A stretch of 64,000 nucleotides of DNA from Tubulanus polymorphus (taxonomy: Eukaryota; Animalia; Nemertea). The stretch covers positions 17,861,810 through 17,925,809 of the forward strand of contig NC_134031.1 of NCBI RefSeq assembly GCF_964204645.1, written 5' to 3'. Below are positions 1 through 64,000 of this stretch, piece by piece. The notes under the pieces were generated by a model. That model was not told where the DNA came from and made no database searches. It saw only the letters and a list, made by a program, of their open reading frames with translations. Positions within the stretch are counted from its first letter, which is position 1; each line of letters starts with the position of its first letter. A program made the position numbers and the translations under genes.

Positions 1-1517
1 TCTTGATTCATTGATTGTATTTCATACATCAGTTGTACGTAGTATCGAATCTCTGTGACACGAGATGAGAAACACCTGTCGTCTCACCGATATCGATCTT
101 CACATTTGACAGATGAGAATTAGCCGACCCAACTTAAACATATGTTGCGCGATTATGTGTCTTTTGTAGCATGAAATTTGATTCCGAGTGAAATGATATG
201 GTGAATGAGTGAAATGTATTGCTGTTCCTTACAACTTCATAAATCGGTGTGAATGATTTTAAACTTACAACTCATTTACTTAATACAATCGAAAGGCATA
301 ATTTACCCACCAAATTCACCACCTTGTTTATTTCGAATGTTCAAACTTACCTTTGAATTAGTTTTAATTGAAAGTAGCCTATATAAAGATAGATTGGGGT
401 TATACGCCTATTCGCTTAATCAATCATATTTTTTAGAAAAATATTTTCTTGTCGTTTGAATAAATGTCAGGGGTTTCATACTCGTGTCCTTCGATTTATA
501 GGCTGAAAGAAAAGAAAAAAAACCAATGGGAACTCAGCCAGATATCATGTGCTGGGATATAACATTTTCCAGTTATTTTGGGATATAGGCCTAACTTGTG
601 CGCAGTAGATGAATGAACTATTGCTGAAATTCTTGTTCACAAGCCAGTCTTTTCATGTATTTTATACATAACCTGCGTGAGAACATGAAAAGAAAATGAC
701 CTTGTTTTCTATAGGTGTGTGGAGGTGTGCCAGAAAACCGTTCTCTGATAGGTCACACAGTCTGGGGGCTTGTTTTCTGATATTTTCAGTTATAAAAGCT
801 ATTCATTCAATGTTCCATTCAAATATACCGTATTTTGACATTTTCGCTTTGGCAGTTTGACAAGTGTCGACTAATCTAGTCTATAGGTGTATAATAAGTT
901 AGAATTTTGAATGTTCTAATGTATATCCGTCAGACGGTTTCAATAATTTATATGTCTCACTTTTTCTGAAAGAAAATTCTATGGTTCACTTTGATGCAAG
1001 GTTAAAAGGCAGGTCTTATCGGGCATTGAGTAGGTTTCGATTTTAGAGAAATCGTTGTTCACTTCGATATTCGAGAAAATCGAAGCATTTTAGTTTTTCG
1101 AAAAAATGTTGCCTCAAAATCCCCCCCAAAAAAATTCAGAATTGGTTAGCCCTACTATCCGGTTCTGTAGACATGTCAGCCTGCACGATGCCCCTGTCGG
1201 ATGTTATCATAAAATCATGGAAAACCCAGTGATTTTCCCGGATAGCCCGGATAAAGTGTTTTCATCTCTAACCTTCTCTTGTCCTTCAGCATCCTCTAAA
1301 ATTATCATTTATTCTGTGCGCATGCTTTTTCGCTGATTCCGATTGGTCATTAGCGTTTACGTCATTGCCAGCTTAGAAAGAGAAAACTGGTTTATGAATC
1401 TATACAAACGAATGCTTCGGCGCAAATACCTGTAAACACTGTAAACAGTTCGGATATTTATAAACGTTCTGCTGCGCGAATTTGATAATTTATTGGGTAA
1501 TCGTTTAAGTCGGAAAG

Positions 1518-4500
1518 ATGCAAGAAAAGAAGGCAAGTGATAAAATACTCGTAACGGTGTTTAGTAATAAATATGAGAGAAAAAGTGAAGGCATGGAATT
1601 TTCGGGTTATTTGGTTCGCGTTTAGTAATGTTCATCCTTTTACACGAAATAGACAAGATTTCGATATCAATCATTAATGCATGAATTTCATGTTTCCAAT
1701 CATCAGAGGATTCATTCTAAAGGGTATTACCACTGGCAATGAATGAGGTTCGAGAATAGCAATTTGAAACATTTTTTAAAATTTTTTAAAAGCGAGAAAT
1801 GATAAGTTATTGAAATCAGTTAATTATTCTCCTGAAAATATGTTTTTTAACGTTTATAGGCCTATCTCAGTAAACATTAGAGACAGTTGGCGGCCTTTTG
1901 AGTCGGAAAGAAAAATGTATTGGTTCTAACAATCAATCACCTCCGATCAAGTGTGAATTTATTTTCAACCCAAAGTTCACAGTGAGTAAAAAAAAAGAGA
2001 AACTTTATCCTCAAAAGCAGAAGATGAACTTTAGAGCGTATACTCCTGTGAACTTTTCAAGGTTTATGTCAGTAATGAGATCTGTTGACCGAGCTACGAC
2101 CCTGTAAACGTTTAAACTCGTAAAAACAAGGCAGTTATTGAGTCTTCCTGACCTTTTTTTAAATGGCATATGCGTTGTTTCTTTATGTTTCAGAACCTGA
2201 CGCGATGTTTGGTTCAGTGTACTTTTGCTGTCACGTTTGGATCGTCGTTACTGTTCGGCTACAATACGGCTGTGCTGAACACCCCAGCTGAGGTTCGTAC
2301 GTTGTCAACAGCTGTTTATGTTTCAATTTTGATAAACCGTCCATGTGAACGGTCTATGTGATCCGTTAACCCATTTCAGAGTGCACTGATACAACATGGC
2401 AACATCTGAAATTATGATTAGTTAGTTTATGTTCCTCGTGATATGAAAATGGAATTACTGGTGACCCAATAACAATTCTATGAAAACAAACATTGTATTC
2501 TGTGTACATGCCCTGCCATAATAAATCTATTGATGAATTCTGCGTATATCCCCGTTATAACAAATAATGTATTCTGCGTATATGCCCCACATTATCAAAA
2601 CTAAAAGCAACAGCTTTAATCATAGTAAAAATACATCTACATTTCAGACGATTCTTCGGTTTTATAATCAAACCTACGCGCAAAGATGGGGGGTGGCTCC
2701 GAATCCGAATCTACTCGAGCTGCTGTGGTCAGTGTCCGTCGCGGTGTACGTCGGCATCGGTCTGATCGGAGCGTTCTGTTCCGGTTTTGTCGCCGATAAA
2801 GTTGGAAGGTAAGGGAGGTCTGAAACCGAGGAGTGATTACCAGAGCGCAAAATACGATTCTGTTTTGAATAGGGGTCGATTTGAATAATGTGGGACTTTT
2901 TCCGGTCACTGTCTTCTACATCTGGTCATTCAAACTCTAGCACAGTGTTCCCACGACTCATTGATTCCTTAAAAACTCCTTTTAACAGATGCTTTCAAAT
3001 GTGCTTGAAAACTACACAAAACGCCCAAGACTTCTTCAATTCTGAGAAATGGGCAATTTGAAATTTACGGTAGACTGACGACTAATCGGCACATTTGGAA
3101 CTAGAATGTTTTTACCCCAATTTTACCCATTTTCGGAATTAGAATCCGAGTTTAGTAGTGTACAGTAAAGGATGAATTAATGGTTTAGCAAATAGACAGC
3201 ACTGTAATTGGAAAATGGTGCAGAAGCTTCCTCTAAATATTCTCCTTAAAAACTCATCAAGAAATGACTGATCTGTAGGGACCGTGCAGCATCTTTTGTA
3301 ATATCATATCCTCAAGCTAGATCGCTTTTATTATTCTTCTAGGAAAAGAGGTCTAATCCTGAATCACATCATTATGTTCGTCGGTGCTTTATTGGAAGGG
3401 TTAACGAAAGTAGGTCATGCGCCTGAATTATTAATAGTCGGTCGAATGTTTGTGGGCTTTAATTGCGGTAAGTGTTGACAATAACTTGACCCTTGTGCGT
3501 ACTATAAGTGTAATAAATAATCAATATTATTGAATAGTTGTAAGCGTAGTAACCTAGATAGCAAGTAAACAAACGTAAATAGTGTCCAGTCTACTACTCA
3601 TTGTCCACTACACGTTTTTATGCTTTTAGTGTCTACTAGAAATATCTAGTTCAATTTTGAGGTCGAAAAGTCGATTTCAATTTACCTGTGGCTTTTTTGT
3701 CATTCATAATCAAATAAATAGCTCTTGGTGTCAACATGTTTTTTTATGTCTGGCGGTCTTCAACGATCCCCACAAATAGCCTACTTTTTATTGAAATACA
3801 TAAATTCATTTGAATACCCAGCGATGAATGAATGTCTTTTTCAGTCTACCTTCTATACTGCTTTTTTCTATGAAAATGAATGAAAGTTCATTTGGTTTTT
3901 TACGCCGTTTTTTTACAGGATTAACCGCTGGCCTGGCTTCCCTTTATTTGGCCGAAATTGCTCCACAGAAATTACGAGGAGCTATTGCCTCCTGTCATCA
4001 GCTTTTATGTACGATCGGCATCCTGTTAGCTCAAGTACTAGGAATTGAAGAGTTATTGGGTGAGAATTTGAAAATGATTTGGATAGAAAAATTTACCAAT
4101 TCTTTCGGGAAGAAGAAAATGTATTCTATACATGGGCTGTTTTTTTTAGGTAATGAAAAACTGTGGCCGTTGTTGTTAGCTTTCACGGGATTTCCCGCAT
4201 TGATAGCTGTATTCTTGCTTCCATTCTGCCCGGAGAGTCCACGATTTTTACTTCTAAAAAAACACAACGAAGAAGATGCGAGAGATGGTAGGCTGTGTTT
4301 GTAATGGAATGAATTATCTAATGAAAAAAAATCAAGCTATAATTGGTCTATTCATATCTCTTTTATTATTCTTCCAGCCCTGAGAAGGTTGAGAAACTCC
4401 ACAGATATAAATAACGAAATCGAAGAAATGAAACAAGAGGCGAAAGAAGCGCAAGCGTCGGGCACTTTTACTTGTTGTCAGATATTTCAGCAGCGGGATC

Positions 4501-5900
4501 TGCGAATGCCTCTGCTGATTGCAGTCGTGCTGCAAGTAGCGCAGCAATGGTCGGGAATTAACGCCGTAAGTACGATTTTAACAATTTCATATTATCAGTA
4601 CCCTCTAATTCCGTGAAATAGAATCGTTCATTTTCGTTTCGTCGTAGGTGTTCTTCTACTCCGAGGTCATATTCAAAGATGCCGGCCTTACAGTGGAAGC
4701 AGTGCAATACGCGATCCTGGGAACGGGTATCATTAACGTTTTAACAACTGTGGTCGCTGTACGTATTACAACAAAGTATTTGTATTGTGTGTCCGTTGAT
4801 GAAAATTTACAATGTGTTTTAAGCACAGCTTGTTATTAAGCAAATAATACTACCGTTTCATTTCGACCTTGGCCCAGTTTCACAAAAAAACTCACATTTT
4901 TTGTGTGATCGTTATTGGTCACCTCATGTTTTCAGTGAGGACAACAATTTATACTGAACTGTTTTTGTATTTTTCTCTCATGTAGCTCCCTCTCGTTGAG
5001 AAACTCGGACGACGTATGCTGTTGATCGGCCCAATGATAATGATGGCGATTTCTTTAGTAATTCTAATCATCTCCATCAATTTACAGGTAAAAACACATT
5101 TCAGCCCTTCAATAAGCGACGTTTCTCTGAGTTATATCTGATATTTCGAACCATAGTTTCTGCATTATTTAATATATCTAATCATTTGCTCTATTTTTTC
5201 ATTTTTACGCAGGCACAAGCGACTTGGTTGTCGTATTTGAGTATAGTTTGTATACTGGTCTATGTGATCGGATTTGCCGTCGGGCTCGGACCTCTGCCAG
5301 GTTTCGTCGTGGCCGAATTGTTCCGGCAAGAACCTCGACCTGTGGCGATGAGTATAGCGCAGTGCATCAACTGGTCGTGTAATTTCATTCTTGCTCTATG
5401 CTTTAGATTTGTTCAGGTAAATACATTCACCATTCACTCGAGAGACAAAAATGTTATTCAGAGTCCCTACAACTCCTTAAAATCTCCTCGTCTTCAGAAT
5501 GGAAAATGCTTGGAACTCCTTTAATTTGACCAATTTGCCAAAAACTCCTTTAAATCTCCTTATAAACTCTTTATATCCTGGATCTGTAGGGAGGGACCCT
5601 GTAATTAAAAAATTTGACATCTCTATGATGGTTTTAATCGATCTATTTTAGGCTCGATGCAAAGAATACACGTTCATCATTTTCATCATGATCATTATCG
5701 GTAGCGTGACATTCATTTTCTTCTTCGTGCCGGAAACGAAAAATCGGTCGTTCGACGAAATCGCGCACGAGATCGGAAAACCGCTCGGACATCGCTACAA
5801 GCAGCGAATAGCGAAAGACGATCCTGAGAACAACGCGACGAACGTCGATTCGCATGTGATGCTACTAAAAAATCGCTCGGGCAAAGAATGCAAAGTGTGA
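1518..5900 (+). CDS. Facilitated hexose transporter, SLC2A/GLUT family (MFS sugar porter), ~516 aa, 11 coding exons
   Basis: GT-AG exons in consistent phase: 1518-1550, 2194-2292, 2648-2808, 3343-3467, 3919-4059, 4150-4287, 4378-4565, 4648-4758, 4986-5087, 5213-5416, 5652-5900. Sugar-porter motifs FGYNTAVLN, DKVGRK, YLAEIAPQKLRG, PESPRFL, QQWSGINAVFFY, VEKLGRR, VPETKNRSFDEI. Exon 1 is the least certain. Confidence 0.93.
2943..3286. mobile_element. Non-autonomous DNA transposon family A (TIR consensus CAGGGTCCCTAC), copy in GLUT intron
   Basis: Begins CAGTGTTCCCAC and ends GATCTGTAGGGACCGTG. Internal AAAACTCCTT motifs are shared with copies at 5459-5601, ~21090-21264, ~22920-23335 and 56382-56686. 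Flanks TAGCA/CAGCA. Confidence 0.7.
5459..5601. mobile_element. Family A MITE, internally deleted copy
   Basis: CAGAGTCCCTAC ... GGGACCCTG ends; flanks TTATT/TAATT. Confidence 0.65.
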
Positions 5901-8533
5901 TCAACTATTCGTGGACTGATAGATACACGACGCTGGCTTTCATAGAAAAAGATGTTTGTTAGAATTGCTGCATTCAGCAAACACTCTAGAGCATATATCT
6001 GTTGTACTGTTTTATCTGTTAAAAAGTCCGACAGAATTACACAGAATGCGCATTACACCGTGGCAGTGCGAGTAATTTATAGTATGTCTGAACCACAGGT
6101 GTGAGATCAAATTTAGTGAGAGAAAGGGGCTATTATTTCTCTCATCTTGTGTATTATCTACACTAGTTGCCTGTGCTAGGTACATGTATATGTAACATGT
6201 TCGTCATGTGGATGACGTGTGTGAGAAAGTACGATTATGATTGGAAAGATTGTTGTTACGGGTTCGTTCCGAGTCGAGATGGATGCGCGCGCTCGTCTAC
6301 ATCCATCCGTTCTGAATATATTTGTGATTGTTGGGTTTTCGATGATATAAGATGCAGCGGGATATTGGAGAGATTTATCTGCGCTGCGCTGTTACGTAGC
6401 TAGATTATTGCTTTAAGATTACATGTGCTCGTTATAACTTATAAACTTGTGACGTGCATCTTGTCCATTGTGTTCAAGTAGATAGTAGCACTAACTGAGA
6501 AATCAACTCTTGTGAGATATTGATCAAATCAGTGATTCATTTCTTGACAAACACAAATACATTTTATTTACTTTTGTTTAATCATCATATACCACATTAA
6601 TAAGAACTACACATAATAGATTATGCTAATTAAATTGCTATCGGTCATAGGGTAATGATTGACATACAGTGTATTTGTTTTTCTAAGTTGTTCGTTTACT
6701 TAGGATTTACACTACGAGTCACTGAATCTTTCTGTAGTTGCTCAACATAGTCCTGAACTCACTTTCACAGTTACCTGGTATTTATAGATTAAACCTTGGG
6801 CCAGTCGTTCACATAATGTGATATATTACTTGGAAAATTTGTGATTAAGGTAACTTGGTGAAGTTGCGTGTTGCTTCCTCATTATTTCATTCATTTTAAG
6901 GTAATTTGAGTCTAAATTATGAAAAATTGAGTCTAAAATGAATATTCTATATTCTGAACAAGATGAACTCTCTCCCTCTCCTTCTCTGGGTTGAGTTATG
7001 CAGAAATGATCTCAAAATGAACGAAGCAACATCTGCAAAACAAATACTACAAAACGAACTTGGATAATTAGGATATTGAATCTACTTAAATCATTTAATA
7101 ACTTCATTATTTTATAGCCTTTCAACGGGCAGTGATCATGTTTTGTTGGTCATAGACTCTGAAATGATGTACGGAGTTTAAAAAAAGGTTATAAATCGTT
7201 CAGAACAGAGCCTGTGACTGCGTCAAGATCTCACTATTACTACGGTAGACTCGTCCAAGCTGGAATTGGTACATTTAATCCGCTGAGTTGACGGTGGATT
7301 CTTAAAAGTTTCAGAGTCCATGGTTCGACAATCTCTTTTAAGTGAAAGTTGTCGGGGAAAATGGGTAATTTATAAAGACAATCGGTAAAAAACATCATGG
7401 AACGTACCAGATTAAAGCGGGTCTACCTTGTATCACTGGTTTTTAGGTAAGAATTATTTTCACGTTAAAAGACACATCATTATCTGCTGTTTTTCACTTA
7501 CTCTAGTATTAACGATATTCTATATAGAAATTCTCAGGTTACTATTAATGTTTCCTGTAGCAGATTCTCACTTTTTAGATTCTCACTTGTACATGTTTGC
7601 ATAGATCTTTGAGTTGAAGGATTAAATCAACATTTCATTTCTCATTCCGCACACTCGTACAGAAAATCTCTTTTGACCCATTTTGATTACCGGATGCATA
7701 ATGATACCGTACTAATATTCTAAAAAAGTACTAAGAGATTTGGAATTTTGAGACGAACTGTTTACAAACTAGATTAGGAATCCAATGTAAGAATCTCAGT
7801 TATTGGAGCTGGCTGATCTTTCCATTTTAGTTTTAAAAATCTTGAATACTTTATATACGATGTATTGTCTTGTTTCTAAAATAAAATATATTTATTGTGC
7901 GGTTTGGTCAACTGTTGTTTTAGTATATTTGTAACAGACGTCTATGTTTGGTTCATCTAATGAACAACAATAACTGTGTGTTTAAGTGAACTAACTCATC
8001 TTTACATACAACTGGTTCAAACATCTCTTATGTATGTTGATGTAGAGGGTTTCCTAATAAAAAGAAGTACGATTAGAAATAAGCGTCTAGTTTGATGAAT
8101 TTGATTAATTTTCATGAAGGATTTTTTACTACAAGATCGGGGAGGTTTAGATTGAGTACTGCGGGCCATATATATCCCGGCGTGTTCATACTACCCTGAG
8201 TTAGACCAGTGACCTAGAATGAAATGCCTCCCCTTGTGCCCTATTACAGTAAATATCTGGATTAAGGGTCAGCAGCCCCACTTAATCTGCTAATCTATTG
8301 TTGGGGGTACGATTCTATGACACCGGTCCAAATGTACCTGGAATGGGCCAAATTTAAAAACTGACCCCATCAGAGTGTGCGTCATCTGATAAGTTATTGA
8401 GTTGGTGGAACATTGTGATATTTTGATATATCTGATGGACCTTTTTACTGTGGCTTCCGTATTTCCAAAGTCCGGATATATTTACCTTGTACAAGGGCAA
8501 GGACTCTTTCGGAGTTAAGCAGGCCACTTTATC

Positions 8534-8695
8534 CACAGGGACTTGTCACAATTGATAGTGAATGAATAAAACCAATATCAATGACCAGGTCCACTATCCC
8601 TGTATAATATAAAAACAGTTTTATTATACAGTTGCAGGGATACTGGTACCCCCATCATTGGTCTCATCCATTATCAGTCGTGACAAGTCCCTGTG
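8534..8695. mobile_element. 162-bp MITE with perfect 8-bp TSD (P- or hAT-like)
   Basis: TIR CACAGGGACTTGTCAC / GTGACAAGTCCCTGTG; identical flanks ACTTTATC at 8526-8533 and 8696-8703. Confidence 0.85.
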
Positions 8696-9359
8696 ACTTT
8701 ATCCTGCACAGGGCACCTTTTCATGGCCTCTGAATATTCAACAGATCCCCATGCAGCTATGCCCTACACTTGATGAAATGTCGTTAGACTGTAATTCTTG
8801 AAGGCAGAAATCTGTTTTGAAATTGTTCATTGACAGAATATAGACGGAAATACGATGAAAAGGACACTCTCTGGAGGAAAGGGAACTATTTCCAATAACC
8901 ACTGTATTTCGAAATAGACTGAACACAATCTGGATCCGCGCTTGTATACGTATGTATGGACTCACAAATGACTTTCAGTGATGTACACAGCTTTTTGATA
9001 TTCATGAATGACAGATGTGAAAGTGATTCGAATGACTCAAATCTTTAGTACACGTCCAAACAATATGTAACTAATTCTGTGGAAGAGAATAACGGAAATC
9101 CTTAACGAATTTCCTGGAAATATATTGAAAGACTCATTCTTTCTGAACCAGGTTTCTGAGCACTCATCAGTCTGATCAGCATTCTCTCTGTTTTGTTATC
9201 AAATTCCCACTAAATCATGTATGAACTGTCAGTTGGAAACTCATGCAAGTATATATTGAGGGTTTCAGCCGCTTTCGCAGAAACTCATATTCGTTGTATT
9301 GTGTTTTATGCAACGCGGAAGGAAATGCGACAGAATATATCTGGAGAATATGGAGCATA

Positions 9360-9570
9360 GTTACGTACGTCATTTTCTACATGCGCAGTGATATTTTTGG
9401 GCTACGTGATGTGATCATCGGATGTAAATACATATCACGTGGTTGGTACTACGTCACAGATCACTTGACACCTACGCAAACACGGGAGGTGTGTCAATAT
9501 TGTACGTTCGCTATTGGTTAATAAGTGGGTGTTGTCGGGTATGTGTGTGTGCGTGTGCGTATAGTCACGT
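9360..9570 (+). promoter_or_regulatory. ACGT-core motif cluster with inverted CCAAT; putative promoter of the YqcI/YcgG-like gene
   Basis: TTACGTACGTCA, TACGTG, TCACGTGG, TACGTCAC, GTCACGTT and ATTGG within ~200 bp. A donor-like GG/GTATGT at 9539 and an acceptor at 9908 suggest a non-coding first exon. Confidence 0.4.
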
Positions 9571-10020
9571 TGACATTATTATTTATGATGAAAATATATA
9601 ATATACATAATATGTACGGTGGGATTTTTTATTACAATAGCTTTAGATAGATTTTCAGAATACCCCTTCTTCCTCATTCGTATATAAATCCGTTAGGACT
9701 ATCGGAATTATCTATTAAGTAGATTCGATGACGTCCATCCGATGTGTTCCTCAGTTTTCCAGTCCGGGGAGAATTTCTTAAGATTCGCCATTCAACTGAT
9801 TAAATCGAGTTTTATAATCATACACTCTAGAGAAATGACCATAACGAAAGACGCCTTTTTCTTTCGTGTGAATTCGGATTCCGTTTTATCATTCATTTCT
9901 TTTTACAGGATCTCAAATAACATATCACTACGCAGGATTGAGTAGTTTTTATAATACGAAACTAGATGTCGCACGCGTCTGGGGAGGTGTCGCCTTCATG
10001 ACGACTGACTAGAGCACGTC

Positions 10021-11642
10021 ATGCATTCCAAATATCATTCGGGATTCCGATTGATTTGCGTAGTAGTGTTTCTCTACTATTCATTTTTATTAACATGGCA
10101 AGGATTAGTAGTTTTCATGTTCCTTTTAGGTACGTGTCCAAGCTTAAGACGGGTGGGGTGAGATCGTGGAGTCGGTATGCTCTGTCGGAATTTCGGCTGG
10201 GCCCTGTCTGTCATGTCAAATATAAATTCGAAATGAATATATTCATTATTTACAGCATCTGTATATATTTCCCGGACAGAAAGTACAAATACTCGAAAAG
10301 ACAAAAAGAATCCGTTACGTCAGAATATTACCGGCGAAGTTACTCTATTGGACGCCACGAGGCGGCGAATCGATGCGGAAATCGCCAGATTTGTGACATA
10401 CGATGGCAAATCTGCGAACAGTTTGTCGCGTTTTGACGAAATAAAATTCAACTCTGAATGCATTTTTGCAGCAAAAGCCCGACTTTGGGGCAGCTCTGAT
10501 TGGCTTTCAGAGTTACCGTTAGAAGAAAATATTCACAGGTAAATCTACGTACGACGCCGGATCAAGGCCGGTGGCCGCGCGGGAAATATGATTCACCTTC
10601 TTTCGCGTGACGTAGGCCTTTGTTAATTTGGTATATATATATATTTTTTTTCTTATTCAGATTATTGCCAACATTTTTGTTATTCGTACTAAGCTGTCCG
10701 GAGCTTGGTTTGGATGGATTTCTAGTTGAGTTACCCGGTTCTTACTGTTGCGATATCCAGGTATAGAAACAGTGTTTTTTTAAAACCACAGCTGGGCCTG
10801 GTGCAAAGTTCTTATGACCCCAAAAATGTTATGGTCAGGTCGCATTATGAATTTTTGGTAATATATATACTATTTGAGGGATCATTTACGCCTGTTTTGA
10901 TGAATTTAGCCAGTTTTGTATGGGAGTGAAGTAGAACTACAACACTCTTTCTGGGGCAACTATACCGACCTATAGGTTCTTTGGGAGAGGGGGATGAAAT
11001 GAACTTTGTTTAAGCAGTTGATATATTATATATCAACTGCATGTAGGCAGATTTAGAAATATGGTGGATCCTTATAGATTCTTATATTTGGTGGAAATTC
11101 TTATCAGTATAAAGTATGATCATGGGATGCTCTGCATCACGTTTGAACAAGATTATCATTTGTGTTGGTTTTCATATTGTTTTCAGATATTTTCGGACAC
11201 TGTACGACGTGTTTTGAAAGTGATGTCCGACGAGGACCCACGCGGAGTTCGCTGCATGGACAAATCCTACATCGGGGGTCGGGGTTGGGTTTTCGAGTTT
11301 AACAAAATGACATTTTTCGTGACGACATTTGCTCCGTTTTATCCGGAGACGCACTCGCGATATTCGTTCGGGTGTAGAGATCACGGGTACATCCTTTTTC
11401 AACCAGAACTGTCTTTTGCTCGCAAAGATCTGCCGACCTACACGCCTGTTACTAATTGGAATAATCCTCGCACCATCCGTGATCGTATTCGCGTGGCGTT
11501 CCGAGACGCCGGTCGTCCTTATCCGACACACGAGGTTCCCTTAGTGGAAGAAATAGTTAGACCTGTGGATTCTTGTGATCAGATTAAATGGTGGAATCAT
11601 TTTCCCCCTGACCAGTTCTCTGGCCTCTCAGACACTTATTGA
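10021..11642 (+). CDS. N-terminally membrane-anchored YqcI/YcgG-like protein (putative heme-thiolate guanidine/arginine N-hydroxylase fold), ~307 aa, 4 exons
   Basis: Exons 10021-10129, 10280-10538, 10661-10760, 11187-11642 join in frame. Hydrophobic N-terminus LICVVVFLYYSFLLTWQGLVVFMFLL, then ECIFA, WVFEFNKMTFFVTTFAPFY-x4-SRY, ILFQPELSF and IRDRIR, in the order remembered for YqcI/YcgG proteins. Gene model is solid; family call is moderate. Confidence 0.7.
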
Positions 11643-11936
11643 CACCGGGTCAATCATATAGTTTTTTTATTGTAGCCTATACATTTTTATCATAATCTTG
11701 AATAAATAAGATGGAAAAACGAAATACAGCGCGAGCACTTCCTTTTTATCTCCTCGTGAATCTGGACCGCGTAGGCCAACCGCAGTTAACAAAAAGATAA
11801 ATATTGGTAATGTTCAGCTGATTCGATCATGTTTTATCTCACCAGGTATCTGAAGCGTTACGCATAATATTGTGTTAAAAATTATGGTCCATTTAATTAG
11901 TGAACAGTCTTTTACTGAGTAATTTTCTAAAGGCCA

Positions 11937-12138
11937 CAACGGCATAATGCGACATCGGGTCATATATTGACCGTTAAGTGCTGCCCCATGATTTGTCATT
12001 AGCGGCGAACATGTGAACTCACAATATTCTTACTGCGGCGCGCGAGTAATATCCTAGTTCGTGTATTCGCCGTCAACGTTATGTATAGGGGCAGCACTTG
12101 ACGGTTGATATGGTGCAAGATTCGACGTTACGCCGTTG
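11937..12138 (+). ncRNA. Candidate structured RNA / long rod-like hairpin upstream of Ro60
   Basis: Three co-axial stems: 11937-11949/12126-12138, 11964-11987/12088-12111, 12002-12019/12056-12073. Non-Watson-Crick positions are 8 G.U versus 2 A.C on the + strand. Confidence 0.45.
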
Positions 12139-12449
12139 ATACGATAGTTCCAGCAGTTGCGTAACGTTTGGTAACGCTGTAGTTTGTTGACCAGTTGACA
12201 AACCACACGTAAGTGTAGAACTTGAAGTGACGAAAAATTTGTTGCAAGATTAGTGGGAAGGCCTCTCTGAGTCTCTCTATCTTATCTAACGATTTTGTGA
12301 GGCTAACGCCAACGTTGGTTAACACCACGGAATTGACATTTAGATTTAGATAATGTAAGTTTTGTCACTTTAAAACAGCCAGAGTTGATGTAACTGACAA
12401 TTTTCTTTCTTATATTTCACTTTTGTCTTATCTGAAGTCAATCGTGAAT

Positions 12450-14156
12450 ATGGAAGGTGGTATCAATAATGTAGCAGCTGAGATGGATTTGGATCGGCCG
12501 AGTGGAGATCAAATACCGCAAAGTCAACCGATTGATGCGACGCAAGTCGTAAATCTAGCCGGAGGTTTCGTTTGGCAGATCGACGGAATATCGCGCCTTC
12601 GTCGTTTCATATGTCTCGGATGCGAGGGCGGGACGTACTACGCGTCCCAGAAAGAACTGACGATCGAGAATATCCAATCGATTAAGAAATTAGTTTCCGG
12701 CGGACGAGGTCTCGACGTCGTACGCGAGATCGAACAGTTCAGCCTCGAGGGCAGAACGGCGAAACAGGATAATATATTATTCGTTTTAGCGTACTGCGCT
12801 CGGCAAACGGAAGATCGAGATACGAAAATCGCCGCGTACGAAGCGTTGCCGAAAATATGTCGCATACCGACGCATTTGTTCGCGTTCGTCGGCTTCGCGG
12901 AGAAGCTGAGTAAATCGGGCGAAGGTAAAGAGACTACGGGTTGGGGTCGAGCCCACCGCCGGGCTATCGCCAACTGGTATACGAGATACGCGAATGCTCC
13001 CGCAAAGTTAGCGATGCACGTTACGAAATACAAAAATCGAAATGGTTGGACGCATTTCGATTTGTTCCGGTTATCCCACGTGAAGACCGATCGCGCCGAA
13101 CTGGGCGCTATTTTCAGATACGTCGTTAAGGGTTTAGGAGCGGCTAAAGAGCAATTCCTGAAAGAGCCGGCCGCAGCAACGCCGGCGCTTCTAGAAATAT
13201 TCAAATTCCTGCAAGCCGTCGAAGATACGAAAACTGTCGACGCGGAAAACGTCGACAAAATCGTCAGTTTGATCGAGGAAAATCATCTCGTGCGCGAGCA
13301 TATTCCGACCCAGTTCTTGAAGTCGATAGAAGTTTGGCGCGTATTGTTGAGAGATATGCCGATGACGGCTTTGATGAGAAATCTGGCGAAAATGACGAGC
13401 ATCGGGCTGCTGAAACCCGGAGCTGAAGAGACGGCGCAAGTCGTCCTGAAACTTAGCGATGACGATAAGATAAAAGAAGCGCGTATCCATCCGTTTAATG
13501 TATTGAACGCTTTGTTGACGTATCGTAGTTGTAAAGGCGCGAAGGGAAGTCTGAAGTGGCAAGCGTGCCCCGAAATCGAGCAGGCGCTCGACGATATGTT
13601 CTACAAAGCGTTTAAATTCGTCGAGCCGACCGGCAAACGGTTTTTACTCGCGGTCGACGTCAGCGGTTCGATGACGGTTTGTAACGTGATCGGATCGGCG
13701 GCGATGACGTCGTATCAGGCGGCGGCTGCTATGATGATGACGACGCTCCGCACCGAAAGCAACTGCGAAGTCTGCGCGTTCGATACGACTCTGACGCCGA
13801 TGAAAGTGAAACCCGAATTTAAACTACCCGAGACGATGCTCGCGTTCGAAGGTTTCCTGTGCGGAAATACGGATTGCGCGGCGCCGATGTTGTACGCGCT
13901 GGAACACAAGAAAGAAGTCGACGTTTTCGTCATTTATACCGATAATGATACCTGGTACGGCGACATTCATCCGGCCGCCGCGTTACGCAATTACCGTAAA
14001 GAAATGGGAATCTACGACGCGAAGTTGATCGTTACGGCATTCTCAGCTTCCGAATTCTCGATCGCCGATCCCGAGGATCCGGGAATGCTCGATATCGCCG
14101 GATTTGATTCCGGGGCACCGGAAACAATGAGGCAATTCGTTCTCGGTAATATTTAG
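12450..14156 (+). CDS. RO60: Ro60 (60 kDa SS-A/Ro, TROVE + vWA domains), 568 aa, single coding exon
   Basis: N-terminal NLAGGFVW..RLRRFICLGCEGGTYY, CRIPTHLF, GWGRAHRRAI, KYKNRNGWTHFDLFRLSH, MPMTALMRNL, ARIHPF, intact MIDAS DVSGSM, TDC, YTDNDT, DPGMLDIAGFD. First ATG at 12450. Probable 5'UTR intron (donor 12209, acceptor ~12437). Confidence 0.97.
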   Translation: MEGGINNVAAEMDLDRPSGDQIPQSQPIDATQVVNLAGGFVWQIDGISRLRRFICLGCEGGTYYASQKELTIENIQSIKKLVSGGRGLDVVREIEQFSLEGRTAKQDNILFVLAYCARQTEDRDTKIAAYEALPKICRIPTHLFAFVGFAEKLSKSGEGKETTGWGRAHRRAIANWYTRYANAPAKLAMHVTKYKNRNGWTHFDLFRLSHVKTDRAELGAIFRYVVKGLGAAKEQFLKEPAAATPALLEIFKFLQAVEDTKTVDAENVDKIVSLIEENHLVREHIPTQFLKSIEVWRVLLRDMPMTALMRNLAKMTSIGLLKPGAEETAQVVLKLSDDDKIKEARIHPFNVLNALLTYRSCKGAKGSLKWQACPEIEQALDDMFYKAFKFVEPTGKRFLLAVDVSGSMTVCNVIGSAAMTSYQAAAAMMMTTLRTESNCEVCAFDTTLTPMKVKPEFKLPETMLAFEGFLCGNTDCAAPMLYALEHKKEVDVFVIYTDNDTWYGDIHPAAALRNYRKEMGIYDAKLIVTAFSASEFSIADPEDPGMLDIAGFDSGAPETMRQFVLGNI

Positions 14157-14247
14157 AACTCTTGGATCGGGAATTATCTAGATATAATTAAAATAATCTT
14201 GAAAATGATAAACTTTGCTATGGGACAGTGCTATTTGCTTTAGGCTT

Positions 14248-14653
14248 AATGTCTTATTTCAACTTTGCCTGAGAGGATGTTGGATGGTCTAGCTTAGTCA
14301 GTTTTTGTAATACACTGAAACAGGTCATAGTAGGACCAGCAAACTAAATCATCGATTTTTCATCCATTTCACATTGTATTGAAGTCTTCTATGAATGGGG
14401 TTGAAAAGAAAAAAGTGACTCCATAATTTCATGTATTCAACAATATGTTTCCATGCCTAAATACCATATTTTTTGATGATTTAAAAAAAACATTTAGTTG
14501 GAAGTATGGAGACCTTTCTCGACAATATGGAGTAGAATGGATTAATAATCAATATTATAGTTCAGCTTCCTTCTGGTGCTTTAATTAAAGACTGCAAAAA
14601 CTGAATGAGTTAGGCCACCCGACATCCTCTCAAGCAAAGCTGAAATAGACATT
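14248..14653. repeat. Degenerate inverted repeat (foldback) in the Ro60 3' region
   Basis: 14248-14311 is the reverse complement of 14591-14653 (~64 bp, ~10 substitutions and one indel), with a weaker inner palindrome around 14450-14510. Confidence 0.75.
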
Positions 14654-15479
14654 ACATTAGCTGTTAACTTTGCATCGCCAATGGTCGGATAGACGATAAA
14701 TAATTTATTTCATAAATCTTTTTATTTTATTTATATTGCAATACATGAATGATATTCAAATATACAAAGTATATATCGCACATGTGATCAAGATTGTTAC
14801 TAAATTTTGTAATGGATAATGATGCTTACCGGATTAATCATTAGATGTCTGTCATAAAAAGATTTGGTCATCCAATGCCATTCTGTGTAGCGCTTGATTA
14901 ATTTTTAATGAATGAATATGTACAAATCCATGACTCTGATATGAGATATGAAAATTTTAGAAAGCTTGTTTGGAAGATTATGGTGCAAATAAAGGTACGC
15001 TTTATAAATTCTTCATTTGTTTAATTTTGTTACCGGTATTTTATCTGAATTATTCTTCTGACTGTGAATGCTAGTGACAGTGAGAGGAAAAAAGGATGAA
15101 CCCCAAGCAGAATTGCGATCACATTTCTATTGGCTTCTTTTTCAGGGACTATAATCTGTGAGCTATCCCTTTGTGAAAAAGCTGCAATATGTTTGCTTGA
15201 AATTTCCAGGGGCTTTTCGCAAGAGATGATACTAAATGATAGAGGATATTACCAGGCATTAGGGGGGGGGGGGGGTTAGGGCCCAAATGACATCATTTTC
15301 ACATAGAAAATAAGCCATTTCGTCAAAGAGTATTTTTGTCAAAAGTTAAGCTTGTTGACTTTGAGTCCCTCCCTGATAATTGCAGAAACAAAACTTTTTG
15401 GGAGGGGTACGAAGCAGCGCCTAGGGCGATACGATATTTATAAATATTCGAGTGAGTGGGGTTCGAACCCGTTCAGTCG

Positions 15480-15630
15480 CTGATTAGAGCTGGTGAACTC
15501 AAGTGTGTAGTCAACCAATCAGCGTTCAGCGCCGCCATTGCCCTCTAAATTTGACTGGTCTGAAGTTATGCGGAAGTGATAAATATTTTAGTGAGTTAAA
15601 CGTTATTTTTCGGTGTTGTGTCTTAGGTAA
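15480..15630 (+). promoter_or_regulatory. Putative KIF14 promoter and non-coding first exon
   Basis: AACCAATCAG CCAAT box at ~15513, ETS-type CGGAAGTG at 15571, donor AG/GTAAG at 15627, acceptor at ~16976 just before the ATG. Confidence 0.45.
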
Positions 15631-16470
15631 GAATTGATCTTTGTTTTCCGTATCGAACCTTTACACTAATTGGTTCTCAAAAGATATATTTCACTTGCTA
15701 ATCTGCGTAGATTTATCTGAAATGAAGCCACAAAAGTGCAATACAATTCTGTTTTATTGAGGCAAATAGTTACATTACATGGATAATAATTTTTTTGCCT
15801 TGACTGGTCTGCTAGTGCTGGATGGCTTGGCTATTATCAGTATAATAAAAAGTGTGTGAGGAGAATTAGATGTATTTCACCTTCTTCAGTTTCCTCTGGT
15901 TCTGGTGGTATAGGCCCCTATTTAAACTAAAAAACGGTTATTACTATATAAAATCAAATCGGTTTGTGCTAAGCTTATAGAGTGATAGTGATGACAAAGT
16001 CTTGTGTCACTCCTCAATGCCTTCAATCAATTGACTCATTTATTACCTGCTGCACTAATTGACATCAGTTGACAAGTTTTACTACAATAGGCTCAGACTG
16101 ATCAATCAATAAACGCTTTTGAACAATCATACACAGACAGGTCAGGATTTATTTGATGAACTGTTTGACACTATCATTCATTGTTCCCTTTGACTACTTA
16201 TGTTTATATATGAGATTTAATTCGCGCTTAATTGCTTCAGATTTTCTGTTAAAAATAGTTTACAATAGGGATAATTCATACACTTGTTTCATTAGGACAA
16301 ATCCCTTTTTGTTACAATATTTTATCTAATATTACATCGACTGAGTTTGTGTGAGGAATGACGATGTTTTAGTTAGCTCCAAGTCCTAAGCTTTTAGGAT
16401 TGTAAAATAATGATAGTTACAACTGGTTAGTAATTATTCTGATTTTACGTGTTGTAAGAATGCTTAAATG

Positions 16471-16734
16471 CAGGATGGCCACTGACCTGGAAAATTCAGG
16501 GAATCAGAAATATCTAGAAATAATCGGAGAAAATCCAGGGAATTTGGCAAATTTTGTAAAAACCTGGAAAATTCGGGGAATTTGGATTGTTGTTGACCAC
16601 GCATATCTGAATCAGTATGTGATTAATGAATAATGAATAAATCGTTACATTCTAAATCAAGAAATACTCGGGATAACATGGAAAATCGGCAAAAACTGTG
16701 GGAATTTGTGAATTGGTGGAAAGTAGCCAGCCTG
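16471..16734. mobile_element. Family B MITE (TIR consensus CAGGGTGGCCAC)
   Basis: CAGGATGGCCACTGACCTGGAAAA start and GTAGCCAGCCTG end; internal CAGGGAA repeats homologous to 21508-21773. Confidence 0.7.
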
Positions 16735-16987
16735 TTGTATGTATAAAGTGGTAGTATTGAAAATATGTGAAGGCCTATACTATTACTGTGGCTATTGTTG
16801 TATGAAATGCCCTGTTGTTATCAATCAGTGTACAACTACTCTCGACTGCTACCCGGGAATTGTTCACACTTTACGAAACACGCATTTCATTTCCTACGAA
16901 CATGATCTCAATATCATAGCCCGTCGTCGTCGACGACGCAATTAAATACAGCGATATATAGTTGCATTCTCTTCAGATTCATCATCG

Positions 16988-19900
16988 ATGAATATCGGAA
17001 ACCGGACGAAAAACGGTACCAAGCGATCGCAGCAATTCGACGAGCCGAACGACGATATGACGAGTAAAACGGATAACCACAATAAACGTCTCAAATCGGT
17101 GAAGTTTAATCACGAAGTTTACGAGACGTCGTTCGGCGGAACGGAAACCGTCACCAGAATGCGTCTGTCGTTGGATAATAATCCGCGCACGTCGACTCCG
17201 GACGTCGTCGAAGAGGAATTCATGGATGGTTCGTTGAATTCGGAGAACGACGCGGCGATATCCGATCTGACGGTCGTGGCTCGCGTCGAGGACGACTCGG
17301 CGTTATTCGCGTCGGAAACCGAAACCGAAGAAGAGGAGATCGAGTTCGCTCTTCCGGCGCCGCCGGCACCCGCGTTGAAACCGTCGAGGATTAAAATACC
17401 GCCGGCGTTTTGTAGCTTATCGACGTCTAAATTACCGTCGTCGACCGAAGCGCCCTCTACTCCCGTCAGTAAGATTCGTAAATCGTACCCGGATTTCTGT
17501 TCGTCGGTAGCGAGTACGCCCGACTGTTTCACGGCCGTTCAGATGGGCACGCCGTTGCCGAAGTCGAAAAAACGCCGCAGCAACGCGACGATCGATACGG
17601 CGGAACTCGGCGAGGATCGCTGCAGCGTGACGGTCGCCGTGCGCGTTCGTCCGTTCAGTAAACGCGAACTAGAACGTTCGGACGTTCGAAACGTCGTCTC
17701 GATGACGAACAACGAAACGTGCGTGATGGCCGACACCGGCGTCAAATATCGTTTTCTCTACGATTTCTCGTTCTGGTCGTTCGACGAGAAAAAGGGAAAT
17801 TCGTACGCCGGTCAGGAGTACGTTTATAACACGGTCGCCGAGCCGCAATTAGCGAAAGCGTTCGAGGGATACAACACGTGTTTGTTCGCGTACGGGCAGA
17901 CGGGCAGCGGTAAGAGTTACTGCATCACCGGACACGGCGACGACCGCGGAATCATTCCGCGATTCGGCGACGATCTGTTTCGACGACGCGATCTGAAAGT
18001 CGACGCCGAACGAATGAAAATCAACGTCGAAATAAGTTTCTTCGAGATTTACAACGAGAAAATACACGACCTTCTCGCGCCGAGCGGCGATAATACATGC
18101 GCGAATAAACAAGGCAGTAAACACGTGGTAAGCTTCGGTTTCTTTGAAGATTCGTTTTGACTGAAATATTCTAACAGCTAATTTTGAATTTGAATTTAAA
18201 GAGAATAAATGTTTTTTCTAGCTGCGCGTCAGAGAGCATCCAGTCCTCGGTCCATACGTAGAAGGTCTGTCTTCGTATGTGGTCAGTTCATTCGAAGACA
18301 TGCAGGTTAGTATGACAAGTGTTCTCCATATGCTGGGATTTTAAAGGTTCTACAAATGTTTTCGATCCACAGAGCAAAATATAGGACCCAGTTCCACAGT
18401 CGTGAGTTAGAGTTAGTTCATTTTCAATGAGTTAACCCAGAGTCAAATCTTAACTCAGAACTGTGGAACTGGGCCCAGATAATGAAGCTAAATTTTTTGT
18501 GTTATTTTCTATTCTTTACATGAATTAGCTCAATATATTTCAAAGCGATTAACAGCATTGATAGACATCCACTCTGGTAGGGGCAGCAGATATTTTGTAA
18601 GGGGTGGCTCATTTTCAGAGTAGTGGATATAGAAACTAAAATGGATGTTATTTTATTGTTAGGTCCAATTTTATTATATATGTATGTGTGTGTTGGATTT
18701 TTTTTCAGACGTGGTTGAATCTTGGCAATAAACAGCGAGCCACTGCTGCTACTGGTATGAATGATAAAAGCAGTCGCTCACATTCTGTATTCACAATCAT
18801 ATTAACTCAAACAAGGGTAAGGTTTAGGTTGCAACTGTTTTATCTTTAGCAAAGTACAACAATAAAAACGAAATTAAATGTACAGGTTTTATTCACAATT
18901 AAATAATTTGAGCCGTCTCTGAATGAACAATTTTCAGTCTGAAAATATCGAAGGAGAAGATCACGAACATTCGACGACCAGTAAAATAAACCTGATTGAT
19001 CTCGCCGGCAGTGAACGTCAATCAACGGCGAAAACTTCTGGAGATCGATTGAAGGTATGGTTCATCGATTGAGATGCTCTTCGAGCTCTCAGTAGCGATA
19101 GTTGAGCTTTCAAATTGAATCTAGAAAACCATACTCAAATGTGGAGAATAGATGATATAGTAATAAGAACCCCTATATACAGAATTTATTTGTTAAGTCA
19201 AAAATTTGAAGTTATAGATGTTTAAAACTCACTAGAGATGATGATCACTTGACAATGATTGTCATGTCAGTAAATAGTAAATAAATTCTTGATTTTGAAA
19301 CTAACATCCGTACATGGTCGCTTTTATTTCAAATTGAAAATATTTTTGAAAAGTGAAAATATTTATTTATCAATTTAATAAAGCACTATGTTTTGAGTTT
19401 CATAAGGATTTGCTGAATTGCTCAACCGACCCTATCGTTTTGTATTTTAGGAAGGAGCCAGTATCAATAAATCGTTGTTGACATTGGGTAAAGTCATCTC
19501 GACTCTGTCAGATTTAGCGACTTGTACGAATAGGAAACGCCTATTCATCCCGTACAGAGATTCCATTTTGACTTGGTGAGTCGATGAGATATATATATAT
19601 ATATATATATTTACATGTACCATGTCGATATTTCAAAAACAGCTGGAATATCAATAATGGCTGGTTGTAAAAACAGATGATTTACCACTGACTAGCGCAA
19701 TAAACACAGTTTTCATGTCGACAATAATTGCCTCGTGAAATATTTAATGCCGCAATTAAAACATCGTATCGAGTACACAAATTCAGATATATCTGACATA
19801 AATATAACTAGAATTGCATGCATTAAAAATGAACGAGTACACAAGTTCAGATATATCTGACATAGATATTACTCTATAGAATTGCATGCATTAAAAATGA

Positions 19901-22900
19901 ATAAGTTCAAAATTTTTAATAAGAAAAATTTGTGTGATGAAAATTTCTTTGATTGTTGATAAACCTTTGTATCTCAATTGGAAGGTTATTGAAAGAAAGT
20001 CTAGGGGGTAATTCACAGACTGCGATGTTAGCTACGATCAGCCCGGCTAATATCTGTATGGAGGAAACGCTGAGCACTTTACGTTACGCTAAACAAGCGC
20101 GTGCGATTGTTAATAACGCGAAGGTCAACGAGGACCCGAAGGCCAGACTCATCAGAGGTAAGGTGTCCGGGTTATGGAAAATATTCGCTCAGGCAAAGAG
20201 AATGAATTTTCAGTTGAAAATATTCCTTTAAGATCTTCTGAGAAGCGTTCTCTGATTAGTGTTGATGCGATTTTTTGTTTTAGAACTTCGAGCCGAGATC
20301 GAGAAACTGCGCGGTCAAACTGGCGGTCTGTTGTCGACCGGAAACGAGTATCATTTGTCGTCGAGTCTCGCGGAAATCGCGTCTTTGAAAGATAAACTTT
20401 TACAGAAGGAGAAAGAAATGATGGAAGCGACCCGGTAAGATTTAGTATCGCCTTCGATTATGCATCGTTGAATAGTTTAGACTTGTAAATTAAATAATTC
20501 TTTATTTTCGAATAGAACTTGGCAAGAAAAATTGAAAGCTTCAGAAAAAAGAAGACTCGAAGAGGAGAAACTGTTAGAGGTATAAAAATAAAAATCTGAG
20601 TCGAGAACCCGAGTCTTATACGCTGGGAACCTACATGTTACATTGAAGGAATCGAGTGTAATGATTTATTGCTAATTTCGTTTCAGAAATCTGGAATTGC
20701 TTTAAAGATCGACAATCGGCAGCCGTATCTGGTGAATTTGAACGAGGATCCTTTACTCTCCGAAACGCTGCTTTACATTTTGAAAGAAGGACAAACGAGA
20801 GTAGGACGTAGAACCACCGGTTCAGATCAAGAGGTTCAGTTACAGGGGGCGCTTATTGCTGAAGACCACTGGTATTTATTTCTTTTCTTTAAACAGCTCG
20901 TGTCTAGATGCAATTTTGTGTCCATGTTCAAACGTTTTTATCAATCGATCTACTTTAATAGCCTATTTGACACAGCCAGCGATGGTCATGTTTACATCTC
21001 GCCCATTGAAGATGCTCCAACCTATGTGAATGGGGACGCAATAACTGAAAAAATTCCTTTGCATCATGTAAGTCAAAGCTAATATCTCAAAGGGCCCTAT
21101 GATTCCTTGAACACTTCAAAATAGAAAATGTTTTTAAAATGGCTTTTTACTCAGGAGGAGTATTACAGTGAAAGTGATGCAGATGCTTCCTTTAAATATG
21201 AAGTTTTCACCGTTAAAACTCGTATAAAACTTATTCCAGGAATGACTGATCTGTAGGGACCCTGACTTATTAAATTGGAATGCTTAGAATTCTGAATTGA
21301 TGTCTGTATTCATGTTTTGATATTCAGGGCGATCGCGTTATTCTCGGCGGAGATCATTACTTTCGATTCAATCACCCGATTGAATCACAGAATAAACATA
21401 CTACGTCGACAACTTCTCATCATCAACCGCGAGACTTCGATTACGCGAAAAGAGAGTTGATTAAAGCACAAAACGCCAGGTAATAGATACTGCTATACCG
21501 CCGTATACAGGGTGGCCACTGACCTGGAAAACCAGCAAAACTCAGGGAATCTAGAAAAAAATCAGGGAAAAGTCAGGGAATTTTGACAAATCATTACCAA
21601 AAACCTGGAAAACTCAGGGAGTTTATATGACCATGTGTTGTATGTGTAAAAAGATTGTAACATCTTAAACTTTGATATTTCTAAGATTTACTTACAGGGA
21701 ATTTTGTGTAATCACATGGAGATATCAGGGAAATTTCAGGATATATGCAAATGGGCGGAAATTGGCCACCCTGATATATATGTATTGTATAGACACCCAG
21801 TTCTCTTGTTAGTAGACCAGTCTAGCAAAGCCTTTATTTGACTAATATTATTGTATTGAAAACAGGATTTAAAATGATTTATAACCTGTGAGATTATTTC
21901 AGTTTGATTCATTGTTATCGCTAATAAGAAACTTGATTCCTGTGGGTAAATCGTTCCTTTGATGTCGTCGACTTTGAATAGGAACTCCTTTGAGCGTTTT
22001 AAAGACCTGTTTATTTGTTATTGTATTATCGATGATTAGGTGGAATGGCAAAATCCGTCGGGCAGTTAATCTGTAAAGTTTGAAGCGTTTAGTAGGCATT
22101 ATTATATTGAAGTTTGTCGTTCTGATATCCGTAGAATGCAGCTCGAAATCGAGAAAATGAAGGCAGAAATGGAGAAAAAACTGCTCGAATCGCAGCAAGA
22201 AGCGGAAGAAGAACTGACCGTACAGAGGCATACTTATGAGGAAAAAGTAGCGCAATTAAAGGAGATTATCGTGAGTTATTGTATTCGAACGGCTCTGTAT
22301 TTGTAAATAAGACTGAGTCTATTGTATATTTTCACTCATCATAATTTTATGAAATTTCATTATAGAAAGAGCAGTCAGTTGAACGGGATCAAATGGATAA
22401 ACTTGAACAACAAAATCAGGTAGGTCTGACTTTTTGGAATGATCGACGATTTACTGTTTTCTCATCAAAGTTGGCATCGATGAATATAATTTTGCCAGAA
22501 TTTATTTCATTATATTATAATATTTATTTCGTAGATGTTACAGCAACAGTTGATCGCGCTCGTAAACAAACGTAAACTAGAAGCAAAAGCATCATCTCAG
22601 GTTCGTCTCGGTCTATTTAGAAAATACTCGGAAATCTCTATCGATGTTGAATTGAAATATCTATGATATTTTCGTCGTTTCGTCGACAGATTGTTACCGA
22701 CGCGAAAGTGGAGCGTTCACGGATCATGGAACAGTTGGAGAAACAGAAACAAAAGATGGCGCTCGACGTTGAACGTTTGAAGCAGCAACGAGAAAAATCG
22801 ACGCCGGTGAAACAGAAACCGTTAACTCCTATCAGTAATCGCACTGATACATACAGGAATACACTACTTATACGAGAGGCGAACAAAATCAGTCAATTCC

Positions 22901-25900
22901 TTAAAAAACATACGGTAAGTGTCTCTAAATCTCCTCTCAATGTCACCTGCTTAGTACAAGTGATATTCCAAGTTTATTTAGATATGTCAATTCTAAACTA
23001 TTCTTAAAAACTCCTTGGAAAATGGTTTTAGATGTGCTTGAAACTCCTTATATTTTAGCCTGTAAATTCTTTCAATTTTGAGAAATAGGCAATTAGAGAT
23101 TTTGTCTAGTTTGTAGTTGTACCGTAAACTGTGCCCAAATCTGTACAGCTGGGACGAGGATTTTTAGATGTTTAGGTAGTGTATGGGAAAACATTTGCTT
23201 AAAACCACCGAATTAATGGTTTACCGAGATACACATATTGATTTAGGAGGAGTCAGAAAGTAATGAAGACACTTCCTTGAAATATTTTCCTTGAAAACTC
23301 CTTATATCCAGGAATGACTAATCCATAGGAACCCAGTTTTAGGGTCAAATCATTTCGAATTGTCTATTCTTAACTCAATCGATACAGTTAGTTTGAATAA
23401 TCTCGGGATATCTATTGAATGAAGGTATTCGGTAGCGAGGACGTCGACACGCCCGAGAGCGGCTCGCAAATTCTCGTCAAAGTGACGAACGCGAAACTGG
23501 GAATCAGCACGTTCTGGACGACGGATAAATTCGAGGATAAACTCGTTCAGATGCGCGAACTGTACAACGGCGACGGCGAGAGCAACGATAACGTATTCTA
23601 CGATCCGAACGACACGTGGGAGAAAGAGAACCGTCTGAACGACGACGACGCCTCGCCGCAGAATACCGAAAGACGTCTGTCGTTGATTCGTAAAAGTCTG
23701 AGTCCGCGATCGCCGGCTCTACGGAGACGATCGTCCGATCGCCGTAAATGTAAGCATTCGTCGAATATGGTTTGATCTTCGGACAGGGTGCGCACTGACC
23801 TCTCAGGAAACCAGGAAAATTTTTAAAAAGAATCGGGGCCTGGTTTTATAATCTGGTATTACCTTAAACCCGGGGTTAACTCAATTGAAAATTAATTAAG
23901 TTAGCCCCCAGGTTAAAGGTAATACTAGTCTATAAAACCGGCCCCAGGGGATTTGGATATTCTATTGACCACACGTTTTTACTATCCAATTTATGTATAC
24001 AAATGTATTCTTGTTTTTTTTTCAGCTTCGAAACCGGATCAAGACCAGCCGACTTCACTAGATTTGTGTCGTGAACTAATCGTGAATTCTATCTCTAACA
24101 TAAGAGGTCAGTCTCACTTCCGCGATATTCGCAAATGACAATTCATTTTAAAAAGCTAATAAATACGTATGCGTTTTCATTTGCAGTGACTGGATTAAAG
24201 GAGAGCATGGTCGACCATATTTTGAATTCGCTCCAGATGATGCAGTCCTCTATGCAGAATATTCTCGATGATAGGAAAACTAATTCGGGTTTGTAACTTG
24301 GAAATCACCTGAGCGAAACGTGTTTAAACATCATTATTCTATAGCAATAACAAAAATGAATGACCTTTGTTTGTTTGTAGGTTCTATCGGTTCCAAGGTC
24401 ACAGACGTCGTACAAGCGCAAAGCCTCGAATTGACCGTTACGTTACGGGAACTGGTTTCTATGACGACCGTCTGGGCTGCGTCTATAAGCGGCAAATCAT
24501 CGTTGATGAAATCGTACGTTCAACAGTTGTTAGAAACGGCGAAAAAACTCGGAAATCAGACGGTTTTATTCCTACAAGTAAGTAGCGTATGCTCAAAGGA
24601 TCAATTTTCCTCTAGTCTAATCGGGAAATTATTTTGGAAAATTCATTTTACACCTCGCGTAGCTTAGATCTTGGATGTCAACTGCTTTCCCAAGGGTAAC
24701 TTTTCTTGAAAAATAACTTTATCAACCGGTCACCACTAAAATGTTGATGTCCCTTGTAGTATGATGGTATGTTCACTTCTACAACGGGCCCAAATTCCAT
24801 TTATGAAAATTGAAAAATCACCGATGAAATTACTTGAGGAAAGATTTTAAAATTTCGAATTCATTTGAACTCCTATTCTATATATATCTAGGGGTGTAAT
24901 AGTGATATAAACAGTATGGTGAACGAATCGTCCAATCAGATGTGTGAATTGATAACAGCAATCGCTAAGCAATGCGGAGAGACGGCGCTAGCGTCCGATA
25001 CTCGGATAACCTGTTTAACGGATTCGAGAGAACTCGACAGTATAACTGATGATGACGATACTGATCTTACGACACAAGTGGTAATTAATTACGAAGAGAT
25101 ATTTTGAAGATTGATGATTCTCGATAATGTCAAAACATTGGAACTCTCAGTCTCTGAAATTGATTTCTTTGAACAGGGTGGCCACATACCTGGAAATCAG
25201 GGAATTTTCTTTTCTCTAAAGAAATTTTGTAAAAAAGCTAAAAATCAGGGAAATATATTGAGGTGGCTATATTGTGCGTATAATTAAACAGTTTCTGTCT
25301 ATGTCTTACATATTTGACTGTGTTGATTGATTGAATTCCTAGCAGATCAAATCAGGGAAAACAATGTGCATGTCAGGGAATAGTCGGTGAAAAAGCAAGT
25401 CAAATAAGAGTGGCCACCCTTTTGAATTGAACCAAACCTGATGTTCAACAGATTATTTGGTATTTAACTTACGTATGAAAATATATTCAGAATATTTTTA
25501 GGATATATATATATATTTGTTTTCAGCGTCTGACGTCCTCGCTGCGACAAGCCACGATCGGCGGTTGCGATTTGTTTTTAGACAAAACGTTACACGCCGG
25601 TCTGAAAACGATTGAAGAAGCGCTATTTCAGATACAATCCCTCGGCGACCGTGAGATCGCTGACCGGGATGTCGCCGAAGTCATTCACCGATCTGAGCTC
25701 CTCGTCGCCTCGACGAAAGTTCTCCTGGCGAAGTTACAAGAAATCCAAGTAAGAATCGTGTATCCAGGGGTGGACTTGGGGGCAATCTCGAGGGTTCGGA
25801 TCCCTACCTTCCTATTCAGGTTGTTCCTTTCCTCTCAGGAAAAACATATTTAAGATCTGCAAATTTGAAATTCACCCTTTCAGAAATTGCATAACCTGAT

Positions 25901-27553
25901 TTCTTTAAGAACATCTGAAACTGAGGGATGGATCTCGCTAGTAGCCTATGACATGGCTTTGACGTACCTGAAAAATACCTTTTCCTCTTTTTATTTTCAA
26001 ATTACGATTGGTAAATATCGGTTCTTAACTAATGATCATTATTACAGGTGATAGTTCCTGTAAAGCAGTCCGTTGCTTGGGTAAAATTATGAATTTGCAT
26101 GATGTTTTAGTTTCACAGTCAACTCTGCTTTATTCGGAGCTTATTTTACTCAAACAGGATGGCGCCACATTACCTGGAAATCAGGGAAAAGTCGGGGAAA
26201 TTTTGAGTTCGTAAGATCATGCTTGAAATCAGTTTCCGTCTATGTCTTATGTATTTGACTGTTTCAATTGATGAATTCTTAGTAGATCAAGTCAGGGAAA
26301 CAATGTCCATGTCAGAGAATAGTCCCGGATAAAACCAAGTCAAATAAGTTGAAACCATAAATAAATGTTTGATTTCACTCATACAGATGACTCATATTTC
26401 GTTTTGTCTGCAATGAATTTTAGGTACATTTTCTTCAGTAACATAGTTGTATATACCGTGTACATGACTTGTATTTCATCCATATAGAAATTGCCGGGTC
26501 CACAAAGATACGAATTAAGCAGAGTTGACTGTATTTGTTTAACGTTATGCTTTGCTTGCGAATTTGGTTACATTTTGCAGTAAAGGTTTTAATAGGCTTG
26601 TATTCTGTTTGACCCGAGTCCTACTGATTCAATAACCCGATCTCATATTCTTCTGTTTGTGTTTAAGATTGAACTGGATACGTCGATGACCGAGACGAAC
26701 AGACCGGATAATTACTGGGATTCGAGTTATAAACGATGTCAGACGCTCATCATTAATGTCAGTAGCCTCACGGATCATGTAGCCATCATACAACAACTCA
26801 TTCATACTTTCTTAACCTGTAAGTCTGATAATACTTTCTTAACATAAACAGATCATCTCTTTTGTGGGATCGCATCCTCCCCTGGCAGGGATTCGTACCT
26901 TATGACCACTGTACAAAACCCTGCCATACTAGCCCGAGTTCGCAGCTACATGCATAGTTTAGATTATGTCATTATCAGCCAATCAGAAAATCCAGTTTTA
27001 TTTTGGCCCGGGGTTTTCCATTTATAGTTTATGAAATTTTGTCTCGGCGATTAAACAACGGGTAGTCTCGTGTCTGATCGGATTCTTAGCAGATCAAGTC
27101 TGGGAAAGCGATGCACATGTCGGGGGGGAAAAAGCAAATCAAATGAAAGTAGCCTCCCTGAAATTTTATTGTGAGCTTTGATATTTTTTTTCAGCTGAAG
27201 AGAAAGACGCGCGCCGTCTGTTACGCAGCGTCGAATCGGTAAAAACAGCGACGGAAAAACTCCAAGCGACGTCGAACGTCGATTTACGAACGGACGACGA
27301 TGCGGAGTCGTCTGCTGCCAATACGACGGATACGTCGATTCTATCGGACGCTCAGAACGAACTCTTAGATATGGTCGCTAACGACGTGCGCAGTTCCGGC
27401 GACAGTCTCGGCGCGTTTTTGACGAACTTGATCGAAACGAACGCTCGATTTACGAGTCCGAGTAAACTACGTCAACCGAACTCGACGATGAAATCTTCGA
27501 ATAATCCTTGTTCGAGCAATCAGAGGCGTAAAAAAACCGTTCGTCCTCATTAA
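16988..27553 (+). CDS. KIF14: Kinesin-3 family motor KIF14-like (N-terminal extension, motor, FHA, coiled coils), >20 exons
   Basis: Motor exons 16988-18127 ([17 protein letters not shown]), 18222-18305 (LRVREHP), 18709-18816 (NDKSSRSH), 18938-19054 (LIDLAGSER), 19451-19575 ([19 protein letters not shown]), 19985-20157 ([17 protein letters not shown]). FHA region [12 protein letters not shown]-like/RFNHP, then IREANKIS. Long disordered N-terminal extension and C-terminus fit KIF14. Stop at 27553. Confidence 0.88.
18384..18476. mobile_element. Short palindromic MITE (PIF/Harbinger-like GGGCCC ends)
   Basis: GGACCCAGTTCCACAGT ... ACTGTGGAACTGGGCCC; a related end occurs at ~60408. Confidence 0.65.
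19771..19901. repeat. Tandem duplication, two ~64-bp copies, in a KIF14 intron
   Basis: GAGTACACAA.TTCAGATATATCTGACATA.ATAT..TAGAATTGCATGCATTAAAAATGAA occurs twice. Confidence 0.8.
21508..21773. mobile_element. Family B MITE, full length
   Basis: CAGGGTGGCCAC ... TTGGCCACCCTG; flanks GTATA/ATATA. Confidence 0.8.
23835..23945. mobile_element. Palindromic MITE nested in a family B fragment
   Basis: GGGGCCTGGTTTTATAATCTGGTATTACCTT ... AAGGTAATACTAGTCTATAAAACCGGCCCC; inserted after a family B-like 5' end at ~23783. Confidence 0.65.
25174..25421. mobile_element. Family B-related MITE (partial relatives at ~26155-26350 and ~27070-27160)
   Basis: CAGGGTGGCCAC ... GTGGCCACCCTT; flanks TTGAA/TTGAA. 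Confidence 0.75.
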
Positions 27554-29181
27554 TCGTTCGAACTCAACACGACAAGTTTCAAAGAATTTATTTACTGGCT
27601 GCATAGTTATCGACGTTACAATTCATGCTGACTGATTGATACCTGATAGTGCTGGAGACGATTTTGAAATCTTAGTGTGTTGAATAATGGGCATGTTGTT
27701 ATAGTGCGTCTTCACCGTGGCGTTAATGTATCTTTGTTACTGTATTTTTTACTTTGTTTGACAGGTGCCGCCATCTTTCAACAGAGATAAAAGTTAATTC
27801 CTAATAGAATCGATACACCGCGATGCGGTGTACTAGTAAAGTCCATCACTGATTTATACACCGCAGTGTGGTGTAGACGCACTGAAAGGGTTACGAAGTA
27901 CAATAATACAATTTATCGGATGGCTAGATGAATGTCTAGATAATTGTGAGGAAAATCCTAACAATGTGAGAATTTCTCCAGCTTCACTCAAATTTTCTAA
28001 TACCTCAGCGTATTGTGATAATGGCAACTCCGTTGTATGTCTTTTTTGAAGATTAATAAAAACTACAATCAAACTCACTTAAGTCGTCCTTGTTGGGACT
28101 ACGTTATCTTGACATTTTATCGAGAAAAAAAAGACCTACACTTGTAAATTGATTAAATAATACATTGTACAAATTGGGACTCAAAAATACAGACGACTTG
28201 AGTTATGTAATGTGATGCCTTATACAATAACTTAAGTTGTGTTTGACTCATGATGATTCAAAAATGCTACTATCTGCCAAAAATAAGCAATTAACGGATA
28301 ATAATTTTTATTATTCTCAACTTGTAATTATTATATGCATGTATTGTAATGTAATTTTTGTTTATACGCGAAATGTGGATAAATATTTATATTCTTTGTA
28401 TCGTAAACATCGCATCTATTTATTGTTTACTGGTTCTTGAAGGTTTGGAATTCGATCAGTTTGCTGTGTACATGTATCAGGATCTGAGAATCGCTGGGTT
28501 TATGGCAGTTGACGACTAGCATCTGGATCGCTTCACTGTTCCTCCTCGGGAAATCGGTGGATTCCAAACTCTGGAATTGCTGAATCGTGTACCTCGGAAA
28601 TCTGTAGATAGTATGGCTATAATACCATTGGATACTAAGTCTGTCTGTTCCCACATATGGTTTGTAACAAACTACTGCGTTAGAAGAATATTGAGTTATA
28701 TTATTTAATTGTATGAAAACCTAATCTAATTCAATTTCAAAAATCTACAGTAGCGAGTTTGGGTAAAAACCATAGAAGCAAAAATTCCTAAAGACTAGAT
28801 TTTATGAATTTCTGATTGAAGCGATAACAATGAAAACCTTTTTTCTAATGAGGAATTACAGTTTATTAACACGAAACTTTAAGGTGACTTTTAGGTTTCG
28901 AAATTTTTCTATTCAAAATAATTACATATCTTATTGTAATGAAGAATTTTCTATCTACATACATGTATATACGGTGGCTGGTAAGGGCTACGTGCATTAT
29001 CTTTAATACAAACTCGATTATAGAAAAAAGCAAAAACGAAACTTTACAAGCAAAAAACTTTGAACTGGCAGAAACCACGTGAAATAGAAGAAGAAAATGA
29101 AGCTGTTTCATCCATGCAGCAAGTGTCACAGAAAACGGAAGAAAAAATCAGTCACGTTTTAGACTAACATCGCCTGCGTTG

Positions 29182-32100
29182 TTAGAATTTAGATATGTTT
29201 GTTCTTTGGTGCTGATCAACCGCGGCGGCTTTCTTCTTTCTTTTTCGACTGACTATCAGCGCCGAAAATGTGAACAAGATCGGATTTAAAGCCGAGTTTA
29301 TCGGCAAAACGATTATAGCCATAAAAGCCGCTACATCGGGTAATACATAAACGCCGCTCATCGATACGAATTTCGTCAAAATGATCGGAACCCAACAAAA
29401 GAAATCGGTGCCTAAAATCAGCACGAGTTTCTTAACGAGAGTCATTTCGTTCGATTTCGACGCTGCGTCGCACGAATTCCCGACCGATTTCGACGATTTT
29501 TTGTATATGCAGTAAATGATGGCGTACGACGTTCCTATGAACAGAAACGAAAGCAGATTGAAAATCAACAATAGCAGAGAGAATTCCATGGCTACCTCGG
29601 CGCCGTGGGTGATCGTGAACGGCAGGCAAACGCTGTTGCGACCGTAGTAATTGCGGAAATAGCCGATGTAATCATCGAAAACAGGCAGAACCGCCAGTAA
29701 AAACCAGAATATCCAACCGAAGATGACCGCGAGTATAGAGCCTTTGTAAGAGATATGGAGGTTTTTGTGAAATGGAAAAGCTATGCACAGAACTCGATCC
29801 ACGGTCAACAGCACCATGGTGTATACAGACATCTGACTGGACAGTAATGACACCGCCCCTGTTAGCTTACAAACCAAACTCGATCTCCATCCCACCGACT
29901 CGTTTATGTAGTCCCCGCGTGTTAGGGTGTCTTTGACGGCGATGACCATCAGATAAACACCCATTAATATGTCAGAAATGGCCAGTATCAAAACTAGAAG
30001 ATTAGTGATGCTAGTATTTCTTCTTTTGCTATCGTCTCTACACCTGCAGACGATAACGAGGGCGTTTCCGACTAGAGCGCTGATACCTAGAACCCAAACG
30101 GCGACCTGTAAAAATCTCGAATCGAGAAGATTTTTACAGGACGAAAATCCGTCGCCTTGTTGAGTACACCAATCCGAATTATCGATCGCAAAGCAGCAGA
30201 TATTGAAATAATCAGCGTAAAGCTCATCGAGAGAAACGTCCTTGAACGCCCCTTTACTGATTAAGAACTTGGGACCTGATTTCAGCCGCAGGTCAAGAAT
30301 TTTTAAATTCGACAACCTTTCGAACGGACGTTTTGGTTGAATTTGCTGGAGACGTTTGTTGTCGCTGATATTGAGGTATATTAAACTAGTCAGGTCGTAG
30401 AACGCTCTATGCTGAATGTCAGATATCTGATTATCCGATAGATGAAGGTATCTTAATCGCCGTAGTCCTGCAAAGTAATGAGAACGCACGTATCGTAACA
30501 CATTTCTACTTAAATCCAAATCGAAAAGGTTAATCAACTCTACAAATGAACCCTCGGGAATATCGCTGATACTGTTGATACTTAGATCTAGCCTGCCTAA
30601 TTTATCCATTTTACTAAACGTATTTATTTTTATTGTGGTGATGTTGTTCTTTTTAAGAATGAGACCTCGGGCGCGTCTGGTTACGTTGGTTAAGATAATG
30701 TGGTCGGCTCCGGTGCAGTCGACAATGTGCCCTCGGCAAAAACACGGAGGCGTACAATGATCACAGTACTGTTCGTCATCGCCCGAACGACCGCAGTCGC
30801 GTACACCATCGCATACACGCTCTTGAGTGACACATACTCCCTCGTGAGGACACATGAACAGCCCTGGACACAGCGGCAGCGGTTCGCAGTCGAGCTCATC
30901 CTCCCCGTCCATACAGTCCCACTTACCATCGCAGACGACATAATAAGGAATACAAAACGAGTTCGGACATTTGAACAAACCCGGACAAGTGAATTCTTTA
31001 CAGTTTTTCAAATGGAACAGTTTCGGGCAGCCAGGGTCTCTTTTGTCATATATACATATTCGATCCCGTGGTATACAATTCGACCGGTCCGGCTGGCATC
31101 TGACTTCGTTTGCATTCGGACAAAAAGTGGCGTTGTTCCACGTTTCGTCGTCTCCATAAATCGGGCAATCGAAAAGTCCGTCGCTGACTTTTTCGGAGGC
31201 GATGCACCGGCCCGATTGACATCGGAATCCGGGGCAATTCTCCGCGCAGGCGTTATCGCTTTCGTCGCTGCGATCGATACAATCGAAAACAGAATCGCAA
31301 ACTCGATCTAACGCTATGCAATCACGATTTTTGCATTTCCATTCGTTTTTTGAGTCGCAATCGCGAAACGTACAGCTCTGGTCACCGTAGCCGCAATATC
31401 GATTCAATGAGGCGACGCGAACCTTGTTTTCGTCGATGAATGAATATTTTTTCCATTTTTCGCAGTCGATCTCGTCTGATCCGTCGCGACAATTGCGTTC
31501 ACCGTCGCACACGTAAGAATCAGGAATGCACGTTCTATCCCTGCACGTAAACTGATTCATTCCGCATTTTGAACTCTTATACATCACGTCAGTGCGACAC
31601 AAGACGTGATAAGCTGGTAACGTCTTAGAAAGCCAGCGGAATCTCGTCGATTTTGTAGGATTATCGACATGTAACACCAGTCTATCTTCAAAGTTTCGTC
31701 GATGTGTAGGTATAGTCACCAAATCAAACCTAAAATTATCAGTGTATGATATCAATTTCCATTTGTCGCCTGGTGGTAGATAGAGCCATAAGTTCATCAG
31801 TGAGGTTACGCTATCTGGCCATTTTCCTAGGAATGCTATTCTACCACCGATTGCTCTGCATTTTGATGACAATTGCGCGGAACTCAAATATGATCGACTC
31901 GTAACAAGTCTCGCGCATGTTCCATTACGAGGTATGGTTTTATTGATATCGGTGCCTGGTGGAATACAATCAGTGTCCGGACGAACGAACGTCCATCCCG
32001 GTCTACAACCAGTGAAGTTACCCTCGAGACGTTTAAGCGGGCGCGGTTTTGAATAACTGTAAGAAGCGCTAGTTTTGCAGACGTAGCTGACATTCTTCAT

Positions 32101-35100
32101 CCAGTCAGAGCACGGTACTTTGAACCAGTTCGTCCGCGAATACAGTCTCGAAACGGCCATTGCGACGCATCTAGCGCTGTAGGAACCATCGGGCTGGTCG
32201 ACGGTCGAGTTGATAAAGTCTGGCTTATTTTCACCGAAGCTGACATGGTTCACCGATGGCTTGGCCTCGTACCATTCGTTAAAAACGTAAGGGCGACCGT
32301 CCAACCATTGGAAATCATTGATCTATGTAAATGGAAATTTGATTAAATTGATAAAAGTATCAGCATAGTCTGGGCTAGAAATGTTGATAGCAACATTAGG
32401 GCTTATTTTCATTACACTAGTCCATCGCACACGACCTGGAAAACAGGGTAAATATACTAACACAGAAACAAGGAGACAATGTTTAATCTCAGAAACTACA
32501 GCCGCGATCACACTAGATGATTATGCCGGGCCAAACTGGCACGGATCGGGCCGGCGTCATATTTGGCCCGTGCCTATATTCAAAGAGTGTGCACACTCAT
32601 AAACCACTCACTCGATACTAAATAATGCTTTAATAAAGCAAAAGTGAGTCACTTATGGAACCAGATGTAATTCACGCGCAATAGTTTGACATGTGATGAA
32701 ATACGGCTCGGGCCAGGTCCGACTCCGACGTTTCGGGTCGGGGTAAACGAGCACCGGTCCATTTGGCACCCGTGTGAACAAAAATACTCGCATGATAGTG
32801 GCTTATGTTTCTCGTAAAAAGTTCAGTAAAGGGCAACGCTCGGAAACATGATTCTGTTTCCTGTTTCCGTGTGTCCCTGCGTCGATCTTGGACACTGGGT
32901 TTAATTCTGCAAGGTTTCTTTTATCTCCATCGTGTAAGATTTCTAATTTTTGAAATTCTTATTCATGTTGTTACCTGATATTTATCGTGTAATCCTATAA
33001 ACACGATAGGACTTCGTTTAGTGAAACCGTATTCAGGTCTACCGAACGTTTTCCACATTTCTGGCCACCAAAACGAGCGCCACATTTTCATCAAATAATG
33101 CATCTCATTACCGTCCATAATGCTGACTAACGTCGCTTCTGCGTCCTGGCATTTCTGAGCCGCTACATCCCAAGTCATTGACTGATGGAACGTGTTCATG
33201 GCCGACTAAAAAATAATTTCACGAATCCGATTGTTAAGCTAAAATGTTAGCCAATGACTCATCGAAATCAGTTTATACCAACGAATGCAATGATGTACTT
33301 GTAGATCATCTGCAAGTTTAGCAGACGTACATGTTGAAATAATAATGGGATGGCATGAGCCCCAGGATTTTTATTTTTTGGGAATTTGTTTCTAGGAATA
33401 GAGTCAAACCCCAGAACATTTTTGAAAATTTCGTGCAAGCAGGCGCGTTCTGGTGCAATCTGAGGCCGATAGGTAGACTGGTTACCGTTTACTTTGCATG
33501 TATCGATTTTATTTTGCTAATTTAGCAAATGCAAACCATGAACCGACGTTCGTCGACGTTTGAAAATTCAAGAAATGGGGTTCGAACAAACTACCGAACC
33601 CCCCTAGGGACGCCCTTCATGGGCACATTATTGTCAATTGAGTCAGCTCTCGGGTTATAGCTGGTCGTAAAAACTGATCCAGCTATCTTCCTATAGCACT
33701 GTTGAATTTCCTGGCTTTTTATTGATCTGCTATATTCAATTTAGGAGCGAACTTACCACATATAGATAACACGAACTTCTCCAGTAGAAAAACCCCGATG
33801 GACATACTGTCGAATTGGCGACTTGCGTCAATGGTTTTCTTTCGTTTGTGATTATTTTGTATTTGAATTGCAGACCGGTATTATTGGATTCGATTTGAAA
33901 TCCGGCTCGAGTCGTTCGAATAACGAGTTCTTGTTGCTCTTGGTATCGTCGTACGTAATCGTTGTTTATGACCTTGGAAAGCGGAAACGATTCGCTAATC
34001 CAGCACAGGTGATCGGTAAATACCGTTTGATTCCAATCGAAGTCCCATGAAACAGCTATTTCGTAAAAGTCCATCGTTGCGGGGACTTCCGAACACCGCG
34101 ATAGCGGTCGGTATTCTATTCTATACCAGATAGCTGAAGATGCAAACCAACCGGGTCGGAAATACTGTATGCTTGTGTGTTCATGAATATCGTTCGGGAG
34201 TCCGCATTCAGATGATTGTAAATTGATTGTATGATTCGTCTGGACCAGATCGTCACACTTTTTGAGGTCGACAATTAATGCTGGGCGATCGTGGGATTCT
34301 TTGCAATAAATGCGCCTTAATTCCAAAAGATACTGACTACCGTACAACAATTTATCCAACTCCTTGATTACGAGTCTATACGCACAACGGGGATTTTTAC
34401 GTAGTATTTGCGTGAAATATATCTGTTCTATGTCACCGACATTTATGGTAGTATTTCCTGGTTCAAGGATGAGCAGAGATCTGTTACCAAAAGGTAACAG
34501 AATCGTCTTCGTATTCGAGTACGTTGGTCTTATAACCCAACCTCTAAATGCCGATACGTTAACGCGGTCGATTAGTTCACTTGCGTTCGGTTTATTTTTC
34601 TCGTCCAGGTAGAACCAGATCATGTTTACACAATCTGACGTTACGGAAACATTCGGGGAGTTTCTCATCCCGATTTGGCCGAAAAACCGATAGAGATAAT
34701 CCGATTTGAAATAGCACGGCTCCAAGACGAATCCGTCGTTTTGGAAATTTCTATCCGCGTGTTCGTATGATAGTTTGAGAAGATTTCCCTCTTTACGGGG
34801 TGAATATTTCATCATTGTGTAAAATGGCGTGGATTCTATTGTCAGGTGATAAACCGATGAAAGCTGAAAGTGCGCATCACCGCTGATTTCTGAACACATA
34901 TAAGATAAAGAGAATTGTCCGTATTTTGTTGAGTTGTCAGGCGTCAAGGTTAGCGTTATTAAATGGTAAAATCGATCGGATTTCGTTGTTATATTAGTGG
35001 TCGATACCGAAACAACTCGCCCGATCGGACACAATATCAAAAATGCGTAAGTGACGAAGCCAAACGGGAGTCGAGAATTCTCCAATGAATATGTATTTTT

Positions 35101-35973
35101 GACGTAGGTCTTTGATTCCGTCAAAGTCTGGAAATTGTAGTACATCGTTTTCGAGCTATTTCGCGCGCTTATTTCGAAGCTACAGTTAAAACCCGGTCGG
35201 GAAAAGCTCTCGTCCGTCGCGAAAAGCAACGTCATATCGACATCCCGAGCTGACTGCTTTAAATATCCGCTCAATCGGCCACAGAATTTACCGTGTTCTT
35301 TCTTGCCCGTGTATACGGTCAAAGAATCGGCGGCACAGCCTTCCGACTGTTCCAGATCAAAGTCAAGACAGTAAAATACGATATCGAAAGTCGTAAGTCG
35401 ACTGCCAATTGTATATTTGGCGCTGATTAAAGTCGGATAGGTGTAATAAGCGTAAAACGGTGTATTTACGAAAACGAACGTTTCACGGATCATATATTCC
35501 GATAATTCATAATCCCGCAAAGAAAACGAACATTTGTAACGATTAGCGAATAGAACAACCGTTCCTGGCGCTTCTTTGTCTCTCGGTAAACTCAAACCGA
35601 ACTCTTCGTCGTAGCCTTTTTCTAAGCAAAATCGTTTTCTCTTCCCGTCCAATTCGACTAATATTTTCGTGGGTCGAGTAACTCTAACGCGTCCGTTATT
35701 AGTGGTTATATCGACGATTTCGAGTGTATAATTACAGTTTATACACCCGTCACTGCTCAGGTAAGTCAGTTCTAGGTTTGTTTCGCCGTAGCGCACGGTG
35801 TAAACGACATGTTTCTTGGAGTTATTACTCCAAGGTCGATCCAAGCGAAGAATTCCGTTCTCAGTGGGTTCAACGTGCACAAAGTTCACCGACGTCGAGT
35901 TCGCACTTAAAGTTCGTATCATCCTCACCATCGTCATCATTATCATTAAGATTTGCACGAATGACAAATACAT
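29182..35973 (-). CDS. GRL101-like LDLa/LRR-containing GPCR with extra N-terminal CUB and C-type lectin domains, ~1860 aa, 3 exons
   Basis: Exons 35973-33757, 33205-32975 and 32322-29182, all phase 0. The CTL domain is continuous across both introns (CPSGFFYWRSSCY|..TWDVAAQKC..FIGLHD..|..FQWLDGRP..FNEW). Signal peptide, CUB (FDLEQSEGCAADSL..KFCG..FATDES...GF), ~6 LDLa repeats, LRRs, hinge CC..C..FSSCKNLL, then 7TM (GNALVI, LAISDILMG, DRVLCIAFP, TDFFCWVP, PINSALNP). Confidence 0.9.
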
Positions 35974-37548
35974 ATTTTTTTTAAAATTTATCCGTATTAC
36001 CAGAAAATATAAGTTCATCCATAGAAGAAAGCTCTTTTAGATATATTACTTCGCGATTTTTGACGATTTGTCTTGAGGACTTAACAAAGACTTGTTGAAA
36101 AACGAATCCCTTTATGGTAACAATGCCAGCGGTGAAAATGCCAAGTGGATATAAGCAGAGAACTTGATAATTCACTAACATTGGACATGATATTTCTAAT
36201 TACATGATATTACTATTTCTATCTACACTAAATGATTTACAGGCATTGCTTATCCTTTATGATGATGGATATTGTGTCCGATTACAGTTAATAAATGAGA
36301 CAATTTCGAATAATGTAAAATCTATAATCAAATTGATAGTGTTTGACGCGCTTGTCTGTTGTAATCAATCGAATCAAACGTTTTGTTGAAGTTCTTTTTT
36401 ATTGTTACGAAAAATATCAATTTACTAGATTTTACATATATAGAAAGACCATCAGCTTGCTACCGTTAATTAGATTAAATCAAAACAATTTTAGTTCTGC
36501 TATAAATATATATGGTACCTATATTTTCCGATATACTGATACCAATCTATCATCAATTCTCTGCATGTCTCCTACTGTTATTTTTGCCTCTGGTATTTCT
36601 TACCTTCCGTTATTGTTATCGCGTAGTTCGAAAAAACCAAAAAACCAGCCCTCGATACAACCTGATCGTATTCGATTTAATTGATGATATGAAATAAATT
36701 GTTATTGAATCATCGATATTCGGCAAAACAAAACACAAAAACCCGCGAAGATTGACACCTGTTTTATGCGTCGGACAGCAGCGAAACTTATGTGTCCAGA
36801 ACAAAATACATCCGCTGATCTACTGAGACTTTACTGAAAACGAATTCATCTATAATAGATATTTGTTTAAGAGAACGATCTGTTAATTGAAAAATATCAA
36901 CAACGTTTTATGTGTGCATATATCGGAAGATAAAAGCTGCGAGCGTTATTTACTTTTAAATGCGATGTGAAAAAAGACGTACGTTTCATTTCGATGGTGC
37001 GCGGTCTGCGCGGTTCGTGTCCTCCGAGGCATGTAGCCAGAAATCGGTATCGCCTTCAGAATAATGACTTCTGAAAGAGGCCATTAAAACTAGATGGAAA
37101 TCAAACATAAACTATAAGCTAAACATAATTTCGACAAACGCTGAATAGAAATTTACGAAGCGAAAAACTACGTAAATCGAAATTTGAAATTTACATTTAT
37201 ATTTGAAATTAATATTTGCATCCGTAGATGATGTTGAATTCATCGGGAATTGAGGTGCATCGAAACCTCGTTTATTCAGTTGGATTTTGAAATTCGGTCG
37301 CATTTATTTCGGAAGAGACCAACAAATATGACACAAACTCTGCTGGTGTGCGGACATCTAACTACGAACTTACTCGTGGAATATTGTTTGAATGAACCGA
37401 AAACTTCCAATTATGTACTTTGATACAAACAATTCTCTAAATTCCGCCGATAACTCAACGATATCTGTACTACGATTACCGAACACCCTGCTTCGTTCTC
37501 GGCGGGTGTGGCCGATAGTAAGGGATTCTAAGGGGTGTAACTAAAACT

Positions 37549-37636
37549 ATGCACTACTAAAACGAAGACCGAAGACCTATGCACTTTGCGAGACTAAAAC
37601 TATGCATGACTAAAACAAAGACCGAAGACCTATGAT
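37549..37636. repeat. Short compound direct repeat
   Basis: Two copies of ACTAAAACTATGCA..ACTAAAAC.AAGACCGAAGACCTATG. Confidence 0.6.
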
Positions 37637-38477
37637 GCACTTTTTTTCTGATTGCATCTGTTTCATTTTTCTCTGCTGCAACAATTGGAAACGGAGACGC
37701 CTAGAAAAATTTGATAATTTCGTATCATCGGCTGTTACTATTTCATGATTTGAGATACAATTTAGAACTTTTGACAGAGCATTTTGGTAATATTGCAACC
37801 GTAAAGATATCTGAAAGCGAGTTCATCAGTGCGCACGAGTGCAGGAGATCGAAACAACAAATTCGATAATTCATTATTGTATATGATAGTTCATAGTTTA
37901 TTATTACACATCACACCAACAAGTCAACATTAGTTTGTACGTGAATCCCATATTGCTGTTGTGCCAATGTTAAATCATTCGCCATAATCATTATTCATTA
38001 CGTTTCCCATCAACGATTTTCTCAGAAAAAAAAACATGATCGAATAACTATACGCGGAAGCTACCACGTTTAAAAATAACACATTTTAAACGACACATTC
38101 GAAAATAAAAGATGGCGAATGAACATATCACGGGATTTAACAAAAAGAAATCACTAAAAAATGATAATATCGCTCAAAAATTGTGGCAATATCGGATTCA
38201 GAAGATCATACTGGATTTTTTTGAAAAATATATCAAGATTTTCCTATGACAATTTTCACAATTCGCACATACCCATCAAACAATTCAAATACCGGTTGGT
38301 TCCACTTGTACAAACTCTCATTACAAAAACTCTTCGAAACCTTCGATCGTTATCGTTATCTGATGACTGACTGTTCGAGAACTGATATTTGGTAGTGACC
38401 CCGGTCTGATTATAAACGAATCCCCCACATACTCAGCTGATCTACCTGGGCACTTTGATCCAGAATCTACCATTCAT

Positions 38478-39387
38478 CCTGAGCTGGGCAAAACCCAGGA
38501 TCCATATTCATACACTGGTTCCTGAGCTGGGCAGTGCCAGGATCTATATTCACACACTGGTTCCTGAGCTGGGCAGTGCCCAGGACCCATATTCACACAC
38601 TTAGATACTGCGCTGGGCAGTGCCCAGGACCCATATTCATACACTGGTTCCTGAGCTGGTCAGTGCCCAGGACCCATATTCACACACTTAGATCCTGAGC
38701 TGGGCAGTGCCCAGGACCCATATTCACACACTTAGATCCTGAGCTGGGCAGTGCCCAGGACCCATATTCACACACTGGTTCCTGAGCTGGGCAGTGCCCA
38801 GGACCCATATTCACATACTGGTTCCTGAGCTGGGCAGTGCCCAGGACCCATATTCATACACTGGTTCCTGAGCTGGTCAGTGCCCAGGACCCATATTCAC
38901 ACACTTAGATCCTGTGCTGGGCAGTGCCCAGGACCCATATTCGTACACTGGCTCCTGAGCTGGGCAGGACCCATATTCACACACTTAGATCTTGCGCTGG
39001 GCAGTGCCCAGGATCTATATTCATACACTGGTTCCTGAGCTGGGCAGGACCCATATTCACACACTTAGATCTTGCGCTGGTCAGTGCCCAGGATCCATAT
39101 TCATACACTGGCTCCTGAGCTGGGCAGTGCCCAGGATCTATATTCATACACTGGCTCCTGAGCTGGGCAGTGCCCAGGATCCATATTCATACACTGGTTC
39201 CTGAGCTGGGCAGTGCCCAGGATCCATATTCATACACTTAGATCCTGCGCTGGGCAGTGCCCAGGATCCATATTCATACACTGGTTCCTGAGCTGGGCAG
39301 TGCCCAGGATCCATATTCATACACTGGTTCCTGAGCTGGGCAGTGCCCAGGATCTATATTCATACACTGGTTCCTGAGCTGGGCAGC
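38478..39387. repeat. GC-rich 43-bp minisatellite, ~21 units, each with an internal palindrome
   Basis: Unit CCTGAGCTGGGCAGTGCCCAGGA(C/T)CCATATTCA(C/T)ACACT(GGTT/TAGAT); period 43 (e.g. 38781 to 38824); two units lack 7 bp. Confidence 0.95.
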
Positions 39388-40283
39388 ACCCTGTCACATT
39401 CACGAATTCTTACACTCCCGCATTGCGCATATGCCACATTTGAATGCAGCGACGCATTATATAGATATACGGATACAGATTTTAACTTTGGAGGTTGTTT
39501 TGTTAATTTGAATAGACTTGACGATCGAACAGACCGGGGTCACTACGAACAGAACATTCACGTCATCAAAAACTCTTAAACAAACTGACACACGTAAATT
39601 CCTCAGTTTCATCAGTACCATTCCTCAGTTTCATCAGTAGAAAATCGAATTGAGGCCCCAATTCGACTCTACAGAAACTGGTTACATTCCAAACTTGTTT
39701 CCCTCCGCTCAAATAACGAGTCCAAAGAGAGAATTCACATCCATTTAACACGTTGACATTTCCGTTCGCTTTCACGCTCATCTCCGCCGCTCTTTCAGTG
39801 TCAACTCGACGACTCAACTCACTCGTAGTCATACTGCACAAAATCATCCAGCATCATTACAATCCTATTGCTCAACTCACGCAGGCCCTCGTGGGTTTGG
39901 AGTCCAGATTTGTAAATTAAGCTGGAAATATCTAATCATTCCGCGAATGAAAGATCATTCCTTCGCTGCACAAGGCTAGTCCGGGAATATAACTTTCATA
40001 TCGCCGCAAATTCTTCCTATCTTCCCGGTTTCTTACATCGCTGTTCGGAAAACTTCATTCTCGGCTTTTCGGCAAATTTCGGTCGGGTCGAAGATCCAAT
40101 ATGACATATATAAATTAGGTGTAGAAAATTTCGTAAGATTTCAACAAAAAAAATGTTTAATGTGTTGACTTGTTGGTGTGATCTTTGATCGGCTGTAATT
40201 GAAGTTGAGAATTCGTATCATTTTGAAAACACTATCACCATTAAAGCACGAGAAAATTGAATTCTAAAAACTTACATAGCGAT

Positions 40284-41449
40284 TTAGGTGACGCCTCGCT
40301 TGGCCTTCGATTTCTTGCGGCGGCCATTCTTCTTTTCCTTTTCCTTCTTCGCTTTTTCTTTCATAGCCTCGGTGTAGCTCTTATCGAAGATCAATGGGAT
40401 CAAAGCGGCAGGTTTAGCGACTGGTTTTGGTGGAGTGATTGGTCGCGCAATTATTTCGTCGTCGTCATAAATTGGTGAGACGTTCACACGAGATTTTCTA
40501 CCCCAGATCAAGTCATTGTCCGATTGCTTTTTCTTCATTCGTGCATCAATTTGTGGCAGTCTAATGTCTCCGGTGCAATCTGTAATATTGATATGTCATA
40601 CAGTCGTTGCGTTATCTATTACACGTGAGCTGATATTGTCTGTAATTTGATACATACCAGTTGGCGAAATAGTCGTGAGGCTTCTGCGCTTGCCGTTACC
40701 GATATCCGGGAAAAGTTTTGGCTGCTTCCACGCGGGATCTTTGAAAATACCGTTTTTGCATCGCATCGCGAAAAGCGATTCATGTTTTAATTTCGAAGCC
40801 ATTGCGAACGAATTGCAGTCAATATTTTCGTTACTCTTATTTTTCTCTACAATCAATGAGAAATGATAGAAGAACATCCAAATCCTTAAGACTATGTGAC
40901 TAATACGATTTTTTTTCAAGAATATTTCCACAATAAATGCTGATAGTTATCTATTTCAGTGTTAATCAGTATGATAATAATTCGTGTTTATTTCCTTCTA
41001 TCAATCATAATTGTGTACTCCAAAAATATAGAATAAATTCGTATAATTTGCATAATATCGTTGACAACATTGACTAACTGGAAAATCTTTAAGAAGCTAT
41101 TTTGGATAAGAATATTCTAAGAAAGTTCAGATGTTTGGGTGAGTGCTTGAGACTCAACTTCCACAAGACTGTGCCAGCGTTCCCATCACGGCCCGAACCC
41201 CAAATGTTTTAAACCCCAATTGCAATGTAGACGTCCCGATGCTTCATACTTTTTTTGAAACGACATAACCATCATTACACTTTATCAATAACTAAAAGAG
41301 CTTTTTCATTACGCAAAGTAATCATTCGCATATCAGTTTAAGGTCAAAGTCTCGGTTCAGAATCATCGCCAATACTCACTCGCAATACTCGGTAATTGAC
41401 GACTCGGAGGTCGGTCACCGTTGGGGTTCTGTCCCCAGTTCCAATCCAT
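40284..41449 (-). CDS. Uncharacterised basic protein (~184 aa, 3 exons), probably ciliary or sperm-expressed
   Basis: Exons 41449-41380, 40846-40658, 40579-40284 join in phase with strong donors (GTGAGT, GTATGT). Reads MDWNWGQNPNGDRPPSRQLPSIA..KLFPDI..IRLPQI.. with a Lys-rich end. No recognisable domain. Confidence 0.65.
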
Positions 41450-41555
41450 GATTAATTTATCAACTTATAACGTCAGATGCAATTGTATCTACGTCGATTT
41501 AGTGGAAATAGAACCACGAAGTTGGGCTCAGTAGTCTTTTTTCGGTGATGGAAAC

Positions 41556-41581
41556 GTTGCTAGGTAACGTATCTATGCAAC
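41556..41581. promoter_or_regulatory. Tandem RFX X-box motifs
   Basis: GTTGCTAGGTAAC (41556-41568) abuts GTATCTATGCAAC (41569-41581), ~110 bp upstream of the orphan ATG. Confidence 0.6.
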
Positions 41582-42139
41582 TTACATCGTGACGTAGGCT
41601 GGCATGACTTCCACTGGTCAGTGGGTCTCGGCAATTTATTATCTCACTTCATGAATCCGTTGCTATGAAGCCATATATATCTTGGAAAAGCACATTGTAA
41701 AAATGAAGGAGTCTCTTTATTGATATACATATTGCGCGGGGATATTTGTCATGAAATTGTTACTGGGGTGGATGAAGAGTTTCTTCGAAAACTTTATTTG
41801 GCAGATTCGGCCATGCTAGCATCACAGACCCGAGGAATTTACGAGGGGTCACGGGCTCTCCACTCAGAATTTCTTTTAGAAGTTTAGGGAAAATGTCAGG
41901 CTTTTCTGGTCTTTTCAGTGTTCAGGGGGAAGGGAGGAGGTACTAAAATCTACATTCAAATGGGTCACTTGGCACAAAACCGATCAAAATTTTTAATTCT
42001 AATTCCCTTATGTTGCATACGAAATGTTTTGAAGATCCTCGACGTTAATTCAGATGATGGGATTTTTTACCGCAACTCGAAAATCGTGTAATAGACCACG
42101 TATTGTTCCTAGTTTCTAGTATAGACTTACCTCGGATGT

Positions 42140-42206
42140 CTGATTTGAAAATCTTGGAATTTGTAGTACAATTATTGTACTAGAAATTCCAAGATTTTCA
42201 AATCAG
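42140..42206. repeat. Near-perfect 67-bp palindrome
   Basis: 33-bp arms CTGATTTGAAAATCTTGGAATTT(G)TAGTACAAT, 1-nt spacer, one mismatch. Confidence 0.9.
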
Positions 42207-43715
42207 GGAAATATTTACGGTTTCGAACACCCGAAGTTACCAGTTTCGTTCCCGGCAGGTGTGATGGGCTCGTAAGGGACACCAAATCAACGAAATCTAC
42301 CAACTTATAAAATAAAATAATAAAAACAGGGACAATCGCTATTTTAAGATCAACAAGATTTAAACACGGACTCTTCGTTTTCGAGTCCATGGTCCAAACG
42401 ACTGATTCCTGGTGCCCTGGATTTCGTTTTGTAGCGAAGTTCCACTCGGAATTATCAACAAGACTTGGGTCCATTCAAATCGACTGCTGGAATCCGAGAA
42501 AATCCTCAGCAAACGAAGAAACAAGTAATTTTCAATATAAACAGTAACCAAATAATGTTTAATACTCAGTAAGCTGACAAACCTCATCAATTACATACAT
42601 ATATTAACTGCATAGAGTGATATCAATTCTGAATACATCATTTTCAAAGCCCGGCTCAACAAAGCAAGCGATGCAATTCATGTAAACAAGATTCAAGGCA
42701 AACATTTAAAAATTAAAGGTAAGAAGAATTGAAAACATGGCTGTGAAAATGTGACGCGACAGTAAAAGGAGATAAATTCACATTTACATGAACTACTTAT
42801 TTATTGTATTGGCAGTGTCTATTAATGAAAAGAAAATATTACAATTTTTATTTAATTAAGAAAACGTATTTTTATCATGAGCTCATTGATAGAATTGATT
42901 ATGTAAATAAAAGGTAAAATAATTGAGATTTGACAGAAGTCTTGTTAAATTGATTAATAATGATCGGTGATACATGGATATCGCGCAGAGTGGGAATTCA
43001 GAAAAATAAGAATAACTTACTTCTTCTATGGCACATTTGAAAATTGACATACAGTGTAAAATGTACATCATAATTCAACTATATTCGAATCGAAAAACGA
43101 ATGGAAGGAACTTATATTCTTCAGACTATGGGCTTCAAAGTTACCTCAAGCTGTAAATCCTCAACGCGAGTGACATTATCGCTCGAGAAATAATGAGTAA
43201 TAACTTGACAAACTTCGAAATGTTCTTGGGGATTATTTTGCCCGCCATTCTATGAACTCAATCCAGGATGATAAGAGTCAGTTTGAACTGAAATTACGCT
43301 GGAATTTACATTTGAATTACACTGATTAAACAAACAGCGTCCACAATTGAAACTGTGGACGATGAGAATGAAATTGATGAATGAGAAAGAACACATTAAA
43401 ACAACTTAAACAATGCAGCTCATATCACCGCAGCGCTATATATTACCGATTAAAATTTGCACATAATCAGCTATTTTTCCGTCGTACCCACACCGCTACT
43501 AGCCATACCATAATACACTCAGCTTATTATAATAATCAACAGCAAACACGTATCGAGGTTAATACATTTACTATAGTTGAAGAAAAGAAATTCAGATTTT
43601 CCCGTCGTCGCCACCGCTGATATTTCACATTACAACTCATCGATTCAATACAATAAAAATATATCCAGGCGAAACTGGTGTGTTTTTCTGACGAATCTTT
43701 CGTCGCAGTTTTTCG

Positions 43716-45867
43716 TTACTTCTTCGGCTGATGAAGCGGGAGGCCTATATCCTTTCCCCTCAGCTTTATCCCTGAAATGCAGACATTTCGAAATCGTACA
43801 AAAATGATGACATTCGGTTCCGATATACGGTCAGCCCCCGATATACCTCCCACGTCGGAGCAGAATGATTTTGGCGGTATAGACAGTATGGCGGTATATC
43901 AGGGGTGTTTTAATATGTATTTGTATAGTGATATACTTTGAGAAAACCTGGGTCAACTTCGGTTATCGCACTATAGTCGAATTAAGTAAAACCGAATGTC
44001 AGTTAGTCGAAACTATATTCCGGAAATTAAGCACATCCAGTTATTAGTTCCGACCTCTCGTCGACTAGATACGAAAAGCGAATTTGGCCCCTGGCGGGGT
44101 GGTGGTATATCGGGGTTGACTGTAGTATTTTTCCGATTTTGACCGAGACAGTAGACAGCTCTTGCAAAACCAAATCAAACCGATCCAAGGCGAATGAACC
44201 TGCATCATACCGGTATTTTTCTTATTACCAAGTATATATTGATTTCATTGATTTGATATCATAGATTGATTTGCTTACCGAGCGCACGCTCCAATTTACC
44301 CATGATCTGAGGATTCGGAATAGCTCTGCCAGCTTCATAATCATTGACCACCTGTGGTTTTTCGTTTATTTTCTACAAAAAAAAAATAGATGAACAAAAA
44401 TCTCAATCATCATTTAGTACCCTTAATATCCAGCACGATGGTTATTGCTAAACTGTCAGAATGTCTAAATCTTCGCCCATTTTGGAGTTATAGTAATAAT
44501 AAATAATGAAATCTATTTTTATACCGCTCTCTATAGCGTATTAGAGCGGTTAACATAAAATATTCATACATTACATCATCCTAATACATTTCAATAAAAT
44601 GTTTAAAAAAAGCCAGGTTTTCACACCAGACTTAAATTCATCAATATCCGTGCAGCTGCATAAAATGAGTGATTTGGGTGATTTTTAAGAGTTCTTAGCG
44701 AGTTAATCACTGAAATATCTAAATACCATCGAATGTTGGCTTCAACTTAATATTCTGCTACAAATTATTTTCATAAAGGGCATTGACAGTACCCTATATT
44801 TTTACAGAAAAGAAGACCCTCTTCTAAAATTTCAGCCAAAATGTTTTGTCTTAATGAAAGTGCCCTTTCAGGTTTCTTCGACGATGTTGTGCCCTTTACG
44901 ATATCAAATTCACATAAATCTAGGGGGCACGCTAAAGTTTGAGGGTCTTATGGAACAGCTTTGCCCCCGAATAATCTCTCTGTGATTAAACCCACTGTTG
45001 ATAAATCTTTCTGCGTCATTTTCAATTCGCTGCGTCGTTTTTGAATATGTTTTGCGACTCCCATCGATACGCGATCGTGGTGTAACTCTTCCGTTTCGCG
45101 ATCTAACTTGGCCGTATCCTTCGCGGCGGTCGACTGTTTATTTTGAGCCGCTGAAACTGTTTCGAAAAGAAAACATCATTATAGAAAGTTATTACAACGA
45201 CGGCGCAGGGGCAAATTTATCTCTTCGGTAGAACGTGTGCTTTTCTTAGCATTCAAGCGATAAACAACTGCTTACATTTCTTGTCAGTTTTAATTTCGGC
45301 GCCAGATCTTTGTGCTGCATTTATTGCCTGAAAATAAAAAACAGATCACTGATTTTTGAGGCTAATCTCCTGTGTTTTACTTTGTTTTGTTACAACAGAC
45401 ACTGAGACAGGTGTGGTGGGTTAGTACTGTGAAGGAGAATTAATCAAGAGATCCAGACTGAAAGTGGCATAACGAAGCCTGGCACTGGCAGTGAAGGATT
45501 CCTGACCTAGGGAAGGGTAGTCTAGTACCTAGCCATTGTTCCTGAAACACAGAACCGTAACAACGACTGGTATTCAGACTAAGGGAAGGGTTAAGTTACC
45601 ACAACACTGACTCTGTTAAAAAACTAATTAAATTTGATTCAATAACTAATGAAATTGCAGAATGTTTATTCTATTAACGCAAAATTGACAACAGATAGGC
45701 TATTGACGTTCCTAGAAATAATTTGCGTGCAAAAACTTGTCTCTGTCTCTGAACTGAACGTTCTTTGCACAGATTAAAATGTTGCGAACCCTTTGAGATT
45801 TCAATGCCGTAGATTTCGGAGCCTTTTTGCGTAAATACGTGACATCGTCCCAGCCAACTTCAGCCAT
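43716..45867 (-). CDS. EDF1: Endothelial differentiation-related factor 1 / multiprotein bridging factor 1, 146 aa, 5 exons
   Basis: Exons 45867-45790, 45327-45276, 45156-44996, 44372-44279, 43771-43716. Translation: [89 protein letters not shown]. Absent from the supplied ORF track. Confidence 0.96.
43828..44122. mobile_element. Tc1/mariner (pogo-like) MITE with TA flanks
   Basis: TA|CGGTCAGCCCCCGATATACC ... GGTATATCGGGGTTGACTG|TA; second, shorter copy at 57505-57654. Confidence 0.75.
44515..44660 (-). mobile_element. 3' remnant of a CR1/L2-clade LINE in an EDF1 intron
   Basis: Minus strand reads [17 protein letters not shown], like the FKxxLKTxLF ORF2 terminus, followed by a stem-loop ACCGCTCT...AGAGCGGT and an A-rich tail. 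Confidence 0.5.
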
Positions 45868-46436
45868 CGTCGAGTGCGGTGTAGTTTATTCTAGGTGACA
45901 ACAAATAGCAAACAGCTAGAGATTTTCTGGCGAGTCGTGGTGCGTAGATTTATTACAGCTTTGCGAAACTTGACGCAATAGCAATAGCAATTCAATTCAC
46001 TTTTATTGATACATAGATCCGATGACGAAATTATGAATTTGAAATATTCATTAATAGTTATTTGAATATTTAAAAAATATAAGGTTCAAAATATTGGTTC
46101 AGTAGACACCTTCCCCTTTATTCGAGATTTCCTTGCCTAAGATAATATTTATGTCTGTTTTTTTTCATTTTCTTCTTTTTTCAATTTCTTTATCTTGTTA
46201 GCCTGTGTGTATCTTTCTACTTTTTTTAGTATGAAATGATACGAAAAATGAATAAATTACTAAATAAATAAAATGAAATAAATATTAAAAACTGCTCTCA
46301 GCGGACGCGGGCCCGGACTGCGGCCGGTAGACTGGTTACCGCAGCCGGTAGAGCGCGCGCGGGGACACGCCCACTGTACGCGAAACAAGCCGTTCTGAAA
46401 CTAGGTCACTAGCGTCTCGTCGATCAAGATGGCGGC
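45868..46436. promoter_or_regulatory. Bidirectional promoter of EDF1 and the DDAH-like gene
   Basis: Divergent ATGs ~560 bp apart; GC/CpG patch at 46300-46440; YY1-type CAAGATGGCGGC at 46425-46436 overlaps the DDAH ATG. Confidence 0.6.
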
Positions 46437-49400
46437 TTTTAAATACAATTTCGCGATCGTAAGTCGAATTCCGAACAGTTACAAGGATCTCCATCCAGAG
46501 GTGAATCTGGAGAAGGCCCGGGAGAATCTGGAACAATATGTGGAAGTTTTGCGGCAATTAGGAATCGACGTGTTGGAGTTACCGGCCGATGAGTGCCACC
46601 CGGAATGCGTGAATGTCGACGATACCGCGGTTGTTATCAATCATACGGCTTTGATGTGTAACCCTGTCGTTCACCAGCGACAAGGAGAGGTAAATAAATA
46701 ACATCTACACAGTATATTTAAATTTTCCAGCCTATTGACGAAAGATAGAAGTAAAATGGATACAATTTATGGTCTTAATTTTTGTGGCGTGTAACCTTTT
46801 TTTGTCGAGTGAGTCACACTTCTGTAGACACCTTCCTTCGCTTAATTAGTATATTTTTACATCCTGTCCCTGTCCTTAAAGACACTGCTGGGACGGGTTG
46901 GGTATTGATTTTGGATACGACCAAAATAAAGCCCTGTTTTGCTTATTGTAGGCATCTGGGATTCATCAGAAATCATTGGACTGGGATAGGTTAAATAAAT
47001 TGCCCCTGTATCTAAGTCAAGTACAGAATTTATGTTATTAAAAGGGTGCTAAATCAAATCGGTAGTATTTTAGGCCTTGTTAACAACATTAGTCGAGTCA
47101 ATTTCTAGCCAAGTCCCATATTTTCAAGATGGAAGTATTACTATCAATGTACCCGCCTAACTGATGCCCCCAAAACAGCCCTAACATCATGACATAACCT
47201 ATAGGCCTACTCATAAACACTTGTAGACACTAATACATGAAATGATTGGACTTTCTTATGTCTTCTGTGTTTGACATATTCAGACACAATAGATGACATA
47301 TACCCCTCTGCGCAAACTAGCCATCATGAATTAATAATTAATTCATTCTTTACGTATGTTCTGTATAATAGGGCGTACAGAATAATTAGCTATGAAGGTT
47401 TGTTGAATATTCAATTTGTCATTCGTATGACAGATATTTGAGATGATAGCACCACTGTGAAATGTAAAAATTATGATTGTCTAAATCGCAATCGTCATCA
47501 CAAAAATGACTCGATGACTTGATCATATTAGCATACTATATCTGCATCGGGGACTGTTCATTTGATTAGGTGGACTGTGAACCACTTGAAAAAGAATACC
47601 GATATCCTCCAAAGCTTAACGTTTTTTCCAAAAATCCTCATTACTTATGGCTGGATTTTTTTTCATTCGATTGAGAGGTGTTCAGTTACGCGAGCGTGCT
47701 GGAAACAAAATTACCGGCGTGTTTTCGCTTTATTTGTTGATAAGCTATAACTTATAAAACTCTCTGATTTGACCTACTGACTGAATTGGTGGGCAAATCA
47801 ACTATTTTTCTATGTCAATTGTGTACGTGTATTTGATCTATACATTTATCATATTACTCAGAATATGATCAATAATTGGGGTAGAAATTTTGCGATGGTT
47901 TTCATTGACAATGTTCACTGATGACGATAAAAGGTAAAAAAAAAAAAACCGATTCTATGCGTCACACTGTAGGCAATTCGTTAAGATAATTATGACCAAA
48001 AGTTTTATCCCGATATTCTCTTTTATCCATCCTATCCGCATCCTCGCTTGCCAGGGTTTGATTGCATCGTGCTGAAGCTCACGCCAACACGAACCGTGGC
48101 TGCAGACCCTTCATTGATCTATCTACACCGTCCGAGAGTTCTTTCCGAGGTGGACAGGTCGCCCGTCGGTGGGCAACGTTTGTGTTGGCGTGAGCTTCGG
48201 CAGGAGACAATCAAACCCTGGCAAGCGAAAATGTCCTATCCATGAACGCGCTCTGTAATTTGATGAACACAAAGTCGTTCTGTTTTAGACCTTTTTAAGA
48301 TGATCAAACTGAAAGTAGTTGATACTTGCTCAGTCATGAGTTGATACTTGCAGATCTGATCACAGCTACTTTTTGTGAGTACATTCAATGATATGAGAAT
48401 ATTCAGAATAAGTTTTAGTTCATTTTCAATTAGATTAGTATTTTTTATATCAATTTTGGTTATAACGACTACAATCAGAGATATTATCAGATAGTCTGGT
48501 ATGTAGACTACTTGCTTCACAGTCTCTGTTATATGAATGGTGATTTGATTAGATGTTTTTGAAATGTTGCCTTGTTTGTACTGTTATGCGAATGATCCAT
48601 CATCCATCCTGTTTATGATAGATATTTTTGTTGTTGCATTCGATAAAAATTGCTGATCATCTTTTTTCGTGCATAATATGCGGGTTCATTTGAACTGCGT
48701 GCTCTATTTACCTATATTTAGACATGCCATTGTTCGATGTGTCATTACGAATTTCTGGTGTGAACTTTGAAAATTAGCCATGAAATGTTCTGTGTAGTTA
48801 TTCATATTCAATTTGATTGAATTAACGGATCTCACAATTTCTTCCCTCTCTGAAATGTGGCGTCATCGAAGCAGGAGGCCTAATAATTTTTACCAGTCGA
48901 AATGTCTCTGTGATTTATACTGCCAAATTAGTCCATCTCATTTCCCTGGAAAAAATCATTAATAGTAGATACACACGGTTGCCTATCTCTACGAAAACGG
49001 ATGTTTTTAATGCACTGAGGTCTAATATACCATCTGTTGTCACTAATTTAATCTCACTCCGTTTATGGGTCAAGTGCACCCCTAGTGTCGACGACCTTGC
49101 AGGAATATGAAATCGAGTTCAACTAGATTTTTAAGTTTACGAAAGTGAGAATATTCGATGTTCATTAAATCGATGAATTGATTTATGTTTTAATGTAGAA
49201 ATATGATTTATTTTCATGATACTGATTATCATTCCACCTGTCATTGAAATATTTGCTCATAATTTATCTCTGAAGTGTCGGGGAATATGTCGGCGTGACC
49301 GCTATAGGGTACTGTAAGATAGAAGACAGTAATTTTGAATTATTTCGCTAGCAAGATTAATACAGCATTTTTCTCTTATCTGGTCTTCGGTATTCCGTGA

Positions 49401-52400
49401 AAAACGGTGGCTATATAGCAAGGAAATATTTGGCAGTCCATTCGGTCTAATAAATATCACTGCAGCCCGCGTGGGTGCGTGCGATCTTGCATTGATGCTC
49501 CGCTAGTATCAGTCTTCCTGTTTCCTGTGATTATATTCCACTGATAAATGAATCAGATTTGTCTGACATACCTTCTTTCCTTCTTCCTGCGCGATGGGAA
49601 TGTACACTATCTAGTACTAATATACGCATAGTTGACACAGAGTCTGTTCCAGTACTCAGTGTCTGCGGCGGCTGGCTGCTCGTTTGATGTATGTCGGTCC
49701 CAGTGGATTTTTACGAGACAATTTAACCGGTTGTTGGGTATAATTTATCCGTAGCATTCTACCATGTTCAACTCGGGCATTTCTTGAAAAATATCTTTTT
49801 TCTTCATTTTCATATTCGCAAAATGATTTTCAAACACCAGTTCTTGTCTATCTATTTTACGAAACGATTTCAAAAGCCAATTGCTGATCAAAGATGTTAG
49901 CCTAACTCTATTATTACAGATTTTGCGTTAATTTCGCCATCAATTCAACCACTTGCCCTACAACGTTATAGTATCGCTTGGTATTGATAATGACTTGTAA
50001 TAACGCGTAGCTACTTTGCATGCGGCGGAGTAGTGTTAGAATTGCTAATATCGATGACAAGCTTTTAGCTGCAGTTTCCCAATGCAGGACGGGTTTTTAG
50101 TTCACTACACGGAAAAAAAGGCGATAAATCATTATTAAATACATTATACAGCGGCTGAAATAGCTGAAAATATCGTATTGTTCTTGTATATATGTAAGCA
50201 GCGTTCATAAGAGAGTCTGGGCTTACGAAGTACCGTACTTGTGAGGTACCAAGAATTCCGCACCCAAATGGTTGCACGTAGTGAGCTGGGTTATATCCTT
50301 TTTAGAAGATTACGTTTATGCCTTTGAAGTGTGTGTATGATTATTTAGTACTCATTGACACTGAATTACACAATTTGAAGGGTCAACAACCTACGATGTC
50401 TGCAGACAACGCTTTGTAATTGCAAAATATGTGAAGAAATTATTACTCACTAAGTTGTGCATCTATTTAACGAACAATGGTTTAATGTGAAACATGACGA
50501 AAAAAACTACAGAATTTGATTCTTCCAAACAATGATTGCGGAGGTGTTCGAATACCACAGCCATGTGTCAAAGGTTTTTATGCGAAAACCGGGATTCCAT
50601 TTTTAGGTTTAGCTATGGAATGGGAAAAATGTCAAACATGAAACGTTCTTTGGTGTTTTTGATTTTCACGCGTGATTTTTATTTTTTTAGGTTAACTTGA
50701 TACGGCAAACTTTAAGGAGAGAGCTCGGAATGAGAATAGTGGAACTTGATGATTCGAAGATTTTATTAGAGGGAGGCGATGTTATATTCACCGGTGAGTA
50801 TCTACCATCAACGACTTCTGGTTGTTGAACGTGCAATTTTTAGGTTCCGCCCGTCATAGGTAAGAATCCCGCTACAGTAACGCCTAGATGTAGTTCACCT
50901 GTGGCAATGGATCTATCCCCAAGAACTTGGTTTCCTGGCGTTGGTGTTGGTTCCACAGCCACGATAAGCGAAGCTCAGGTCAATTTACGACCTGATCAGA
51001 TCGTCGTCAGGATAGCAGTAGTACAAACGTGATCACTGATTGCCGATTTGTTTGTCTCGCTCGGGTCGTAGGAGATACAGAACTTGTTCAATTCTTGCAC
51101 GATTGGTCTGCAGTAAATCCGTCACGGTCATTAGTTAACTCACGTCGAAAAGGTTCCCAGTAAAAACGAATTGCGGACTCGTCTCCTTATGAGCCAACAA
51201 TCTGATTTGATCTTAATCGACCTGAGACTCCAAAATTGGTCTTATGCATTGTTAGATTAGCTATAGAACTAAGTAAGTTGGTCTCATACTGGTTTGGAAG
51301 TCTTAAGCCCCAGATATTCGGCAGCCGCTACTGACTGCATTAGAAAATGGAACTTCCCCGATATATTTTCCCCTCTCCTCAAGATACTAGATCAACTCGT
51401 TCTGAAAAGGTGTGATGAATTGAGCACCAACTGTTTTCTATTTGGTGTTTAAATCCGAAGGTATTCCATGCACAAATACAATTTGTATGATGAGATAACA
51501 TACTTTTGTTTTGAGCAATAACCGATGGGAAATGTTTGTAGTTGGAAAAAAAGTTACCTGATCCGCGATTCAAAAGATAACCAGATTTCATATTACCGCA
51601 ACTTAGTAAGTACAGGTAGGTATGGCCTCAGGGAGAAGGTGTATATACGACCTGGAATTGGAGTTAAAAAAAAGTCCTTGAAAAATATTAACTCAGATTG
51701 GTCATGGACACTATGGACACTGAGCTGAACGCTAGATTAGAAGATTTTTAAAACTATATCTAACTTGTTATGTGTGCATATACGTTTGAATGAAAATAGG
51801 ATTATCTGAGGGAAAAATTCCGTAAATTGCTGGTCTTTGTTGGCACAGTAGAATGAATGTAGGTTCACCGTGCTTATTTTTATTCATGGGTATAATGTTA
51901 TTGTGTTTAGTGTAAAAAGACTAACTAGCTATTTCGCTATTGGTTGTAAACTCGTTTTTTATGCGAGTTTACTATGAACTACGCAATCAGTGTTTACTAT
52001 CATCAGTGCTTTGGAAAAAGAAATTACCTTTTTGTCATTGTAGGTGATTGGATGTCTGAGTATAAGTTCTGCAGACATGGGGGAATGTTCAGATATCTGA
52101 TTAATTGGCCGTCTGGCCTGAGAATATTTAATTCTTGTGGTTTATGTTTTACAAATAACTGATTGGAAATATTGACTTGTTGCTCGAGTCGACGCAGATT
52201 GAAATAGAAAAAATATACGGAAAAGGAAATGGATTTGTCATAGAGCTATAATAGGGCTAGACATTGAGTCAACATTAACTATTTATTAGGTCATGCCTCC
52301 TAACTGAGAAAACCTCGATATCATAGCCTTATTTGAAAATGAAAAATATTGGCGTTACAGTAAAATAGGCTATTGTTGAATAGACACTGTGTTTATCATC

Positions 52401-54078
52401 ATCAACACCATCATCATCATCATCATCATCTCTCTTTCTTCTTAAATCGGGATTGTCCCTGTTATTGATTGGAAGATCTGTTTTGATTTAGAGTCCCTTC
52501 AACACACACCATTACCTGCTTGGAGTGAAACAGGGTTTGATTTTGAAATCGGAAATCGAAGTACAGATGTAGTTGTGTGATCAGCAGTCGAATTTACAGA
52601 ATTTTTTGTCTAAATCGAAGTACACACCGGTAGGCCTAATTGGAAATTTTGGTTCCGGTTCATTCAGACAACCAGCCAGAACCGGCAAACGACTGATCGC
52701 CAACTTCAGTGGGGGCAACACAAACAGCCTACACGGCAGTCTGTCCTCGTGCTGTGCGGGCCAGTCTTTCTGCGCCAATAACTTCATTGTATTTTATCTA
52801 AAACACGTGCGTTGATTTACTTTCTGAATTACAGGTAAAGAAATATTTGTCGGTTTGTCGGACCAGACGAATATGTTCGGAGCGATAGCTTTGGCGACTG
52901 AGTTTCCGGAATATCCCGTTTCGACGGTTCAGTTACCGCATGACTATCGCCTGAAAGATCTTATCAGTGTTGTGGGAATCGACATCTTAGCGGTCGGATC
53001 TAGTGAAACTGCGCAAAATGTATTAATGGTGAGTTACGTTAGTCTTTTTTCGCCTTGAGCCTAGCGCACATCGACACTGCGATTGGAGACAACTAGTTGC
53101 TACCGAACGATTACCCCGCGCACATCGAAATCTAGTTACAACCGGTCAGTTGCAGCGACTGTATGGCGCGTGTCGATCGTCGAAATCCAGAGCGCGCACG
53201 TCGACGGATATGACTGCGATTGAGTACAACCAGTTGCTCAAAAGTAGAACATGGGCAACTGACTGGAACTGGAGATAGATCGACGCTTACCAATCGTAAG
53301 CTCGCTCACATCGACACATTCAAGCAACTGATCGTATCCAGCCAGTTCCTCTCATGCGCCGAAAACTGCCTTGCAACTAGTTGTCTCCAATCGCAGTGTC
53401 GATGTGCGCTAGGCTTAAACTTCTGTCGTAAATTTTCATTTATTTAACTCGTCTCGTTCGTATACCGTACTTTTTCAGCAAATTGAGAAGCACGCTAGTT
53501 ATGGTTATCAAATTATCAAAGTGAATGAAGATCACGCGGCCAGTGCGCAGTTCATCAACGGCACGTTAGTTCATCTGTCTGATCGACAAATTCCGAAAAG
53601 TTTTGGCGTAAGTATCGACGTTTAATTTGAAATCGGGCCGAATTCATATCTACACCGCCAGTGTTTGATCCAGAAGGGGTGCACCCATCGTGCCACACCC
53701 CCCGTGACGATTTGATTTTTAGCAAAAACGTGCTCGGAATGCACAGGAATAAATGTAATTTTCAAAATTTAAACAAAAATTTCATCCCCGGATGTAACAA
53801 ACTATCAGTTATAACTAACAGATTTTCTGGTCCCGTGAAATCGTTGTAACGAAGCTCCACGTTAATAGATAGGCAATCCCTCTTCGTTCTTCAATTTGCT
53901 TTCGCAACTAAACTCGCGTAATTAATTCTTTCAGGTTTTCGAGTATTGGATTGACTTCCCGCGTGCCTCCATCGACATGGAAGAACTACTGAAGGGCAAC
54001 TCGACACTGCCGAGCATCGCATTACTCATCGGCAAAGTGAAAAATCCGAAGAAAATTGTTTCGACATTAGTAGATTGA
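46429..54078 (+). CDS. Dimethylarginine dimethylaminohydrolase (DDAH)-like pentein, 276 aa, 5 exons; catalytic Cys and His replaced
   Basis: Exons 46429-46689, 50691-50793, 52835-53028, 53479-53607, 53935-54078, in phase. Motifs ELPADECHPECVNVDDTAV, LEGGDVIFTGKEIFVGLS, AVGSSETAQ, MEELLK align along the whole of DDAH1. Confidence 0.92.
50974..51226. mobile_element. Degenerate MITE in DDAH intron 2
   Basis: CTCAGGTC..TT / AA..GACCTGAG ends, plus inner inverted GTAGGAGA / TCTCCTTA. Confidence 0.45.
53058..53415. mobile_element. Young MITE with perfect 43-bp TIRs in DDAH intron 3
   Basis: AGCCTAGCGCACATCGACACTGCGATTGGAGACAACTAGTTGC (53058-53100) is the exact reverse complement of 53373-53415. 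TTGA/TTAA context; internal copies of the CACATCGA motif. Confidence 0.9.
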
Positions 54079-56381
54079 TCACAATTAAACTCGCTTGCAA
54101 TATTGTATCGTATAAAGATATATATATCTATATAGATGTGGTATTATTCAAGCTTTCTGCGGATCTGTGTTTTCAAACATCCTGAACTTTTCTCGAGATT
54201 TCTTTTTATGGGTGTCGTCGTTATCGTCGTTTTGGCAGCAAATTTTCAATGAAAAACGGATGTTTGAATGCATGTCGATGTTTGAATTTTAGTTGGAAAG
54301 CTTCGAATCGGGGGGGTCATCTTTAGATAGAAATGAAAGTCGTGCGAGTATCGCCGTTGAACTTACCGAGAAACGTAGAAACTCTTAAAAAATAATATTT
54401 GGAAGATATTTGAGAAACGGTATTTTGTTTGTTATAGAAAATTTCTCAACGAGCGATCGCGATTTTGATAAATCGAATTTGTAGAAATGAGAACCGAGAC
54501 TATTTTTCAGTTCCTTCGTTGAAATAAGCGGAGGGAAAATCGTAAACTGCTGCATTTAACATCATGTCAGGAGAGAAGGAAGTTAAAGTTATTGTAAAAT
54601 AGGGTTTTTCTAAAGTCCTGGAAGGGTGTCTGATTAAAGATGAATATTAAAGATCAACTCGTAACATCAGAGAACAACGGAATGTTAGTCGTTATTGCGG
54701 CGCAAATCGCCATAATTCTCAGAAAATCTTCATAATTCATAGTTGCCTAAAAATGATTTTTACAGCACTCACTTTCATTTTGAATTACGTTAGCTTTCAT
54801 CAGTTTTGATTAAAGTCGACTTTGCACGTCGTTTACTGACTTACGACCTATTCATAGTTCGAAGATTTGCTTCCATAGCTTTCCGAGATTCTCAGTGAAT
54901 TATTCACGCACTCTTCCAGGCTGATTAATGACACGTTGATAATAATATAAACACCTAGTGAAAGATTTGTGATAAAATCTTACGGTTGTAGATATATTAA
55001 GATATTTTTATATATATATGTGAATTTGTGTAATTGTTTTTGTACTCGGAGAGCTACCATAAAAATGGATTGATTTTTTTTCAGTCATCAGACATTATCT
55101 GGTTTGTTTTACGTCATCGTTCAGTACTGCCAATTTCCTTTCGAAAATACAGTCAAGGTTCGGTATGACGCCACCGTTTTTAATGCAGCTGCTCTCGTTA
55201 ATGCTGAGATTTTTCAGAGGACAGATTTGCTCAATCTAATCTCAAACACAATGAAAATACCATTCGTTATAAGTCGATAATTTTCAGCGGTTCCAACTGT
55301 GGCGTTAAAAAGGACTGTAACTGCATCCTTAAAAATACTTTGTTTGTCATGAGTGAAAATTCTAGTTCACATCGCAACTCTTAATTTGGTGGCGCTGTTT
55401 TCGGCCAATTTCTCATGAATCGCCTCCATATTGTTTAAAAATCGTAATTGATATTTAGATGCAATTCTATGTTGAAGGGTTCTCATGGATCTTGTCACTC
55501 AGTCTTATTAATATCAGCTGACACGTGTTAACCAATTCTCGAATATGTTGGGAGATTTTAAATTCAACATAGTTGTTTTTGGAAACGGCAACGAAATCAT
55601 CGGTGAATCTACTCTTTTAGCAAAGCATACGTTTTGATCATTTTTTCAACCATGGATAGCGACATTATACCGCAGTCAAGAAATGTGCCATAGTTTTAAT
55701 CAATAATTATAAAACGTCTGAATGTTGCATGCTCGCACTTCGGTGGTTTCCATCAGTATCTTTTCGCTATTTCATATCCATCACTTAGCGTTTCGATCTG
55801 GACCGCGATTGATTAATCGCATAGAATGATCATTCAGCTATGACTATTCTCTAAATCCGTGTTGTTCGTTTCCATGAACGTATTTCCAGTTTATCTCGGA
55901 AGAAATCAATCATGAAAGATAATGAAAATTTTTTTTTTAAGACGTTATAAAACATTGATATTATTATTATTAATATATATATATTATCTATGGATGCAGA
56001 ATTATCGATGTAGTTGTTATAAAATGCTGCGATATCAGTCGGGAAAGATCAGGGATAGAGACGAACGGAAATTTCGAGTTCTACTGCTACCATTGTACTG
56101 CCAGAAAAAAAAAAACGATGATGAATTTTATGTCGTTAAGAACCGCGTTAGATGTTTTCAAACGGATGAACGCCTATGTAGGCACTACATGCGTATATTT
56201 GGTCGTAGGCTGAAATATTTATGGTGCTATTAGAGATAGGAATGCTAACTAACTAACGTATAATCGGTGTCGGGATGAAGTTTATAGTTTGTAAATAGCT
56301 TGCTTTGCTTAAAAAATGTTTCATTAGACGGTCACTGTAGTTTCCCCGAATGGACGTGGCATCAGTCACATCGTATAAAAA

Positions 56382-56686
56382 CAAGGTCCCTACGACTCCT
56401 TGATCAAAACTTCTTCTAAAATGAAAATACTTTTGAGGTTGCTTGAAACTCCTTTATTTTGAGCAAAATGCCAGAAACTCCATTTAAAACTCCTTCAATT
56501 TGCAGAAATAGGTATTTTTCAATGTTTGTAGTTGTACTGTAAACTTGAATCGGTACTACCAGCTTACCTAAATGAACATTACCGGTTTTGAAGGAGTCTA
56601 CAGTAATTGGGATATGAAAGTGATGCAAACGCTTCCTTAAAATTTCCTCCTTATATCCTTGGAATGACCGATCTGTAGGGACCCTG
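56382..56686. mobile_element. Family A MITE, full length
   Basis: CAAGGTCCCTAC ... GTAGGGACCCTG; flanks AAAAA/TAAAA. Confidence 0.75.
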
Positions 56687-57504
56687 TAAAAGGACTAGAA
56701 TATGATGGTCCGGTTGAAGATCCAAGTCCAGTTTTAATTCGTTAGATTTACCAAAGAATGTACAAACCGACGTTCGTAACTGGCACCAGTGTGTTAATAC
56801 TCATTTACAGGGTTTTTTTTTCTTGGAAATGTAGAACAGTGTGTCTTAGCCACTTATATACTAAAAAAGATATCTCCATTGGTAAAATCTTTGGACGAAA
56901 TCAACTAACTTTTTAAATACTTATCCCAATAATCAATGTAGCAATCGACACGCTTGCCTTAAATGCTTATTGTAGACTTTCAGTAGTAACGTTATTCTGT
57001 TAATAGTAATAATGAAATATAAAACCAATGTTAACCATTATTTTGTATGCGTAAAAAAATGCAAAGATATTTTAAGTTTCCATTTCGCATCGTTCATCCA
57101 CACAAACACACTGCAAGTAGCGTATTTAAATCGGTATAAACTGACAACTTTCGATAAAGACACTAAGGTGCAGTGTACGATATTGTTTATTAAAATGTTC
57201 TATTTAAACTTGATTGAGATTTCTGCTGCAGATACATTCATTCATTATCCATTCTACTGTGCATGTTATGCTAATTAAATAAAGTCTGTCTTTGTTGTCT
57301 CTCGAATAAACCATAGACTTCTAGATGACGTATATTCTGTGTGTTAGTTCGATGTTTCAGTTGTTTTAAGCCGCGGAATGGACCATATCGCTTACTCGGA
57401 GTGTATTGGCAACAGGTAGTTATGACTTGCCGCGTAAGATGTCGCTTAATCTGAAATACAAGTATCAAGTCTTTGCTCGAATCATAAGTCAGATAAAACA
57501 AAAA

Positions 57505-57654
57505 TCAACCCCGATATACCGCCCTCCCATATACCGCCAACCGCGAGGTTTTCTCGAAGTACATCTCTAGTAAAACACCCCGATATACCGCCATACTCTC
57601 TATACCACCAAAATCGTTCTGCACCGATGCGGGTGGTATATCGGGGGTTGACTG
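57505..57654. mobile_element. Second copy of the pogo-like MITE
   Basis: TCAACCCCGATATACCGCC ... GGTATATCGGGGGTTGACTG; internal segment matches 43850-43950 in reverse orientation. Confidence 0.7.
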
Positions 57655-59910
57655 AATGTATCTACTTTTCAAAAGGGGCAAACGTTTTTGAGACTCTGAT
57701 GATTTGACGCGTCTCTCCTGTCGCTCTATATAGTATACGGCTGCGAAATCTGGGGAAATGAACATCGTCATATTGCTATCGATCTCGATTGTTTATTGTT
57801 ATCATGAAAGCCACCAAATATTCCCATAACCTGCAAGTACCTTTTCTCTTTTTTGACATGTTTGATTGTTTACTTACCAAATATCACAAAACCATTGTTT
57901 TAATGAACATTAATTAATTTCTAGATATTTCATTGTTAAAAAACCTCATATTCATTTACAACTTGACCAAACCCTTGACTGCCACAGTTGCATTTCTAGT
58001 TTACCTTCGTATTACTATACGAGAATATGTATGAATTATTTACAAAGGATCTATTGTGATTTTAGTTCGGTGAAAATCCAACAGAGGGGGTAAAGCATCT
58101 AAATGCCCTTTAAACCCCGGAAAAAATTACAAAAAACTCCCGAAATGAAAGTAAACGTTGTCTTAAATACATTTATGAATTCAAAACATATTCAAATTAC
58201 TCCTAAGTTAGTTAATTAGGCAACGTCATTGTTTGTCAGGTCGTTATTGAACTTATTTAGAAACGACTGTGTTTTCTGGCGGAGTCTCTGGCGGAATTCC
58301 TTCGATTCAAAGTATACGGTACGGTCGTTTCTAAATAAGGTCATTAACGTTAGACAAATATACACATCGCCTATTTAACTAATCTTTAAGCAATTTGAAT
58401 ATGTTTTGACCTCACAGATATCTAAGACAATGTTTATCTTTATTCTACGAGAGTACCCAGCCCTATCTTCCTTTGTTATTTCGGATTTATATAGCTCGGA
58501 TAGCTAGGGCGAATCCTCCTAGGGGCTCTAAATTTGAAGAATTTTTCACATCCCAAAGGATGTCCAAATCTTGATGTCCAAAAAAGGAAAACTAGTTGCC
58601 TTGCTGCGTGAAATGCACCAATTTATTTCTTTGTTGACAAAATGAAAAAGAACGCTAAGAAGATTTGATGGAGTTGTGGAAGTCTCACACGTCCCTCTAG
58701 GATCTTCTTCATTTTGTTCTAGTCGAGTGTCGTGCATCTTATTGCTAACTTCTTTTATTCTGAGCGAGTCGTTAAAATGGAGTTCCACTGTACTAGGCAC
58801 ACACGTCAGTAAAAAGTCACTAAAATTATCGTGAATGTTTTAAGTAGACATTTTATTTACATAAAATACACTGATGTACAAAAAGCCAGGTAAAACATCT
58901 TTCGGGCATTCGTTATTTTGCAGTCTCATTACAAAGTGTGACAATGGTAAAGAACAAAGAATACTATAGCATACATGTATTATATATATATACTACAAAT
59001 GATCACATATTTATCAAAGATCTTAAATAACATTTCAGATCTTTCGCCGCCCACTACGATATTAATTAAAGACTGGTATATTCTCATAAACCGAGATCTA
59101 CGCAGTTGAAATTAGAGTATGACGATGCAGAAAGTCCGTGTGGACTCATCATAAAAGTGTAAGCTTACACTTCTATGGAATCATGTAACTATAAAAACTA
59201 TATTTCGCAATGATGCACTGAAACCTTTGATTACATTGTTTATTTCGCTTCTTTGATTTTGTTCGAAACCGAAAAATGCGAATTTCTAAGAAGCGTTACC
59301 TACACGAAAATCCTAAACTTTGAACAACAACACAACTGCTTCTAAAAGCTGGTCTACATCTCATGTGAAGTTAAGTTATAAGACGCCTAAGCCATCGTAA
59401 CTACTCATAACTAGTGAAATAATTTGAGTCCTTGCGGAGCCTGCAGAGCCAAGCTTCCGTGAACGTCAATGTGAGGTTTCTCTATAATAGCACCATCATG
59501 TTCAGCTGTCTTTACCGTAACGTGGCAATGACATGAATGACTAGTCTAAACGCTGCAAAGGTGCACCTTTCACGGCGGAGGAATGACCAATTTTCCAATA
59601 CATATACTAATAGTCCTACTACCCATTGAAAGGATACACTTTTTTACGTTCCCACACCAATCAACTACAAAATACGCATTTAGAGATTCCTGGATTTAAT
59701 GTACATGTAAATTCTCTGATATTTTGTATATTCTGGTAAACATGACATGCATAACCATGTAATGATAATACAGCGTCGGAAACTATAACGAAAGTACTAT
59801 AGCACAGTAGCATATAACAAGTTTCTAATCGAAATCAGTCAGGAAAAGCAGCTCGCCTTCAAATTAAACTCTCGAAAACAATAACAGCAGAATTGTTCAG
59901 TATTTCTGAT

Positions 59911-62900
59911 TCATACGATCAAGCTACGAAGTGAGCTTTGATGTTTCAGCGACGAATTATCATTATCTCGCAGGTTATCGATTCGTTGTTGTAACAATGT
60001 CTTCCACGTGTGTTTCTGTTCGACCGATGGAGCCTCCAGGACAATAGATTGATAGCTGATCCCCGTCAGGCGACAAATGAGCTGGAATTCGTTGACTGAA
60101 AATAACAACAGAAAGAACATTATCGAAGATGAATTAACGAAACGTTGAAGATGATTTCAGACTCAAATGGATAGCACTGGAATGCATGCAGATAGATGGC
60201 AACGAAGTTCCAAGCCAGCGTCAGGGATATTTCTGACATTCTCAAGTATTTTAAAGAAAATAATATAGATAGCTGCCAAATGGTTTGTGATGAAGCATCT
60301 CTTAACGTATGTAGGCCCGTAACGTGAAGGGGCGTGATTATTTTTACGGGCAGTTCGTTTTCATTAAACTGCGGACCGTTTTGAGACGTGCCAGTTAAAC
60401 GGCCCCCGGGCCCAGTTCCATAGTCGAGACATAGTCCGCAAGTGGTCTTAAAACTGGTCTTTATGTTGTTGATTGGCTTTAGAACTAAGTTGGTCTATGA
60501 CTTCTCTTAGTCCAAGCCATAACTTCAAAAAATGACCTTTTTCGGATTTTGGTCGTAACCTCCTCGACCCCCGCCCCATGAGGGTCTAGTATGAAGATGA
60601 GCAAGCTCAAAATGCAGAAAAAGGTCCCGGGATATTTTCTTTAAGAAATAGATAATTACCATTCGAACGGTCGTAATCTTGATGGACGAGATCGTGAATG
60701 TATATAGGATCTTCTATGACTACTGTAACGTTTTCTTGCTTATCCGTAATCAGTATGATATCGGAGAATAACATTACCCACGTCTGAAACATGAATCAGT
60801 GAACATGCAGTTATGAAATTGATATTGAATACACGAGTACGCCTGTTAATGAACATTGAATGAAGTCAATTAATGACGTACATTAGTTAAATAGTAGTTA
60901 AACCATGTAGGCCTTACTACGCATGATGTGCGTTTGAATATTGCTCGGATATTTTGATTATTGAACAATCTATTTTAGAGGTATTTCCGTCGATGCATGC
61001 CTAGCAGCCCCCACACTGATAATATACACACATCAGGTGTAATAACCGTACAGAATTTTGCTACCGATAAATCGACTGCTCGAAGAAACAAAAGATTTAT
61101 TAAGTGCCAGAGACAGATTCATTCATTATACCAAGTTCTGTAGTATACGGCGTCGAAAACCACTACGAACTGAGGCTGACAAAGTGATAGAATAGCTTAG
61201 AGGAATGTAGCGTACCTGTCGTGTTTTTTGTATGGTCGTCACTTGATTGAGTTTTCCAGCGTAGATTAGATGTCTGTTCGGCACACATAGTGGAATTTCT
61301 TTTACATGCTTGGCGAAGATCGTCTTATTTCGCAGCTGAACCATTTCAGAATCGCCCGAAGAGACGGTGCTGAGCGACGACGAAGTTGTAGACCTTGAAA
61401 CCATAGTCGAGTGACTCGATGGAGGACTGTACTGGATCGTATGCGGTCTGTAACTGTTTGCCGAATTACAGCAACGATGAAGTTCTGCAAGAATGAATTT
61501 TTGAGCAAAATATAGAAACACGTGATGTTTGGACACTCGTTTTAATTTCACGCAGCATCTTTGTCCGAAGATTTCTTACCCAGAACAACCTCTTCCAAGA
61601 AAGGATAATCGTGGTGGTCGGTGGCGGTATAAACTTGAATTGACTGCAAATGTATGAGGACCTGCCAAATATGTTGATAAGGCTTGCATATGAAGTCTTC
61701 AATTCCTAAGACTATTGATGGATCTGTTTGTATGGCTTCTTCCAGGAATTTACGGAATTCTACCTTCGCCACGAGGCTGTATAGCGCGGTTTTAGCTTTG
61801 TCGAGATGAGCGCAATAGATTCCATACATTTCACACATGAGTTGAAGCTAAAAAGAATTGATACAGAAGGTGAAACGTTTTTTTGAAAAATTGATCAAAA
61901 TAAACACGGTCTCATTTACCGCTGATGAATTAATGACGCATTACGTGCATTAATTCAGGCGGTATCAGGACTATTGCCCCCCCCGGACAATTGCCCCCCA
62001 AATTCATTCTTTTTAATCTTAAAGTAACACAGATATTTACTTCAAATTAATTAGACAAAGTGAACTAATTCTAGCTAATTACTCTAGGACTGCTTTAAAG
62101 TTTTTGATTGGCTAAAGTAACACTAAAACTAATTCCAATAAATTATAACAAGTTTAACTAATGCGCTAATAAGTGGAATAAGTGGACTTATTAACTTTCC
62201 TTTAATGTGGTAAGTGAAAGAATTATAATTACACAAGGACTGATTTAAAGTTTTTGATCTGCACACAACATCAGTAATTCTATATCTCATAAATCTATAT
62301 TCAATAATATACAAATGAATTTCTAAGTAAAGTATCCAGGTGGTGTTAATCCAAATCAAAAAGGATTTTATTCGGGTGGGGAGGGGGGGGCAATTGTCCA
62401 GGGACAATCGTCCGGGGGGGGGCAATTGTCCTAGAATCAATTCAGGCGCGTGTCAAAAATGGAAATACGAATTCATACGGAAAATTTCCCGCAAGCGTTC
62501 GTAGCCTGACCTTGGGGAAAATTTGTTAGAAGTGTATAAATGTTGACAGTAAGATTTACAACCGGCGTTCGGTTTATGCCCGTTTATCAATACTGCAATA
62601 GGTATCAACAGCAATGTTGATCTCTCCCGAGTTGAAAAGTGAGATTCAACATGACAGATGGCCTGTGTACATGACATTAATGGATGTCGTTGTCGCCGCG
62701 GAAAAAAACTACCCACGGGATTTTACGTAAGATAAAGTCTCGCCGCATCCTTATACATACCTTAGCCATATAAATAAACCCGACTGCATCAATGAAACCT
62801 TCTCCTTGACGATCTGTGTCAATATACGGCAAGCTGTTCAATTTCAGCTGTCGCACGTAGTACTCGGATATGGTGAGTAACTGCAAAAAAACAAGAAGAG

Positions 62901-63663
62901 GGGTCAAGAAAGTTAAACAACGCGCGCATATATCAAAATACAATAGATTCATAAATCGACAAAGATTGTTTGATCTTTTTAATTAATATCTCGCCGTTCG
63001 TTCACGATGAATCATGCGTCAATGAGAGATGGTTCTGGTTTCCGCCATAAAAACGTCACGTTTTATATGAAAGTCTCTTACGAACAGCAGACACGCGTTG
63101 TTAAACCCGGTTAAGACTTTCCGAACACTTGATTAAGCACCATACATATTTATGACCTAAATCCCGGTGATACTTTCGCCTTTCCCTTATACACGCAAAA
63201 CCGTTATGTAAGCAAGGTACCAGCGGATAATTTATCGTTGGGATGAGATTAAGCCTAATAGCCCATTTGTGATGTCTTTTGTTCAGCGATGACATTTATT
63301 TCAATTTCAAATGTTATTTCACATTCCGCAAGTTTAATGCATACATAGCCGACTTCGTAATGACGCGCTATGTGATACGGAGTTTGTCCTGATAAAATGC
63401 TGAACTCAGGTGAAAATGTGTCCTCTAATTTGTCAGCTTATCTGAGATGAGAGAGATGGAATCAATTTGATGATCAATAATTTGCTCACCTTTTCAACGT
63501 TTTGGAACAGCGACGCGTACTCGCTGCTCGAGATAATGGCGCCTTTTTTCAAAGGACGACAATATCGCTGTATGGCTATCTGCATGTTTTTAACGTACGT
63601 TTCCTCGAAGTCTAACAGTCGGCTAATGGCTTGCTGACGGAAAACGTCACGGTCATGTAGTTC
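59911..63663 (-). CDS. Rho guanine nucleotide exchange factor (DH-PH), 3' portion; 5' end lies beyond the window
   Basis: Exons 63663-63490 (RQQAISRLLDFEETYV..QRYCRPL..LFQNVEK), 62880-62761, 61847-61580 (YGIYC..FICKPYQHI..HHDY), 61484-61216 (RHLIYAGKL), 60783-60660 (MLFSDIILIT), 60095-59911 (LEAPSVEQKHTW). Confidence 0.85.
61961..62438. mobile_element. Mutator/MULE-like non-autonomous element with 9-bp TSD
   Basis: Direct repeat AATTCAGGC at 61952-61960 and 62439-62447. Imperfect TIRs GGTATCAGGAC / GTCCTAGAATC with subterminal GGACAATTGCCCCC repeats at both ends and an AT-rich core. Confidence 0.8.
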
Positions 63664-64000
63664 CTACAATGATGACAAAATTAAGGGTCATTAGTCGAAT
63701 GTCATGCGTTTCGAATATCAGGGCTTGGCTTTTGTTATCCATCTTCATGACAACATCAACCCGTATCATCTAGTTTTACATTCTCAGATATCAGAAGAGT
63801 TTAATACAATCTTTCAAATTATTCTTCGAGCAATTGTTTTTCGAGGACTAAAGATGTAACGAATGAGAAGTGATTATCGACTCTTACTTGGTAAGCGATA
63901 GAAAGTATTCTTACTTGGTAAGCGATAGAAAGCGGTGGTGTAGTTGTGCGCACTCCTTGGCCCCGTGGACGCGGATTGGCTCCGCAATTGTTGATATTTT

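Follow-up and report, generated by a model that had tools for sequence, protein, structure and literature searches.

What does a short spliced gene of the nemertean Tubulanus polymorphus, lying at positions 10021 to 11642 of a 64,000-nt stretch of genomic DNA (here, the window), encode, and on which substrate might its product act? A sequence-only reading took the product for a membrane-anchored animal homologue of the bacterial YqcI/YcgG heme enzymes (Pfam PF08892), with an arginine-type guanidine as the substrate and a route to nitric oxide independent of nitric oxide synthase (NOS) as a possible outcome. According to the accessible part of the AglA study (PMC12866846), this family occurs across all domains and reaches eukaryotes, and its six characterized members are all bacterial and all act on guanidines; PF08892 is recorded in Magnaporthe in the available text of PMC4583678, and some mollusc proteins in databases already carry the tag. 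In a literature search that took in few subscription papers, neither animal members nor membrane-anchored forms turned up as the subject of a study, and the MazG-fused clade described below was likewise absent. We describe the protein as a predicted membrane-anchored relative of the bacterial thiolate-heme N-hydroxylases and weigh what it may oxygenate.

Gene structure and splice forms

The frame is open over four spliced exons separated by three GT-AG introns of 150, 122, and 426 nt, and the 307-aa product is letter-identical to RefSeq XP_074655561.1 ("uncharacterized protein LOC141909093 isoform X2"; P0001 in our alignments); the exons, length, and Cys codon position first proposed are exact. 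One contig of run X1 (1,406 nt, window positions 9589 to 11668; contig X1) joins all four exons and lacks all three introns. On the plus strand, splicing and contig X1 define coding exon 1 (10021 to 10129, residues 1 to 36), exon 2 (10256 to 10538, starting at 10280 in the 307-aa isoform), exon 3 (10661 to 10760), and coding exon 4 (11187 to 11642, residues 157 to 307 plus the stop). Upstream of the coding frame, the contig extends the untranslated portion of exon 1 back to 9589 (9589 to 10020); this portion contains six ATGs, none of which enters the main frame, and a stop codon stands in frame just 5' of the main ATG. Intron 1 has two forms. In contig X1 it spans 10130 to 10255 (126 nt), with an acceptor 24 nt further upstream than in the 307-aa model, and the resulting 8 additional residues give a 315-aa product with the Cys at position 105, which matches the length of RefSeq isoform X1; the splice evidence for this form is a single contig from one study, and the contigs are silent on transcript ends and level. 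The long form (10130 to 10279, 150 nt), leading to the 307-aa isoform, is that of the RefSeq model and is absent from the contigs examined. Contig X1 also carries C for T at 10349, which changes Leu to Ser in the linker. Residue numbers below follow the 307-aa isoform.

A Pfam scan placed animal-type genes for a sugar transporter, Ro60, and a kinesin in the window. The Ro60/TROVE gene (11720 to 14244, plus strand) has an intronless coding frame at 12450 to 14156 and a 5' UTR intron near 12194 to 12420, and its contig begins about 50 nt past the end of the YqcI contig. Its 5' UTR includes an element of about 45 to 55 nt (12055 to 12108) that recurs in dozens of contigs of this species and is probably an interspersed repeat. 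Further along, a 1,046-aa intronless frame on the minus strand (29182 to 32322) combines five LDLa repeats, leucine-rich repeats, and a rhodopsin-type 7TM domain, an architecture which we take to be GRL101-type; directly upstream on the same strand lies a 766-aa single-frame CUB-domain protein (33736 to 36036), and the two frames may be one gene.

Fold and family assignment

The 307-aa protein has a single Pfam hit, PF08892, whose 20.4 bits (E = 4.9e-4) fall short of the family cut-off of 27; this profile is matched by 45 of 46 aligned relatives at E values up to 1 (best, 6.1e-11), and six of the seven bacterial bridge loci or near-copies scanned exceed the cut-off, at 44 to 48 bits. The AlphaFold2 model has a mean pLDDT of 88.5. 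AglA structures fill the first five Foldseek places (E = 0.016 to 0.073), and in a VIA search of 48,161 chains AglA was matched with a Z score of 16.4 (rmsd of 3.2 over 202 residues, residues 76 to 293 of the model on AglA 3 to 245), with a runner-up at 5.6. A feature search of the ESM Atlas returned YqcI/YcgG clusters exclusively (best, 0.91). The structure comparison came out as the sequence-only reading had anticipated, and its family assignment stands on this AglA-only fold match together with the residues below and the bacterial bridge, the profile alone being weak. The bridge is needed for the sequence link to AglA, because PDB sequence searches with exon 4 or with a eukaryote-only alignment did not retrieve AglA; a profile that combines eukaryotic and bacterial relatives aligns with AglA over residues 112 to 202 (E about 0.05). 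Alignment A3 and one canonical sequence gave no significant match in hhalign (probability, 1.3), the NCBIfam GntA equivalog NF041366 gave no hit at an E value of 1e-5 with either isoform (canonical control L074, 253.6 bits), and the cytochrome P450 profile PF00067 gave none at E values up to 10.

AglA, the argolaphos N-hydroxylase of Streptomyces monomycini (PDB 9UB3 and related entries), binds heme through Cys44 plus R166, K196, and R200, and its substrate site is shaped by F152, Q177, R179, and F182, as described in the consulted sections of PMC12866846; the same sections report that the K196R mutant gains free-arginine activity and that the reductase is encoded elsewhere. Counting along our profile alignment reproduces the published AglA numbering, in which F152, R166, Q177, R179, F182, K196, and R200 correspond to F200, R214, Q228, E230, F233, R254, and R258. 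Phe200 (11316 to 11318) occupies the substrate-gate position of Phe152, and Arg214 (11358 to 11360) that of the heme propionate residue Arg166. The segment Q228-P-E230-L-S-F233 (11400 to 11417), a signature of the clade, aligns with Q177-V-R179-R-V-F182, and R254-D-R-I-R258 (11478 to 11492) aligns with K196-R-R-V-R200 at the heme propionates. Since the AglA residues map onto this set, the heme site appears intact on paper, with one gate residue reversed in charge (R179 to E230). The predicted axial thiolate, Cys97 (TGC, 10459 to 10461), lies in the C-x-F-A motif (ECIFA) and was assigned from sequence and conservation; the Cys of the bridge proteins falls at Pfam position 12 and aligns with that of the canonical rows, which were themselves chosen by this motif, and from the aligned range we infer that Cys97 corresponds to AglA Cys44. 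Cys97 very probably binds heme as a thiolate, with R214, R254, and R258 holding the propionates by analogy with AglA.

Within the available portions of the sources, the N-terminal Cys is absolutely conserved in the family (PMC2922099), ChmN is a thiolate-heme protein whose C47A variant loses heme, DcsA is heme-bound, with its activity then unconfirmed (bioRxiv 10.1101/2024.01.24.577118), and GntA takes a cyclic guanidine (PMC12371840). Besides the sandwich fold, the Tubulanus protein shares with AglA the N-terminal Cys and equivalents of R166, K196, R200, F152, Q177, and F182, but it is only 13 to 16% identical, carries Glu230 for Arg179, an N-terminal membrane hairpin, and a longer loop after F233, and is eukaryotic and spliced. 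GntA, ChmN, DcsA, AmbT, Mhr24, and the canonical GntA-like/DUF1989 clade (NF041366) belong to the same PF08892 superfamily and have the conserved Cys; their clade has an N-L-H-x-Q-F pocket and a DUF1989 neighbor, whereas the Tubulanus clade has Q-P-E-x-S-F and its bacterial sisters adjoin nucleotide enzymes.

Conserved core and predicted membrane anchor

W190, F200, R214, Q228, P229, and F233 are present in 106 of 107 homologues, and R254 and R258 in all 106 homologues covering those positions; C97 is kept in 85 of the 95 rows that span its column (8 gaps, 2 other letters). The wider clade comprises 491 clusters at 50% identity (E below 1e-30), and residue and domain counts were made on its 150 best representatives, 78 with a long loop and 72 with a short one. 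Here the axial-position Cys occurs in 78/78 long-loop and 71/72 short-loop rows (149/150), the distal-pocket residues F200, Q228, and F233 are almost invariant, and R214, R254, and R258 are found in 78, 76, and 77 of the 78 long-loop rows, respectively, while Glu230 is found in 63 and replaced in 15. The motif series picked out from the sequence (W-x-F-x-F, SRY, FQP, and the IR.RIR region) is conserved far above chance, and so is the Cys. The long loop (residues 234 to 257; 11418 to 11489) includes a eukaryote-type D/Y-T-x-x-T-x-W-x-x-P insert that bacterial-type relatives lack in the alignment. Residue 241 is Tyr in T. polymorphus and Asp in 102 of 107 homologues.

The N-terminal hydrophobic anchor, proposed at about 25 residues, measures about 28 (residues 9 to 36; 10045 to 10128; best 19-residue Kyte-Doolittle mean, 1.88); it is modeled as a hairpin of two helices (3 to 23 and 26 to 39) and is followed by a basic stretch. 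Scored as a 19-residue window that reaches 1.5 or more and lies before the Cys, such a segment occurs in 30 of the 36 named animal relatives, the other 6 entries being partial, fused, or short models or having no segment, and in 46 of the 78 long-loop proteins. In a eukaryotic sub-branch (12/78 long-loop representatives), an N-terminal ARF-family GTPase domain replaces the hairpin (rows P0028, P0070, P0086, P0089, P0093, L026, L030, L031, and L039 bear the domain); it is possibly a GTP-switched membrane tether. The hairpin is predicted from the model to anchor the protein in a membrane, and because basic residues come after the anchor, the catalytic domain is predicted to be cytosolic. Microsomal cytochrome P450s combine a Cys-ligated heme, an N-terminal anchor with following basic residues, and an external reductase, all of which we propose for the Tubulanus protein; unlike them, it has an unrelated fold and sequence, and its candidate ligand Cys lies near the N terminus of the catalytic domain.

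Distribution and phylogeny

Named hits come from a sponge (Sycon), two hemichordates, Branchiostoma, Macrostomum, a rotifer, Lingula, two nemerteans, and many molluscs, with 44 to 52% identity among the animal copies; further relatives, many from protists, are found in the MMETSP and EukProt collections of non-animal eukaryotes. Vertebrates, arthropods, cnidarians, and annelids are missing from the named hits of this sampled search. The gene is a spliced animal gene, as first read, of a family that is not animal specific, and a role as a nemertean toxin was dropped because the distribution is too broad. The tree (FastTree, 134 rows, SH supports) omits P0006, P0027, P0032, P0041, P0066, P0080, P0083, P0087, and P0107 (partial, fused, mis-modeled, or near-duplicate), proteins no longer than 230 aa, rows whose core could not be parsed (L008 among them), and duplicate loci; its canonical clade is drawn without the ChmN and DcsA sequences. 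All named animals fall into one 43-row branch (SH 97), in which Tubulanus pairs with Lineus (SH 96), and this branch is nested in 78 eukaryote-type rows (SH 95), unnamed rows being called eukaryotic from source plus loop type. Twenty-nine bacterial-type rows lie outside, and P0116, which is labeled eukaryotic, is placed among bacterial rows. A very long branch (SH 100) splits off the 26 canonical rows, which have F, L, A/S, NLH, and N where the eukaryote-type and bacterial sister rows share W190, F204, Y208, QPE, and Y268.

The animal copies, from sponge to hemichordates, group together as a single branch within a broader eukaryote-type one, so they look like old inheritance with patchy loss; recent transfer into animals is not favored. 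That the nearest characterized relatives are bacterial might suggest contamination or a recent transfer into the worm, but the spliced contig X1, the Ro60 and kinesin neighbors, and the grouping with Lineus among the other animals reduce this to a negligible probability, as the introns had already indicated.

Bacterial relatives and their gene neighborhoods

A scan of GTDB genomes gave seven loci with 29 to 36% identity over residues 76 to 292; metagenomes gave 48 (part of them eukaryotic), viral contigs one, and plasmids one. A plasmid match, H2 (E = 0.08), was rejected as not a homologue. The bacterial sister loci keep C-x-F/Y, W190, F204, Y208, QPE-x-SF, and WW and have no 241 to 250 insert. 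An N-terminal MazG-like domain is fused in 38 of the 72 short-loop representatives, the other 34 having no such fusion; as a tandem copy, it aligns with nucleotide pyrophosphohydrolases of the YpjD/MazG type whose structures are solved (E = 1.3e-14), and the acidic metal motif E-E-x-x-E...E-x-x-D is kept in 33 of 39 MazG-like domains. HD and HAD domain fusions also occur. These MazG(YpjD)-YqcI fusions (Anoxybacillus, Trinickia, uncultured lineages, and one IMG/VR contig) are the nearest non-eukaryotic relatives and have the same pocket signature, but unlike the Tubulanus protein they are mostly soluble, with a short loop, often a tandem YpjD, and sometimes an HD or HAD domain.

A nucleotide or nucleoside enzyme is fused or near at 14 of 22 non-redundant bacterial loci (L002/3, L004, L006, L011/12, L016/17, L019, L020/21, L022, L024, L032, L034, L035, L036, and L058), counting MazG fusions, HD/YfbR 5'-nucleotidase-like proteins, PNP/MTAN nucleosidases or phosphorylases, cytidine or dCTP deaminases, and uridine or adenylate kinases. 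At two more (L007 and L049) a PfkB kinase is the only candidate, and at the remaining six (L005/14, L008, L013, L025, L027/28, and L054) no nucleotide gene was found in the scan; the tally excludes L042, L043, duplicates, and eukaryote-type contigs. Methyltransferases stand near seven bacterial loci, five with TPMT hits, and exporters at two. DUF1989 adjoins the canonical PF08892 gene at 22 of 26 control loci drawn from 702 genomes, and no DUF1989 or peptide-ligase partner was found among the sister-clade neighbors scanned; the neighboring ORFs were chosen by hand (36 scanned), with flanks of 4 kb versus 1.5 kb for the canonical controls. One Kitasatospora locus has a P450 plus a class II tRNA-synthetase-like gene. 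No reductase gene appeared among the bacterial neighbors scanned. PADLOC gave no hit for the Tubulanus protein or the YqcI fusions, and neighboring nucleosidase and methyltransferase genes match its defense profiles via generic domains only.

Several loci have unusual arrangements. L011 encodes a triple fusion of tandem YpjD, YqcI, and HD nucleotidase (3374 to 5374) followed by a TPMT-like methyltransferase, and in the IMG/VR contig L058 the MazG-YqcI gene shares a single run (97 to 2917) with those for an EamA exporter and a uridine kinase. The cassette of Trinickia fusca (L006, 3488 to 7661) consists of MazG-YqcI, HD, methyltransferase, and MFS genes. In L016 (409 to 2535), L021 (713 to 2713), and L036 (1822 to 3702), a PNP/MTAN nucleosidase with an extra N-terminal domain of about 350 residues lies upstream of the YqcI gene; the N-terminal 380 residues of the neighboring nucleosidase fusion gave no Pfam or NCBIfam hit. 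In Anoxybacillus flavithermus (L002, 3200 to 3560), the start of the MazG-YqcI frame is apparently shifted at an A-run just 5' of the annotated start.

Substrate and mechanism

We tentatively favor a membrane-tethered heme N-oxygenase acting on a nucleobase- or nucleoside-type substrate rather than on free arginine, and give this reading a probability of about 0.42. It is suggested by the company that the heme enzyme keeps in the bacterial cassettes: a MazG/YpjD pyrophosphohydrolase, an HD/HAD phosphatase, a nucleosidase, a methyltransferase, and an exporter. The chemical step would be short, since guanine contains a cyclic guanidine, the type of group taken by GntA, and adenine and cytosine contain amidines. 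In such a cassette, MazG would convert an NTP to the NMP, an HD/HAD enzyme the NMP to the nucleoside, and the nucleosidase the nucleoside to the base, with N-hydroxylation, O-methylation, and export in addition; alternatively, the same enzymes might guard the host nucleotide pool, and the flanking nucleosidase could merely recycle S-adenosylhomocysteine for the methyltransferase. Eukaryotic members no longer carry the MazG fusion, have acquired an anchor and an insert beside the pocket, and retain only 29 to 36% identity to the bacterial proteins, so their substrate may have changed.

O2-dependent N-oxygenation with electrons from a separate reductase is probable. An Fe(IV)=O species of the Cys97-ligated heme would oxygenate the substrate nitrogen, and on an endomembrane the electrons would come, by analogy, from P450 reductase or cytochrome b5. 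The nitrogen would be an amidine or cyclic-guanidine N of cytosine, adenine, or guanine, as base, nucleoside, or nucleotide, which is the weakest step of the proposal. A broader and distinctly doubtful extension is that in sponges, spiralians, hemichordates, and many protists an overlooked internal-membrane thiolate-heme oxygenase, alongside P450s and NOS, N-hydroxylates nucleobases for defense or signaling, giving N4-hydroxycytidine or N6-hydroxyadenine derivatives as candidate products, and that the bacterial sisters do likewise with MazG/HD as protection; viperin, which produces an antiviral nucleotide, would be a parallel.

The original proposal, that the enzyme acts on an open-chain guanidine such as arginine, agmatine, a phosphagen precursor, or a guanidino toxin and converts it to an N-hydroxyguanidine without NOS, now appears somewhat unlikely. 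Every characterized member hydroxylates a guanidine, which speaks for arginine and counts against a nucleobase, as does Arg254 at the AglA K196 position, where K196R accepts free arginine; the equivalents of F152, Q177, and F182 are retained, and Glu230, which could bind a guanidinium, might pair with a cationic group. This residue is not decisive, because 25 of 26 canonical rows have His at the AglA Arg179 position and Glu230 itself varies. Against arginine stand the long branch to the canonical clade with its different pocket, the missing GntA equivalog hit, the nucleotide-enzyme fusions and neighbors, and, one Kitasatospora locus apart, the lack of DUF1989 or peptide-ligase genes among the sister neighbors scanned. 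The sponge-to-protist spread speaks against a toxin role in nemerteans, and molluscs already possess NOS; on the same evidence of clade, pocket, and context, a NOS-independent route to nitric oxide is no longer the leading interpretation.

It is improbable that the heme domain senses gas or redox state and regulates a partner without hydroxylating a substrate: the MazG, HD, and HAD fusions in bacteria and the ARF-family GTPases could be outputs, and the scanned neighbors include no reductase, but AglA likewise depends on a reductase encoded elsewhere, the distal pocket (F200, Q228, and F233) is almost invariant, the cassettes contain methyltransferases and exporters, and most animal copies lack an output domain. 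Nor do we give much weight to a membrane-bound monooxygenase or peroxygenase whose substrate is novel and neither guanidine nor nucleobase, such as a lipid amine, a xenobiotic, or a dietary toxin. The anchor, the eukaryote-specific insert beside the pocket, and patchy retention in aquatic lineages would suit it, but the named hits mostly give one or two copies per species, a number that, together with the 44 to 52% identity among animals, fits a fixed endogenous substrate better than detoxification.

The favored nucleobase or nucleoside substrate could be put to the test in Escherichia coli, as the bacterial cassettes comprise three to five genes. If the Tubulanus protein binds heme and is active, invertebrates would have a further class of cysteine-heme oxygenase, and with it an ancient metabolite.
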